Shown: positions 1 to 9,920 of the stretch, one piece after another | Position numbering within the stretch: the stretch's first letter is position 1 | How the letters are laid out: each line of letters starts with the position of its first letter | Origin: a virus | Taxonomy: Duplodnaviria > Heunggongvirae > Uroviricota > Caudoviricetes | IMG/VR virus record: IMGVR_UViG_2671180283_000021 | Length of the DNA: 9,920 nt | Reading direction: 5' to 3' (one strand) | The notes under the pieces: model-generated | Seen by the model: only the letters and a program-made list of their open reading frames with translations | What the model was told of the DNA's origin: nothing | Database searches by the model: none | Program-made: the position numbers and the translations under genes

Positions 1-24
1 GTAAGCGTCAACGGAGCACCGTAT
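1..24. repeat. IS66 terminal inverted repeat (end proximal to tnpC)
   Basis: GTAAGCGTCAACGGAGCACCGTAT pairs as an imperfect inverted repeat with 2509..2532. Confidence 0.7.
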
Positions 25-30
25 TGACGC

Positions 31-1644
31 TTATTTATTGGTGAGTACTACGTTCCATGGCAGGAGTTCATCAACTCGGTTGGAAGGCCATTCCGGCAGT
101 ACGCTCAGGATATGGCGCAGATACGCTTCCGGATCGATACCGTTCAGACGGCAGGTGCCGATCAGCCCGTACAACAGTGCTCCACGCTCGCCGCCGTGAT
201 CGCTGCCAAAGAACATAAAGTTTTTCTTTCCGAGACAGACTGCACGAAGCGCTCTTTCCGCAGCATTATTATCCGCCTCCGCCAGACCGTCATCACTGTA
301 ATAACAGAGGGCATCCCACTGATTCAGTACATAGCTGAACGCTTCGCCCAGTCTGGATTTTTTCGACAGCGTACCATTCTTCTCCACCATCCATTCATGC
401 AGCGACGTCAGTAACACTTTGCTTCGCTGCTGCCTGACGGCAAGACGCTCTAACTCCGGTAATCCCCGTATTTCATCCTCGATGGCGTACAGTTCACTGA
501 TTCGCTTCAGGGCTTCTTCTGCCGTCGCACTTTTGCTGCTGATGTATACATCGTGGATTTTTCGCCGGGCATGGGCCCAGCACGCAACTTCTGTCAGTGC
601 ACCACCTTCACGTTCTGCACTGAACAACCTGTCGTAACCTGTGAACGCATCCGCCTGCAGGATACCCCGGAAGGGGCGGAGGTGTTGCTCCGGGTGTTTC
701 CCCTGCCGGTTCGGCGAGTACGCGAACCAGACCGCTGGAGGAGATGACGAACCCACATTGCGATCATCCCGGACATACGTCCAGATACGCCCTGTTTTCG
801 CCTTTTTCTGACCCGGTGCCAGTACCTTTACCGGTGTGTCATCAGTGTGAACCTTGCGGGTGTTCATTACATAACGGTACAGGGCATCATTCACCGGTGT
901 CATTAACTGGCAGCACGCGTCAACCCAGTTGGAGAGTAAGGCCCGGCTCAGTTCGACACCCTGGCGGGCAAAGATTTCACTCTGACGATACAGTGGCAGA
1001 TGTTCGCAGTATTTTCCCGTTAACACGCGGGCAAGTAATCCGGGGCCCGCGATACCACGCTCTATCGGGCGGGACGGCGCCGGTGCTTCAACAATACAGT
1101 CACATTTTGTACAGGCTTTTTTTACCCGTTCTGTGCGGATCACTTTCAGGGCACTGCTCACCAGTTCCAGCTGTTCAGCGCTGACTTCCCCCAGATAATC
1201 CAGCTCACCGCCACACTCCGGGCAACAGCTTTCTTCTGGCTCCAGGCGGTGTATTTCACGGGGAAGGTGTGCCGGTAACGGACGACGATGGCGCGACTGT
1301 CGCAACTGGCGGGGAACCTGAGGATCGTCTTCCCGCCCACTGTAACGATCGCTGTCCTGTTCACGTTGTTTCAGCAGAGCCTCAGCCAGTTCAACTTCAC
1401 GACGCAGTTTTTCAGAACGGGTACCGAACAGCATCCGGCGCAGTTTTTCTATCTGAGCCCGCAGATGTTCTATTTCCCGTTCATCTTCTTCGATCTTTTC
1501 TTCGGCACGTGTCAGTGCAGAGCGCAGGAAGGCTTCCGTCTCTTCAACCAGACTCAGTTGCTGGTCTTTCTGACGGAGGGCTTCAGCCTGCTCAGAGAGC
1601 AACCTTTCCAGCTCTGCGATGCGAATGAGGTATTTCTGACTCAT
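31..1644 (-). CDS. tnpC: IS66-family transposase TnpC (ORF3, DDE transposase with zinc-finger motifs)
   Basis: 537 aa. N-terminal coiled-coil/leucine-zipper-like region (LRAQIEKLRRMLFGTRSEKL), CxxC...CxxC motifs (CCPECGG, CTKCDC), and length and organisation characteristic of IS66 TnpC. Confidence 0.9.
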   Translation of the reverse strand: MSQKYLIRIAELERLLSEQAEALRQKDQQLSLVEETEAFLRSALTRAEEKIEEDEREIEHLRAQIEKLRRMLFGTRSEKLRREVELAEALLKQREQDSDRYSGREDDPQVPRQLRQSRHRRPLPAHLPREIHRLEPEESCCPECGGELDYLGEVSAEQLELVSSALKVIRTERVKKACTKCDCIVEAPAPSRPIERGIAGPGLLARVLTGKYCEHLPLYRQSEIFARQGVELSRALLSNWVDACCQLMTPVNDALYRYVMNTRKVHTDDTPVKVLAPGQKKAKTGRIWTYVRDDRNVGSSSPPAVWFAYSPNRQGKHPEQHLRPFRGILQADAFTGYDRLFSAEREGGALTEVACWAHARRKIHDVYISSKSATAEEALKRISELYAIEDEIRGLPELERLAVRQQRSKVLLTSLHEWMVEKNGTLSKKSRLGEAFSYVLNQWDALCYYSDDGLAEADNNAAERALRAVCLGKKNFMFFGSDHGGERGALLYGLIGTCRLNGIDPEAYLRHILSVLPEWPSNRVDELLPWNVVLTNK

Positions 1645-1674
1645 GACCGTTTTTATAATGCGGTCAGGAGTTTT

Positions 1675-2025
1675 TTACAACATTGTCAGTGAGTTACGGC
1701 TGGATGTTTTTGGCTGACGCCAGTCCAGCTTATCGAGGAGCATTGCCAGTTGCGAGCGGGTAATGGATACCTTGCCGTCACGTACCGCAGGCCAGATAAA
1801 CTGGCCTTCCTCCAGGCGTTTGGTGAACAGGCACAGACCATCAGCATCAGCCCAAAGAATTTTGACGGTGTCACCCCGTCGGCCACGGAAGATAAACAGG
1901 TGACCGGAGAAGGGATTATCATTCAGCACATGTTGTACCTGTTCTCCCAGTCCGTTGAAGGATTTACGCATATCGGTAACGCCGGCAACGAGCCAGATAC
2001 GGGTACCTGATGGGAGTGAGATCAT
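1675..2025 (-). CDS. tnpB: IS66-family accessory protein TnpB (ORF2)
   Basis: 116 aa, with the characteristic small IS66 Orf2 sequence (WLVAGVTDMRKSFNGL...ILWADADGLCLFTKRLE). Sits between tnpA and tnpC, and its start overlaps the tnpA stop. Confidence 0.9.
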   Translation of the reverse strand: MISLPSGTRIWLVAGVTDMRKSFNGLGEQVQHVLNDNPFSGHLFIFRGRRGDTVKILWADADGLCLFTKRLEEGQFIWPAVRDGKVSITRSQLAMLLDKLDWRQPKTSSRNSLTML

Positions 2026-2447
2026 CTTCCCCTCCCGGTCAGTTCACGGATCAACACTGTGAGCAGCTCTGGCGATGGATTTTCCAGCGTCATGTTACCG
2101 TGACGGAATTCCACCTTGCAGGAACTGGCACTGACTCTGGTCTGAGTGGAAGTGGATAAAGACGGCGCAATGGCCGCCACAGGTTCTTTCTGCTCATCCG
2201 GCGTTATTTCTACAGGTAATAATTCAACGCCAGTGTCAGAAGAGGTCGTTACCGGAAGACGCCGCGAAACACGCCCTTCGTTCTGCCAGAGCCTGAGCCA
2301 TTTGAAAATAACATTATCATTGACGCCATTTTCACGTGCAATCTGTGCAACACAAGCTCCAGGTTGTGATGCCAGTTCCACCATACGAAGTTTGAATTCA
2401 TTCGAATAGTTTTTACGAGGTTCTTTTCGCCAGTCCTGTAATTCCAT
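2022..2447 (-). CDS. tnpA: IS66-family TnpA (ORF1, HTH DNA-binding protein)
   Basis: 141 aa, with an N-terminal HTH-like segment (YSNEFKLRMVELASQPGACVAQIARENGVNDNVIFKW). First gene of the IS66 three-ORF module. Confidence 0.85.
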   Translation of the reverse strand: MELQDWRKEPRKNYSNEFKLRMVELASQPGACVAQIARENGVNDNVIFKWLRLWQNEGRVSRRLPVTTSSDTGVELLPVEITPDEQKEPVAAIAPSLSTSTQTRVSASSCKVEFRHGNMTLENPSPELLTVLIRELTGRGR

Positions 2448-2508
2448 ACTTAGATGTCCGTCTATATCAGATGGGCGTCTAAGTTACCAATTCTCGTCTG
2501 ATGGCTAC

Positions 2509-2532
2509 ATACGGCGGTCAGTTTACGCTTAC
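2509..2532. repeat. IS66 terminal inverted repeat (end proximal to tnpA)
   Basis: The reverse complement of ATACGGCGGTCAGTTTACGCTTAC matches window positions 1..24 at about 20 of 24 positions. It lies 85 nt upstream of the tnpA start, which is typical for IS66. Confidence 0.7.
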
Positions 2533-2713
2533 CAGGACTGAGGCCTTTCTGAAACTGGTATCCACGTCTGCGGTAATTCTGAATCAGCCACTCGGCCTGT
2601 TCTTCAGTGCATTGGTCATGCTGGTACCAGTCATATTTGAATGCGTGAGAGCGCCGTCCGTGTCTGCTGGCAGGGTCGGCATCAGAATTGTGGTGTTTGG
2701 TATTGTGCGCCAT
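2533..2713 (-). pseudogene. Possible 3'-truncated ORF remnant interrupted by the IS66 insertion (unknown protein)
   Basis: A minus-strand frame with a plausible ATG at 2713 (MAHNTKHHNSDADPASRHGRRSHAFKYDWYQHDQCTEEQAEWLIQNYRRRGYQF...) runs directly into the IS66 inverted repeat at 2532. The supplied longer ORF (to 2794) begins at a TTG inside a terminator T-tract and is unlikely to be real. No family recognised. Confidence 0.3.
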
Positions 2714-2783
2714 CGGTTGTCTCTGCTGGCGCAGCAGGTGCCAGTTGTTCAGGCTGGCGTGTGGATTGTAAACCAGAACGCCA

Positions 2784-2811
2784 GGAAAAAACAAAACCCG
2801 CGAAGCGGGTT
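2784..2811 (-). terminator. Rho-independent terminator downstream of the R-M operon
   Basis: GC-rich hairpin AACCCGC-GAA-GCGGGTT (2795..2811). On the minus strand it is followed by TTGTTTTTTCC, the reverse complement of 2784..2794. It lies 73 nt downstream of the endonuclease stop. Confidence 0.6.
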
Positions 2812-2883
2812 AGTAAAAATGTACTGAAGTCAATGACGTGCCATCACAGTTAAAATATGACAGACTCTATTTACGTAGAGATG

Positions 2884-3762
2884 TCAGACTGCAAGATCCA
2901 AGGGAAGATCAGAAATATCCTTTAATCTTTTACCATTAACCATCACGGAAAGCATGTCAGCTGCATCGCTGAGCCCCAGTATTTCAACTGCTGATATAAG
3001 TTCATAAAGCGCAAAATGATACACGCAATCTATATCACCAGTACCAAGAGCAATAGACGCCAGACGACTTGGAGTAGGCTCAGCAGTAACAACCATTACA
3101 TGAGGGAGATTTCCCTTACGGTTGCGAATAAGATTTAATGCCTCAGAACGAGCATTCTGGGCCCGGTCGCTTCTTATTGTCCATTTGCAGGAAATACTTG
3201 CGTGTAATATTGGTTTCCCACCATTCGAACTCCTGAGAGCTGACATGCGGGTAACAGAATCATCCACCAGTAATTCAGGACTGTTGATAACTTGATCACA
3301 TTCAGGTTCTCTTTCAACAATAATATCTGGTGAAATCGTATAATCACTCCCCAGTGCAGCAGCTAGCTGAGGATTACTTTTTGCAGCACTATCCAATGCT
3401 ATAAGATGGGCATATTGTTCATATTTAGCTATCTCTAATCTGTTTCTACCAGAAACCTGATGTACATTCCATTTTCCAGGGCGTAAGTGGCTGAGTTTAA
3501 AAAAGGTTTTTTCTATAAACTCTGCGCAGATACTCTCAAACTGATTACCAGATGTTTGCCCTGCAACACGTTCACCAATCGTTTCAGCCTGCAAGAAGCG
3601 AGCAATTTCTCTTGCTATAGCTTTACTGTTTTTGTTACTGCTATCTGCGTTACTAACAACTCCGGCAGTATTAATTGTGAGCGTATTCAGTAACAATTGG
3701 GCATGAAACTCCTTTCTGGCTTCAGCAAAACCAACTATGCTGTCAACCAAATCTCCATTCAT
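2884..3762 (-). CDS. Putative type II restriction endonuclease (PD-(D/E)xK fold), partner of the adjacent C5-methyltransferase
   Basis: Lies immediately downstream of the methyltransferase. The ATG at 3762 is 13 nt after the methyltransferase stop and is preceded by AGGAAA. Candidate catalytic motifs are SPDIIVERE and SCK, with a Glu 14 residues after the Lys, a spacing I recall from the Cfr10I/NgoMIV-like family. The supplied ORF extends to 3897 but that portion overlaps the methyltransferase by 122 nt. Confidence 0.6.
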   Translation of the reverse strand: MNGDLVDSIVGFAEARKEFHAQLLLNTLTINTAGVVSNADSSNKNSKAIAREIARFLQAETIGERVAGQTSGNQFESICAEFIEKTFFKLSHLRPGKWNVHQVSGRNRLEIAKYEQYAHLIALDSAAKSNPQLAAALGSDYTISPDIIVEREPECDQVINSPELLVDDSVTRMSALRSSNGGKPILHASISCKWTIRSDRAQNARSEALNLIRNRKGNLPHVMVVTAEPTPSRLASIALGTGDIDCVYHFALYELISAVEILGLSDAADMLSVMVNGKRLKDISDLPLDLAV

Positions 3763-3775
3763 TTCTGGATTTCCT

Positions 3776-4900
3776 TCAGGCTGCTTGACTATTCTTACTG
3801 ATGTTATTCTTATACCGTCCCTGCAAAACTCCATACACATATTGTGCGATTTTTGCTGCAAATAGCGGTGGAACAGCATTCCCGATCTGCTTTGCAATCT
3901 CAGTTTTTGAACCGGTAAAAATGAAATTATCAGGAAAAGACATTAATCTCGCTGCCTCACGATGAGTTATTGGCCGATCCTCTTCCGGATGTAAATATCG
4001 CCCTTTCTCCGGTTTGAAAAACTCAGTACGAATCGTTACTGAAGGTCTGTCCCACCACAGACGTCCAAACAAATCGGTCCCTCCAGATTTCTTTTTTAGC
4101 CAGCACGCCGGGGTTATATCAGGTCTTTTTTTCTGTAAATCGAAACGGTTACCTCCTGGTGGAACCGCTTTATATCGCTCCAGAGAAACAGGTGTGGGAT
4201 TACGCCCAAAATGTAAGTTCAGCGGAGGAAGTTCATTACGAATATCAGTTCCAACAGGAGCAGGTAAGTCACCAATTGCATCACGCGTACAGACCCATTC
4301 AGGCAAAGCGACATCCTTATCAGGGGAACGATGCGTTGGTGCTGGCGGGAACGCCGGAATACTATGCACATCGAAGAGTTCTCGTTTGATACCGATTGCT
4401 ATCGTTCGTTTTCTTGTCTGAGGTACTCCATAGTCAGCAGTATTCAACACCATTGGATTAAGCAGAATAAAGCCCATGGATTTCGCTCTAAACGTAATGT
4501 CCGCAAACTCATCGCTTATCAGCAATCCGGGGACATTTTCCATGACGAACATACAAGCCCTTGAACGCTCAATGACATCCATATAAGGCTCCCACAATGC
4601 TCTTCGGTGATCACCATAACGATTCTTATTCAATAAACTGAATCCCTGACACGGGGGGCCACCTATGACCACATCAGCCTCAGGAACAGTATTGCTGGAT
4701 GCCCACTCCTCAATATTTGCCTGAACTCCATGCAAACCAAAATTGGCATTGTAGGTATTTATAGCTGCAGCATTATTATCAATAGCAAGGATACTTTCAA
4801 AGTAGTCAGACATCTCTCCATGAAGAAAACCATAAGATAATCCACCTGCCCCACAAAAGAGGTCTATCACTCTGAATTTATTTAATTCTTTCATCCGCAT
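3776..4900 (-). CDS. DNA (cytosine-5)-methyltransferase
   Basis: 374 aa with canonical C5-MTase motifs: motif I FCGAGGLSYGF, motif IV GGPPCQGFS, motif VI ENVPGL, motif X QIGNAVPP. RBS GAGG lies 7 nt upstream of the ATG at 4900. Confidence 0.92.
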   Translation of the reverse strand: MRMKELNKFRVIDLFCGAGGLSYGFLHGEMSDYFESILAIDNNAAAINTYNANFGLHGVQANIEEWASSNTVPEADVVIGGPPCQGFSLLNKNRYGDHRRALWEPYMDVIERSRACMFVMENVPGLLISDEFADITFRAKSMGFILLNPMVLNTADYGVPQTRKRTIAIGIKRELFDVHSIPAFPPAPTHRSPDKDVALPEWVCTRDAIGDLPAPVGTDIRNELPPLNLHFGRNPTPVSLERYKAVPPGGNRFDLQKKRPDITPACWLKKKSGGTDLFGRLWWDRPSVTIRTEFFKPEKGRYLHPEEDRPITHREAARLMSFPDNFIFTGSKTEIAKQIGNAVPPLFAAKIAQYVYGVLQGRYKNNISKNSQAA

Positions 4901-4983
4901 CCATATGCCTCAGATTAATGTTGAGCGTCTTACAGGACGCGTAATGTTAACTGGGGCTTTCTCTATCTGCCTTTTGGTGTTCA

Positions 4984-5008
4984 TGCCTGAGGCAGACAGC
5001 CTCAGGCA
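4984..5008. other. Perfect 9-bp-stem hairpin (TGCCTGAGG-N7-CCTCAGGCA) in the QueH/methyltransferase intergenic region
   Basis: Inverted repeat read directly from the sequence, with no adjacent U-tract on either strand. Possibly a weak terminator for the QueH-like gene or a regulatory structure. Confidence 0.35.
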
Positions 5009-5078
5009 CCCGCAGCAATTCTACTTAACTCACGTCACCTCGCCAATATGAAATCAATCAGAAAGGTGATCCATAAAA

Positions 5079-5765
5079 TCACTCCTTCTCTTCTTTTCCG
5101 TAGTGGAGTTGGCCAATTTTGATAAGAGGGCGTCCCTGAGATTTGCGGTGTAGATTGGTATCGCGCAGAGAATACACACAGCCACAATATTCCTGCTGAT
5201 AGAATTTTTCGCGCTTGCTGATTTCAATCATACGGGACGAGCCGCCCTGCTTGCGCCAGTTATAATCCCAGTACACCATACCCGGATAATGCGCAACAGC
5301 TCGCCGCCCACACTCGTTAATCTGCTGCATATTTTTCCAGCGTGAAATGCCCAGTGAACTGCTGATCACACTGAAACCATTTTCAGCAGCGTACAACGCT
5401 GTCCGCTCAAAACGCATGTCAAAACACATGGTACAACGGATCCCCCTCTCAGGCTCCCATTCCATTCCTTTGGCACGTTCAAACCAGTTGTCGGTGTCGT
5501 AATCAGCATCGATAAACGGCACGCCGTGTTGTTCAGCAAAGCGAATATTTTCATCCTTACGAATTAAATACTCTTTCTGAGGATGAATGTTCGGGTTGTA
5601 GAAAAAGATGGTGTAGTCGATTCCCGAGGCCTGAAGCGCCTCCATCACTTCACCGGAACATGGAGCACAGCAAGAGTGCAGTAGTAGTTTGTTTGCCCCG
5701 TTTGGGAGCTCCAATTTAGGCCGTTTGAAATCAGCAATAGTCATAAATATTTTTATTGGGGTCAT
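5079..5765 (-). CDS. queH: QueH-like protein (DUF208 family; epoxyqueuosine reductase QueH homolog)
   Basis: 228 aa. N-terminal motif [11 protein letters not shown] plus further conserved Cys (RCTMCF, EYCGCVY), consistent with the Fe-S cluster ligands of DUF208/QueH as I recall them. No clear SD at either candidate start (5765 or 5744). Confidence 0.6.
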
Positions 5766-5918
5766 GAAAATAGCACAGAGTGTAGCATCAGAGCAGGGCT
5801 ATCGGGAATATATGTCTAAATCTGGTAATATCTGGTTTTGACGCAAAGCGGACAACCACGCTGGCTCTACCCTGCGCCATGAAAATGTCAATTCACATCT
5901 GAACTAATGCTCTTTAAT

Positions 5919-6344
5919 CTAGTAACGTCTAAAATACCTAACATTTCCTTGATAAAATGCCAGTACACGCTGCATAGCTTCGCTCTTCCGGCACTCGCGA
6001 CAGATTATGTTTAGGCGCCTGTCGTAGCGGCGTATTTCGCCGTCTGGTAATAGCCAGATAAGGTCCGGATCAACCACAGATGGTTTCTTCAGCTTTGCCC
6101 TTGAGAGTTTTTTGCGGGCGTTTTGCCAGTCCTTGCGCGCCTGCTCAGACGGGAATACTCCGTAACCGGAATTGTAAACATCACCACTGGCGGCCAGCTC
6201 CATGCATAAACGACCGACAGACGCATGACTGACACCAATTTCATCCGATAACTGCCGAATCGTGCCTCGTCCGTTAAGGCGTACGAATTCCACGATCAGC
6301 CCTTTAATTTTTTCCCGCTCTTCTTGTGTAAAAACTTTTGCCAC
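5919..6344 (-). CDS. Hypothetical protein with N-terminal winged-helix/HTH-like segment and basic C-terminus
   Basis: 141 aa with a GTG start at 6344 preceded by a strong SD (CAGGAGGG, 4-nt spacer). HTH-like segment GTIRQLSDEIGVSHASVGRLCMELAASGDV. C-terminal CRECRK and basic residues. No family recognised. Confidence 0.45.
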   Translation of the reverse strand: MAKVFTQEEREKIKGLIVEFVRLNGRGTIRQLSDEIGVSHASVGRLCMELAASGDVYNSGYGVFPSEQARKDWQNARKKLSRAKLKKPSVVDPDLIWLLPDGEIRRYDRRLNIICRECRKSEAMQRVLAFYQGNVRYFRRY

Positions 6345-6384
6345 AAGCCCTCCTGAAAATTACCTCATGACCAGAAATTAACAC

Positions 6385-7347
6385 TTACCCCCTGAAGCCC
6401 GGCGGAATTTCAGTGTCCGGTTCAGAAATGTGATTCACGCAACGCTGCGCAGGTGAACGCCCCAGGCGGATAACCAGTTCATCCCATTTTTCCCGGAGTT
6501 TTGCCGGACTCATGATGTTTTTTACCCAGAACGAATCCCGCTGGAGACGCCCAAACATTTCACAAATTTGTCTGTGAGTTCTGCCATCCAGCATCCGCAT
6601 TGTGCGAACGTCATTGGCCCATGCTGTCCAGTTGGGTTCTTTCGGTCTAGTGATCTCGCCATCATCGCTGGCCGCCTGCTCGTAAAGACTCACGATTCGT
6701 CCCCAGATCCACTGTGCGCACACCAAATCTTCCTGACTTCCCCACTGGCGTTTTTTCGCACTGAACACAACCGCGTCAGGGTGTCGGGTTAAAAAATCCT
6801 GTTCAGCCATCTGCGGGTCCGGTTGCGAAGCGTCCGGACAAGAAGATCTTTTATCTGACGGATCAGGTTTTAATACTGACGGATCGGGGTCAATCATCGC
6901 CCCCCTAATCGGCAGTTTTTTATCAACAGTTGATCCATCAAAATTTAACGGGTCAACCGTTGAGGGGTCAATATTTGACGGGTCAACTGTTAACGGGTCA
7001 TTTTTTGCCGGGCTAATTTTTCTTTTCGGTTTATATGACTCACGCGCCGCCGCCGCAGCTGCTTCGAGTTTTTCCACATTAAGCCGATAGATATTGCTTA
7101 CATTACGCCCACCGACCTTACGCTCTTCCTTCGTCAGCCAGCCCTCTTTCGCCAGTTCTGCAATAGCCGATTTCACTGTGGATTCACTTCTTGCACCGAT
7201 CTGACGCCGGATAGTTTCAATGGCAGGCCATGACACGCCCTCGTCATTGCTGTAGTCTGCAAGACGGGCCATAACCGCCACCCTGGATAAGATCATGCCG
7301 GTGAAGGCGCACCCTTCCCAGACAAGACCATGAAGCTTGCTGCTCAT
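6385..7347 (-). CDS. Phage replication initiation protein: N-terminal HTH (HTH_36-like), pentapeptide-repeat linker, C-terminal DnaT-like domain
   Basis: Preferred start is the ATG at 7347, preceded by GGGGG; the supplied ORF begins at a GTG at 7362. The N-terminus (VSWPAIETIRRQIGARSESTVKSAIAELAKEGWLTKEE) resembles the replication-initiator wHTH. The C-terminus (...VNHISEPDTEIPPGFRG) closely matches what I recall of the E. coli DnaT C-terminus (...SEPDSQIPPGFRG). Internal xxVDP repeats are encoded by the iterons. Confidence 0.7.
   Translation of the reverse strand: MSSKLHGLVWEGCAFTGMILSRVAVMARLADYSNDEGVSWPAIETIRRQIGARSESTVKSAIAELAKEGWLTKEERKVGGRNVSNIYRLNVEKLEAAAAAARESYKPKRKISPAKNDPLTVDPSNIDPSTVDPLNFDGSTVDKKLPIRGAMIDPDPSVLKPDPSDKRSSCPDASQPDPQMAEQDFLTRHPDAVVFSAKKRQWGSQEDLVCAQWIWGRIVSLYEQAASDDGEITRPKEPNWTAWANDVRTMRMLDGRTHRQICEMFGRLQRDSFWVKNIMSPAKLREKWDELVIRLGRSPAQRCVNHISEPDTEIPPGFRG
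6855..7040. repeat. Putative origin of replication inside the rep gene: direct repeats, four tandem 15-bp iterons and an AT-rich tract
   Basis: CTGACGGATC occurs twice (6855..6864 and 6876..6885). Four tandem 15-bp units run from 6947 to 7006 (AACGGGTCAACCGTT, GAGGGGTCAATATTT, GACGGGTCAACTGTT, AACGGGTCATTTTTT), with the core (C/G)GGGTCA at a 15-bp period. They are followed by an AT-rich stretch (TTTTTTGCCGGGCTAATTTTTCTTTTCGGTTTATAT). The layout resembles lambda ori within gene O. Confidence 0.6.
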
Positions 7348-7369
7348 AAAACCCCCGAACACCGTGCTT

Positions 7370-7795
7370 TTAGTGCATCACCACAGCATTCCCTGCCGGG
7401 CCGCCGCGATTCATCTGGTCATACAAAACAACCGCTGACGCAACAAAATCATCGACATCCTTCACCAGCCGATCCCTCCGTTCGACGATCTCACGGTAAT
7501 ATTCAGAACTGTGGCTGCGCATACGGGCCACCAGCAAAGGCGGCATCGCCTTTTCGATCGCCGGTAACAGAGCCTGCATTTTTTCAACAGCATCAGGGGT
7601 GTCTTTATCCAGCCAACGGAAAATTTTCTGGGTATTACGGGCCAGGGCTTCCGGATGGCTGTCGTCGTACAGTTCAGGGAACGTCATCCCCAGTTCGAAA
7701 TAAGTCCGGGCTATTTCAGCTGCAGGAACTTTCTCACCATCAGGGTATGCCCAGGCATTCATCGCCATGCGGATGTGCTCATGTTTGATTTTCAT
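7370..7795 (-). CDS. ydaT: YdaT-like protein (Rac prophage YdaT family; CII-like regulator, historically annotated as putative toxin)
   Basis: 141 aa with N-terminus MKIKHEHI, matching my recollection of E. coli K-12 YdaT. Lies immediately downstream of the YdaS-like gene, overlapping it by 17 nt. Confidence 0.75.
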   Translation of the reverse strand: MKIKHEHIRMAMNAWAYPDGEKVPAAEIARTYFELGMTFPELYDDSHPEALARNTQKIFRWLDKDTPDAVEKMQALLPAIEKAMPPLLVARMRSHSSEYYREIVERRDRLVKDVDDFVASAVVLYDQMNRGGPAGNAVVMH

Positions 7796-8102
7796 GAATC
7801 ATTTGCCTCTTGATGCTTCGGGTATGATCGTTTTCGTCATTTGGTTGCTTCATCGACATATTCTGCGAATAACATGACGAGCGTCGTAAGTATGTCCAAT
7901 CAACATCAGGACGAAGTTCTTCACACAGGACACCACCTTTTGTTGCTCGTTCAATCGCAGGACATCTCTCAGCAGGTAACTGACGTACACCTTTGATCCA
8001 TTGATTTACGCTTGGAGGAGATACACCTAAAAGCCTAGCCATTGCTGATTGCCCACCGACAACAGCACAAGCTCGTTTGAATGAATAGTTATCTTTTTTC
8101 AT
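7779..8102 (-). CDS. ydaS: YdaS-like Cro-type HTH regulator
   Basis: Sequence MKKDNYSFKRACAVVGGQSAMARLLGVSPPSVNQWIKGVRQLP is a Cro/CI-type HTH. Preferred start is the ATG at 8102, with GGAG 8 nt upstream; the supplied ORF starts at a GTG at 8123. Divergent from the repressor gene. Confidence 0.8.
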   Translation of the reverse strand: MKKDNYSFKRACAVVGGQSAMARLLGVSPPSVNQWIKGVRQLPAERCPAIERATKGGVLCEELRPDVDWTYLRRSSCYSQNMSMKQPNDENDHTRSIKRQMIHENQT

Positions 8103-8129
8103 CGAATGAACTCCAAAAAACACGCAACA

Positions 8130-8159
8130 ATATTAGGTTTAGCCTAATGAAATTGTCAA
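8130..8159 (-). promoter_or_regulatory. Putative sigma70 promoter for the ydaS-ydaT-rep operon (rightward-operator analog)
   Basis: On the minus strand: -35 TTGACA (reverse complement of 8154..8159), an 18-nt spacer, and -10 TAATAT (reverse complement of 8130..8135). Overlapped by the palindrome ATTAGG-N5-CCTAAT (8132..8148). Confidence 0.5.
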
Positions 8160-8172
8160 TAGGCTATGCCTA
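8132..8172. promoter_or_regulatory. Operator cluster between ydaS-like and repressor genes
   Basis: Perfect palindromes ATTAGG-TTTAG-CCTAAT (8132..8148) and TAGGC-TAT-GCCTA (8160..8172), with a further half-site TTGCCTAA at 8190..8197. Confidence 0.55.
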
Positions 8173-8226
8173 ATACATCGAGAGTAGGGATTGCCTAACG
8201 CGATGCGCATAGGAGACTATTAAGCA

Positions 8227-8703
8227 ATGCTTAGTGGTAAAGACTTAGGCCGAGCGATAGAGCAGGCCATTAACAAAAAAATTGCATCAGGAGCCGTCAA
8301 ATCAAAGGCGGAAATCGCACGTCATTTCAAAGTCCAACCACCATCAATCCATGACTGGATTAAGAAAGGTTCGATAAGTAAAGACAAACTTCCAGAACTA
8401 TGGCGTTTCTTTTCTGATGTGGTTGGTCCAGAGCATTGGGGGCTTAACGAATACCCCATACCAACCCCATCCACTTCAGATACAAAAAGTGAACTTTTAG
8501 ACATAAACAGCCTTTATCAAGCCGCCTCTGATGAAAAAAGAGCAATTGTGGCTTTCATCTTATCTGGAAATGCTACGGAGCCTAGTTGGGTTGATCATGA
8601 CGTTCGCGCCTACATTGCCGCAATGGAAATGAAGGTAGCTAACTATCTGAAAAATCAAGAATCAAAACGGAAAAGCCAGAACATCACCAAGACAGGAACT
8701 TAA
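8227..8703 (+). CDS. racR: RacR-like prophage repressor (XRE/CI-type HTH)
   Basis: 158 aa, with an HTH segment (SKAEIARHFKVQPPSIHDWIKKG). Divergent from the ydaS/ydaT-like genes, with operators on both flanks. Length and synteny match Rac prophage racR; the symbol is assigned by context, not by sequence identity. Confidence 0.7.
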   Translation: MLSGKDLGRAIEQAINKKIASGAVKSKAEIARHFKVQPPSIHDWIKKGSISKDKLPELWRFFSDVVGPEHWGLNEYPIPTPSTSDTKSELLDINSLYQAASDEKRAIVAFILSGNATEPSWVDHDVRAYIAAMEMKVANYLKNQESKRKSQNITKTGT

Positions 8704-8717
8704 ACTTATATGGTCCG

Positions 8718-8745
8718 ACGGGAAATTCCTAGTTCCCGTTAGTTA
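8718..8745 (+). terminator. Possible weak terminator after the repressor gene
   Basis: Hairpin ACGGGAA-N8-TTCCCGT (8718..8739) followed by a T-containing but poor tract (TAGTTAA). Confidence 0.3.
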
Positions 8746-8775
8746 ACTCCTACTACCTCTCCCACAAACCATCAC

Positions 8776-8840
8776 CTATTAGGTTGCGCCCAGATTATTA
8801 GGCATAGCCTATTGACAAGTAATTAGGCATTTCCTATAGT
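8776..8840 (+). promoter_or_regulatory. Operator/promoter module (leftward-operator analog) driving the rightward small-gene operon
   Basis: Palindrome TAGGC-ATA-GCCTA (8799..8811) lies immediately upstream of -35 TTGACA (8812..8817), followed by a 17-nt spacer and -10 TATAGT (8835..8840). Positions 8797..8818 are an exact inverted copy of 8153..8174 (TTGTCAATAGGCTATGCCTAAT). Extra half-sites ATTAGG at 8778..8783 and 8822..8827. Confidence 0.55.
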
Positions 8841-9021
8841 TTTCCCATACCAACCCATCCCGTCCCACACAATACAGGGCAATACCTCGAGTTACCAGGC
8901 AGTGGTCAGGGGTTAAGTAGCCAGCCCGAGGCGTAAGAACATGACGGCAGGGTTCAACTTTAATAACTATGCAGCAGGTTTTTGTTCCGCTACCCCGGCG
9001 TTAAGGGGAAATGAGGTCAGC

Positions 9022-9174
9022 ATGGATACTATCGAGCTTGGCAACAACGAATCTCTGGTATGCGGCGTGTTTCCCAACCAGGACGGCACGTTTACCGCGA
9101 TGACATATACCAGAAGCAAAACGTTTAAAACTGAAGCTGGCGCGCGTCGCTGGTTAACCAGAAACACTGACTGA
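9022..9174 (+). CDS. Small hypothetical protein (Rac-region YdaF/YdaG-like position)
   Basis: About 50 aa from the ATG at 9022, with GAGG 5 nt upstream (MDTIELGNNESLVCGVFPNQDGTFTAMTYTRSKTFKTEAGARRWL...). The supplied ORF offers an alternative ATG at 8941 (77 aa). Its stop overlaps the next ORF. Confidence 0.4.
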   Translation: MDTIELGNNESLVCGVFPNQDGTFTAMTYTRSKTFKTEAGARRWLTRNTD

Positions 9175-9185
9175 TGAGGTTGACG

Positions 9186-9506
9186 ATGGAATTTAAAGAT
9201 TTACCAGTACCATTCCAGGAAATGGCATCGAATGTGGTTCGCTCTCAACTGGCGACTCTTGACCTGAGTACCGTAGAAAAAGAAACCATCGACAATATAT
9301 CCGGTAACGTACGCCGAGCCTTTATCGGGCTGTACGAAGAGAAGCAGCTCTCTGATAACCAGGATTTACATGAAAAATACTTCCTGGATCTAATGGACAT
9401 CATTGATAAGGGGTTTGGCTTGTTAATGAAAAAGAAAGGGATTCGAATAGAACCCCTTGAAAATTACTTTGCAACAAAAAGCATTAATTCTTTTGATTCA
9501 AAATAA
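9186..9506 (+). CDS. Hypothetical protein (AT-rich accessory gene)
   Basis: 106 aa from the ATG at 9186, with GAGG 5 nt upstream; an alternative ATG at 9174 overlaps the previous stop. AT-rich codon usage. No recognisable motif. Confidence 0.45.
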   Translation: MEFKDLPVPFQEMASNVVRSQLATLDLSTVEKETIDNISGNVRRAFIGLYEEKQLSDNQDLHEKYFLDLMDIIDKGFGLLMKKKGIRIEPLENYFATKSINSFDSK

Positions 9507-9759
9507 GAGAATTAATTACAGACTTAACATGCTCTTTCTCATGATTGAAGCTCTCATGATTGAAAGTGCCGGGTTGAAGCGAGTCGATATAATCAACAAG
9601 ACTCTGTCGTACGACTTCATTTTTATCCATAACAGATGCAAGAAATGAAATTGCTAAAAGAGTTATATCACTACGCGCCGCAGCATGTTGCAATGCTTTA
9701 TCAAAATTATTAATCTGGCGTATCAGGGAGTTAATGATTTCATCATTTTCAGTCGACAT
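9484..9759 (-). CDS. Hypothetical protein, convergent with and 3'-overlapping the 9186..9506 gene
   Basis: About 91 aa from the ATG at 9759, preceded by a strong SD (AGGAGGG, 4-nt spacer). The supplied ORF extends to 9837 without an RBS. AT-rich. No family recognised. Confidence 0.45.
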   Translation of the reverse strand: MSTENDEIINSLIRQINNFDKALQHAAARSDITLLAISFLASVMDKNEVVRQSLVDYIDSLQPGTFNHESFNHEKEHVKSVINSLILNQKN

Positions 9760-9920
9760 TTCACCCTCCTGAGGGTTGGTGATTAAGGAGTTCTCCACGG
9801 GTGAGGTGGAGTGCGTGCGCCGGACACGGGTGAGCATCCGGCACTGACAGTTTACTGAAAGGATATTTCCCTGAAAAGTCAGACCATAACGCGAAAGCGC
9901 ACGGCGAGGTAGCTGGTTCA

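Follow-up and report, generated by a model that had tools for sequence, protein, structure and literature searches.

QueH and a hok-replacing restriction–modification pair in the accessory slot of a Rac-type lambdoid prophage

The hok toxins and the type II restriction–modification (R-M) systems are both able to act as addiction modules. The step that QueH catalyzes in the queuosine pathway is the last one, which takes place on tRNA. Escherichia coli does not synthesize cobalamin de novo, and the activity of its QueG hangs on the supply. Staphylococcus aureus is a precedent for the presence of QueG and QueH in one genome, the two having different cofactor needs and being differently expressed (PMC13443448). 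Modification of DNA by phages with 7-deazaguanines is a real phenomenon, and QueH was not among the viral deazaguanine genes reported in a 2019 survey (PMC6884629). Overexpression of YdaW, a protein of the DUF977 family, was reported to block the toxicity of retron-Sen2 (bioRxiv 10.1101/2020.06.22.160242).

We analyzed a block of four genes at positions 2884–6344 of a stretch of 9,920 nucleotides of viral DNA (IMG/VR record IMGVR_UViG_2671180283_000021; the window). The block occupies the variable accessory slot of a lambdoid prophage of the Rac type, the counterpart of lambda's ren/nin region. Our reading, to which we assign a probability of about 0.85, is that it holds three independent modules, namely a DUF977 backbone gene, a captured QueH and an R-M pair that replaced hok, and that the adjacency of QueH and R-M is an accident of cassette replacement.

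The slot and its backbone gene

The ORF list and profile searches place in the block, on the minus strand and all co-directional, the genes for a DUF977 protein, QueH, a C5 DNA methyltransferase and an NgoMIV-family endonuclease. The features of the region are the following.

31–2532, minus strand: IS66-family element (tnpA, tnpB, tnpC; HTH_Tnp_1, TnpB_IS66, DDE_Tnp_IS66)
2533–2794, minus strand: 5' part of a small backbone gene that the IS66 insertion interrupts (phrog_1212; in relatives its product has 90 aa)
2785–2811, minus strand: intrinsic terminator hairpin and T tract (terminator scan; 7 pairs, 5 of them G-C; hairpin at 2811–2795)
about 2813–4905, minus strand: R-M cassette, standing where the common prophage type has the coding part of hok/mok and the 3' fold-back element of hok (blastn breakpoints and alignments with relatives)
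2884–3762, minus strand: NgoMIV-family type II restriction endonuclease, 292 aa (PF09015, 422 bits; predicted site GCCGGC)
3776–4900, minus strand: C5 cytosine DNA methyltransferase (PF00145, 184.6 bits; TIGR00675; alternative start at 4894)
4906–5078, minus strand: remnant of the hokD mRNA 5' leader (column-for-column alignment, up to the mok Shine-Dalgarno sequence, with the sequence upstream of hokD/mokW in an ST131 prophage and phage HannyBb)
5079–5765, minus strand: QueH, cobalamin-independent epoxyqueuosine reductase (PF02677, 222.6 bits against a cut-off of 23.5; profile positions 1–174 of 175)
5919–6344, minus strand: DUF977 / Ren-like / LygF / YdaW protein, 141 aa (PF06163, 99 bits; profile positions 1–133 of 134)
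6385–7362, minus strand: replication initiator, O-like, YdaU-type (phrog_391 "replication initiation O-like", E 2.5e-115; HTH_36)

RefSeq already names all four genes of the block by family, and 57 of the 5426 complete E. coli genomes contain the entire block at 98% identity. Much of the original prediction stood up. The ORFs bear out four co-directional genes after the replication gene, and PF02677, PF00145/TIGR00675 and PF09015 bear out the QueH-like and type II R-M identities. The intergenic gaps of 153 nt (5766–5918) and 178 nt (4901–5078) had been given exactly, and the caution that they point to partly separate transcription units was right. The predicted terminator after the R-M genes is present as a hairpin 72 nt past the endonuclease stop, just outside the block. 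The IS66 neighbor was also correctly named, as TnpB_IS66 and DDE_Tnp_IS66 attest, and ends at 2532. The prediction had further remarked on a missing helicase loader. The loader is indeed absent, but this is not peculiar to the element: the replication gene is joined directly to DUF977, with no helicase loader between them, in 1749 of the 5426 genomes, and the same direct junction occurs in the isolated phage HannyBb.

The slot extends from the replication gene to the DUF968-RusA-Q genes, and is now broken by IS66. Relatives have DUF968, RusA and an antiterminator where IS66 stands in the window, and homology to related prophages ends at 2533 (blastn). The ORF at 2462–2794 is a chimera that reads into IS66, its match to phrog_1212 being limited to residues 52–90. 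IS66 is a later insertion, which parted the block from the DUF968-RusA-Q genes. In E. coli 042 the same slot holds other small genes between DUF977 and hokD. As a matter of context, the replication initiator, with 97.7% nucleotide identity to its counterpart in the prophage of O157 strain 9000, forms the upstream edge of the accessory region.

The first gene of the block is a conserved backbone gene at the position of lambda ren, and not cargo. It begins 40 nt downstream of the replication gene, as ren does in lambda, and lies upstream of QueH in 72 of the 75 viral contigs with enough flank. Its product, which had been described as an unrecognized winged-helix protein, belongs to a recognized family (DUF977; LygF/YdaW) and matches phrog_142, "Ren-like exclusion protein", with E 5.7e-43. 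In a single-sequence AF2 model, residues 1–80 (pLDDT about 90) adopt an H-S-H-H-S-S topology that is winged-helix-like. The top Foldseek matches of this model are all winged-helix regulators, none of them at E <= 0.001, and the sequence matches to HTH families are weak. The C-terminal 20 residues are 60% identical to the C-terminus of lambda Ren (E 4e-7). The protein would have a DNA-binding winged-helix head and a tail resembling that of Ren, and probably serves as a regulator or as an exclusion or anti-defense factor.

QueH and its likely role

QueH starts at 5744 in the RefSeq annotation, and the cassette that the prophages have in common runs from about 5075 to 5860. The protein matches Thermotoga maritima QueH (7LC5) with E 5.5e-22 and conserves all six cysteines of the 7LC5 chain. 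These cysteines (in the CCAP, CxxC and CGC motifs) we take to be ligands of the metal sites, their assignment metal by metal being presumed from the structure. QueH is 80–90% identical to the chromosomal housekeeping enzymes of Providencia, Photorhabdus, Erwinia and other Enterobacterales. The chromosomal gene of Providencia adjoins tmcA/dapE, and elsewhere the contexts are non-phage as well, including that of one contig with 90% identity. Of the 5426 complete E. coli genomes, 995 (18%) carry QueH; it is full length in 985 of these and at least 99% identical in 707, and it has been kept in prophages that differ in backbone and immunity type. All 5426 have queG.

Because of this near-identity to housekeeping QueH and the occurrence of QueG in every E. 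coli, the prophage protein is most likely, to judge by homology, an epoxyqueuosine reductase of tRNA that was captured and does not depend on B12. The capture would have been recent, from the housekeeping epoxyqueuosine reductase of other Enterobacterales. The prophage enzyme most likely uses iron-sulfur chemistry to turn epoxyqueuosine into queuosine at tRNA position 34 (in tRNA-Asp, -Asn, -His and -Tyr), and would free the last step of queuosine formation from the cobalamin that the QueG of the host requires.

The beneficiary of this activity might be the lytic cycle rather than the lysogen. QueH would then be expressed with the early-right genes after induction, and queuosine on the tRNAs that read NAC and NAU codons would improve the translation of late genes. 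The gene runs in the early-right direction downstream of the replication genes, and a promoter scan of the 153-nt gap upstream of it revealed no convincing sigma-70 promoter of its own. It is also carried by an isolate that forms virions, phage HannyBb, and tRNA genes are found in lambdoid prophages of the same family. Against this, an effect of epoxyqueuosine versus queuosine on phage yield is a supposition, an Fe-S protein requires time and maturation, and the gene is intact in many defective prophages, including the IS-disrupted one of the window, which suggests a benefit to the host. We regard a lytic role as possible but doubtful; it would alter the timing of QueH action only, not the reaction.

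We think it still less probable that QueH rides along in E. coli as a neutral passenger, without a selected function, QueG being sufficient. The ubiquity of queG and the 82% of genomes that do without QueH are in keeping with such a passenger, but its full length, its sequence constancy and its retention over different backbones and immunity types are not. QueG moreover needs a supply of cobalamin, which E. coli does not make de novo. In S. aureus, both enzymes are retained and differently expressed (PMC13443448).

The R-M pair at the hokD locus

QueH is followed by the two R-M genes. The methyltransferase has motifs I (FCGAGG), IV (PPCQ), VI (ENV), VIII (QTRKR) and X (GNAVP). The endonuclease begins 13 nt after its stop on the same strand; the longer ORF at 2884–3897 is over-extended, and the start used in identical RefSeq copies gives 2884–3762. 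It is classed as REase_II by PADLOC (E 8.4e-126) and, aligned over 281 residues with the NgoMIV structure 1FIU, is 65.8% identical to it (E 9.6e-119). It shares with NgoMIV the conserved stretch HASISCKWTIRSDRAQNARSE and the PD of SPDIIV, and neither the D of SPDIIV nor SCKWTIRSDRAQNARSE differs between the two enzymes. The roles of the catalytic Asp, Lys and Glu and of R-x-D-R in recognition are presumably those of the NgoMIV structure.

The partners of the pair have different affinities. Of 80 sampled loci of the NgoMIV family, 72 have a C5 methyltransferase immediately upstream. At these loci, the endonucleases are 59–78% identical to the one in the window, while the methyltransferases are only about 25% identical to ours, a value that reflects essentially the shared C5 motifs. 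An assignment of the methyltransferase as an M.NgoMIV orthologue was rejected on this ground. It is instead 70–81% identical to an Enterobacterales lineage, and elsewhere this same lineage is paired with HNH nucleases. The R-M pair is found in 60 of the 5426 complete E. coli genomes; in 59 of them both ORFs are intact, at 99% identity or above. The two genes are predicted to form an ordinary type II R-M pair with GCCGGC as target. That the methyltransferase has the matching specificity is suggested only by the persistence of the intact pair in the 60 genomes and in Klebsiella.

The setting of the pair is that of a hokD toxin locus, whose hok/mok coding part the two-gene R-M cassette replaced. 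The window matches an ST131 prophage at 94% over 4907–6353 and at 84% over 2538–2812 (blastn), and between these segments 2.1 kb of R-M stands where the ST131 prophage has 287 bp with hokD. The alignments set the limits of the swap just past the mok Shine-Dalgarno sequence and just short of the terminator hairpin. The cassette has a G+C content of about 40–44%, compared to about 50–57% in the replication and IS66 flanks. Upstream of it, the retained leader begins at about 5011, behind a promoter-like TTGGCG-17-TAGAAT at 5046–5018 (promoter scan), and carries the mok Shine-Dalgarno GAGG at 4911–4908, 7 nt before the methyltransferase start. The sok family of Rfam (RF01794) scores 61 bits on this leader against a gathering score of 59, convincingly over 5011–4909. 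Membership in hok/sok was nonetheless rejected: leader and terminator are there with no hok or mok frame, and the locus is a remnant. The terminator hairpin and all of the sequence downstream of it align with the ST131 prophage downstream of hokD. On this alignment, the terminator is inherited from the hok cassette and the backbone and was not imported by the R-M genes.

Because the promoter, leader and terminator of hok and the mok Shine-Dalgarno sequence were kept, the hok promoter probably drives the R-M genes as one M-R operon. The pair would defend its lysogen against foreign DNA and would, in the manner of hok, penalize loss of the prophage.

We consider it improbable that the pair is inactive or mismatched baggage, the endonuclease being silent or the pair in decay because the methyltransferase is not the M.NgoMIV orthologue. 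The low identity of the methyltransferase to the partners in the 72 other loci, its lineage's association with HNH nucleases and the want of a promoter within the cassette would agree with such a state. However, the ORFs are intact and nearly invariant in 59 of the 60 genomes, the endonuclease retains its catalytic and recognition residues and the methyltransferase all of its catalytic motifs, and the 7-nt spacing of the mok Shine-Dalgarno sequence is ideal for the methyltransferase start codon. The pairing of M and R is furthermore conserved in Klebsiella at only 72% DNA identity, and both genes have therefore long been under joint purifying selection.

Adjacency of QueH and R-M, and comparison with described systems

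The whole block occurs in 57 of the 5426 E. coli genomes, which means that the R-M pair lies beside QueH in 57 of the 60 genomes that carry it. This adjacency fits a single recent insertion; taken alone, it would fit a linkage too. Viewed from QueH, the R-M pair is missing from about 94% of its E. coli carriers, and in 741 genomes of the 5426 hokD follows directly after QueH. Of 80 viral contigs with identical QueH, 53 have hokD downstream of it and 20 have the R-M pair there. Viewed from R-M, a lambdoid prophage of Klebsiella michiganensis has the same M and NgoMIV-R pair between DinI and DUF968/Q, with no QueH and with unrelated flanks, and inspection of 80 NgoMIV-family loci in other species turned up neither QueH nor DUF977 within 8 kb. 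The window itself lacks a DpdA/TGT-type transglycosylase, FolE, QueC, QueD and QueE, its ORFs of at least 50 aa being all accounted for or too small, and no DpdA/TGT or preQ0-synthesis gene is annotated in a 21-kb relative. A 7-deazaguanine DNA modification of the Dpd type was rejected, as the transglycosylase and the preQ0-synthesis genes are absent from the window.

These data bear on the composite nucleic-acid modification and defense locus of the original prediction, in which QueH, perhaps with the winged-helix protein, would make or edit a 7-deazaguanine mark in cooperation with R-M. Four adjacent co-directional genes, the 57 of 60 genomes and the existence of 7-deazaguanine DNA modification in phages (PMC6884629) speak for it, but it is very improbable, given that most QueH genomes lack R-M and many have hokD instead, that R-M came by a clean cassette swap, that Klebsiella has the pair without QueH and none of the 80 NgoMIV loci lies near QueH, that the genes for the mark are missing from the window and the 21-kb relative, and that QueH, a near copy of housekeeping enzymes, belongs by family to the tRNA-bound last step. 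The gene-neighborhood data largely refute it; co-occurrence of QueH or DUF977 homologs with R-M genes elsewhere was essentially absent, and a combined DNA-modification and defense system is not supported. The other alternative in the original prediction, a coincidental stack of cargo genes, is favored by the neighborhood counts and the hok swap.

The three independent modules compare as follows with what has been described. To the 7-deazaguanine systems of phages (DpdA with FolE/QueD/QueE/QueC; Hutinet et al. 2019) the block is related only through the membership of QueH in the wider queuosine pathway, and the step of QueH, after insertion of the base into tRNA, is not used there (PMC6884629). 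The DUF977 protein shares with lambda Ren and the DUF977 family (YdaW of Rac, LygF of the Salmonella Sdf region) the position directly after the replication genes, phrog_142 and the Ren-type C-terminal motif. Lambda Ren, however, has 96 aa and no Pfam domain and matches in the C-terminal tail only, whereas the protein of the window has a modeled N-terminal winged helix (residues about 1–80). QueH has the full-length domain and six cysteines of the T. maritima enzyme and the 80–90% identity to those of related genera of Enterobacterales. It differs in residing in a prophage accessory slot of a host that always has QueG, and extends by about 26 N-terminal and about 27 C-terminal residues beyond the Pfam model. 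With the hok/sok type I toxin–antitoxin loci (hokD/relF type), the locus shares the promoter, the 5' leader with the mok Shine-Dalgarno sequence and the terminator hairpin, whereas the mok/hok coding sequence, the segment after the mok start and the 3' fold-back element were lost to M and R. The NgoMIV system of Neisseria gonorrhoeae (type IIF, G^CCGGC; 1FIU) is matched in the full-length PF09015 domain, the 65.8% identity and the catalytic and recognition stretch PD...SCKWTIRSDRAQNARSE, and 72 of 80 NgoMIV-family loci in the gene order, with M ahead of R on the same strand. The pair differs from the NgoMIV system in its C5 methyltransferase, which is of another lineage (about 25% identity to the usual partner), and in being borne by a prophage and joined to a hok leader and terminator in the place of a control region of its own.

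Composition of the block and its prophage setting

The genes at 2884-6344 make up three modules (the DUF977 gene, QueH and the restriction–modification, or R-M, pair), which we consider independent of one another with a probability of about 85%; we infer the specific functions of these modules and the routes of their expression. The block and the features around it are as follows.

Features of the window
8227-8703, plus strand: RacR (NF049929, 246 bits)
7779-8123, minus strand: YdaS-type Cro
7370-7795, minus strand: YdaT
6385-7362, minus strand: O-like replication initiator
5919-6344, minus strand: DUF977 protein, 141 aa (PF06163, 99 bits; phrog_142 'Ren-like exclusion protein', E 5.7e-43)
5079-5765, minus strand: QueH, 228 aa (PF02677, 222.6 bits, whole model)
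3776-4900, minus strand: C5 DNA methyltransferase (M), 374 aa (motifs I, IV, VI, VIII and X)
2884-3762, minus strand: NgoMIV-family endonuclease (R; PF09015, 422 bits)
31-2532, minus strand: IS66 element

All four open reading frames of the block are genuine and have strong support. The intergenic gaps of 153 and 178 nt in the original prediction are exact, and its terminator was found as a hairpin followed by a T run at 2811-2795. The predicted endonuclease frame is present as well, but its extent of 2884-3897 was too long; the RefSeq start in identical copies shortens it to 2884-3762 and places that start 13 nt after the stop of M. All of these gene families are known already and each is named in RefSeq, the PGAP names being 'DUF977 family protein', 'epoxyqueuosine reductase QueH', 'DNA cytosine methyltransferase' and 'NgoMIV family type II restriction endonuclease'. 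The 141-aa protein, which had been described as an unrecognised winged-helix protein, is the DUF977 member. PADLOC recognised the type II methyltransferase and endonuclease alone in the window, and none of its defence models matched QueH or the DUF977 protein.

The window covers the early part of a lambdoid prophage, which the score of RacR against its equivalog model marks as Rac-type. The RacR/YdaS/YdaT immunity module (7370-8703) is intact; other repressors are seen in close relatives of the block, such as a LexA-family repressor in the ST131 prophage. Two overlapping frames on opposite strands, 9174-9506 (plus) and 9484-9837 (minus), are low in G+C (37-40%) and have no Pfam match. In relatives a small gene comes next after the block, then DUF968, RusA and the Q antiterminator. 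IS66 cuts that small gene in the window, at 2532/2533, and the insertion has parted the block from the DUF968-RusA-Q genes. The 110-aa frame at 2462-2794 is a chimera, in which residues ~52-90 match the small prophage gene phrog_1212 and the remainder reads into the IS66 end at 2532.

The helicase-loader gene reported as missing downstream of the replication gene is indeed absent. In relatives that have the R-M pair, a DnaC/IstB-like ATPase gene and a DUF1627 gene separate the replication gene from DUF977; the window has neither, and there the replication gene meets DUF977 at 6345-6384. Yet the arrangement is not unusual: phage HannyBb and 1749 of 5426 complete E. coli genomes share the direct junction, which thus represents a standard module variant. 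The last 21 residues of the initiator weakly resemble the C-terminus of the primosomal protein DnaT (NF002770, E 0.004; also phrog_18526 and phrog_3729), which hints at a possible means for the initiator to recruit host helicase loading. The R-M cassette, the loader-less replication module and the IS66 insertion do not occur together in any complete E. coli genome, and none of these genomes spans at least 80% of the window.

The DUF977 gene is a backbone gene. It occupies the ren position directly past the replication genes, and over the last 20 residues its product shares 60% identity with the lambda Ren C-terminus (E 4e-7). E. coli 042 has no QueH; there, other small genes separate DUF977 from hokD. 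For residues 1-80, a single-sequence AlphaFold model has high confidence (pLDDT about 90) and winged-helix topology; the best Foldseek matches are all winged-helix proteins (MarR, IclR, GntR, Zalpha), but none of them is as good as E 0.001. A Z-DNA-binding Zalpha domain was considered for the head of the protein, given a phmmer match to fish PKZ Zalpha (E 0.0056) and a TM score of 0.80 to 4KMF in Foldseek. However, the query has Gly and Met at the positions that we take to be the Z-DNA-contacting Asn and Tyr, and the similarity is therefore read as generic winged-helix. YdaW, the DUF977 member of the K-12 Rac prophage, is a predicted transcription factor (PMC9308461), and an overexpression screen found it among the prophage genes able to block retron-Sen2 toxicity (bioRxiv 10.1101/2020.06.22.160242).

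Distribution of QueH and the R-M pair

The original prediction had raised two readings of the block, a composite modification/defense locus in which QueH and the R-M pair act together, or a coincidental stack of cargo genes. Copies of the 3.6-kb block with 98% identity occur in 57 complete E. coli genomes, O157:H7 strain 9000 and its relatives and O111:H11 among them, and these same 57 of the 5426 genomes account for the joint occurrence of QueH and the R-M pair. QueH itself is present in 995 genomes, against 60 for the R-M pair, and in 741 it is followed immediately by hokD. The ST131 prophage has the order DUF977, QueH, hokD, two small genes, DUF968, RusA and Q, and phage HannyBb has O-like, DUF977, a small gene, QueH and mokW/hok. 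Among 80 IMG/VR contigs with a QueH identical to that of the window, 53 have hokD downstream of it and 20 have the R-M pair, the latter share being inflated by the bias of this sample toward the window's allele; DUF977 precedes QueH in 72 of the 75 with enough flank. That QueH is identical whether hokD or the R-M pair follows it points to a recent swap.

The endonuclease side gave the same picture. One genome per species was scanned, at least 512 relatives were found, and the best 80 loci were examined; their R proteins are 59-78% identical to that of the window and come from many phyla. A C5 methyltransferase lies immediately upstream on the same strand in 72 of these 80 loci, and a QueH or DUF977 homolog within 8 kb in none. 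The closest relative of M outside E. coli (80%) is in a lambdoid prophage of Klebsiella michiganensis, with an NgoMIV-family endonuclease following it, between DinI and LexA_DNA_bind/DUF968/Q. This locus has neither QueH nor the hok leader, and its 72% DNA identity to the window is confined to the M and R genes. These distributions speak against functional linkage of QueH with the R-M pair. The coincidental stack is the reading that stands: the block is a chance neighbourhood of known families in an ordinary mosaic accessory region, and a warning that adjacency in such prophage regions does not amount to functional linkage.

A possible role for prophage QueH

The nearest relatives of QueH outside E. 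coli prophages are 80-90% identical and annotated as QueH, in Erwinia, Photorhabdus, Providencia, Proteus, Gibbsiella, Rahnella, Dickeya and others. The Providencia gene lies between tmcA and housekeeping genes, and the setting in Photorhabdus, like that in a 90%-identical contig, is non-phage too. QueH is 33% identical to the Thermotoga maritima enzyme (7LC5), with all six cysteines of that chain conserved. Since queG is present in all 5426 E. coli genomes, QueH would be a second, prophage-delivered enzyme for the same step. QueG requires cobalamin, a cofactor that E. coli cannot synthesise de novo; QueH is cobalamin-independent. QueH therefore most likely completes queuosine in tRNA without B12. 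A role in DNA modification has no support, as no DpdA/TGT or preQ0 gene was found in the window or in the annotated 21-kb relative.

Tentatively, and with the odds slightly against it, prophage QueH may be a virus-spread auxiliary tRNA-modification gene, a phage-delivered cobalamin-independent route to queuosine that backs up QueG in about one in five E. coli genomes (995/5426) and alters how Asp, Asn, His and Tyr codons are decoded in lysogens or induced cells when B12 is scarce. If true, phages would for the first time be shown to carry and use an enzyme of the late queuosine steps. So widespread a gene could free queuosine formation from vitamin B12 in many pathogenic E. coli, an idea that is easily tested. 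Staphylococcus aureus carries both QueG and QueH, differently expressed (PMC13443448). A 2019 survey found no QueA, QueG or QueH homologs in the viruses that it analysed (PMC6884629). PHROGs lists the QueH family (phrog_3217) under 'unknown function', and among isolated phage records HannyBb alone has a convincing QueH (L002, 5549-6235), annotated 'hypothetical protein'. Our literature search on prophage QueH found nothing relevant; the gene seems annotated yet unstudied, and the annotation gap in PHROGs and HannyBb is easy to close. A consensus promoter scan of the 153-nt gap upstream of QueH gave no promoter; at 5779-5793 there is a candidate extended -10 element (TGcTACACT), which lacks a good -35.

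The R-M pair at the hok site

In pairwise comparison, 4907-6353 and 2538-2812 of the window are common to the ST131 prophage, and between them 2.1 kb of the window stands against 287 bp with hokD in ST131. The alignment puts the right junction just past the mok Shine-Dalgarno sequence, where 'CTGAGGC' is followed by 'ATATGGATGCGGATG...' in the window and by 'CCAATCTATG...' in ST131, and the left junction directly before the terminator hairpin. Upstream of M, 173 nt are retained, with a promoter-like TTGGCG-17-TAGAAT; they score 61 bits against the Rfam sok/hok-leader model, above its gathering score, the fit being good over 5011-4909 and forced beyond. The first in-frame ATG of M (4900) is 7 nt past the mok GAGG. 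Shared flanks, junctions and leader match together place the R-M genes between the hok promoter and leader on one side and the hok terminator on the other. By this alignment, the terminator of the original prediction is the backbone's, and the hok promoter would drive the M-R pair. The window lacks the hok 3' segment (GCACCCGCAC in ST131) that is complementary to the 5' end. The sok/hok leader is the sole Rfam match in the window, with no riboswitch or other RNA upstream of QueH or M, and the only repeats flanking the cassettes are short two-copy matches of chance size. The exchange is a clean example of one addiction/defence module, hok/sok, giving way to another, a type II R-M pair, with the promoter, ribosome-binding site and terminator of the former reused, and it shows the turnover of cargo slots in lambdoid prophages. 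A 125-nt part of the leader (4907-5031) is 96% identical to an unannotated stretch of Actinobacillus phage vB_Apl-pPE4, which is odd for a Pasteurellaceae phage; that stretch may be a contaminant, or else a conserved element of the hok type.

Over 281 residues R shares 65.8% identity with NgoMIV, and the 'HASISCKWTIRSDRAQNARSE' stretch and the upstream 'PD' are identical in the two. In the NgoMIV structure we take these segments to hold the catalytic Asp/Lys/Glu and the R-x-D-R recognition residues; with both sets kept in R, GCCGGC is the predicted site. The window has one GCCGGC against 2.2 expected, a count that is uninformative on avoidance. That M and R have stayed paired between E. coli and Klebsiella at 72% DNA identity argues for a working pair. 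In isolated phage records the endonuclease was found in a single fecal contig, and our literature search on this R-M pair in O157 found nothing relevant.

M belongs to an Enterobacterales lineage with 70-81% identity, within which the target-recognition region (72-82%) is conserved like the remainder. Elsewhere the same lineage has an HNH nuclease as its partner, both in a P2-like prophage of Yersinia kristensenii and on the chromosome of Edwardsiella tarda (L093, L094), which suggests that unrelated nucleases may have been exchanged on one methyltransferase specificity. Unexpectedly, M is ~25% identical to the methyltransferases accompanying other NgoMIV-family enzymes (L011-L090), loci at which R is 59-78% identical. 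Compared with the NgoMIV-family R-M systems, the endonuclease of the window thus stands beside a methyltransferase other than the family's usual partner.

Follow-up and report, generated by a model that had tools for sequence, protein, structure and literature searches.

NgoMIV of Neisseria gonorrhoeae (PDB 1FIU/4ABT) is a restriction endonuclease that recognises G^CCGGC. Its RSDR segment (residues 191-194), located three residues past K187, reads the inner CCGG, and Asp34 and Arg227 specify the outer G:C pair (PMC6326814). Cfr10I, Bse634I and SgrAI belong to the same superfamily and share the SxK...E variant of the active site and an R-x-D-R reader of CCGG (PMC6326814). In the Neisseria system the methyltransferase gene (M) precedes the endonuclease gene (R) on the same strand and no controller (C) protein is encoded; the two genes abut, stop and start codons being adjacent, in a chromosomal housekeeping context. 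A different kind of locus, the hok/sok type I toxin-antitoxin system, is known from plasmid R1, whose hok mRNA contains a tac-stem and, at about nt 104-107, the GAGG that serves as the mok Shine-Dalgarno (SD) sequence (PMC9841398); this architecture has also been described elsewhere (PMC3874152). Homologous hokD/mok/sok loci of Rac-like and lambdoid prophages occupy a slot between QueH and DUF968-RusA-Q.

Here we analysed a window of 9,920 nt from a tailed-phage sequence (IMG/VR record IMGVR_UViG_2671180283_000021), in which these two kinds of locus meet. In our judgement (probability of about 0.8), the window carries a two-gene Type IIP/IIF-like restriction-modification (R-M) operon that forms a "moron" within the early-right part of an Escherichia coli lambdoid prophage and that borrows the signals of a hok locus. 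The R-M system itself is ordinary and was annotated before, RefSeq already carrying names for its genes; its single unusual trait is its position, exactly at the usual hok/sok slot. The literature search returned nothing relevant on this R-M system, on a GCCGGC methylome in O157 or on R-M genes replacing hok.

Table 1. Features of the R-M locus and of the retained hok signals (positions in the 9,920-nt window).
Feature	Position	Strand	Size	Basis or remark
Hok promoter, TTGGCG-17 nt-TAGAAT	5018..5046	-		promoter scan; predicted
Retained hok mRNA 5' leader including mok SD	4907..5011	-		Rfam RF01794 "sok"
5' hairpin	4985..5007	-		folding; -22.3 kcal/mol (window) vs -19.6 (hok reference)
24-codon ORF	4984-4913	-		no ribosome-binding site
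Palindrome GCGTC-N6-GACGC	4925..4940	-		conserved hairpin of hok leader / Sok body
mok SD, GAGG	4908..4911	-		alignment with hok loci
Inserted M-R cassette	2813..4906	-	2,094 bp	alignment with intact hok site
C5-cytosine DNA methyltransferase M	3776..4900	-	374 aa	from ATG 4900; Pfam, TIGR, motifs
R ribosome-binding site, GAAGGAA	3771..3777	-		read from sequence
NgoMIV-family Type II restriction endonuclease R	2884..3762	-	292 aa	from ATG 3762; Pfam, PDB, PADLOC
Cassette-borne 3' untranslated segment	2813..2883	-	71 nt	no counterpart in hok loci or Klebsiella cassette
Hok intrinsic terminator, AACCCGCTTCGCGGGTT + T run	2786..2811	-		terminator scan (window and hok reference), alignment

The restriction-modification pair and its predicted target

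The preliminary description of this DNA had proposed a Type II R-M system inside a prophage and had left the start of the endonuclease uncertain. The ORF downstream of M matches the Pfam family NgoMIV_restric (PF09015) over model positions 1-275 of 275 (9.8e-127; 422 bits against a cutoff of 23.2) and the PADLOC model REase_II (8e-126). In the PDB its sole sequence match at E <= 0.01 is NgoMIV (1FIU, E 9.6e-119), to which it is 65-69% identical over the full length (66% across the whole query) and with which it shares a length class (286 aa in NgoMIV). The longest mechanical ORF spans 2884-3897 from a TTG, but the Pfam model covers just residues 64-337 of that product. With translation from ATG 3762, the crystallised NgoMIV sequence aligns from residue 12 onwards; homologues in other genomes (286-296 aa) start within a few residues of the equivalent position, an AAGGA ribosome-binding site lies 9 nt 5' of this ATG, and the RefSeq annotation is 879 nt long. 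Therefore, R was assigned to 2884-3762 and the TTG 3897 start was rejected.

The PD...SxK...E spacing noted earlier in R is formed by P145-D146, S191-C-K193 and E207. In the alignment, D146, K193, E207 and E76 correspond to D140, K187, E201 and E70 of NgoMIV. R197-S198-D199-R200, three residues past K193, corresponds to the CCGG reader R191-R194, and D40 and R233 correspond to Asp34 and Arg227. D40, E76, D146, K193, R197-S-D-R200, E207 and R233 are invariant in the seven homologues compared. Since the catalytic and the GCCGGC-contact residues of NgoMIV are all conserved in R, G^CCGGC is the predicted target, and R would cut at this sequence. By analogy with NgoMIV, R probably acts as a homotetramer needing two sites (Type IIF). 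The earlier suggestion of an NgoMIV/Cfr10I-type enzyme with a CCGG-containing target thus gains support, and the conserved D40, R233 and RSDR extend it to GCCGGC.

It is unlikely that the target is another CCGG-containing site, such as RCCGGY (Cfr10I/Bse634I), or a longer or degenerate one. In favour of such a target, Cfr10I had been named in the preliminary description, and the lineage of M differs from that of M.NgoMIV. In addition, the superfamily combines the common R-(S/x)-D-R reader of CCGG with varied outer bases (PMC6326814). Against such a target stand the presence of D40 and R233, readers of the outer G:C, in all seven homologues, where Cfr10I, Bse634I and SgrAI have degenerate R:Y readers, and the close and, in the PDB, exclusive similarity to NgoMIV.

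M scored well above the thresholds of both the DNA_methylase family PF00145 (4.2e-54; 184.6 bits, cutoff 22) and TIGR00675 dcm (5e-45; 154.5 bits, cutoff 100.65), and also matched MTase_II in PADLOC. The C5-methyltransferase motifs recognised earlier were all located in canonical order: I FCGAGG (F15), IV PPCQ (82), VI ENV (121), VIII QTRKR (161), IX REAARLMSFP (314) and X GNAVPP (340). RefSeq places the start two codons later, at ATG 4894 (372 aa, WP_001427299.1). The top PADLOC match of M was DruM of Druantia (2e-90); this assignment was rejected as generic C5-methyltransferase similarity, Druantia genes being absent nearby. Unlike R, M has no close relation to its Neisseria counterpart: M.NgoMIV has 312 aa, shows 22% identity with generic motif matches only, and has in common with M only the general C5 fold. 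Transfer of specificity from M.NgoMIV was therefore attempted and rejected, since the two are not orthologous. The best 120 homologues of M were all labelled generically as "DNA cytosine methyltransferase", and one homologue from Yersinia (77% identity) is an exception to the NgoMIV-type pairing, its partner being an HNH nuclease. Given the lack of orthology and the Yersinia case, the specificity of M is assigned from pairing logic alone: M is predicted to methylate a cytosine in GCCGGC, or in a broader CCGG-containing set.

M and R are adjacent, co-oriented and separated by a 13-nt spacer, R starting 14 nt past the M stop, without overlap of their reading frames. The pairing is conserved across independent genomic contexts. 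Cassettes of the same order and spacing occur in a Klebsiella michiganensis prophage, an uncultured lambdoid phage, Cronobacter dublinensis and Pantoea ananatis, with 78-81% (M) and 79-85% (R) identity to the proteins described here, and the M lineage is found beside NgoMIV_restric genes in at least four contexts. The locus resembles the Neisseria system in its gene order, in the use of one strand and in the absence of a C protein, and differs from it in the 13-nt distance between the genes, the prophage setting and the hok signals. As the preliminary description had noted, no controller gene is seen: M and R fill the cassette, so that the ORF list leaves no space for a further ORF in 2813-4906. 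A small HTH gene with a C-box upstream of R, the mark of the C-protein-controlled class, is absent, the palindrome at 4925-4940 belonging to the hok leader.

The lambdoid prophage setting was likewise borne out; the gene order reads cI/cro, CII-like, O-like, Ren-like/DUF977, QueH, M, R, (DUF968, RusA, Q). Copies of the M-R pair that are 100% identical, with no frameshifts in R, occur in 59-60 of the 5,426 complete E. coli genomes; O157:H7 strain 9000 is one of the carriers. No record of the phage collection contained the pair, its matches being to the leader only, and no genome of the complete-genome set reproduced the IS66 insertion of the window.

An inactive nuclease or a decaying system, with M effectively an orphan in an epigenetic or anti-restriction role, appears quite unlikely. 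In favour of it, solitary methyltransferases are often found in prophages, and that of strain 9000 contains a second methyltransferase downstream of Q. This prophage contains 4 GCCGGC sites in 33.6 kb, against 9-15 expected; GGCGCC, ACCGGT and other GC-rich palindromes are equally depleted, so that no signal of specific GCCGGC avoidance was found in it. Against an orphan M, R is full length with invariant catalytic and DNA-contact residues, is undamaged and unvaried in all of its 59-60 E. coli carriers, and is tightly coupled to M in a pairing conserved across genera.

Replacement of a prophage hok locus

Pairwise alignment with the intact-hok site of E. coli IHE3034 delimited the cassette. 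On the 5' side homology extends as far as 4907, and on the 3' side it begins again at 2812. The M-R cassette takes the place of 287 bp of the prophage hokD locus, which comprise mok, hok, the Sok promoter and fbi. Since GAGGCATAT is the reading in some hok alleles, the 5' junction may be displaced inward by as much as 4 nt, to 4903. An identical 5' junction was found in six IMG/VR viral contigs. The Klebsiella cassette gave no help in fixing the ends: the flanks are unrelated and only the coding regions align, with a DNA identity of only about 76%.

The intact arrangement, QueH-hokD-hyp-DUF968, is present in IHE3034 and at least 86 genomes, and in Rac-SA53 and HannyBb hok/mok are annotated directly past the matching leader. 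hokD/mok leaders with 90-98% identity to the leader segment occur in Rac-like phages and in about 3,900 of the complete E. coli genomes (5,426 in all), and 245 of 250 nt of the leader region are identical to the closest hok-bearing loci. A search pattern that required the palindrome found at least 120 viral contigs; hok was present in 95 of these and the R-M genes in 6. The leader is recognised by RF01794 with 61 bits (gathering score 59, E 6e-12), against 120.5 bits for the intact reference. The alignment is good only from 5011 to about 4909 (model positions ~1-88), and the score is barely above the threshold because half of the region covered by the model has been replaced. The opposite (+) strand of the leader is a promoterless relic of the Sok RNA body.

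The locus has thus kept the hok promoter, the 105-nt leader with the mok ribosome-binding site and the hok terminator, and lost both reading frames (mok and hok) together with fbi at the 3' end. By homology and by the arrangement in plasmid R1, the Sok antisense promoter and the template for the first ~17 nt of Sok presumably lay inside the replaced segment as well. That the Sok promoter falls within the 5' portion of mok also leans on a published description (PMC3874152). The promoter scanner missed the Sok promoter in the hok reference, used as a positive control, so the scan for a Sok-like antisense promoter was uninformative and its absence is argued from the deletion of the homologous segment. 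In 2813-2883, no fbi-like complement to the 5' end was found, the best duplex reaching -11.2 kcal/mol against -21.5 kcal/mol for tac/fbi in the reference. A match to RyhB in Rfam at 2788-2845 (24 bits against 55, E 0.7) was rejected, as it merely reflects the terminator hairpin.

By sequence comparison, the cassette exactly takes the place of the coding part (mok and hok) of a prophage type I toxin-antitoxin locus of the hok/sok kind. Like hokD/mok/sok loci, the locus has the slot, the promoter, the first 105 nt of the mRNA (with the putative tac-stem and the mok SD) and the terminator. Unlike them, it no longer has a toxin-antitoxin function: mok, hok, the Sok promoter and the fbi segment are absent, and only a relic remains, occupied by a predicted enzyme-based addiction/defence module. 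Two of the other Enterobacterales cassettes are also Q-proximal in lambdoid prophages, and the Cronobacter locus is chromosomal. An Rfam scan found no hok leader upstream of the two Klebsiella loci scanned, and among the contexts examined the E. coli lineage was the only one to show the hok replacement.

Proposed expression from the retained signals

Position 1 of the Rfam hok-leader model follows the hok promoter at a distance of 6 nt; this promoter has the same relative position in the hok reference and was the sole recognisable promoter ahead of M in the promoter scan. GAGG is located 7 nt upstream of ATG 4900 and 13 nt upstream of ATG 4894, and forms nt 101-104 of the predicted transcript; in hok loci the mok ATG follows the same GAGG by 9 nt. 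The ribosome-binding site of R overlaps the stop codon of M (TGA, 3776-3778), which suggests translational coupling. By its position and complementarity, the 5' hairpin would correspond to the tac-stem found in the translatable form of R1 hok mRNA; GCCUCAGGC, the 3' arm of the hairpin, would be the anti-SD and is complementary to the SD region at -15.1 kcal/mol.

From these elements the following mode of expression can be proposed. In a lysogen, with phage pR repressed, the operon would be transcribed from the constitutive hok promoter into a bicistronic M-R mRNA of roughly 2.2 kb (5011 to about 2793) ended by the hok terminator. Because fbi and Sok are gone, the tac-stem would form permanently and trap the anti-SD, so that the mok SD would be free and M would be translated constitutively, with R translated from its own site overlapping the M stop. 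The M-first order would substitute for a C protein; a need for two sites, if R has it too, would add to this effect. Such a lysogen would restrict unmodified incoming DNA, and the few GCCGGC sites of the prophage would be protected by methylation. On induction, M would be promoter-proximal in a unit that also lies within the path of pR read-through. The R-M module likely stabilises the prophage by post-segregational killing, the same service as that of hok/sok. Read-through from QueH or pR could add to transcription of M and R. Against the open-SD model, the predicted minimum-free-energy fold pairs the SD and both M start codons with leader nt 66-90, and could damp translation of M rather than leave it open.

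The retained leader also raises the idea that Sok RNAs of other hok/sok loci in a polylysogen repress the M-R mRNA in trans, by blocking its translation or through cleavage by RNase III. The leader keeps about 50 nt complementary to Sok, the SD among them, at 90-98% identity to paralogous loci, and carrier genomes have several such loci, with five further leader copies in strain 9000. However, the ~17-20 nt directly past the SD have been replaced by unrelated M sequence. In R1 this region pairs with the single-stranded 5' tail of Sok, which initiates binding. The same region is hypervariable in hok alleles, consistent with allele-specific recognition, and repression of M but not R would be self-destructive. 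We therefore regard repression by Sok in trans as very improbable.

The palindrome, the hairpin and the 24-codon ORF had been proposed as possible regulators of the R-M genes. All three are present, but as relics of the hok/sok leader recognised by RF01794 and not as an R-M-specific device. The palindrome, with one loop substitution, also occurs in hok-bearing Rac-SA53, HannyBb and IHE3034; its role as an R-M operator was rejected, as it is conserved in hok loci that have no R-M genes. The ORF owes its existence solely to a 1-nt deletion that is shared by all 6 R-M loci and is absent from every one of about 110 hok loci, whose ORF has 12 codons. Although the elements exist, some control is needed in the absence of a C protein, and the deletion and two substitutions in the hairpin region are private to the R-M loci (6/6 against 0 of about 110), a purpose-built operator, attenuator or leader peptide invented for R-M is already largely refuted and highly unlikely: in thousands of genomes without R-M genes this segment stands ahead of hok, the ORF has no ribosome-binding site, begins within a -22 kcal/mol hairpin and is 12 codons long at every hok locus, the palindrome belongs to the conserved hok leader / Sok body, and the R-M loci are at least 99% identical, so that their private changes represent a single event and cannot demonstrate selection. 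The relics still matter in another way, as they probably supply the only promoter, the 5' leader, the ribosome-binding site and the terminator of the operon.

Implications for lambdoid prophages

A more far-reaching view is that the exchange was a functional graft, with the R-M genes wholly dependent on the captured hok/sok chassis, the leader retuned after capture, possible cross-talk with Sok RNAs of sister prophages in polylysogens, and hok/sok loci serving as a reusable landing pad. The retuning, which would fix the mRNA in its translatable fold, may consist of a U->C change that strengthens the tac-stem, an A->G change that weakens a competing helix, and the 1-nt deletion. We consider this view doubtful; if true, hok/sok loci would be both a landing pad and an expression cassette for defence genes in lambdoid phages.

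The borrowed hok signals offer an answer to how a cassette without a C protein or a promoter of its own is expressible from a repressed prophage. The locus is also a warning that structured, "regulatory-looking" DNA 5' of a gene may be the fossil of a previous tenant. For the host, the operon is a predicted GCCGGC-specific, prophage-borne restriction barrier in a subset of E. coli, including a UK cattle/human O157:H7 lineage (strain 9000), with relevance to phage susceptibility, gene flow and the reading of 5mC methylomes of carrier strains. In evolutionary terms, it shows neatly, in a natural setting, the exchange of morons at a fixed slot, in which an enzyme-based addiction/defence module displaced an RNA-based one base-for-base and inherited its expression signals.

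A restriction-modification gene pair of the NgoMIV type

The window covers the early-right part of a lambdoid prophage of E. coli. The methyltransferase gene M matches the Pfam DNA_methylase model (4e-54) and TIGR00675 (5e-45), and motifs I, IV (PPCQ), VI (ENV), VIII, IX and X were all found in canonical order. The family models and the ordered motifs agree with the preliminary description, which had called the C5-methyltransferase motifs unambiguous. The RefSeq start of M is ATG 4894, from which a Klebsiella homologue also aligns; ATG 4900, two codons further 5', is an alternative. A sigma-70-like match inside the 5' M coding region (TTGAAA-17-AATAAT, 10/12, 4772-4800, minus strand) and an 8-codon out-of-frame ORF overlapping the M start (ATG 4904 to TAA 4878, minus strand) are probably fortuitous.

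The downstream gene R had been proposed to encode a restriction endonuclease with an uncertain start. It covers the entire Pfam NgoMIV_restric model (9.8e-127) and matches crystallised NgoMIV (1FIU; 9.6e-119) with 66% identity when the full query is counted and about 69% within the alignment, so that similarity to a nuclease family is present. NgoMIV is the sole PDB sequence matching R at E <= 0.01. The longest ORF opens at TTG 3897, within M, and homology starts only at residue 64 of this form. Homologues from many phyla are 286-296 aa long, with starts that lie no more than a few residues from ATG 3762; this codon has an AAGGA site 9 nt 5' of it, and the RefSeq gene is 879 nt long. Since all of these favour ATG 3762, TTG 3897 was ruled out and R is a protein of 292 aa (2884-3762, minus strand), which settles the uncertain start. 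R starts 14 nt past the M stop, which overlaps the R ribosome-binding site.

In the NgoMIV co-crystal, the target is GCCGGC, cut after the first G; the inner CC:GG is read by Arg191-Ser192-Asp193-Arg194, three residues past the catalytic Lys187, and the outer G:C by Asp34 and Arg227 (PMC6326814). The equivalents in R are R197-S198-D199-R200, K193, D40 and R233, and these residues, as well as D146, E207 and E76, are invariant in seven homologues (Neisseria, Halopseudomonas, Klebsiella, Cronobacter, Pantoea and a phage). The PD...SxK...E site of Cfr10I/NgoMIV type that had been suspected is thus conserved (D146, K193, E207). Because the contact and catalytic residues are invariant and NgoMIV is the only PDB match, R probably cleaves G^CCGGC, a prediction that extends the CCGG-containing target suggested earlier. 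Another CCGG-type target is unlikely given the presence of D40 and R233, and an inactive R is also unlikely as the gene is intact.

M shows only 22% identity to the M.NgoMIV type (312-337 aa), the partner of the endonuclease in N. gonorrhoeae and Halopseudomonas. The Halopseudomonas endonuclease is 78% identical to R. These alignments indicate that M belongs to another lineage, which (66-81% identity) is widespread among Gammaproteobacteria. Members lie directly upstream of an NgoMIV_restric gene in Klebsiella michiganensis prophages, on the Cronobacter dublinensis chromosome and in Pantoea ananatis, and another lambdoid phage carries both genes just after Q. As this pairing with NgoMIV-type enzymes is stable, M is predicted to protect GCCGGC. 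In a Yersinia kristensenii P2-like prophage (L072, 2472-6092), the partner of a methylase 77% identical to M is an HNH nuclease of 330 aa and not an NgoMIV-type enzyme; neighbouring genes encode HicB and a PvuRts1I-like/SRA nuclease (modified-cytosine-dependent). This apparent partner swap inside one lineage cautions against over-reading M specificity from its partner. RefSeq already names the genes 'DNA cytosine methyltransferase' and 'NgoMIV family type II restriction endonuclease'; the pair is therefore an uncharacterised addition to a known family.

Replacement of the hok/sok locus

An Rfam scan detected the hok/sok leader family RF01794 at 5011-4831 (minus strand; 61 bits, gathering score 59; E 6e-12), with good alignment only as far as about 4909. 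The 170 bp between the QueH gene and M have counterparts of 90-95% identity in Rac-like phages and in some 3,900 complete E. coli genomes; in Rac-SA53 and HannyBb, annotated mok and hok directly follow the matching leader. A chimeric query joined from the two R-M flanks identified at least 86 genomes, IHE3034 among them, in which hok is intact and the genes run QueH, hokD, hypothetical, DUF968, RusA. In base-level alignment, hok homology extends up to ...AATCTGAGGC (window 4907), the mok Shine-Dalgarno (SD), and returns at TAACCCGCTTCGCGGGTTTTGTTTTTT (window 2812), the hok terminator. From these junctions, 2,094 bp (4906..2813: M, R and a 71-nt 3' UTR) have replaced 287 bp in which mok, hok and the greater part of the hok 3' UTR lay.

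Features of the window
Feature	Position	Strand	Remarks
IS66-family element, complete	1-2529		ends GTAAGCG... / ...CGCTTAC; inverted repeats GTAAGCGTCAACGG... and ...GTTTACGCTTAC
tnpC	31-1644	-	IS66
tnpB	1675-2025	-	IS66
tnpA	2022-2447	-	IS66
hok terminator	2811-2786	-	kept
M	3776-4900	-
mok SD GAGG	4911-4908	-	kept; transcript nt 101-104
hok promoter TTGGCG-17-TAGAAT	5046-5018	-	kept; same detection in window and reference; 6 nt upstream of model position 1
QueH homologue (epoxyqueuosine reductase)	5079-5765	-	PF02677 5e-66
DUF977/Ren-like gene	5919-6344	-
O-like replication initiator gene	6385-7362	-
CII-like/YdaT gene	7370-7795	-
Repressor-type regulator gene	7779-8123	-
cI-like gene, divergent	8227-8703	+

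Among at least 120 IMG/VR contigs with the leader, it is followed by hok in 95, by R-M with the same junction in six (L106, L122, L131, L150, L173 and L186) and by other disruptions in four, 15 being too short to score. Disruptions of the other kind diverge at the hok start codon, between GCAGGCTAT and TGTTAACACC... (L097 about 4177, L121 about 9228, L145 about 10387), or slightly before it (L185). In hok-bearing prophage loci (IMG/VR L077-L196), about 20 nt from the mok SD (after GAGGC) into the first mok codons are hypervariable, with at least six allele classes and both flanks conserved, consistent with allele-specific recognition by the Sok 5' tail among co-resident prophages. The R-M junction sits exactly at the margin of this patch.

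Positions 2780-5080 match a prophage of O157:H7 strain 9000 at 100% identity and occur at >=99% identity in 59 of 5,426 complete E. coli genomes (>=80% covered in 60). The strain 9000 prophage is a complete lambdoid one, with int/xis, exo, dicB, replication genes, QueH, M, R, DUF968, RusA, Q, lysis, terminase, head and tail genes. Between its Q and lysis genes lies an Rfam STnc100 sRNA (148 bits; L001 15493-15693), adjoined by an unrelated 'DNA-methyltransferase' gene (L001 15773-16831); this prophage therefore has two methyltransferases. A great many E. coli prophages have the QueH homologue as a fixed neighbour directly 5' of the hok slot; the QueH protein sequence is the same in IHE3034 and strain 9000, and the PHROG entry phrog_3217 reads 'unknown function'. 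The IS66-family element, whose left end coincides with the first base of the window, splits a small conserved ORF that follows the hok terminator and encodes 90 aa in strain 9000; this insertion is absent from all complete E. coli genomes of the collection.

Inherited signals and proposed expression

Besides the promoter, SD and terminator, 105 nt of the hok leader were kept. The genes mok and hok were lost, as were the conserved block TAGGTTAGCCTCTTACGTGCCGAAAGGCAAGG, whose opposite strand reads TTGCCT-17-TAACCT and, from homology with plasmid R1, is probably the Sok promoter, and the hypervariable 20 nt or so after the SD, presumably the template of the Sok 5' tail. Also lost was fbi: the IHE3034 5' end is predicted to pair at -21.5 kcal/mol with CCUCAACGCACCC, which immediately precedes the terminator and falls in the replaced segment; the best comparable duplex in the window is -11.2 kcal/mol.

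The preliminary description had suggested that regulation of the R-M genes may involve an upstream palindrome, a hairpin and a possible 24-codon ORF. These elements are present, but the same ones are conserved upstream of hok, which largely refutes a device specific to R-M. The layout of R1 hok mRNA was taken from PMC9841398 and PMC3874152 and transferred to the hokD-type leader by position and complementarity; the mok SD of R1 is at about nt 104-107 (PMC9841398). The hairpin at 4985-5007 would be the counterpart of the 'tac-stem'. The 3' arm of this hairpin, GCCUCAGGC, can pair with the 5' end (tac) as well as with the SD region and may thus act as the anti-SD. The palindrome at 4925-4940, also found in hok loci with one loop change, is a conserved leader hairpin that would lie opposite the Sok RNA body. 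The 24-codon ORF (ATG 4984) starts within the tac-stem without a ribosome-binding site; it has 12 codons in all hok loci and is lengthened solely by a 1-nt deletion private to the R-M lineage (6/6 R-M, 0/~110 hok loci). Compared with the hok leaders nearest to them, R-M leaders carry 5 changes in 250 positions, all of them exclusive to R-M loci. With U->C at transcript nt 7 the tac-stem is perfectly paired, with A->G at nt 15 a rival helix formed with GGCAGAUAG is weakened, and the others are the deletion, in an A-run, and two changes around the palindrome. These changes may reflect either tuning after capture or drift, between which one lineage gives no power to choose.

The cassette contributed at most 7-13 nt ahead of the M start codon and thus has no promoter of its own. 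As pR is repressed in the lysogen, the hok promoter is the obvious driver: acting constitutively, it would produce an M-R mRNA of about 2.2 kb ending at the hok terminator. The R1 hok promoter is described as weak (PMC3874152). In hok mRNA, tac/fbi pairing keeps the SD closed, and upon removal of the 3' end tac pairs with the anti-SD and the SD opens (PMC9841398). With fbi absent and no Sok, the tac-stem would form permanently here and leave the mok SD accessible for initiation at M, 7 nt further 3'. The stem is predicted at -22.3 kcal/mol in the window and -19.6 in the hok reference, slightly stronger because a U.G pair became C-G. Sok from sister prophages is unlikely to act in trans on the M-R mRNA, since its tail-binding region is replaced. 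R would be translated from its own site, and the M-first order may supply the delay given elsewhere by a C protein; if R, like NgoMIV, requires two sites, this would add to the delay. The fold of lowest free energy predicted for the chimeric leader has nt 66-90 of the leader paired with the SD and the two possible ATGs, which could throttle M translation. The first bases of the cassette, GGAUGCGGAUG (both M start codons; region 4892-4946, minus strand), are complementary to leader nt 66-77, CAUUACGCGUCC (11 pairs, one bulge); this may be chance or a translational damper made by the fusion.

Self-protection and significance

GCCGGC is absent from the window outside the IS and occurs four times in the 33.6-kb strain 9000 prophage against 9-15 expected. 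Other GC-rich palindromes are as depleted there, so specific avoidance of GCCGGC was not found. We infer that self-protection at induction rests on methylation already laid down in the lysogen, on resistance of hemimethylated daughter DNA to cleavage, and on M coming first after the promoter in a unit which pR read-through would also reach.

A literature search turned up no earlier case in which an R-M cassette had displaced hok/sok and taken over its expression signals, which makes this one of modest but genuine interest. In functional terms, addiction modules have been exchanged like-for-like at a fixed prophage slot.

Follow-up and report, generated by a model that had tools for sequence, protein, structure and literature searches.

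The window, a 9,920-nucleotide stretch of DNA from a virus assigned to Caudoviricetes (IMG/VR record IMGVR_UViG_2671180283_000021), carries a gene that probably encodes a functional QueH, the B12-independent epoxyqueuosine reductase. We estimate a probability of roughly 70% that this gene is active in this sense and is carried as a moron, where it likely frees the lysogen or the induced phage from cobalamin for the completion of queuosine (Q) in tRNA. The predicted enzyme would act on position 34 of tRNA-Asp, -Asn, -His and -Tyr, where it would convert epoxyqueuosine (oQ) to Q. In QueH, a [4Fe-4S] cluster and a neighboring iron, not cobalamin, serve to turn the epoxide into the cyclopentene at this tRNA position, and E. 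coli does not synthesize cobalamin de novo. Most likely, a prophage-borne QueH would therefore complete Q-tRNA for the lysogen or the induced phage when cobalamin is scarce. The comparisons described below establish family membership, ligand conservation, fold, prophage and plasmid location, purifying selection and co-occurrence with queG, whereas enzymatic activity, B12-independence in E. coli, transcription from an own promoter in the lysogen and any fitness benefit for the carrier are inferred.

The same step of Q synthesis can be catalyzed by QueG, which is cobalamin- and [4Fe-4S]-dependent and differs from QueH with its iron-sulfur and iron chemistry. According to Zallot et al. (2017, ACS Chem Biol), duf208 genes of several bacteria reportedly complement the Q deficiency of an E. 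coli queG mutant, recombinant QueH is said to have been obtained with no cobalamin detected in it, and Acinetobacter baylyi is reportedly among the few organisms that possess both enzymes. In E. coli and Salmonella, the QueG step is cobalamin-dependent according to a passage of PMC4646009 that cites Frey et al. 1988, and the deletion of queG had no effect on growth in one condition (PMC11841063). QueG (YjeS; PMC4646009) and QueH would carry out the same reaction on the same tRNAs in the same cells, but the two proteins share no sequence or fold relationship, and a Pfam search of the window protein revealed no QueG-type domains.

The gene is encoded on the minus strand, and two forms of its reading frame have to be distinguished:

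5079-5765, minus strand: longest queH ORF in the ORF list, 228 amino acids
5079-5744, minus strand: probable queH coding sequence, 221 amino acids, starting at the second ATG

The longer frame is present exactly as a previous reading of the sequence alone (hereafter the sequence-only reading) had described it, which had not stated the strand. It contains two in-frame ATGs, at positions 5765 and 5744. In the alignment with plasmid-borne queH copies, only the second ATG is conserved and the codon at the position of the first one specifies Ile or Leu. These data point to position 5744 as the likely true start and thus to a coding sequence of 5079-5744, which matches the 666-nt (221-aa) form called by RefSeq. 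A Shine-Dalgarno (SD) sequence precedes neither ATG, in agreement with the sequence-only reading: the best match to AGGAGG within 20 nt upstream comprised 2 of 6 positions, and an SD was also absent from every mobile queH copy that was compared.

The only Pfam match of the ORF was PF02677 (QueH, formerly DUF208), with an E-value of 4.8e-66 and a score of 222.6 bits at a gathering cutoff of 23.5 bits. The match extends over profile positions 1-174 of 175 and over residues 27-201 of the window protein, which has short N- and C-terminal extensions compared with the 175-position domain. Since the profile is matched at full length and far above the cutoff, a chance ORF can be discounted. The HSCCAPC motif occupies residues 30-36, and further cysteines are located at C111/C114 (CTMC) and C194/C196 (CGC) in addition to the lone C152. 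By sequence, the solved relatives of the protein were restricted to Thermotoga maritima QueH and its mutants, with PDB entry 7lc5 as the best match (E-value 5.5e-22). In T. maritima QueH, the [4Fe-4S] cluster and the iron next to it are held by six cysteines; Li et al. (2021) reportedly established which cysteine binds which metal. The residues C9, C10, C87, C90, C169 and C171 of this enzyme align with C32, C33, C111, C114, C194 and C196 of the window protein, and all six positions were invariant in 18 of 18 QueH family sequences sampled from gammaproteobacteria, Staphylococcus, Listeria, gut metagenomes and Thermotoga. The conservation of the cysteine ligands and the DUF208 profile match, both of which the sequence-only reading had proposed as checks of its family assignment, thus support that assignment.

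One residue of the motif differs from the T. maritima enzyme, as Cys36 of the window protein aligns with Asp13, the active-site residue that is replaced in the D13N mutant of T. maritima QueH (PDB 9dco). A cysteine at this position was also found in all 16 other non-Thermotoga sequences of the sample. The family-typical motif is H[ST]CCA[PA]CS, with Thermotoga as the exception among the 18 sequences, and a reading of Cys36 as a sign of divergence was dismissed because cysteine is the family norm.

An AlphaFold2 model of the window protein, computed with an alignment of 30 sequences, reached a pLDDT of 77 and a pTM of 0.78. When this model was compared to the PDB by Foldseek, the top five matches were T. 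maritima QueH entries (E-value 1.6e-11), onto which it superimposed with a TM-score of 0.86 (normalized to the target) and an rmsd of 2.4 Å. The next fold match after QueH was TtuA with an about million-fold weaker E-value (5.6e-5), and the weaker matches were generic enzymes of the adenine-nucleotide alpha-hydrolase type such as TtuA and argininosuccinate synthetase. A search of the NCBIfam models gave no match for the window protein, as no QueH model there reached its threshold. The window protein thus resembles the T. maritima enzyme (7lc5, 7lc7, 9deu) in its full-length domain, the six aligned cysteines and the predicted fold. Together, sequence and structure model confirm the ORF as a genuine and, judging by these features, intact member of the QueH family, as the sequence-only reading had suspected. 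Its alternative proposal, a diverged DUF208 protein with another role, is unlikely given the 80-87% amino acid identity to chromosomal QueH proteins of Enterobacterales and the housekeeping neighborhood of the gene in Providencia.

The genes upstream of queH define the genomic setting:

5919-6344, minus strand: DUF977 or YdaW-like (Ren-like) gene, Pfam DUF977 with 99 bits, PHROG 142
6385-7362, minus strand: O-like replication initiator, identified by profile match
7370-7795, minus strand: YdaT-like gene, identified by profile match
7779-8123, minus strand: YdaS/Cro-like gene, identified by profile match
8227-8703, divergent from the ydaS side: RacR-like repressor, RacR annotation taken from a related prophage

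Judged by its gene content, this region is the immunity and early-right part of a Rac-like lambdoid prophage. The queH gene is located on the same strand as the ydaS-ydaT-O-like-DUF977 series and directly downstream of DUF977, which was also the upstream neighbor of queH in 79 of 80 IMG/VR loci. Where E. coli chromosomes with this gene are annotated, it resides inside complete prophages that are integrated beside ompW and carry an integrase, an excisionase, an exonuclease, a Q antiterminator, lysis genes and a terminase. Both the RacR-like, YdaS, YdaT, O-like and DUF977 genes of the window and these annotated loci bear out the earlier view that queH is prophage-borne.

On its other side, queH adjoins a region of variable content:

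4831-5011, minus strand: 5' part of hok/sok, Rfam sok RF01794 with 61 bits (gathering score 59)
3776-4900, minus strand: Dcm-type C5 cytosine methylase, Pfam DNA_methylase with 184.6 bits
2884-3897, minus strand: ORF of an NgoMIV-family endonuclease, Pfam match with 422 bits
31-2447, minus strand: complete IS66-family element with three ORFs, tnpA (2022-2447), tnpB (1675-2025) and tnpC (31-1644)

The methylase and the endonuclease form a type II R-M pair that is prophage cargo (2884-4900, minus strand). The real start of the endonuclease is probably later than the start of the ORF, because its domain begins at residue 64 and RefSeq calls an 879-nt gene. The alignment to RF01794 decays after position ~4908, so that hok/sok is cut off near 4907, and the similarity to an O104:H4 prophage, which has hokD at this spot, stops at position 4907 as well. 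Other related prophages also contain hokD/mokW here. The remnant of hok/sok includes a hairpin at 5007-4985, and its effective similarity covers 4907-5078. By these boundaries, the R-M module has replaced the hokD toxin gene and left behind an orphan leader/sok segment. Of the 80 IMG/VR loci, 55 had HokD and 21 had the Dcm module immediately downstream of queH, and queH thus occupies a fixed slot adjoining a variable cargo site. The adjacent hok/sok segment was found in 3947 E. coli genomes, compared with 995 genomes that contain queH. The gaps that flank queH measure 153 nt upstream and 178 nt downstream, the latter being the stretch in which Rfam detects the 5' part of hok/sok.

Homologs of the prophage gene are widespread. 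At a nucleotide identity of ≥90%, queH was detected in 995 of 5426 complete E. coli genomes (~18%), among them O104:H4 and ST131 strains, and almost all of these copies were chromosomal. Essentially full-length copies (≥80% coverage) accounted for 985 of the 995, and 707 were ≥99% identical to the allele in the window. The corresponding RefSeq protein, WP_000150294.1, is already named “epoxyqueuosine reductase QueH” and differs from the window allele solely by I149V. At least 190 IMG/VR contigs contain queH, and a copy with 94.7% identity, annotated as hypothetical, is present in the isolated phage HannyBb. In the PHROGs database, queH corresponds to phrog_3217 (458 bits), which is listed under “unknown function”. 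The profile of this group matches the window protein only from residue 41 onwards and hence lacks the CCAPC motif, which suggests mis-called starts in phage records and probably explains why queH is missed by phage pipelines.

Plasmids are a further vehicle of the gene. A tblastn search identified queH on 302 plasmids, including 99 from Klebsiella and 67 from Escherichia; the list of matches also contained 32 Ligilactobacillus and 48 Bacillus records. Three plasmids were inspected (NZ_CP040995.1, NZ_CP024167.1 and NZ_CP075593.1), on which queH showed 88-95% protein identity. They represent a conjugative IncF plasmid of Klebsiella, a conjugative IncFII plasmid of Salmonella and a mobilizable IncFIA/IncR plasmid of Klebsiella, and the respective neighborhoods of queH were unrelated to each other (repA; fecC/fecE; a CBASS-like/NACHT/dGTPase cluster). 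The separate chromosomal gene queG was present in all 5426 complete E. coli genomes, in line with the earlier statement that E. coli-type hosts use QueG. Therefore, every E. coli strain that carries queH has both enzymes.

Outside E. coli, the nearest proteins were QueH of Erwinia, Providencia, Proteus, Photorhabdus, Gibbsiella and other genera with 80-87% identity. In the Providencia chromosome, queH is located among tmcA, purC, bamC and dapA, and the Photorhabdus gene also resides in a non-phage chromosomal setting. The window copy thus resembles the chromosomal QueH of Providencia, Proteus, Photorhabdus and Erwinia, but differs from known QueH in being prophage-borne (and plasmid-borne in other genera) and in occurring in a host that already has QueG. 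The nucleotide similarity to the Providencia and Photorhabdus copies amounts to 76-78% and is limited to the coding sequence, so that the prophage gene is a captured bacterial queH lacking its native flanks; a capture together with native flanking DNA was ruled out, as the similarity to these loci ends at the coding sequence. By this evidence, the prophage gene is a captured housekeeping gene whose source was a queH on the chromosome of some other enterobacterial lineage (Enterobacterales).

The mobile copies also bear the signature of selection. The dN/dS ratio of the window allele was 0.077 in comparison with HannyBb, 0.057 with the Salmonella plasmid copy and 0.026 with a Klebsiella plasmid copy, and dS among the mobile queH alleles reached up to 0.3-1.5. 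Ratios this low indicate that mobile queH is under strong purifying selection, and they are inconsistent with a decaying passenger.

The features upstream of the start codon, which bear on how the gene may be expressed, are as follows:

5745-5840, minus strand: upstream segment that moves with queH according to BLASTN, ~65-96 nt, an AU-rich leader without an SD
5787-5779, minus strand: candidate extended -10 element TGCTACACT (TGnTAnAnT), 34-35 nt upstream of the conserved ATG
5808-5799, minus strand: conserved block TTCCCGATAG, kept in 5 of 6 mobile queH copies

In BLASTN comparisons with the plasmid loci, the similarity to the window extends from 96 nt (NZ_CP024167.1) or 65 nt (NZ_CP040995.1) ahead of the conserved ATG to a point 4-7 nt beyond the queH stop codon. 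Prophage, phage and IncF plasmid copies have the upstream segment in common. The -10-like element is retained in each of the six mobile copies that were aligned, reading TGCTAAAAT at the same spacing in the most diverged plasmid copy, and based on this conservation TGCTACACT may be an extended -10 promoter. The block TTCCCGATAG lies upstream of this candidate, in the position of a -35 element, and is unlike TTGACA; it could be a regulator site. A consensus scan of the queH strand from DUF977 to the R-M module found no sigma-70 promoter, which we attribute to the weak -35, and no intrinsic terminator. Consequently, read-through from the early-right operon is possible. An Rfam scan of the queH leader yielded no riboswitch or other RNA family, the sole match being the downstream sok/hok, and the folding stability of the leader was not unusual (z = -0.83). 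Taken together, the conserved upstream sequence makes an autonomous expression of queH plausible.

The main alternative is that a true QueH serves the phage, being transcribed only through the early-right (pR-type) operon after induction or infection, providing Q-tRNA for phage translation and remaining silent in the prophage. The position of the gene fits such lytic-only expression, because queH immediately follows the ydaS-ydaT-O-like-DUF977 series in the same orientation, no terminator-like site separates it from these genes, DUF977 precedes it in nearly all loci (79 of 80), and no promoter emerged from the consensus scan. However, IncF plasmids carry the cassette too, including its upstream 65-96 nt, in unrelated neighborhoods where no phage operon could drive queH, and the extended -10-like element 34-35 nt upstream of the start is kept in all copies. 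Moreover, the gaps of 153 nt and 178 nt around the gene are typical of morons and not of tightly packed operon genes, and the long-lived tRNA pool would leave a modification enzyme little time to act in a lytic cycle. We regard an exclusively lytic role as unlikely. Even less credible is a neutral passenger, that is, a recently captured bacterial gene that has no current function and hitch-hikes with successful prophages. Gene content makes queH fully redundant with queG, no queH phenotype is known, and the 707 of 995 E. coli copies that are almost identical to the window allele would fit a recent spread. Against this stand the dN/dS values of 0.03-0.08 at a dS of up to 0.3-1.5, which imply long-term purifying selection while the gene was mobile, as well as the 985 full-length copies among 995, the independent retention of queH on plasmids of three genera and the intactness of all catalytic cysteines.

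The QueH fold could also have been recruited for another substrate, such as 7-deazaguanine in phage DNA, or for defense or counter-defense. Phages do use preQ0-derived bases in their DNA (PMC6884629), an R-M pair adjoins queH in the window, and one of the plasmid contexts is a defense cluster. Nevertheless, this explanation is very improbable as well. The protein is 80-87% identical to housekeeping QueH, and neither DpdA/TGT-like genes nor genes of preQ0 synthesis (queC/D/E) were found among the ORFs of the window or the annotated prophage genes. The genes downstream of queH vary (hokD in 55, R-M in 21 loci), so that no fixed partner exists on this side, and the remaining inspected plasmid contexts are unrelated to defense. 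A catalogued defense role of QueH was ruled out, as PADLOC gave no match.

The preferred reading, a functional QueH carried as a moron, is compatible with the lysogenic-conversion trait that the sequence-only reading had envisaged. Such a conversion is a possibility favored indirectly by the strong purifying selection, the carriage by both phages and plasmids, and the conservation of a promoter-like element that accompanies queH in its transfers. According to the scenario that we propose, queH was captured from the chromosome of another Enterobacterales member and now moves as a minimal cassette, which consists of the coding sequence and the ~65-96 nt in front of it. The E. coli cassette occupies a slot in the early-right part of Rac-like lambdoid prophages, with the DUF977 gene on one side and the variable cargo site on the other, and IncF plasmids of Klebsiella and Salmonella carry the same cassette. 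A broader version of this scenario, in which a self-contained, promoter-bearing queH cassette frees Q completion from cobalamin and reaches QueG-bearing Enterobacteriaceae (E. coli, Klebsiella, Salmonella) by way of temperate phages and IncF plasmids, is tentative, and we rate it at somewhat below even odds. Selection for queH might come from B12-poor niches. Alternatively, and this is pure speculation, it might stem from the loss of BtuB, the importer of B12 that phages and colicins also use as a receptor.

With regard to other phage-borne functions, queH resembles the morons of lambdoid phages in that it is a bacterial-type gene between phage modules, has long flanking gaps, is variably present and lies beside hok/sok and R-M cargo. 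It differs from them in that its cargo is a tRNA-modification enzyme instead of a toxin, an exclusion function or a surface modification, and in that its own promoter is only a candidate. The 7-deazaguanine gene sets of phages (FolE, QueC/D/E, DpdA) belong to the same metabolic neighborhood as queH, but they modify phage DNA and require the transglycosylase DpdA, which the window prophage lacks. In their survey of queuosine-pathway genes in phages, Hutinet et al. (2019) found neither QueA nor QueG nor QueH among the viruses under study (PMC6884629), and our full-text literature searches retrieved no paper that links queH with E. coli prophages or enterobacterial plasmids. The identification of the protein as such is not new, because RefSeq already annotates QueH in ~1000 genomes. 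While the enzyme is thus known and named, its mobile vehicle and its redundancy with QueG are little appreciated. A prophage-borne queH is mechanistically unsurprising and represents an ordinary enzyme in a little-discussed location.

If the cassette reading is true, phages and plasmids would convert the tRNA-modification state of their hosts, and about one in five E. coli strains would differ from K-12 in the B12 response of their Q/oQ status. Provided that queH is expressed, a mobile element would determine how strains differ in the Q and oQ content of their tRNA when cobalamin is limiting. This would be a simple and testable case of horizontal transfer that tunes the translation apparatus, and it would offer a handle on whether the step from oQ to Q matters physiologically.

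The remaining parts of the window illustrate the composite structure of the prophage. At one end, the IS66 element terminates near position 2533, having inserted ~350 nt downstream of the restriction gene, and the matches to related prophages begin at window position 2533-2534. None of the complete E. coli genomes searched contained the whole arrangement of the window in one piece. In the replication region, the O-like gene is directly followed by DUF977 (6345-7362), as in the O104:H4 prophage, whereas in the otherwise similar CEA106S prophage (12832-14368 of that locus) the two are separated by genes for a DnaC-like ATPase and a DUF1627 protein. Since these additional genes are absent from the window, the replication module is mosaic. 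At the other end, a DUF1391 gene (8941-9174, plus strand) and two ORFs that gave no Pfam match (9174-9506, plus strand; 9484-9837, minus strand) sit beyond the repressor, where related prophages hold dicB-type genes.

Follow-up and report, generated by a model that had tools for sequence, protein, structure and literature searches.

A Ren-family (DUF977/LygF) gene behind the replication initiator gene of a Rac-like lambdoid Escherichia prophage, and what it might do

In the stretch of DNA analysed here (the window, 9,920 nucleotides of the Caudoviricetes record IMGVR_UViG_2671180283_000021), a reading frame of 141 codons lies directly behind the gene of a phage replication initiator and in front of several genes that look like cargo. 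The question that the locus raises is to which of its neighbours the small protein belongs, and what it does for them. The original prediction had called the protein unrecognised, and that was mistaken: it is a DUF977/LygF protein, and NCBI already has an annotated entry of exactly the same sequence. The match to Pfam DUF977 (PF06163) has E=2.9e-28 and 99 bits, against a curated gathering cutoff of 22.1 bits, residues 1-135 covering positions 1-133 of the 134 in the model. The protein also fits PHROG 142, the 'Ren-like exclusion protein', with E=5.7e-43 across positions 1-113 of the 116 in that profile. The identical 141-residue protein (P0001) is named 'DUF977 family protein [Escherichia coli]' and occurs on 74 contigs. 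In phage records, including those of Rac-like and Stx phages, proteins 72-87% identical to it go by the names LygF, Ren-like exclusion protein or DUF977, and the window protein shows no essential difference from the DUF977/LygF proteins of Escherichia, Shigella and Salmonella prophages. NCBIfam offers no specific model for it, and lygF is also the name of a gene in difference region I of Salmonella Enteritidis. The window gene is thus almost certainly a Ren-family gene (Pfam DUF977, LygF, PHROG 142) of a Rac-like lambdoid Escherichia prophage.

The gene is an ordinary one, very common in prophages and already known. When its reading frame was compared by megablast with complete E. coli genomes, related genes were found in 4008 of 5426 (74%), in up to 5 copies per genome; about 76 of the 4019 matching records reach 95% identity to the window gene. 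Outside enterobacteria the family is narrow: among 1.84 billion representatives it accounts for 97 clusters at 50% identity, many being fragments. In itself the window gene therefore matters little, being a routine part of Rac-like and lambdoid prophages, and the Ren/DUF977 family at large is a long-standing known unknown. What is added here is that DUF977 is the long form of Ren, that its variation lies in discrete alleles of the recognition helix, and that the loader-less replication module of the window appears to be a deletion derivative. Among the related sequences are also five proteins of 580-850 residues (P0155, P0205, P0208, P0214 and P0217), in each of which 5-8 separate stretches match the winged-helix region of DUF977; they appear to be built from tandem winged-helix repeats.

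The reading frame itself is sound. A chance frame is contradicted by the Pfam score and by the frame remaining open in comparison with the allele of L002, the closest relative in a complete genome. The sequence upstream of the start on the minus strand is TTTTCAGGAGGGCTTGTGGCAAAAG, with AGGAGG at 6354-6349, 4 nt before the GTG. In relatives the corresponding codon is ATG, and the protein begins in the same way, with MAKVFTQEERE; because codon position and N-terminus are shared, the GTG start is taken to be right. The frame opens 40 nt past the stop of the O-like initiator gene, and it would be translated from its own strong Shine-Dalgarno sequence and GTG. The reading frame, its strong ribosome-binding site and GTG start, the N-terminal helix-turn-helix and the place directly after rep, all of which the original prediction had described, are confirmed by the sequence, by Pfam and PHROG and by AlphaFold2. 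The coordinates of the gene, of its parts and of the operon around it are collected in Table 1.

Table 1. The DUF977 gene, the parts of its product and the surrounding replication operon, listed in the direction of transcription (positions in the window)
Feature	Position	Strand	Basis and remarks
pR-like promoter candidate, TTGACA-18-TAATAT	8130..8159	minus	Between racR and the cro-like gene; consensus scan, 10/12
O-like replication initiator gene, same operon, directly upstream of the DUF977 gene	6385..7362	minus	phrog_391, E=2.5e-115; HTH_36
Array of ~15-nt iterons (TCAACnGTTGAnGGG) inside the initiator gene	6923..7012		Repeat search
40-nt spacer from rep to DUF977, with mini-ORF ATG AGG TAA	6345..6384	minus	Kept in loader-less loci
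Shine-Dalgarno sequence, AGGAGGG	6348..6354	minus	Read from the sequence; AGGAGG or AGGGGG kept in related loci
CDS of the 141-residue DUF977/LygF/Ren-like protein	5919..6344	minus	GTG 6344-6342, TAG 5921-5919; ORF list and sequence
Winged helix-turn-helix domain, residues 7-64 (H1, H2, H3 and a two-strand wing)	6153..6326	minus	AlphaFold2
Allelic (mosaic) segment, residues 33-49, helix 2 and recognition helix	6198..6248	minus	Allele A, SDEIGVSHASVGRLCME
Basic helix 4 and linker, residues 67-111, pI 10.4	6012..6146	minus	Absent from λ Ren; AlphaFold2, charge, gap in the Ren alignment
C-terminal family signature, residues 112-131, NIICRECRKSEAMQRVLAFY	5952..6011	minus	Common to λ Ren, NLVFKECRQSAAMKRVLAVY; BLASTP, hhalign

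From an alignment of 32 sequences, AlphaFold2 predicts helices at residues 7-24, 29-36 and 40-53, strands at 57-59 and 62-64 and a fourth helix at 67-84, with pLDDT of about 90. The linker that follows (residues 85-115) is poorly defined, with low pLDDT, and the C-terminal helix (residues 116-139) is predicted with pLDDT of 64-76. The pTM is 0.51, and this last helix has no confident placement relative to the rest. The protein is basic (pI 9.9 overall), its charge being concentrated in helix 4, the linker and the C-terminal helix. The winged helix is neutral (pI 6.6), and the recognition helix has few basic residues. In structure searches the fold matches regulators of the MarR, IclR and ArsR types, but the window protein has neither the dimerisation helices of MarR nor a ligand domain. 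Searches against the PDB and BFVD returned generic winged-helix matches only, none of which covers the C-terminal helix. The sequence also gave a weak match to the Zalpha domain of PKZ (E=0.006). Zalpha domains, which bind Z-DNA and Z-RNA, carry an Asn and a Tyr that are conserved in the recognition helix, together with a Trp in the wing; at the positions of the Asn and Tyr the window protein has G44 and M48, and no Trp is present in its wing (residues 55-66). A Zalpha domain was accordingly rejected, and the likeness to PKZ, judged from these residues, is at the level of the fold only.

The λ protein Ren (L001:2481-2771) is the member of the family with a genetic history, and the relation of the window protein to it was traced at several levels. 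Ren also matches PHROG 142 (E=1.6e-41, profile positions 11-110 of 116), and it gave no match to the Pfam DUF977 model. In BLASTP the window protein and Ren align in the C-terminal 20 residues only, with 60% identity and E=4e-7 (NIICRECRKSEAMQRVLAFY vs NLVFKECRQSAAMKRVLAVY). When a profile made from ten diverse DUF977 proteins was aligned by hhalign with one made from twelve Ren proteins, the match extended over 77 columns, including both the helix-turn-helix and the C-terminal motif, with 96.7% probability and E=3.4e-10. In the alignment, N112, C118, R119, S121, M124 and R126 are invariant across DUF977 and Ren. The two proteins share a winged helix at the N-terminus and, at the C-terminus, a helix of the form N-x-(I/V)-(C/F)-x-E-C-R-x-S-x-x-M-x-R-V-L-A-x-Y, and each gene comes directly behind the replication genes, on their strand. 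Ren, however, has 96 residues against 141 in the window protein, which carries between wing and C-terminal helix an extra basic helix and linker of about 45 residues, including GVFPSEQ..W and PDGEIRRYDR. The genes differ in their starts as well: that of λ ren overlaps the stop of gene P, whereas the window gene has its own Shine-Dalgarno sequence, a 40-nt spacer and no P gene upstream. A short DUF977 member of 115 residues (P0213) bridges the two forms, since in a cI-cro-cII-O-P module its gene and the stop of a Phage_lambda_P gene overlap, which puts it precisely in the place of ren. By these profile and motif comparisons the window protein is a homologue and longer relative of λ Ren. The suggestion that the gene occupies a Ren-like slot was therefore borne out, by the common PHROG, by the profile alignment and by the short DUF977 gene in the O-P-ren slot (L034).

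The place of the gene in the replication module is nearly constant. The window runs from racR, which is encoded divergently (RacR, NCBIfam E=1.2e-73), through a cro-like gene (YdaS), a cII-like gene (YdaT) and the O-like initiator gene with its iterons to DUF977. In more than 30 loci, the DUF977 or Ren gene comes last in the replication module and on its strand in every informative locus but one. The genes between initiator and DUF977 or Ren vary. In λ the order is O-P-ren; L034-L036 have O-P-DUF977 with the short form, start and stop overlapping; the Enterobacter loci L024 and L026 have O-P-Ren-like; L025 has O-DnaC-like-Ren-like; and L015 and L018 have rep-DnaC-DUF977. The order rep-DnaC-DUF1627-DUF977 is found in E. 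coli CEA106S, PhiR5_2, Shigella phage 75/02 Stx and Rac-SA53. The window, L004-L011, L017, L020, L022, L023 and phage HannyBb have rep-DUF977 without a loader, an arrangement that is present in E. ruysiae, E. albertii and Lelliottia. Since the slot is the same with a P-type loader, a DnaC-type loader or none, the protein more likely partners with the initiator, the origin or the host than with the loader. The one exception is a diverged full-length member (P0168, 37% identity), which lies at 4001-4426 of L032/L033 with no replication genes near; it could be a remnant or have been recruited independently. The neighbours of P0168 are colicin or pyocin, acetyltransferase and fimbrial usher genes.

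The genes on the 3' side are not constant. They vary among phages, with QueH in several architectures, rac19 and ead in Rac-SA53, and in PhiR5_2 and 75/02 Stx a DNA-binding gene on the reverse strand followed by a toxin-antitoxin pair of the HigBA or RelE type. This variability indicates that DUF977 is part of the replication module and not of the cargo. The proposal that it might regulate the downstream cargo genes fares badly for the same reason, as the gene moves with the replication module and the genes downstream differ from phage to phage.

The spacer of 40 nt that separates rep from DUF977 is kept in every Escherichia locus without a loader (E. coli, E. ruysiae and E. albertii) and in phage HannyBb. 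Its 5' part resembles the junction between rep and DnaC, including the DnaC start (gTCATGA), and its 3' part resembles the junction between the DnaC stop and DUF977 (TAGTTTCAGGAGG). From these short alignments, the spacer was probably left behind when a DnaC-like loader gene was deleted. The GTG start accompanies the loader-less junction, and ATG is found where DnaC or DUF1627 lies upstream. The loader-less module is apparently an old deletion derivative, and it is present in a complete deposited phage genome (HannyBb) as well.

The initiator gene upstream is listed in the window with 325 residues; the start used by relatives is the ATG at 7347, for a protein of 320 residues. Its product is 39% identical to the C-terminal part of λ O. 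The array inside the gene comprises about six iterons and an overlapping imperfect inverted repeat of 33 nt, and by analogy with oriλ in gene O it is probably the phage origin. Between the pR-like candidate and DUF977 no convincing terminator was found, and transcription from this candidate would, on induction, take in the cro-like gene, the cII-like gene, rep and DUF977 together. The last 21 codons of the initiator (6385-6447), ending …EPDTEIPPGFRG, give a weak match to the C-terminus of DnaT (NCBIfam NF002770, E=0.004), and the initiator homologue of Lelliottia has the same IPKGFRG ending. It is a speculation from this likeness that the C-terminus might serve, in modules without a phage loader, as a motif that recruits the host replisome (DnaB-DnaC).

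Variation within the DUF977 protein is unevenly distributed. Among 105 Escherichia homologues, column entropy peaks at residues 33-49, that is, in helix 2 and the recognition helix, and in the last ten residues, and residues 52-131 are almost invariant. Codon counts against L002 give a similar division: codons 16-51 differ by 8 synonymous and 21 non-synonymous changes, and codons 52-141 by 11 synonymous and 5 non-synonymous ones, with the frame open. Read from these counts, the pattern is one of mosaic allele replacement within a gene under purifying selection. At least four alleles of the recognition helix exist, namely SHASVGRLCMEL in the window, which is the less common one, TRYLMSVLAREL, SRASVGRLCIEL and SKTAVRRLSREL. 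The alleles do not co-vary with the type of initiator, loader or immunity: allele A is found in three rep contexts, and alleles A and B are found with the same rep gene. The identical protein, too, is present on eight loader-less contigs with two initiator types and three immunity types.

What such a protein might do has to be approached through λ Ren. According to work of Thomason and Court of 2022, Ren reportedly relieves the UV sensitivity and aberrant lysis that depend on RexAB. In λ, ren was defined genetically decades ago, in cited work from 1980, and on Rex+ lysogens the growth of ren mutants is poor, suppressors of the defect lying in O and P; bacterial two-hybrid assays showed interactions of RexA and RexB with both O and Ren; and a ren gene is said to be part of every initiator-helicase-loader module (bioRxiv 10.1101/2021.04.19.439022 supplement). 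A match between RexB and Ren in the yeast two-hybrid assay is also listed (PMC3224144). Ren has further been described as 'likely involved in DNA replication', and a role in the switch of replication mode has been suggested (Thomason et al., bioRxiv 10.1101/2021.04.19.439022). In the papers covered by our literature search, no biochemical function of λ Ren was found, nor any experiment on a DUF977 protein.

The reading that we prefer is that the window gene is the Ren-family end of the replication module and that its product acts in a Ren-like manner; taken as a whole, we put the probability of this explanation at about 0.6. The protein would be a small, non-enzymatic accessory factor, like Ren, acting at the replication-initiation complex of the phage through protein or DNA contacts, and it would keep Rex-type exclusion, exerted by resident prophages or by the host, from aborting phage replication. 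That the mechanism in particular is Ren-like, as homology and synteny suggest, is put forward tentatively, at somewhat below even odds. Pairwise similarity to Ren is limited to 20 residues and the Pfam model misses Ren, so that function may have diverged. The uncertain placement of the C-terminal helix in the AlphaFold2 model and the location of P0168 away from replication genes also count against the explanation. Within this explanation an anti-defence role is plausible by analogy with Ren and Rex exclusion only. The further idea that Ren and DUF977 form a widespread counter-defence family, in which the C-terminal helix anchors the protein to the initiation complex and the alleles record an arms race with Rex-like or other abortive-infection sensors of phage replication complexes, is doubtful at present. 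In the flanks of related prophages, Pfam lists contained no homologue of rexA or rexB, and neither the window protein nor λ Ren was matched by PADLOC; a reading of the protein as a defence factor in its own right, one of those the original prediction had raised, was dropped on the latter result.

The constant position of the gene could also be read as that of a pure replication accessory with no part in evading defence, a protein that binds the initiator, the origin or a component of the host replisome and tunes initiation, acting for example on the stability of the initiator, on recruitment of the helicase or on the change from theta to rolling-circle replication. The linkage to the initiator gene whatever the loader type or the downstream genes, the basic character of the protein (pI 9.9) and the views of Thomason et al. 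on Ren in DNA replication and in the mode switch all suit such a role. The alleles, however, vary without regard to initiator, loader or immunity type, which argues against recognition of a cognate origin or initiator by the recognition helix. In addition, λ ren is non-essential for growth on non-lysogens, which also weighs against a purely replicative function. We regard this alternative as unlikely, though worth keeping in mind. It has been proposed as well that a gene in this position might be a helicase loader, and in the loader-less modules the protein could be imagined to substitute for the missing DnaC-like or P-like one, as it comes directly after the initiator, with no loader gene, in the window and at least ten related loci including HannyBb. 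Yet near-identical proteins coexist with DnaC-like or P-type loaders, and Pfam and PHROG gave no match to Phage_lambda_P or to AAA+ proteins; the loaders of relatives were identified as proteins of their own. The C-terminus of the initiator, with its weak likeness to DnaT, may recruit the host DnaB-DnaC instead. Such a substitution is highly improbable, and the loader reading was given up.

The winged helix also invites comparison with sequence-specific transcription factors of the MarR or IclR type, which might act on early or nin-region genes or on the QueH, methylase and NgoMIV-like cargo. Besides the fold matches to MarR, IclR and ArsR regulators, discrete alleles of a recognition helix are typical of specificity switching in DNA-binding proteins, and QueH adjoins DUF977 in several architectures. 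Against this, the same alleles precede unrelated genes in PhiR5_2, in Stx phages and in Rac-SA53, and the winged helix is neutral with a recognition helix poor in basic residues. In the 153-nt spacer between DUF977 and QueH no promoter-like site was found on the coding strand, nor were repeated operator-like sites found near DUF977 beyond the iterons in rep. A transcription factor of this kind is accordingly quite unlikely, and the Ren-like accessory factor remains the reading that we prefer.

One functional result from a neighbouring gene calls for separate comment. In a screen, ydaW of the K-12 Rac prophage was found to block the retron-Sen2 toxin RcaT. YdaW was considered as a possible DUF977 protein and rejected, as K-12 YdaW (L028, NC_000913 1422752-1423312) is a truncated DUF1627 and the K-12 Rac prophage has no DUF977 gene. 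DUF1627/YdaW resembles DUF977 in being a small winged-helix protein of the same module, encoded often directly upstream, but it is a different family with two winged helices, and its gene is absent from the window. DUF1627 and the window protein show no BLASTP similarity, and they resemble each other only as helix-turn-helix proteins do in general (34% probability). Nor is DUF1627 a paralogue with the Ren motif, since the C-terminal motif of Ren is absent from it. Because YdaW is a DUF1627 protein, the retron-Sen2 result does not apply to the window protein, and annotations that equate a 'YdaW family' with LygF/DUF977 need care.

On the 3' side of DUF977 the window continues with QueH and then, by Pfam, a C5 cytosine methyltransferase and an endonuclease of the NgoMIV family. 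QueH (epoxyqueuosine reductase) lies at 5079-5765 and follows DUF977 also in L002, L012, L015, L020 and L029, phage HannyBb being included among these cases; it looks like a moron that recurs at the head of the nin-region position. The methyltransferase (Pfam E=4e-54) and the endonuclease (1e-126) form a complete type II restriction-modification pair at 2884-4900 on the minus strand, which PADLOC lists as MTase_II and REase_II. As listed, with a TTG start and 337 residues, the endonuclease frame overlaps the 3' end of the methylase; relatives are annotated with 292 residues. Between QueH and the methyltransferase, at 4831-5011 on the minus strand, Rfam places a sok antitoxin RNA (RF01794) with 61 bits against a gathering score of 59. 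No convincing Hok-like frame was recognised near it in the window; in related phages a MokW-like or Hok/Gef gene is annotated near DUF977. The likeness to related prophages ends at about 2533, where the relatives carry a small ORF, DUF968, RusA and Q. At 31-2447 on the minus strand the window has three reading frames of 141, 116 and 537 residues, which by eye only resemble tnpA, tnpB and tnpC of the IS66 family. With these IS66-like frames in place of DUF968, RusA and Q, the late-gene side of the prophage is seen to be interrupted.

Follow-up and report, generated by a model that had tools for sequence, protein, structure and literature searches.

The window analysed here, that is, the whole stretch of 9,920 nucleotides from a virus of the Caudoviricetes (IMG/VR record IMGVR_UViG_2671180283_000021), carries on its minus strand a replication gene, rep, in the company of racR, a ydaS-like gene and a ydaT-like gene (Table 1). 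The next gene after rep, 40 nt away, is DUF977/Ren-like, and no P, DnaC-like or ydaV gene follows rep in the window; in some E. coli alleles, ydaV lies downstream. An identical locus is found in E. coli, where rep is annotated as a CDS of 963 nt. Between racR and the ydaS-like gene, a consensus scan returned a promoter-like site, the placement of which resembles that of lambda pR.

Judged by its profile match to phrog_391 of PHROG ('replication initiation O-like', E = 2.4e-115), the product of rep is a lambda-O-like replication initiator of a Rac-like prophage. The N-terminal domain contains HTH_36 at aa 25-71, the sole Pfam match of Rep above the cut-off, and its AlphaFold2 model (pLDDT 85) displays a helix-helix-helix-helix-hairpin-helix topology. 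Foldseek searches with this domain returned only generic winged helices of the ArsR/MarR/PadR type (E ~1e-3, TM 0.5-0.6), among which plasmid Rep proteins were not singled out. Rep gave no match to Pfam Phage_rep_O (PF04492), and a kinship of its N-domain with that of lambda O was rejected, as hhalign of the N-domain alignment assigned it a probability of 0.1. The C-terminal domain is homologous to those of lambda O (35% identity over 148 aligned columns, E = 5e-26) and phi80 gp15 (36% identity, E = 4e-26). At the end of the protein, a short tail matches the DnaT chains 2ru8, 6aep and 9zbt over their last 21 residues and corresponds to positions 159-179 of the NCBIfam DnaT model, which makes it a candidate for a peptide that recruits the host's helicase loader or primosome. 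The same kind of tail is present on the otherwise unrelated YdaU of E. coli K-12 and on three different types of C-domain, and in those relatives of the window's clade that are devoid of it, a homologue of lambda P comes next after the initiator gene. The last 20 residues of DnaT are not specifically described in a 2026 paper on the preprimosome.

Table 1. Features of the rep locus, with positions in the window
Feature	Position	Strand	Details
rep gene	6385-7347	minus	320 aa, ATG at 7347; open reading frame list and translation
N-terminal winged-helix DNA-binding domain, proposed iteron reader	7033-7347	minus	aa 1-105
Lambda-O-like C-terminal domain	6448-6891	minus	aa 153-300; BLASTP
C-terminal tail matching the extreme C-terminus of host DnaT	6388-6450	minus	aa 300-320; phmmer
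Iteron array, six 15-bp registers	6928-7017	minus	gene nt 331-420; core TTGACCCGTCAA
Four strong array units	6943-7002	minus	cores 6945-6956, 6960-6971, 6975-6986, 6990-7001
Array unit with inverted centre, degenerate	6930-6941	minus	fifth unit
Sixth array register, degenerate, barely recognisable	7003-7017	minus	
Decayed partial seventh unit GTTGATAAAAAA	6916-6927	minus	in register after the array
Isolated iteron-like copy ATTGACCCC	6886-6894	minus	abuts first GATCCGTCAG site; direct repeat D3, identical to 6964-6972
First GATCCGTCAG site, anchor of the proposed origin core	6876-6885	minus	Dam site GATC at 6882-6885
Second GATCCGTCAG site	6855-6864	minus	as TGATCCGTCA fits TGA-N4-TCA; GATC at 6861-6864
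Candidate DNA-unwinding element, A/T-rich	about 6836-6876	none	ends in GATAAAAGATCTTCTTGTCCGG; third GATC at 6845-6848
'AT-rich tract' of the preliminary description	7003-7040	none	N-terminal side of the array; 66% AT vs 52% in the window
Promoter-like site TTGACA-18-TAATAT	8130-8159	minus	between racR and the ydaS-like gene; consensus scan

The middle of rep is occupied by an array of 15-bp repeats. A preliminary description of the window had recognised four tandem repeats with the core (C/G)GGGTCA on the plus strand, all inside rep, and these are the four best of five or six units, every one of which lies within the minus-strand open reading frame. With Tandem Repeats Finder, 5.2 copies of a 15-bp period were detected at 6944-7021, and the stronger signal was a 30-bp period at 6938-7012. 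When up to two mismatches are allowed, the core TTGACCCGTCAA is found at five array sites in exact 15-bp steps (6930, 6945, 6960, 6975 and 6990), one of which matches on both strands, so that the array holds six of the seven matches in the whole window; 0.9 would be expected, and seven were reached in none of 200 shuffles. In the window's clade, the site takes the form TTGAC-NN-GTCAA, a case of TGA-N4-TCA. As the preliminary description also noted, the period equals five codons and yields a pentapeptide-repeat linker in the protein. The translated linker is NDPLT VDPSN IDPST VDPLN FDGST VDKK. The unit centres were counted as 33 CCCG versus 11 CGGG and 12 CCCC versus 5 GGGG; a supposed excess of units with inverted centres was discarded, given a score of 42 against a null of 39 +/- 3.7, and because inverted centres do not exceed chance, no claim is made on site orientation or dimer binding. 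When the region is folded as a single strand, the z-score is a modest -2.5, which is attributable to the inverted units, and an Rfam search of the region returned no match.

Comparison of the number of repeats among relatives, which had been proposed along with the preliminary description, was carried out on 87 homologous genes drawn from 80 Enterobacterales species genomes and phages. An array with a 15-bp period is present at the matching gene position (nt ~300-400) in 79 of the 87 genes, with 2-9 copies among the 77 arrays whose units could be aligned in register. Within E. coli itself, the copy number is polymorphic, as one allele (L090) is a unit short. The TGA-N4-TCA motif occurs at 13.3 per kb in the array stretch versus 0.44 per kb in the remainder of the genes.

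Conservation extends beyond the array into a core on its C-terminal side. Two upstream copies of CTGACGGATC had been described previously; both copies are exact and lie 21 bp apart, but they are located downstream of the array in the sense of the gene, and they are better regarded as iteron-like sites belonging to a conserved origin core than as separate extras. The pair alone is weak evidence because two matches also arise in 21 of 200 shuffles. Among the relatives, however, the first GATCCGTCAG site is found in 77/77 in a constant reading frame, 42 nt past the array in 67 of them, and a second copy follows 24 nt from the first in 61/77 (21 nt in the window). All 77 relatives analysed have a core after the array in which GATC sites are paired and the AT content peaks, the information content of the family stays high to about +45 from the anchor, and an element equivalent to the isolated ATTGACCCC copy is kept in relatives of the window's clade. 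The clustering of three GATC within 41 bp is not significant when the window is considered by itself (P = 0.23); their weight derives from family conservation, in which the anchor pattern itself contains GATC.

The putative unwinding element spans from between the GATCCGTCAG sites to just beyond the second one. The AT content of the family peaks 45-90 nt past the array at 0.58-0.68, and in the window, positions 6840-6879 rank among the least stable 4.5% of 40-mers by nearest-neighbour stability, with 62-68% AT compared to 78% in the AT-rich region of lambda. The element is not among the window's least stable stretches, several of which are far less stable, and its alignment to the AT-rich regions of lambda and phi80, at their right end, is a loose one. 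The tract on the other side of the array, to which the preliminary description had drawn attention, does not qualify as an unwinding element: by stability it belongs to the lowest 10% of 40-bp windows but not to the 12 least stable, its AT content is unexceptional, and its counterpart in relatives is not AT-rich. Thus, this tract probably lies outside the conserved origin, and the conserved A/T element is instead found on the C-terminal side of the array, as in lambda.

This arrangement closely recalls the origins of lambda-type phages. In lambda O, phi80 gp15 and P22 gp18, the origin sits in the middle of the initiator gene right after the DNA-binding domain, at gene nt 349-433, 365-441 and 353-497, respectively, compared with 331-420 for the array of the window. 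Both have four or more repeated sites that are internally dyad-symmetric, and in both the repeats lengthen a protein linker and differ in copy number among relatives. The polymorphism within E. coli parallels the four versus six iterons of lambda and Stx phages (PMC7466680). An A/T-rich stretch lies on the C-terminal side in lambda; that of the window is weaker and is framed by the two extra iteron-like, GATC-containing sites. The gene order, consisting of repressor, cro-like, cII-like, initiator and Ren-like genes, is also shared with lambda. On the other hand, the N-domain of the window's Rep is of the HTH_36 type, whereas those of lambda O, P22 gp18 and phi80 gp15 belong to PF04492; the sites measure 10-12 bp at 15-bp steps rather than 15-19 bp at 20-24-bp steps; and a helicase-delivery partner (P, or the DnaB-like gene 12) stands directly downstream in the lambda type but is absent after the window's rep. 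Within the reach of sequence comparison, the earlier suggestion of a candidate ori as in lambda gene O holds for position, conservation in 79 of 87 genes, constraint on synonymous sites, linkage to the N-domain (both presented below) and homology of the C-domain. It does not extend to membership of the lambda family because the N-domain belongs to HTH_36 rather than Phage_rep_O and rep is not followed by a P gene, such that the analogy is, on the protein and gene comparisons made here, a functional one. The principle of a gene-embedded origin is old, and what appears to differ from lambda is the DNA-binding domain, the repeat geometry and the recruitment of the helicase.

From these comparisons, it is probable that the array at 6928-7017 together with the core at 6836-6894 constitutes the replication origin of a Rac-like lambdoid prophage, placed inside the linker-coding part of its own initiator gene. 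The N-domain of Rep (aa 1-105) would bind TGA-N4-TCA sites, its targets being the four to six sites at 15-bp steps, the one isolated copy and the two GATCCGTCA sites, and the resulting Rep-DNA complex would open the A/T-rich, GATC-bearing stretch at about 6836-6876. Opening may be helped by transcription from the promoter-like site upstream of the ydaS-like gene, which from its position is likely an early promoter transcribing through rep and the origin. Recruitment of the host replicative helicase would then fall to the lambda-O-like C-domain and the DnaT-like tail, and the pentapeptide repeat in Rep would be a by-product of DNA sites that are read in frame. A wrapped complex similar to the O-some is not guaranteed because, at steps of 15 bp (~1.4 turns), adjacent sites lie on almost opposite sides of the helix. 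The prophage of the window, which lacks ydaV and has IS66 and a restriction-modification cassette nearby, may be defective, and the origin may thus be inactive here. No description of this origin was found in the literature searched, which covered the SfIV genome paper and papers on oriJ, lambdoid iterons and HTH_36, largely outside subscription journals, and earlier predictions may exist.

It is conceivable that sites bound by Rep serve autoregulation, copy control by handcuffing or a transcriptional roadblock, with the true origin lying elsewhere in the prophage. Iterons in plasmids have a role in copy control too, and the A/T-rich element beside the array is weak, with far less stable stretches elsewhere in the window. 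Nevertheless, such a role without origin function is unlikely: the position of the array is that of the origin in lambda, phi80 and P22, the C-domain of Rep is lambda-O-like, the conserved GATC and A/T core is always beside the array, and the 12-mer motif is confined to the array within a 25-kb stretch of the identical prophage.

A second explanation for the repeats is that they encode a slippage-prone peptide linker (xDPSx) between two domains and have no role as DNA. The TGA-N4-TCA motif stands in one reading frame in 312 of 314 cases, and because of this constancy, conservation at the protein level and at the DNA level is not fully separable at non-synonymous positions; in addition, a D/E-x-S pattern is kept in the protein, further DP motifs occur in the linker beyond the array, and the copy number varies as slippage predicts. 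Synonymous sites, in contrast, point to constraint on the DNA itself. The serine of codon 4 is TCA in 296 of 322 units (92%) versus a background of 16%, the serine of codon 1 is TCT in 217/238 versus 9.5%, and lysine is AAA in all 224 instances versus 62%; moreover, 90% of units have T in the third position of codon 1, which nevertheless encodes any of eight amino acids (S, F, I, V, P, T, Y and N). As a control, the invariant N-domain residues of the same genes use mixed codons, with a mean top-codon share of 0.52. Synonymous sites of the array are therefore frozen across genera, whereas the neighbouring domain has scrambled ones at its invariant residues, which indicates, from codon usage across the family, that they are under DNA-level constraint. 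The alternation of serine and leucine in the array arises by a single-base change, TCA to TTA, and entirely different repeats, unrelated and 21-24 bp long, occur at the same place (nt 273-380) in the distant HTH_36 initiators Min27 O, ZF40 gp14 and S107. A linker without a function in DNA is consequently very improbable.

A third possibility is that the sites are read not by Rep but by another protein, candidates for which include host factors as well as the cII-like YdaT and the Ren-like DUF977 protein. Putative DNA binders of this kind are indeed encoded beside rep, namely the DUF977 and YdaT-like proteins, but in SfIV, phiNP and LV-2017, which share the array type, neither YdaT nor DUF977 is annotated within 2.5 kb on either side of rep. 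Boxes for DnaA (TTATNCACA, up to one mismatch) are not enriched in the window either, with 10 matches versus 8.8 expected; one-mismatch boxes are present on either side of the array, at 6920 and 7070, and are not significant. The only constant partner of the array is the N-domain encoded just upstream. In the N-domain clade of the window, 30 units are of the TTGA and none of the CTGA subtype, compared to 31 TTGA and 206 CTGA in the other clade, and three types of C-domain are mixed within both. Sequence comparison thus places the repeat subtype with the N-terminal winged-helix domain, not with the interchangeable C-domain, in an argument that amounts to essentially one phylogenetic split. Recognition by a protein other than Rep is accordingly very unlikely. 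The last idea, that units with TTGAC serve as promoters or a terminator inside rep, is hardly credible despite one promoter-like site (6971-6942, TTGACC-18-TAAATT, by consensus scan) and one terminator-like hairpin (6961-6947) in the array, as the two promoter-like matches in the region are fewer than the 2.7 expected from shuffles, the hairpin is a by-product of palindromic units, and the units of the major clade (TCTGACGCGTCAAAA) lack the TTGAC hexamer with the array still there.

An origin within rep can also be compared with those of iteron plasmids (the RepA/RepE/pi/TrfA class), in which tandem initiator-binding repeats likewise lie beside an A/T-rich unwinding element and the initiator is likewise a winged-helix protein. 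Plasmid iterons, however, are usually 17-22 bp in length, recur with a phasing of about two helical turns and are placed outside the rep gene, unlike the 15-bp repeats in the coding sequence of the window; plasmid origins usually have DnaA boxes as well. Another point of comparison is the Rac prophage of E. coli K-12, which is of the same prophage type and has the same immunity region (racR, ydaS and ydaT). In its module, YdaU, a DUF1376 protein, is followed by the DnaC-like YdaV, a gene that the window does not have. YdaU and Rep both end in a DnaT-like tail, and BLASTP aligns only the last 19 residues of the two; because YdaU is otherwise dissimilar to Rep, the replication module of the window differs from that of K-12 Rac in the same slot. 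For this reason, oriJ of K-12 Rac was set aside as a direct precedent, the initiator there being the DUF1376 protein.

Replication units Eru8 and Eru11 of Stx phages carry a YdaT-like and an HTH_36 protein by the repressor, as does the window (PMC8951638), a likeness in gene content only. That survey of 2022 defines gene-content classes, states the replication proteins of Eru phages as unknown and makes no mention of iterons. Modules of the same gene content (YdaT-like plus HTH_36) thus stand in the Eru replication units of Shiga-toxin phages (PMC8951638), and an origin with its recognition sites would offer a handle on prophage replication after induction, which bears on toxin dose and prophage mobility. 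Modules regarded as 'non-lambdoid' would retain the architecture of lambda with the DNA-binding domain swapped, and the array would be one stretch of DNA under coding and binding-site constraint at once. Conceptually, an old paradigm is extended and not overturned.

A broader and more doubtful proposition, offered tentatively from the family comparison, is that HTH_36-type initiators form a separate and widespread class of gene-embedded phage origins without a P-type loader. Such origins would have short palindromic sites at 1.5-turn spacing, a geometry unlike that of the lambda O-some, a pair of GATC sites framing the unwinding element for control by Dam/SeqA, and a portable, 20-residue DnaT-mimic tail recruiting host DnaC-DnaB or the restart primosome. 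Of 86 loci in the family, ~38 have a gene for a Dam-like methylase after rep, with which control by Dam/SeqA would be in keeping. As for the distribution of the locus, related modules occur in serotype-converting phages of Shigella, and at least 80% of rep is present in 1514 of 5426 complete E. coli genomes, O157:H7 strains included.

The rep gene of the window, which encodes a 320-aa initiator (Rep), contains in its linker-coding part an array of iteron-like units, in which Tandem Repeats Finder detected a 15-bp period and a stronger 30-bp period. The 12-mer TTGACCCGTCAA, with at most two mismatches, occurs at five sites at exact 15-bp steps (6930, 6945, 6960, 6975 and 6990), and its seven matches in the whole window, against 0.9 expected, were reached in 0/200 shuffles. 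On the coding strand, the five units read AATGACCCGTTAACA, GTTGACCCGTCAAAT, ATTGACCCCTCAACG, GTTGACCCGTTAAAT and TTTGATGGATCAACT, flanked by a very degenerate unit before and a decayed unit after, and are translated in frame as NDPLT VDPSN IDPST VDPLN FDGST. The tandem 15-bp repeats and the pentapeptide repeat noticed in the preliminary description are thus both real, and its two copies of CTGACGGATC are exact. The AT-rich tract that it placed inside the gene is less well borne out: at 66% AT versus 52% overall, its stability puts it only in the lowest tenth of 40-bp windows, and relatives lack it. Internal promoter or terminator signals in the array are an unlikely reading, being found there at no more than chance level. 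The outer TGA/TCA triplets of the units are symmetric, and inverted units, when tested for excess, were not significant. An imperfect inverted repeat spans much of the array. The single strand shows a small excess of folding stability over shuffled sequences (z = -2.5) and could form a cruciform or hairpin, which may just be a consequence of the palindromic units.

Six phage relatives of the Rep N-domain (aa 1-105) and 80 from species-representative Enterobacterales genomes were gathered, and an array with the 15-bp period was present at gene nt ~300-400 in 79/87 genes, those without it being truncated in most cases. Comparison of repeat number among relatives, as had been proposed, gave 2 to 9 units with a mode of 4, and copy number is polymorphic within E. 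coli, because rep of the ETEC6335 allele (L090; 948 nt vs 963 nt) lacks exactly one 15-bp unit (compare window 6973-6987). The O protein likewise gains 13 residues from two extra iterons (PMC7466680). The common core of the units, TGA-N4-TCA, occurs at 13.3 per kb in the array stretch versus 0.44 per kb in the rest of the genes.

At the level of sequence, codon usage is the decisive test for repeats acting as DNA. Within the units, codon 4 Ser is TCA in 296/322 cases (16% background in the same genes), codon 1 Ser is TCT in 217/238 (9.5%), Lys is AAA in 224/224 (62%) and Asp is GAC in 82% (45%), and codon 1 ends in T in 90% of units, despite eight different amino acids at this position. As a control, the invariant amino-acid columns of the N-domain in the same genes have mixed codons, with a mean share of 0.52 for the commonest codon and up to six codons in Ser columns, which indicates that synonymous sites are saturated in the gene set, the repeats excepted. 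The repeats are thus conserved as DNA, and the view that they are purely a feature of the peptide linker is contradicted by these codon data. Homogenization by slippage could explain the likeness of units within an array, but cannot explain identical codons across genera.

In lambdoid phages, it is a classic pattern that iteron sequence goes with the N-domain of the initiator, and the repeat type in this family likewise tracks the N-domain. Genes with an N-domain at least 68% identical to that of the window (Erwinia, Mixta, Edwardsiella, Morganella and one Klebsiella phage) have TTGA-type units only (30 vs 0), and CTGA-type units predominate in the remaining 69 genes (206 vs 31), although the clade split behind this linkage is essentially one evolutionary event. 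Both groups contain three different C-domains, lambda-O-like, Phg_2220_C and others. Binding of the sites by a protein other than Rep is unlikely, because only the N-domain is a constant neighbor of the array. More distant HTH_36 initiators, ~40% identical, carry unrelated 21-24-bp repeats, palindromic and tandem, at the equivalent place (gene nt 273-380), such as GGGCAGGAGCTGCCC in Min27 O (L094) and CTGTGCC...GCACAG in ZF40 gp14 (L097) and S107 orf65 (L098), suggesting that gene-embedded origins may be general for the HTH_36 initiator class, a Stx2 phage included.

The array is followed by a GATCC(G/A)TCA site in 77/77 relatives, in a constant reading frame and at a distance of exactly 42 nt in 67/77, with a second copy usually 24 nt further on (21 nt in the window). 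Information content is high up to ~45 nt beyond the first site, and AT content reaches its maximum 45-90 nt past the array. Given this conserved core and AT peak, the unwinding element likely lies C-terminal to the array, as does the AT-rich region of lambda, and not in the tract named in the preliminary description. The window core comprises ATTGACCCC, GATCCGTCAG, TATTAAAACCT, GATCCGTCAG and ATAAAAGATCTTCTTGTCCGG, and its second GATC site (TGATCCGTCA) itself matches the iteron pattern. The candidate element is weak, being 62-68% AT compared with 78% in the lambda AT-rich region and within the least stable 4.5% of 40-mers; a loose alignment of the core stretch with the right end of the lambda and phi80 AT-rich regions is suggestive only. 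GATC sites form a conserved pair in the core (2.08 per 65 nt vs 0.34 gene-wide). A Dam-like N6-adenine methyltransferase gene is located just downstream of rep in ~38/86 family loci (L003-L088), and phage-encoded Dam and origin control may be linked.

Rep is composed of three parts, aa 1-105, aa 153-300 and the last 21 residues. The first is predicted to be a winged helix-turn-helix: it is matched by Pfam HTH_36 above cut-off, its AlphaFold2 model (pLDDT 85) has the expected helices and beta-hairpin wing, and its structural neighbors are generic ArsR/MarR/PadR-type DNA binders. It is not Phage_rep_O, the N-domain of lambda O, phi80 gp15 and P22 gp18. The second part is homologous to the C-domains of lambda O (35% identity, E = 5e-26) and phi80 gp15. 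Annotated iterons or origins occupy nt 349-433 of lambda O, 365-441 of phi80 gp15 and 353-497 of P22 gp18, and the array nt 331-420 of rep. The likeness to the ori in lambda gene O extends to array position and C-domain and not to the N-domain; the candidate origin would work like ori-lambda, yet it falls outside the O/Phage_rep_O family, since the defining DNA-binding domain was looked for and is absent. Iteron plasmids differ in period, location and presence of DnaA boxes, which are not enriched in the window, and K-12 Rac oriJ has a different initiator.

The tail of Rep, AQRCVNHISEPDTEIPPGFRG (aa 300-320), matches the extreme C-terminus of host primosomal DnaT over the last 21 residues, and such a tail is present on 35/77 family genes, over all three C-domain types. 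Same-clade relatives without it have a lambda-P homologue next downstream; P-linked genes are tail-less in 6/6 cases, and a P homologue was found at 0/34 tail-bearing genes. In the window, no P or DnaC-like gene is present downstream of rep, which is followed after 40 nt (6345-6384) by the DUF977/Ren-like gene, and some tail-bearing E. coli alleles (L090-L092), 89-95% identical, have DnaC-like ydaV between these two. The loader gene is either lost or dispensable in this prophage, and is also missing in the functional phages SfIV, phiNP and LV-2017. K-12 YdaU, unrelated to Rep, has the same C-terminal tail, with YdaV next downstream. As a lead, these patterns suggest that the tail could be a portable peptide recruiting a host or phage loader, or the primosome; a recent preprimosome structure paper assigns no role to the C-terminal residues of DnaT.

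The most likely course is site binding, opening and helicase entry, each of the three steps being inferred. The sites would be taken up by Rep N-domains, the A/T-rich core would be opened by the Rep complex and transcription from a promoter-like site, and the helicase would be delivered by the C-domain and tail. As the 15-bp spacing places neighboring sites ~150 degrees apart round the helix and the 30-bp super-period suggests two sets of alternate sites, the geometry of the array may differ from that of the lambda O-some. The one serious residual rival to initiation is that the Rep sites serve control instead, against which stands the coincidence of array position with three known origins.

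The window comes from a Rac-like lambdoid E. coli prophage, in which racR faces an early-right operon of ydaS/cro-like, ydaT/cII-like, rep and DUF977/Ren-like genes on the minus strand. E. coli EC21Z-078 carries rep at 100% sequence identity, and 1514/5426 complete E. coli genomes contain at least 80% of its sequence. No description of this candidate origin was found in the searchable literature, with older subscription literature outside reach. Modules that pair a YdaT-like gene with an HTH_36 protein appear in a 2022 survey of the replication units of Stx phages, which calls their replication unstudied (PMC8951638).

Positions of genes and sequence features in the window
Feature	Position	Strand	Remark
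racR	8227-8703	+	NCBIfam RacR equivalog, E = 1.2e-73
Promoter-like site	8130-8159		
ydaS/cro-like gene	7779-8123	-	
ydaT/cII-like gene	7370-7795	-	
rep	6385-7347	-	
AT-rich tract	7003-7040		
Repeat array	6928-7017		
15-bp period	6944-7021		
30-bp period	6938-7012		
Imperfect inverted repeat	6925-6991		33-nt arms, 76% complementary
Candidate origin core	6836-6894		
CTGACGGATC copies	6855-6864, 6876-6885		
DnaT-like tail	6388-6450	-	
DUF977/Ren-like gene	5919-6344	-	
QueH	5079-5765		
Small ORFs	5035-5227		
sok antitoxin RNA (Rfam)	4831-5011	-	61 bits, gathering score 59
Cargo block	31-4900	-	
C5 cytosine methylase	3776-4900	-	
NgoMIV-type restriction enzyme	2884-3897	-	overlaps C5 cytosine methylase
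IS66-family transposase	31-1644	-	small accessory ORFs alongside

Beyond the replication genes lies the cargo block, made up of the IS66-family transposase, the NgoMIV-type restriction enzyme, the C5 cytosine methylase and QueH, in place of which EC21Z-078, with its identical rep, has other genes. The sok match sits between the QueH and C5-methylase genes, overlapping the methylase ORF at its start. The small ORFs could be hok or mok, and hokD is present in the related prophage L002.

Follow-up and report, generated by a model that had tools for sequence, protein, structure and literature searches.

The window, the whole 9,920-nt stretch of viral DNA that was analysed, very probably carries a Rac-type lambdoid immunity region, in which two inverted copies of one sequence on either side of the repressor gene racR are right and left operator-promoter modules like OR/PR and OL/PL of lambda. 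We describe the architecture of this region, its conservation, and its exchange between phages as a unit with the repressor. The architecture is ordinary for a lambdoid phage; the Rac immunity region and its left half are already known, and the right module is a prediction. RacR belongs to the small set of transcription factors that are essential in Escherichia coli K-12, and it has become a model for work on toxin-repressor switches of prophages. The operators between racR and ydaS are the only ones that present models of the switch take into account.

Genes of the immunity region

Judged by sequence, the window comes from E. coli and represents the immunity region of a lambdoid prophage of the Rac type; its DNA is 99.9% identical to E. 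coli chromosomes with an annotated racR. The racR ORF (8227..8703, + strand) encodes a prophage repressor of the CI type, 158 aa long and lacking a peptidase domain. The product scored 246.3 bits (E = 1.2e-73) with NF049929, the NCBIfam equivalog model for RacR, and so passed its curated cut-off of 200; it shares 91% identity with P0010, the cluster of K-12-type RacR, and no Pfam or PHROG family matched it.

Divergent from racR and 124 bp away is ydaS (7779..8102, − strand), which leads the leftward operon and has its ATG at 8102 with GGAG 8 nt upstream; three to four operator sites lie in the gap between the two genes. The YdaS product, a Cro-type helix-turn-helix (HTH) protein, matches Pfam YdaS_toxin (3.8e-30) and P22_Cro (1e-8) and phrog_35, transcriptional repressor. 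The neighboring ydaT (7370..7795, − strand) encodes a CII-like activator (Pfam YdaT_toxin; phrog_163, CII-like transcriptional activator, 2e-47), and a replication protein gene lies with ydaS and ydaT to the left of racR. A YdaT box, ATGATT-CATGAA-AATCAA (7785..7802, − strand), straddles the ydaT start codon; it has one mismatch to TTGATT-N6-AATCAA and, on the minus strand, is the published reference ATGATT-n6-AATCAA (PMC11879457).

On the other side, the first recognisable gene of the rightward operon is a DUF1391 (YdaF-like) gene (9019..9174, + strand; Pfam DUF1391, 9e-28; phrog_751), with the longest ORF running from 8941. It is followed by a second small gene (9174..9506, + strand; 110 aa, phrog_6937) of unknown function. 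A hairpin read from the sequence after the racR stop, ACGGGAA-N8-TTCCCGT (8718..8739, + strand), might be a weak terminator, an assignment of low confidence; a terminator scan did not call it, and K-12 has a similar hairpin after racR. The leader common to heteroimmune phages (8853-9011) had no Rfam match at E up to 1, and folding of 8847-9025 was no better than that of shuffles (z = +1.19); the idea of an RNA element in the leader was dropped.

Two inverted cassettes

The earlier note had pointed to a 22-mer, TTGTCAATAGGCTATGCCTAAT, at 8153-8174 with an exact reverse complement at 8797-8818. The pair is there, and the exact inverted match is in fact 23 bp (8153-8175 and 8796-8818), flanking racR. 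The match was also said to extend to a flanking half-site, and it does: GCCTAAT at 8142-8148 pairs with ATTAGGC at 8822-8828, offset by one base because the spacer of the left promoter is 18 nt and that of the right promoter 17 nt. As had been noted, TAGGC-N3-GCCTA abuts TTGACA in both copies, and the −35 hexamers face away from racR (left, 8159..8154, − strand; right, 8812-8817, + strand).

The 23-bp repeat is the core of two ~47-bp cassettes that each run operator, TTGACA, operator, −10. Allowing up to two mismatches, TTAGGC-N3-GCCTAA occurs at five sites in the window (8133, 8159 and 8184; 8798 and 8823), all within the two patches; dinucleotide shuffles held a mean of 0.30 sites, and none of 2000 reached five. 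Three pairs of sites in the window are spaced 20-30 bp apart, against none in the 2000 shuffles. Two further sites are weaker, with three mismatches: the one at 8220 covers the racR ATG, and the other is at 8779. Within 7700-9920, the predicted promoters rank as the top two sigma-70 matches, both outward-facing, with 10/12 and 11/12 hexamer positions in agreement. That the repeat is a chance match is vanishingly improbable and already refuted: base composition predicts ~7e-7 such pairs in the window, the shuffles never attain the motif count, and the repeat is conserved across genera.

Both modules share one design. A 17-bp operator, ATTAGGC-N3-GCCTAAT, ends in the TT of the consensus −35 TTGACA, and a second operator 25-26 bp away occupies the promoter spacer and contributes the opening bases of the −10. 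Dimers of RacR bound at both sites of a module would exclude RNA polymerase, because the operators overlap the −35, the spacer and the −10.

The left module

The left cassette is PydaST with its RacR operators, already mapped experimentally in K-12. This PR-type promoter (8130..8159, − strand) has its −35 TTGACA at 8159..8154, an 18-nt spacer and its −10 TAATAT at 8135..8130, and fires leftward; the PydaST mapped in K-12 has the same hexamers and spacing, TTGACA-18-TAATAT (PMC11879457). DNase I footprinting of the K-12 RacR operators gave the half-site ATTAGGC and operators of the form (T/A)TAGGC-n3-GCCTA(T/A) (PMC9638921).

Operator O1, ATTAGGTTTAGCCTAAT (8132..8148), covers the spacer and the −10. 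One of its half-sites has a C-to-T change at 8138 that is rare among relatives, most related contigs having a perfect TTAGGCTAAGCCTAA. O2, AATAGGCTATGCCTAAT (8158..8174), abuts and overlaps the −35 and lies inside one arm of the exact 23-bp repeat. O3, AGTAGGGATTGCCTAAC (8183..8199), has two mismatches and is kept as ATAGGAATTGCCTAA in most relatives. A weak operator with three mismatches, ATTAAGCAATGCTTAGT (8219..8235), lies over the racR start codon; its equivalent in most of 28 related loci, TTAGGCAATGCTTA(G/A) at −7, has at most two mismatches, and an operator overlapping the racR ATG has been reported for K-12 (PMC9638921). The left module would silence ydaS (cro-like), ydaT (cII-like) and the replication genes, and the extra sites adjoining racR (8183-8199 and over the ATG) would autoregulate racR.

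The right module

The right cassette is the predicted OL/PL equivalent, a putative RacR-repressed promoter, and the prediction is well supported. The PL-type promoter (8812..8840, + strand) consists of the −35 TTGACA at 8812-8817, a 17-nt spacer and the −10 TATAGT at 8835-8840; it would fire rightward from a start site predicted near 8847. Its distal operator, ATTAGGCATAGCCTATT (8797..8813), shares its TT with the −35 and falls within the other arm of the exact 23-bp repeat, and the proximal operator, ATTAGGCATTTCCTATA (8822..8838), fills the spacer and gives the first bases of the −10. These are the only two good sites in the module, the proximal one with two mismatches. A third, ATTAGGTTGCGCCCAGA (8778..8794), has three mismatches and is essentially a half-site, its left half alone being good; it is nearer to consensus in some relatives (TTAGGTTACGCTTAA in loci L002 and L006).

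We found no description of a right module for RacR in the searchable literature, nor the sequence of the right cassette in any searchable paper. The papers on the Rac racR-ydaS region (PMC5700373, PMC9638921, PMC11014345, PMC11879457) do not mention the downstream cassette, and two of them do not name ydaG at all; a right-hand promoter is not discussed in the OxyS/kilR paper, and a search of the sbcA literature gave nothing relevant to one. The same right-hand cassette is present downstream of racR in K-12 Rac, where the corresponding rightward operon continues to kilR, racC and recET. Loss of RacR in K-12 raises ydaG, ydaF, kilR, racC and recET by 40- to 70-fold or more (PMC6765115; bioRxiv 10.64898/2026.09.06.749655). 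Part of this rise of the rightward-equivalent genes, seen by RNA-seq, could be an indirect effect, because YdaS and YdaT are co-induced and the copy number of Rac DNA rises, transiently to as much as 9-fold higher (PMC11014345).

We infer that RacR binds the right module and represses its promoter, which would silence the early operon headed by the DUF1391 gene. Another reading makes the right copy an auxiliary operator that cooperatively aids repression of the left promoters, with no regulated promoter of its own. The distal sites could serve looping alone, and RacR has been reported to be octameric (PMC11014345), but the right-hand TTGACA-17-TATAGT agrees with consensus at 11 of 12 positions, both hexamers of the cassette are kept from one bacterial class to another amid varying bases, and genes on the same strand follow the module, with K-12 counterparts that are derepressed on RacR depletion. 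We consider the auxiliary role alone quite unlikely.

It is also very unlikely that the Cro-like YdaS, rather than RacR, is the protein that chiefly acts at the right-module sites. YdaS too is an HTH protein, and in prophage CP-933P both PaaR2 and YdaS repress PL933P (PMC8630535). The half-site here is, however, the footprinted RacR motif ATTAGGC (PMC9638921), and the cassette tracks the RacR-type N-terminal domain across taxa. Since a lambdoid repressor and Cro usually share operators, YdaS binding would complement RacR control of the right promoter rather than exclude it. If such control is real, a second RacR-controlled promoter a short way downstream of racR would be a direct cause of the strong derepression of kilR, racC, recET and the genes around them.

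Conservation and exchange

Both cassettes are present in 78 of 80 related viral contigs, with differences concentrated in the N3 and in the inter-site spacers, which are non-contact positions. That scan covers near-identical E. coli loci only and so informs conservation within the type, not diversity. Among more diverse loci, a cassette of the form TTAGGCnnnGCCTA-TTGACA-n5-TTAGGCnnnGCCTAA-tat lies 61-1920 bp past the stop of a RacR-type repressor gene, in otherwise unrelated flanks, in E. coli, Mixta, Morganella, Proteus, Erwinia, Achromobacter, Burkholderia and Pigmentiphaga, that is, in Enterobacterales and Betaproteobacteria. In the 17 diverse loci with a downstream cassette, that cassette retains TTGACA and a −10 of the form TAnnnT, as it does in the 78 viral contigs. 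The other 11 of the 28 diverse loci have no downstream cassette within a 2.5-kb flank; there it may lie further away, or the prophage may have decayed. In the Hydrogenophaga locus (L027) the promoter-proximal operators on both sides read TAAGGC-N3-GCCTTA, and TAAGGC half-sites occur only where the recognition helix is S[LV]x, not SI[HY]. The conservation across classes provides a ready operator and promoter consensus for annotating the Rac immunity type.

Two heteroimmune phages, Tritos and vB_EcoS-813R8, align with the window over 7381-7800 and then not at all until 8853 or 8856, where the match resumes. The mosaic delimits an exchangeable immunity module (7801..8852) of ydaS, the left cassette, racR and the right cassette. 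Because exactly 7801-8852 is swapped, both cassettes travel with the repressor.

A single gene flanked by inverted repeats, with a right mosaic junction only 13-16 bp beyond the right module, could also suggest the ends of a mobile or recombining cassette carrying racR, that is, terminal inverted repeats or recombination sites without a regulatory role. Yet the arms enclose racR only, with no transposase, and a target-site duplication is absent, since TAATGAAA and GTAATTAG, the sequences just outside the arms, are different; on these two grounds we rejected the mobile-element reading. Moreover, the left mosaic junction at 7800 is away from the left repeat, the repeat itself is a footprinted operator plus a −35, and the modules of relatives lie anywhere from 0.6 to 2.6 kb apart, separated by cargo genes. 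Repeats of this non-regulatory kind are highly improbable, and we retain the reading as operator-promoter modules.

The lambda-like layout that the earlier note had predicted, with operators on both sides of the repressor, is supported by the gene identities, the promoters, the agreement of the left module with the K-12 footprints (PMC9638921), the conservation of the cassettes and the module exchange. The note had identified neither the region as that of Rac nor its left half as published.

Repressor structure and a possible loop

In the AlphaFold2 model of RacR (mean pLDDT 81) the N-terminal domain is helical (helices at 4-21, 27-33, 38-47, 52-61 and 68-71), residues 80-90 form a disordered linker, and the C-terminal domain is again helical. 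Top Foldseek matches in the PDB were XRE-type domains including lambda CI (1lli, 1lmb), although weak (E ≥ 0.1); a sequence search of the PDB gave nothing below E 0.6. The structural matches are consistent with the expected XRE/CI fold, if not decisive, and a published RacR model led to the same conclusion (PMC11014345). The S24 peptidase domain that marks SOS-cleavable repressors of the LexA/CI type is missing from the window RacR (no Pfam match), and Peptidase_S24 is present in several relatives that share the RacR N-terminal domain (L013, L018, L021, L022, L027 and L030).

Size-exclusion chromatography has shown RacR to be an octamer, which its authors explain by four dimers on four adjacent intergenic sites, not by looping (PMC11014345). 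We propose that the octamer could instead join the two modules across the ~640 bp between them by looping the DNA, in the manner of lambda CI; the octamer would then become readable as OL-OR looping. The distal sites are 639 bp apart in the window, and the modules of relatives are separated by ~590 to 640 bp, or by up to ~2.6 kb; no helical phase of this distance is conserved among the relatives. The fullest version of the proposal is that the downstream cassette is the real OL/PL of the RacR switch, that the octamer forms as two dimers on O1 and O2 are bridged to two on the right-hand sites through the ~640-bp loop, and that a ~44-bp cassette, coupled to a single conserved 75-aa DNA-binding domain, has been kept across Gamma- and Betaproteobacteria while the C-terminal domain was swapped (helical non-cleavable oligomerisation or S24 peptidase). 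We offer this whole only tentatively, its chances being a little short of even.

Comparison with known systems

The closest system is the K-12 Rac racR-ydaS region. Its repressor is of the same family (91% identity), and it has in common with the window the half-site ATTAGGC, a PydaST with identical hexamers and spacing, the YdaT box and an operator that covers the racR ATG. The published work on it (PMC5700373, PMC9638921, PMC11014345, PMC11879457) maps only the intergenic, left-hand operators. The window represents another allele, set apart by its 107-aa YdaS, its replication module and its mutated O1.

The CP-933P switch (PaaR2/YdaS/YdaT; PR933P and PRM933P; PMC8630535) has the same gene order, with YdaS and YdaT as partners. 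It also has a second promoter, PL933P, with operators OL1-3, whose hexamers are identical to those of PR and whose operators are like those of OR; PL933P is repressed ~100-fold by PaaR2 and YdaS, and the repressor is octameric (PMC8630535). Its repressor and operator sequences are, however, unrelated to those of the window, its operators being 18-bp palindromes with the consensus GTTTAGTAA, and it carries a toxin-antitoxin pair between the repressor gene and PL, where the gap is geneless here.

From lambda the region differs in several respects. The modules are 0.64 kb apart, against ~2.3 kb; rexAB is absent, and RacR lacks an S24 autocleavage domain; good sites in the right cluster number two instead of three; and no N or nut element is evident downstream, where the leader has no significant fold. 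Conceptually the region adds nothing to the lambda paradigm. As in lambda, the repressor gene lies between two operator clusters with one recognition sequence, the outward lytic promoters are each overlapped by two adjacent operators 24-26 bp apart, and a further site autoregulates the repressor. Three marks of a lambdoid immunity region are found: divergent repressor and cro-type genes with operators between them, a second cluster with an outward promoter 3′ of the repressor gene, and exchange of the whole as a single unit.

Gene layout

The 158-aa repressor gene (racR) lies on the plus strand at 8227-8703. To its left, on the minus strand, are a YdaS/Cro-type HTH gene (8102..7779, with its ATG at 8102 and GGAG 8 nt upstream), a YdaT/CII-like gene (7795..7370), a replication-initiator-like gene (7362..6385) and a DUF977 gene (6344..5919). 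To its right, on the plus strand, are a DUF1391 (YdaF-like) gene (9019-9174) and a 110-aa phrog_6937 gene (9174-9506). The repressor passes the NCBIfam RacR equivalog model (246 bits versus a cut-off of 200) and is 91% identical to the K-12-type RacR cluster; over 7700-9300 the DNA shares 99.9% identity with many E. coli chromosomes, in which the repressor gene is annotated as racR. Gene order is shared with the K-12 Rac prophage, which, when viewed on the same strand, also has both of the operator-promoter modules described below.

Inverted repeat and operator motif

The earlier note had claimed a 22-bp sequence recurring in inverted copy across racR, and this is exact: TTGTCAATAGGCTATGCCTAAT at 8153-8174 has its reverse complement at 8797-8818. 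With a repeat finder, the exact match runs to 23 bp (8153-8175 and 8796-8818). The longer match also claimed holds in that the next half-site past this core (GCCTAAT / ATTAGGC) matches too, but exactness stops after 23 bp because the spacer lengths differ by one base. The motif TTAGGC-N3-GCCTAA, with at most two mismatches, occurs at five sites in the window, confined to a left patch (8133, 8159 and 8184) and a right patch (8798 and 8823). Weaker sites with three mismatches fall at 8220, over the racR start codon, and at 8779. A chance origin of the repeat is excluded: from base composition ~7e-7 exact 23-nt inverted pairs are expected per 9.9-kb window, and dinucleotide-preserving shuffles (n = 2000) averaged 0.30 motif sites, with 0/2000 reaching five. 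Three pairs of sites were 20-30 bp apart, versus none in the 2000 shuffles.

Promoters and shared cassette design

A promoter scan covering 7700-9920 found four sites, a total not above chance; its two best are exactly the two that the earlier note had predicted, each with a TTGACA -35 facing outward from racR. The left promoter (minus strand) reads TTGACA (8159..8154), 18 nt, TAATAT (8135..8130), matching consensus at 10/12 positions, and the right one (plus strand) TTGACA (8812-8817), 17 nt, TATAGT (8835-8840), at 11/12. On both sides the TT of the -35 is the end of the distal operator, while the proximal operator, its centre 25-26 bp from that of the distal one, occupies the spacer and gives the first three bases of the -10. 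Since this design is common to both modules, they are inverted copies of a single ~47-bp cassette.

In the left operator O1 (8132-8148), position 8138 carries a C-to-T change in the left half-site (TTAGGT). Of 80 related viral contigs, nearly all keep a perfect TTAGGC there and one has the TTAGGT variant. The change could weaken repression of PydaST, the left promoter, in this strain.

Conservation across relatives

A RacR-homologue profile retrieved 28 loci from species-representative genomes, of genera including Escherichia, Mixta, Morganella, Proteus, Erwinia and Klebsiella, together with Achromobacter, Burkholderia, Pigmentiphaga, Herbaspirillum, Hydrogenophaga and others. In most of these loci, copies of the motif stand at fixed offsets upstream of the repressor (~-67, ~-42 and -7, the last over the ATG); taken on the minus strand, they compose the same cassette, its -35 being TTGAC. 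A downstream cassette, TTAGGCnnnGCCTA-TTGACA-n5-TTAGGCnnnGCCTAA-tat on the repressor's strand, is found in 17/28 loci (16 from a first scan and one, in a Bordetella metagenome bin, from a relaxed scan). It lies 61-1920 bp beyond the repressor stop codon, in flanks unrelated between genera.

Among closely related E. coli viral contigs, 78/80 carry both cassettes, ~625 bp apart. Differences among them are many but small and are located in the flanks, the N3 spacers and the spacer between sites; half-sites, -35 and -10 are almost invariant, a pattern that indicates purifying selection on the bases predicted to contact protein and polymerase. The right copy might instead be an operator only, with no promoter role, but conservation of its -35 and -10 makes this unlikely.

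In Hydrogenophaga (locus L027) the promoter-proximal operators of both sides are TAAGGC-N3-GCCTTA. TAAGGC half-sites are confined to the eight loci whose predicted recognition helix is S[LV]x-DW rather than SI[HY]-DW, which suggests that protein and sites co-vary, among loci that are phylogenetically non-independent and where the TAAGGC loci also keep TTAGGC sites.

Five betaproteobacterial loci (L013, L015, L017, L018 and L027) hold 0.8-1.9 kb of cargo between the repressor stop and the PL-type cassette, a position equivalent to that of rexAB in lambda. The cargo of L017 (Burkholderia) is a 376-aa protein followed by two small ORFs; that of L013 and L018 is small proteins resembling membrane proteins.

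Repressor protein

An AlphaFold2 model of RacR (mean pLDDT 81) has five helices in its N-terminal domain, followed by a disordered linker at residues 80-90 and then a C-terminal domain, also helical. By fold it matches XRE-type domains in the PDB best, the N-terminal domain of lambda CI among them, at weak E-values of at least 0.1; this fits the published model and is no proof by itself. A domain search of the protein found no S24 peptidase domain, whereas one is present in several relatives from the Betaproteobacteria that share its N-terminal domain and cassettes. The ~75-aa RacR-type N-terminal domain is fused, among the repressors of loci L013-L030, to S24 C-terminal domains in many Betaproteobacteria and to a small helical RacR-type C-terminal domain in Enterobacterales, with operator and promoter cassettes unchanged across both types. 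The DNA-binding domain and its operators therefore form one conserved unit onto which varied C-terminal domains are grafted.

Exchange of the immunity module

Phages Tritos and vB_EcoS-813R8, which have other repressors, match the window over 7381-7800 (ydaT) and resume from 8853 or 8856 onward with 93-96% identity, with no match in between. ydaS and racR together with both cassettes therefore make up the exchangeable unit, whose right junction falls 13-16 bp past the -10 of the right promoter. This exchange links the right module with this repressor's specificity. Classical lambdoid imm regions are exchanged likewise. Reading the repeat as a mobile element fails: neither a transposase nor a duplication is present, and the left mosaic junction lies away from the repeat.

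That junction (7800/7801) coincides with a YdaT box, ATGATT-N6-AATCAA at 7785-7802 (minus strand). The box spans the start codon of ydaT and does not differ from the reference published for K-12. An exact 13-nt direct repeat, CCCATACCAACCC, occurs inside racR (8455-8467) and at 8844-8856, between the right -10 and the mosaic junction; it is probably fortuitous, because base composition predicts ~0.7 such repeats per window. The rightward-transcript leader (8853-9011) keeps 93-96% identity in the heteroimmune phages, and showed no significant RNA fold (z = +1.19) and no Rfam match. A 77-aa reading frame from 8941 may explain part of its conservation.

Other elements in the window

A complete IS66-family element occupies the left window edge (31-2447, minus strand), with an HTH transposase-family ORF (Pfam HTH_Tnp_1), TnpB_IS66 and a DDE_Tnp_IS66 transposase. 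In the decayed left part of the prophage, 2884-4900 (minus strand) encodes a type II restriction-modification system pairing an NgoMIV-family endonuclease (Pfam 1e-126) with a C5 cytosine methylase (4e-54); the longest ORFs of the two overlap at 3776-3897. An Rfam match to sok antitoxin RNA (RF01794) at 4831-5011 (minus strand; 61 bits versus a gathering score of 59, E 6e-12) points to a putative hok/sok-type locus that adjoins the methyltransferase gene at its 5′ end. A QueH epoxyqueuosine reductase gene (5079-5765, minus strand; Pfam 5e-66) sits between the DUF977 gene and this cargo. The exact 13-nt repeat TCTCATGATTGAA occurs twice, 15 bp apart, at 9537-9564, within an unannotated 117-aa minus-strand ORF (9484-9837) that has no match in Pfam, NCBIfam or PHROG.

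Comparison with known systems

The left half of our finding is already known, since that module has been characterised in K-12. The racR-ydaS intergenic region there holds three GCCTAA/TTAGGC repeats and gives three RacR-DNA complexes (PMC5700373). DNase I footprinting defined ATTAGGC as the half-site and (T/A)TAGGC-n3-GCCTA(T/A) as the operators, one coinciding with the ydaST promoter and another overlapping the racR ATG (PMC9638921). The mapped PydaST is TTGACA-18-TAATAT, very strong once derepressed (PMC11879457). RacR is an octamer by size-exclusion chromatography, which the authors relate to four intergenic inverted repeats; looping or distal sites are not discussed (PMC11014345). PMC9638921 and PMC11879457 do not mention ydaG, the gene just downstream of the right module, and the right-cassette sequence appears in none of the papers of the searched library.

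In the mechanism with the best support, RacR dimers on both operators of each cassette would block RNA polymerase from PydaST and from the right promoter, which is experimental for the left cassette in K-12 and which we infer for the right. Further sites adjoining racR and over its ATG would autoregulate it, as published for K-12. Promoter quality, gene orientation and K-12 RNA-seq data suggest that the early operon, which runs in racR's direction, is transcribed from the right promoter. Upon RacR depletion or interference, ydaF, ydaG, ydaE, racC, kilR, recE and recT rise 40- to 70-fold or more (PMC6765115; bioRxiv 10.64898/2026.09.06.749655); the right module would give a direct cause for kilR and recET derepression. 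It also offers a testable alternative to the current RacR octamer model. With an octameric RacR and modules ~640 bp apart, lambda-like looping between them is plausible, a proposition we would put at about an even chance.

Prophage CP-933P, which is related but heteroimmune, has a promoter, PL933P, recognised by analogy together with its operators OL1-3; this promoter is repressed ~100-fold by the repressor PaaR2 and by YdaS (PMC8630535). YdaS binding could thus be thought to replace RacR binding; it probably acts alongside it. The lambda-like layout proposed in the earlier note is supported, with outward promoters and operators on both racR flanks and the left half mapped in K-12. Its right half is a well-supported prediction of an OL/PL equivalent, for which we found no description for RacR in the searched literature, and the architecture is textbook lambdoid, within the known Rac system.

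Follow-up and report, generated by a model that had tools for sequence, protein, structure and literature searches.

A putative moron, ORF-B, antisense to the early-left operon of a Rac/Qin-hybrid prophage, and its mosaic convergent neighbor ORF-A

Two small genes, ORF-A and ORF-B, converge near the right end of the window, by which we mean the whole stretch of 9,920 nucleotides that was analyzed. We hold with moderate confidence that they are independent genes of a Rac/Qin-hybrid prophage and that ORF-B is a moron that the lysogen expresses and that readthrough from the early operon silences, with an exclusion-type role as the likeliest. Their adjacency would reflect the position of ORF-B in a variable moron slot, antisense inside the early-left operon. 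Lambdoid mosaicism would then account for the appearance of an overlapping convergent toxin-immunity pair. On present evidence, ORF-B is an ordinary prophage accessory gene.

Two convergent genes in the early-left region

The window is a Rac/Qin-hybrid lambdoid prophage of E. coli. Its gene order runs from racR through a PL-like promoter with operators, a DUF1391 gene, ORF-A and the antisense ORF-B to dicF. Beyond the window, dicF (window-equivalent positions 10096-10147) is followed by dicB, a ydfD-like gene, an exonuclease gene, xis and int. The immunity region is of the Rac type (racR/ydaS/ydaT) and not dicA/dicC. The PL-like early-left promoter (TTGACA-17-TATAGT; 8812-8840, + strand, within an element at 8797-8840) had 11 of 12 matches in the promoter scan and is predicted to drive the operon containing ORF-A. 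It is flanked by two copies of a 16-nt operator, ATTAGGCATAGCCTAT, at 8797-8812 and 8822-8837 (+ strand). Two further copies, at 8132-8147 and 8159-8174, bracket the ydaS/PR-like promoter. The motif thus occurs four times in the window, compared with 0.04 expected, and the racR-ydaS intergenic region of K-12 matches it as well. RacR may repress transcription via these putative operators. The first small early-left gene is the DUF1391 gene (ydaF/ydfA-like; 9022-9174, + strand; Pfam DUF1391, E = 9e-28), which is a RefSeq CDS in locus L001 and has a longer ORF starting from 8941.

To the right of ORF-B lies a conserved leader (9774-9920, + strand) that belongs to the dicF-dicB portion of the early-left operon and doubles as the - strand 5' leader of ORF-B. 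This leader is conserved in Salmonella and common to all mapped loci, including those with an empty slot; 4386 of 5426 E. coli genomes (~80%) matched part of the query 8700-9920. It corresponds to the "long untranslated region containing dicF" described for the dicBF operon (PMC5069750). The homologous dicBF operon is one repressor-controlled polycistronic transcript (PMC10448788), and by analogy ORF-B would lie wholly within one polycistronic early-left transcript, on the opposite strand. The antisense transcription that had been proposed from the overlap of the two genes is supported by this analogy. An Rfam search of the region gave only the off-window DicF and a sub-threshold match to STnc100, with no match over the overlap or the leader.

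ORF-A (9186-9506, + strand) encodes 106 amino acids from ATG 9186 to TAA 9504-9506, with GAGG 6 nt 5' of the ATG. ORF-B (9484-9759, - strand) encodes 91 amino acids from ATG 9757-9759 to TAA 9484-9486, with AGGAGG 5 nt 5' of the ATG. The overlap of the 3' ends comprises 23 nt (9484-9506, both strands) and spans a mosaic junction at 9502/9503. The sequence-only reading had described two small converging ORFs with ribosome-binding sites, this overlap, and a marked AT-richness, and was borne out on each point. GC content was 0.327 in the C-terminal half of ORF-A (9345-9506) and 0.368 in ORF-B (9507-9759), a block of 33-37% GC compared with 0.478 for the whole window; in the flank at 9760-9920 it was 0.553.

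Comparisons with divergent alleles of 83% nucleotide identity yielded omega values of 0.27-0.31 in the ORF-B frame versus 0.44-1.65 in the other five frames, and of 0.29 for the ORF-A frame versus 1.3-1.5 otherwise. Judged by these substitution patterns, both ORFs evolve as coding sequence and are more than chance frames. ORF-B contains two tandem 15-nt units (direct repeat D4; 9537-9566, - strand) that encode FNHES and FNHEK; one, two or three copies of the unit give alleles of 86, 91 and 96 amino acids, in frame in every case. ORF-B is considered a real coding gene because an omega of ~0.3 is found in its frame only, because this repeat polymorphism is in frame, and because B3, a colinear remote homologue, has the same length and stands behind the same SD. 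In a divergent allele, in which CAA replaces the TAA stop of ORF-A, the overlap was 32 nt; corresponding pairs in other phages gave 41, 11, 23, 4, and 63 nt. Its length is not conserved, which argues against the overlap itself being a functional element. The two stop codons form the center of an AT-rich inverted repeat (I4; 9483-9516) with 12-nt arms and a 10-nt loop, whose fold reached -9.8 kcal/mol (z = -3.4) on the + strand and was weak on the - strand (-5.1 kcal/mol, z = -1.7).

Mosaic junctions and the variable antisense slot

ORF-A belongs to phrog_6937 (E = 6e-67; RefSeq WP_001435739.1). Residues 1-106 match profile positions 1-106 of 124, and the allele in the window is without the last ~18 profile positions. 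The N-terminal 55-66 amino acids also match phrog_1363, phrog_2151, and phrog_9419. In the family alignment at least four unrelated C-termini were found. ORF-A is thus divided into a conserved N-module (9186-9344, + strand; amino acids 1-53) and an AT-rich, exchangeable C-module (9345-9506, + strand), and on the basis of these alignments it is a mosaic early-operon gene with swappable C-modules. The AF2 model of ORF-A shows three long helices at a pLDDT of 68. In a Foldseek search against the PDB no match had an E value below 2.6; AcrIIC4 was the top result, with a Foldseek probability of 0.15, and was rejected as a fold match.

Across phages the slot opposite the early-left transcript is filled by ORF-B, by its remote homologue B3, by the unrelated B', B'', YmfI, or SieB, or is empty. 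Of 5426 E. coli genomes, 198 carry ORF-B, apparently adjoining ORF-A in all cases. The ORF-A 3' end was found in 736 genomes, so that ~27% of the carriers of this ORF-A type have ORF-B. The remaining ~73% have the unrelated B'' (88 genomes) or nothing at the site; O157:H7 carries this ORF-A type without any convergent gene. Every filled slot with ORF-B, B3, B', or B'' shares a translation-initiation region, CTCAGGAGGGTGAA (9760-9773, - strand), that empty slots lack; it was defined by junction mapping and alignment A8. In 120 phage contigs a common CCCTCAGGAGGGTGAAATG is followed by three different genes.

In ORF-A alleles without ORF-B, homology stops at 9502. The final five codons and the stop of ORF-B therefore lie in DNA of the ORF-A type, and the final codon and the stop of ORF-A lie in ORF-B-specific DNA. 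Mosaic junctions were located at 9502/9503 and 9760/9774, and the overlap coincides with the former. ORF-B is a dispensable insertion with a GC content of 0.37, compared with 0.55 in the flank, and its flanks are common to phages with an empty slot or an alternative cassette. From these sequence comparisons, ORF-B is best read as a moron, self-contained and situated at the position of sieB. Antisense orientation to prophage lytic genes is a characteristic of moron loci (PMC7067206).

The junctions also bear on the start of ORF-B. Its frame is open 5' past the window end, up to 162 amino acids in L001, and RefSeq gives a product of 145 amino acids (WP_001351093.1) that starts at window position 9921, one base past the window end; this form is carried by 481 database members. 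We consider it highly improbable that the 145-amino acid model is right. Its extra 54 codons are the conserved dicF leader common to empty-slot phages, in which the same frame is open and then closes a few codons past the junction. Divergence was 17% in the body of ORF-B versus 0-4% 5' of the ATG, and B3 loci have an in-frame stop 15 codons 5' of the ATG. ATG 9837 and the start at 9921 have no SD, whereas ATG 9759 has AGGAGG at 5 nt, and PGAP itself annotates the short form in locus L005. The RefSeq model is probably over-extended and ATG 9759 probably the right start; the 91-amino acid form would correct a widespread annotation.

Pairing, expression, and a possible RNA product

The sequence-only reading had suggested a horizontally acquired accessory gene pair, possibly with a toxin-immunity function. 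The mosaic, AT-rich accessory DNA was confirmed, but co-inheritance as a pair was not (736 versus 198 genomes). The toxin-immunity pair found no support either: ORF-A is without ORF-B in most of its carriers, partners mix, and no TA or defense family was matched. In Pfam, NCBIfam, and PADLOC searches with both proteins, toxin and antitoxin families did not rise above noise. The co-transcription and co-inheritance of type II TA systems were not observed, the genes being convergent and under different control. Type I systems did not fit, as both products are hydrophilic and acidic (91 and 106 amino acids) and each strand shows purifying selection at the protein level.

A related possibility is that the ORF-A C-module and ORF-B cooperate as a toxin-immunity or two-component exclusion pair coupled by mutual antisense RNA. 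The two share a single variable, AT-rich block with conserved DNA on either side, and in the 120 phage contigs each convergent gene type goes with one particular ORF-A C-module. Moreover, the A3c-B3 combination, with a 41-nt overlap, is conserved from E. coli to Salmonella, where A3c is a stand-alone gene. We nevertheless regard such cooperation as decidedly unlikely. ORF-A occurs with B'' or, as in O157:H7, with nothing in ~73% of the carrier genomes, and ORF-B and B3 are homologous although their partner modules are not. The YmfJ/A3c module joins the unrelated YmfI in e14 and a 57-amino acid ORF in EH41, an A3c-like module is found in some 42 genomes that lack B3, the two transcription units are opposed and differently controlled, and TA or defense family matches were not found. 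Because partner families mix freely, there is no support for an obligate toxin-immunity pair; the co-variation of cassette and C-module is attributed to the physical linkage of adjacent DNA. As a counterpoint to independence, it was noted that cassette type and adjacent C-module are tightly linked and that A3c-B3 is kept in Salmonella, as a functional pair would show.

Candidate expression signals were found for ORF-B. A terminator-like hairpin (9436-9458, - strand) consists of a 9-bp stem followed by UUUCUUUUU and lies 25 nt 3' of the ORF-B stop, within ORF-A codons. Terminator scan and folding gave a dG of -11.6 kcal/mol (z = -3.85). The stem was intact in 41 of 45 ORF-B-linked and 21 of 21 B''-linked alleles, and the hairpin was weaker (-7.4) in the only allele type without a convergent gene, which is a single type; its sequence is also constrained by ORF-A coding. 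The hairpin may be the terminator of the ORF-B transcript. Promoter scans for ORF-B gave no strong sigma-70 promoter. A weak candidate (TTTTCA-17-TAAACT; 9849-9877, - strand) had 8 of 12 matches; in Salmonella its hexamers are kept and the spacer differs (TTTTCA-18-TAAGCT), and the sequence at 9849-9877 is also present in empty-slot phages. Of the own promoter and terminator looked for in a moron, a terminator-like hairpin was thus seen and the promoter candidate is weak.

In the explanation that we favor, that of an independent moron, the repressor would keep ORF-A silent in the lysogen. ORF-B would be transcribed leftwards from the weak promoter in the dicF leader, and its transcript would end at the hairpin inside ORF-A. 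On induction, or when a phage with the same allele comes in, early-left transcription would cross ORF-B, and this readthrough would shut the gene down by transcriptional collision and by double-stranded RNA formed with the ORF-B mRNA. The ORF-B protein would act in the lysogen cytoplasm, most likely as a superinfection-exclusion or abortive-infection factor or as another lysogenic-conversion factor.

Alternatively, the functional product might be RNA and the ORF secondary. The RNA would be either a leftward slot transcript that, acting in cis or as antisense, damps the leakage of early-left transcription into the toxic genes dicF and dicB, or an anti-phage antisense RNA. ORF-B is fully antisense to a polycistronic transcript leading to two cell-division inhibitors, and the same leader and SD can precede unrelated genes in this slot. 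Prophage-exclusion antisense RNAs have precedents (PMC7067206), with P22 sas and BTP1 STnc6030 as models. An RNA product is conceivable but unlikely in view of the protein-level signals: only the ORF-B frame gives an omega of 0.27-0.31, conservation extends to the strong SD, indels leave the frame intact, and a homologue with 28% identity and equal length points to selection on the protein. In addition, an empty slot is tolerated by many prophages, K-12 Qin included. An RNA role and a protein role are not mutually exclusive.

The ORF-B product and comparable loci

The ORF-B product is acidic (pI 5.4) and has a maximum 19-residue hydropathy of 1.43, with no TM-grade segment. Its AF2 model (pLDDT 67) shows four helices in a soluble helical bundle, and it is accordingly predicted to be a soluble acidic four-helix protein. 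A phmmer search against 1.84 billion cluster representatives returned only ORF-B itself, its fragments, and one spurious match, a repetitive 1168-amino acid protein that shares only the short motif VRQDIIDGLDS. A sequence search of the PDB gave no match, the Pfam scan no family at all, and the NCBIfam comparison noise only. A PADLOC match to BrxA (12.7 bits, E = 0.014) was treated as noise because of its weak score and because B3 homologues had no BrxA match.

In PHROGs, ORF-B matched only phrog_18692, the family of B3 (92-93 amino acids). The two proteins are colinear, with 28% identity over 86 amino acids in BLASTP (E = 9e-6). In hmmscan, residues 9-88 of ORF-B aligned with profile positions 6-89 of 92 at E = 0.022, which is below family-level thresholds. 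On these alignments ORF-B was judged a remote homologue of B3. B3 is found in Rac-like prophages of E. coli and Salmonella and has the same length, SD, leader, slot, and orientation as ORF-B; it has another upstream module, overlaps it by 41 nt, is too diverged from ORF-B for phmmer at database scale, and is also uncharacterized. When ORF-B and B3 were combined in a profile search, only unnamed Escherichia and Salmonella proteins without a Pfam domain were retrieved, and in profile-profile tests B'', B', YmfI, and both ORF-A C-modules did not prove to be cryptic relatives of the B family. A literature search by protein accessions found no paper mentioning them. Remote-homology search and structure prediction, proposed earlier as a check on a toxin-immunity or exclusion function, therefore yielded only the uncharacterized B3 and four helices, with no relative of known function. 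ORF-B is an uncharacterized new family, an ordinary kind of feature.

The earlier remark that neither gene shows a recognizable motif agrees with the present searches, in which toxin, antitoxin, SieB, and defense signals were not found. The comparison with Rac also held. In K-12 Rac, sieB has the same position and orientation as ORF-B and likewise runs into the 3' end of the small gene before it, the order racR-ydaG-ydaF-[sieB]-kilS-kilR corresponding to racR-DUF1391-ORF-A-[ORF-B]-dicF-dicB. In Rac, lambda, and P22, sieB occupies this slot between the post-repressor small genes and the kil/recombination genes and, like ORF-B, is antisense to early-left transcription. The 3' overlap with the preceding early gene is 4 nt for sieB of K-12 Rac and 23 nt for ORF-B. 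In P22 the antisense relationship of sieB is reportedly exploited by sas RNA.

The products differ. SieB of K-12 has 162 amino acids, a basic pI of 9.9, a hydropathy of 2.19, and clear TM segments, compared with 91 amino acids, pI 5.4, and 1.43 for ORF-B, which is about half the size. ORF-B showed no sequence similarity to the SieB family in Pfam, PHROGs, or NCBIfam, and no fold similarity to SieB. We give very little credence to the idea of ORF-B as an unrecognizably diverged membrane exclusion protein of the SieB type: position, orientation, and 3' overlap agree with sieB of K-12 Rac, but the protein resembles no named family, is small, acidic, and low in hydropathy, and is predicted to fold as a soluble bundle. 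As a moron, ORF-B would count as an analogue of SieB by position and not as a homologue. Neither sequence nor fold searches linked it to an exclusion or defense protein, so its functional assignment comes from position, from which an exclusion function is plausible.

A broader proposal is that the slot of Rac/Qin/e14-type prophages, which separates the dicF/kil region from the last of the small early-left genes, is a hypervariable hotspot of small cytoplasmic exclusion or defense proteins (ORF-B/B3, B', B'', YmfI, SieB) with allele-specific, RNA-based self-tolerance. We think it decidedly unlikely that this holds. If it did, the early-left transcript of a phage with the same cassette would be a perfect antisense RNA and allow escape, and phages with different cassettes would be excluded, which would extend the P22 sieB/sas idea of antisense self-escape. 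ORF-B would be a new soluble exclusion effector without known relatives. With its leader apparently in ~80% of complete E. coli genomes, the slot would also offer a compact, easily recognized locus for mining small anti-phage proteins.

Two K-12 loci are comparable in architecture. The dicBF operon of Qin (ydfA-ydfB-ydfC-dicF-dicB-ydfD) shares the dicF leader at the right end of the window, followed by dicF, dicB, and a ydfD-like gene; its slot is empty, ydfC being followed directly by the leader, without ORF-A or an antisense gene. In e14, the same architecture is formed by a repressor, ymfJ, a convergent ymfI with a 63-nt overlap, and xis-int. At its N-terminus YmfJ shares 75% identity with the partner module of B3. 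Neither ORF-B nor B3 is related to YmfI, the ORF-A C-module of the window has no relationship to YmfJ, and YmfI and YmfJ are both uncharacterized. As an indirect analogy for ORF-A and ORF-B, e14 ymfJ is induced ~28-fold late in the SOS response and the convergent ymfI ~4-fold (PMC11002266).

Coding status and mosaic structure of the two genes

ORF-B is a real but ordinary gene: a small accessory gene family in a prophage slot of a known kind, beside a mosaic early gene. ORF-A extends on the plus strand from ATG 9186 to TAA 9506 (106 amino acids, GAGG 6 nt 5' of the ATG) and ORF-B on the minus strand from ATG 9759 to TAA 9484 (91 amino acids, AGGAGG 5 nt 5' of the ATG), with a 3' overlap of 23 nt (9484-9506). 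The second half of ORF-A had a GC content of 0.327 and ORF-B one of 0.368, compared with 0.478 in the window and 0.553 in the next 160 bases. Coordinates, Shine-Dalgarno sequences, and GC values agree with the sequence-only reading, which had described convergent, AT-rich small ORFs with ribosome-binding sites and a 23-nt overlap.

Both ORFs are genes. Divergent alleles for comparison were taken from three metagenome contigs (L010-L012), in which the body of ORF-B has 83% nucleotide identity to the window and the DNA just upstream of it 96-100%. Using Nei-Gojobori counts, omega was 0.27-0.31 in the ORF-B frame compared with 0.44-1.65 in the other five frames, and 0.29 in the ORF-A frame versus 1.3-1.5. 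Inside ORF-B, a 15-nt tandem unit (9537-9566, encoding FNHES/FNHEK) occurs in one, two, or three copies across strains, giving products of 86, 91, and 96 amino acids with the frame always kept. Such a pattern points to slipped-strand variation, located in the loop that links helices 3 and 4. A TTG-initiated ORF of 63 codons antisense to ORF-B (9457-9648, plus strand) ranked second-lowest in omega (0.44-0.46) among the six frames. It has no Shine-Dalgarno sequence and was rejected as a gene, being judged a shadow of the ORF-B frame.

ORF-A matched phrog_6937 (E 6e-67). Its conserved residues 1-53, with the invariant block DxISGNVRRAFIGLYEEK, are joined to at least four unrelated C termini in forms of 106/109, 122, 124, 133, and 135 amino acids. 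Because the C-module that partners B3, a convergent gene of family phrog_18692, is a stand-alone gene in Salmonella and a few E. coli contigs, ORF-A is itself made of two fused small modules. The 106-amino acid form equals the common 124-amino acid form up to 9502 and differs thereafter; therefore, the end of each gene sits in the module of the other. The final five codons and stop of ORF-B are encoded in DNA common to ORF-A alleles without ORF-B, and the final codon and stop of ORF-A in ORF-B-specific DNA. In a divergent allele CAA replaces the ORF-A stop and the overlap is 32 nt. Given these gene ends and the altered length, the overlap is a by-product of the mosaic junction in a compact genome and not a conserved element.

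Start and relatives of ORF-B

The RefSeq protein WP_001351093.1 (145 amino acids, 481 database members) starts at 9921, one base beyond the window, and adds 54 codons to ORF-B through the conserved dicF leader (window 9760-9921; 10061-10222 in the complete genome L001). Gene callers assign this one gene lengths of 86, 91, 117, 127, and 145 amino acids. The 145-amino acid model is probably over-extended; five observations indicate this. The added codons sit in DNA also present in phages without ORF-B, where the frame happens to stay open and ends within a few codons past the junction; sequence divergence falls away exactly at ATG 9759; B3 loci have an in-frame stop 15 codons 5' of the ATG; ATG 9759 is alone among the candidate starts in having a Shine-Dalgarno sequence; and PGAP called the short form in another genome.

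A phmmer search with ORF-B against 1.84 billion cluster representatives returned only ORF-B itself, and the protein was not found in 50,697 deposited phage genomes. The remote-homology and structure checks proposed in the sequence-only reading gave a remote homologue, B3, colinear over 86 of 91 residues (28% identity, E 9e-6 in a single comparison), with a weak full-length match to phrog_18692, and a moderately confident AlphaFold model (pLDDT 67) with four helices. The matches of a combined ORF-B/B3 profile were limited to unnamed proteins of Escherichia and Salmonella, none with a Pfam domain, and fold searches yielded generic helical bundles or nothing. ORF-B is acidic and lacks a membrane-grade hydrophobic segment, in which it differs from SieB.

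Prophage setting and occupants of the slot

The window is the immunity region of an E. coli Rac-type prophage. Genes for ydaS/cro-like, ydaT/cII-like, O-like replication, and DUF977/Ren-like proteins lie on the minus strand left of racR (8227-8703, plus strand). L001 matches 8700-9920 at 99.9% identity and continues on the plus strand in the order DUF1391 gene, ORF-A, [ORF-B, minus strand], DicF sRNA (Rfam 76.7 bits; equivalent to window 10096-10147), dicB, DUF1482/ydfD-like gene, exonuclease, xis, int, and ompW. A near-consensus PL-like promoter (TTGACA-17-TATAGT, 8812-8840, plus strand) separates racR from the DUF1391 gene, and a PR-like (ydaS) promoter (TTGACA-18-TAATAT) lies at 8159-8130 on the minus strand. 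The 16-nt operator-like motif ATTAGGCATAGCCTAT occurs four times in the window versus 0.04 expected; two copies bracket the PR-like promoter (8132-8174) and two the PL-like promoter (8797-8837), and these are presumably RacR operators. The Qin dicBF operon is a single repressor-controlled polycistronic RNA, ydfABC-dicF-dicB-ydfD (PMC10448788; PMC5069750). By analogy, ORF-A would be an early-left operon gene and ORF-B would lie antisense within that transcript.

Two adjoining hairpins in the dicF leader (9790-9850), CTCCAC..GTGGAG and GCCGGA..TCCGGC, carry the 10-nt sequence CACGGGTGAG as a direct repeat (9796-9805 and 9825-9834). The element is kept in both E. coli and Salmonella and could have a role in RNA processing or antitermination. 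An IS66 element with three ORFs (31-2447) occupies the left half of the window together with genes for an NgoMIV-type restriction enzyme (2884-3897), a C5 cytosine methyltransferase (3776-4900), and the QueH epoxyqueuosine reductase (5079-5765). In L001, the closest complete prophage, nin-region genes stand in place of 31-5765; this segment is the prophage's second cargo insertion.

The comparison with Rac exclusion genes is apt by position: in K-12 Rac, sieB occupies exactly the place and orientation of ORF-B, overlapping ydaF by 4 nt at the 3' end and followed by the sRNA kilS and kilR. In K-12 Qin the slot is empty and the dicF leader directly follows ydfC. Other convergent occupants are B' (77 amino acids, phrog_10348) in PPompW phages of EHEC and, in other prophages, B'' (73 amino acids, phrog_7249) and B3 (92 amino acids). 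A 19-nt junction spanning the Shine-Dalgarno sequence and ATG was found in at least 120 IMG/VR contigs, followed among the matches listed by ORF-B (46), B3 (53), or B'' (21). The cassette ends on the right at 9760 relative to other filled slots and at 9774 relative to empty ones, and on the left at 9502/9503. Carriers among 5426 complete E. coli genomes numbered 198 for ORF-B, 127 for B3, and 88 for B''.

The same architecture recurs in K-12 e14 (L136 2998-3585), where ymfJ and convergent ymfI overlap by 63 nt beside the e14 repressor. The C-module of the 133-amino acid ORF-A variant shares 75% identity with residues 2-41 of YmfJ, and YmfI is unrelated to ORF-B. It is also seen in Salmonella Rac-like prophages, in which a 71-amino acid gene and a B3-like gene overlap by 41 nt. 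In one Salmonella enterica prophage (L133 6001-6457) the B3-like gene converges on this stand-alone homologue of the C-module of ORF-A, and upstream of ydaE the early-left strand carries a DicF-like terminator hairpin (5725-5775).

Pairing and proposed working

The proposed toxin-immunity pairing of ORF-A and ORF-B is improbable. In its favor, each convergent gene type among the matches listed has one ORF-A C-module, and B3 and its C-module are kept together across two genera. Against it, ORF-B appears always with this ORF-A type, yet only ~27% of genomes with that type carry ORF-B, and O157:H7 prophages have it without any convergent gene. Partner families also mix: ORF-B and B3 are homologous but adjoin unrelated modules, and the YmfJ-like module adjoins B3, YmfI, or a 57-amino acid ORF. 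Moreover, ORF-A and ORF-B belong to opposed transcription units. The co-variation is explained by linkage of adjacent DNA.

Position and orientation like those of ORF-B are characteristic of prophage accessory loci (Owen et al., PMC7067206) and match sieB; on this positional analogy, we favor ORF-B as a lysogen-expressed exclusion/defense factor or other conversion factor. In the lysogen, repressor would silence the early-left promoter and ORF-B would be transcribed leftwards, possibly from a candidate promoter at 9877-9849 (TTTTCA-17-TAAACT; hexamers kept in Salmonella, spacer different), to a putative terminator hairpin at 9458-9436 (dG -11.6 kcal/mol, z -3.85, then a U-run). On induction, rightward transcription via ORF-A to dicF-dicB would collide with ORF-B transcription, and its transcript would pair with ORF-B mRNA. 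Of the mutual antisense transcription suggested earlier, the placement of ORF-B antisense to the early-left transcript is retained by analogy, and transcript pairing as a prediction. In an e14 SOS time course, the analogous early gene ymfJ rose ~28-fold and convergent ymfI ~4-fold (PMC11002266), consistent with the two genes being controlled separately. The slot would gain interest if it turned out to be a defense hotspot with antisense-based self-escape.

In E. coli EH41 (L137 2294-2775), the prophage repressor and the DUF1391 gene are separated by a RelE/ParE toxin-antitoxin pair. This site is a second moron slot of the phage family, at the rexAB-equivalent position.
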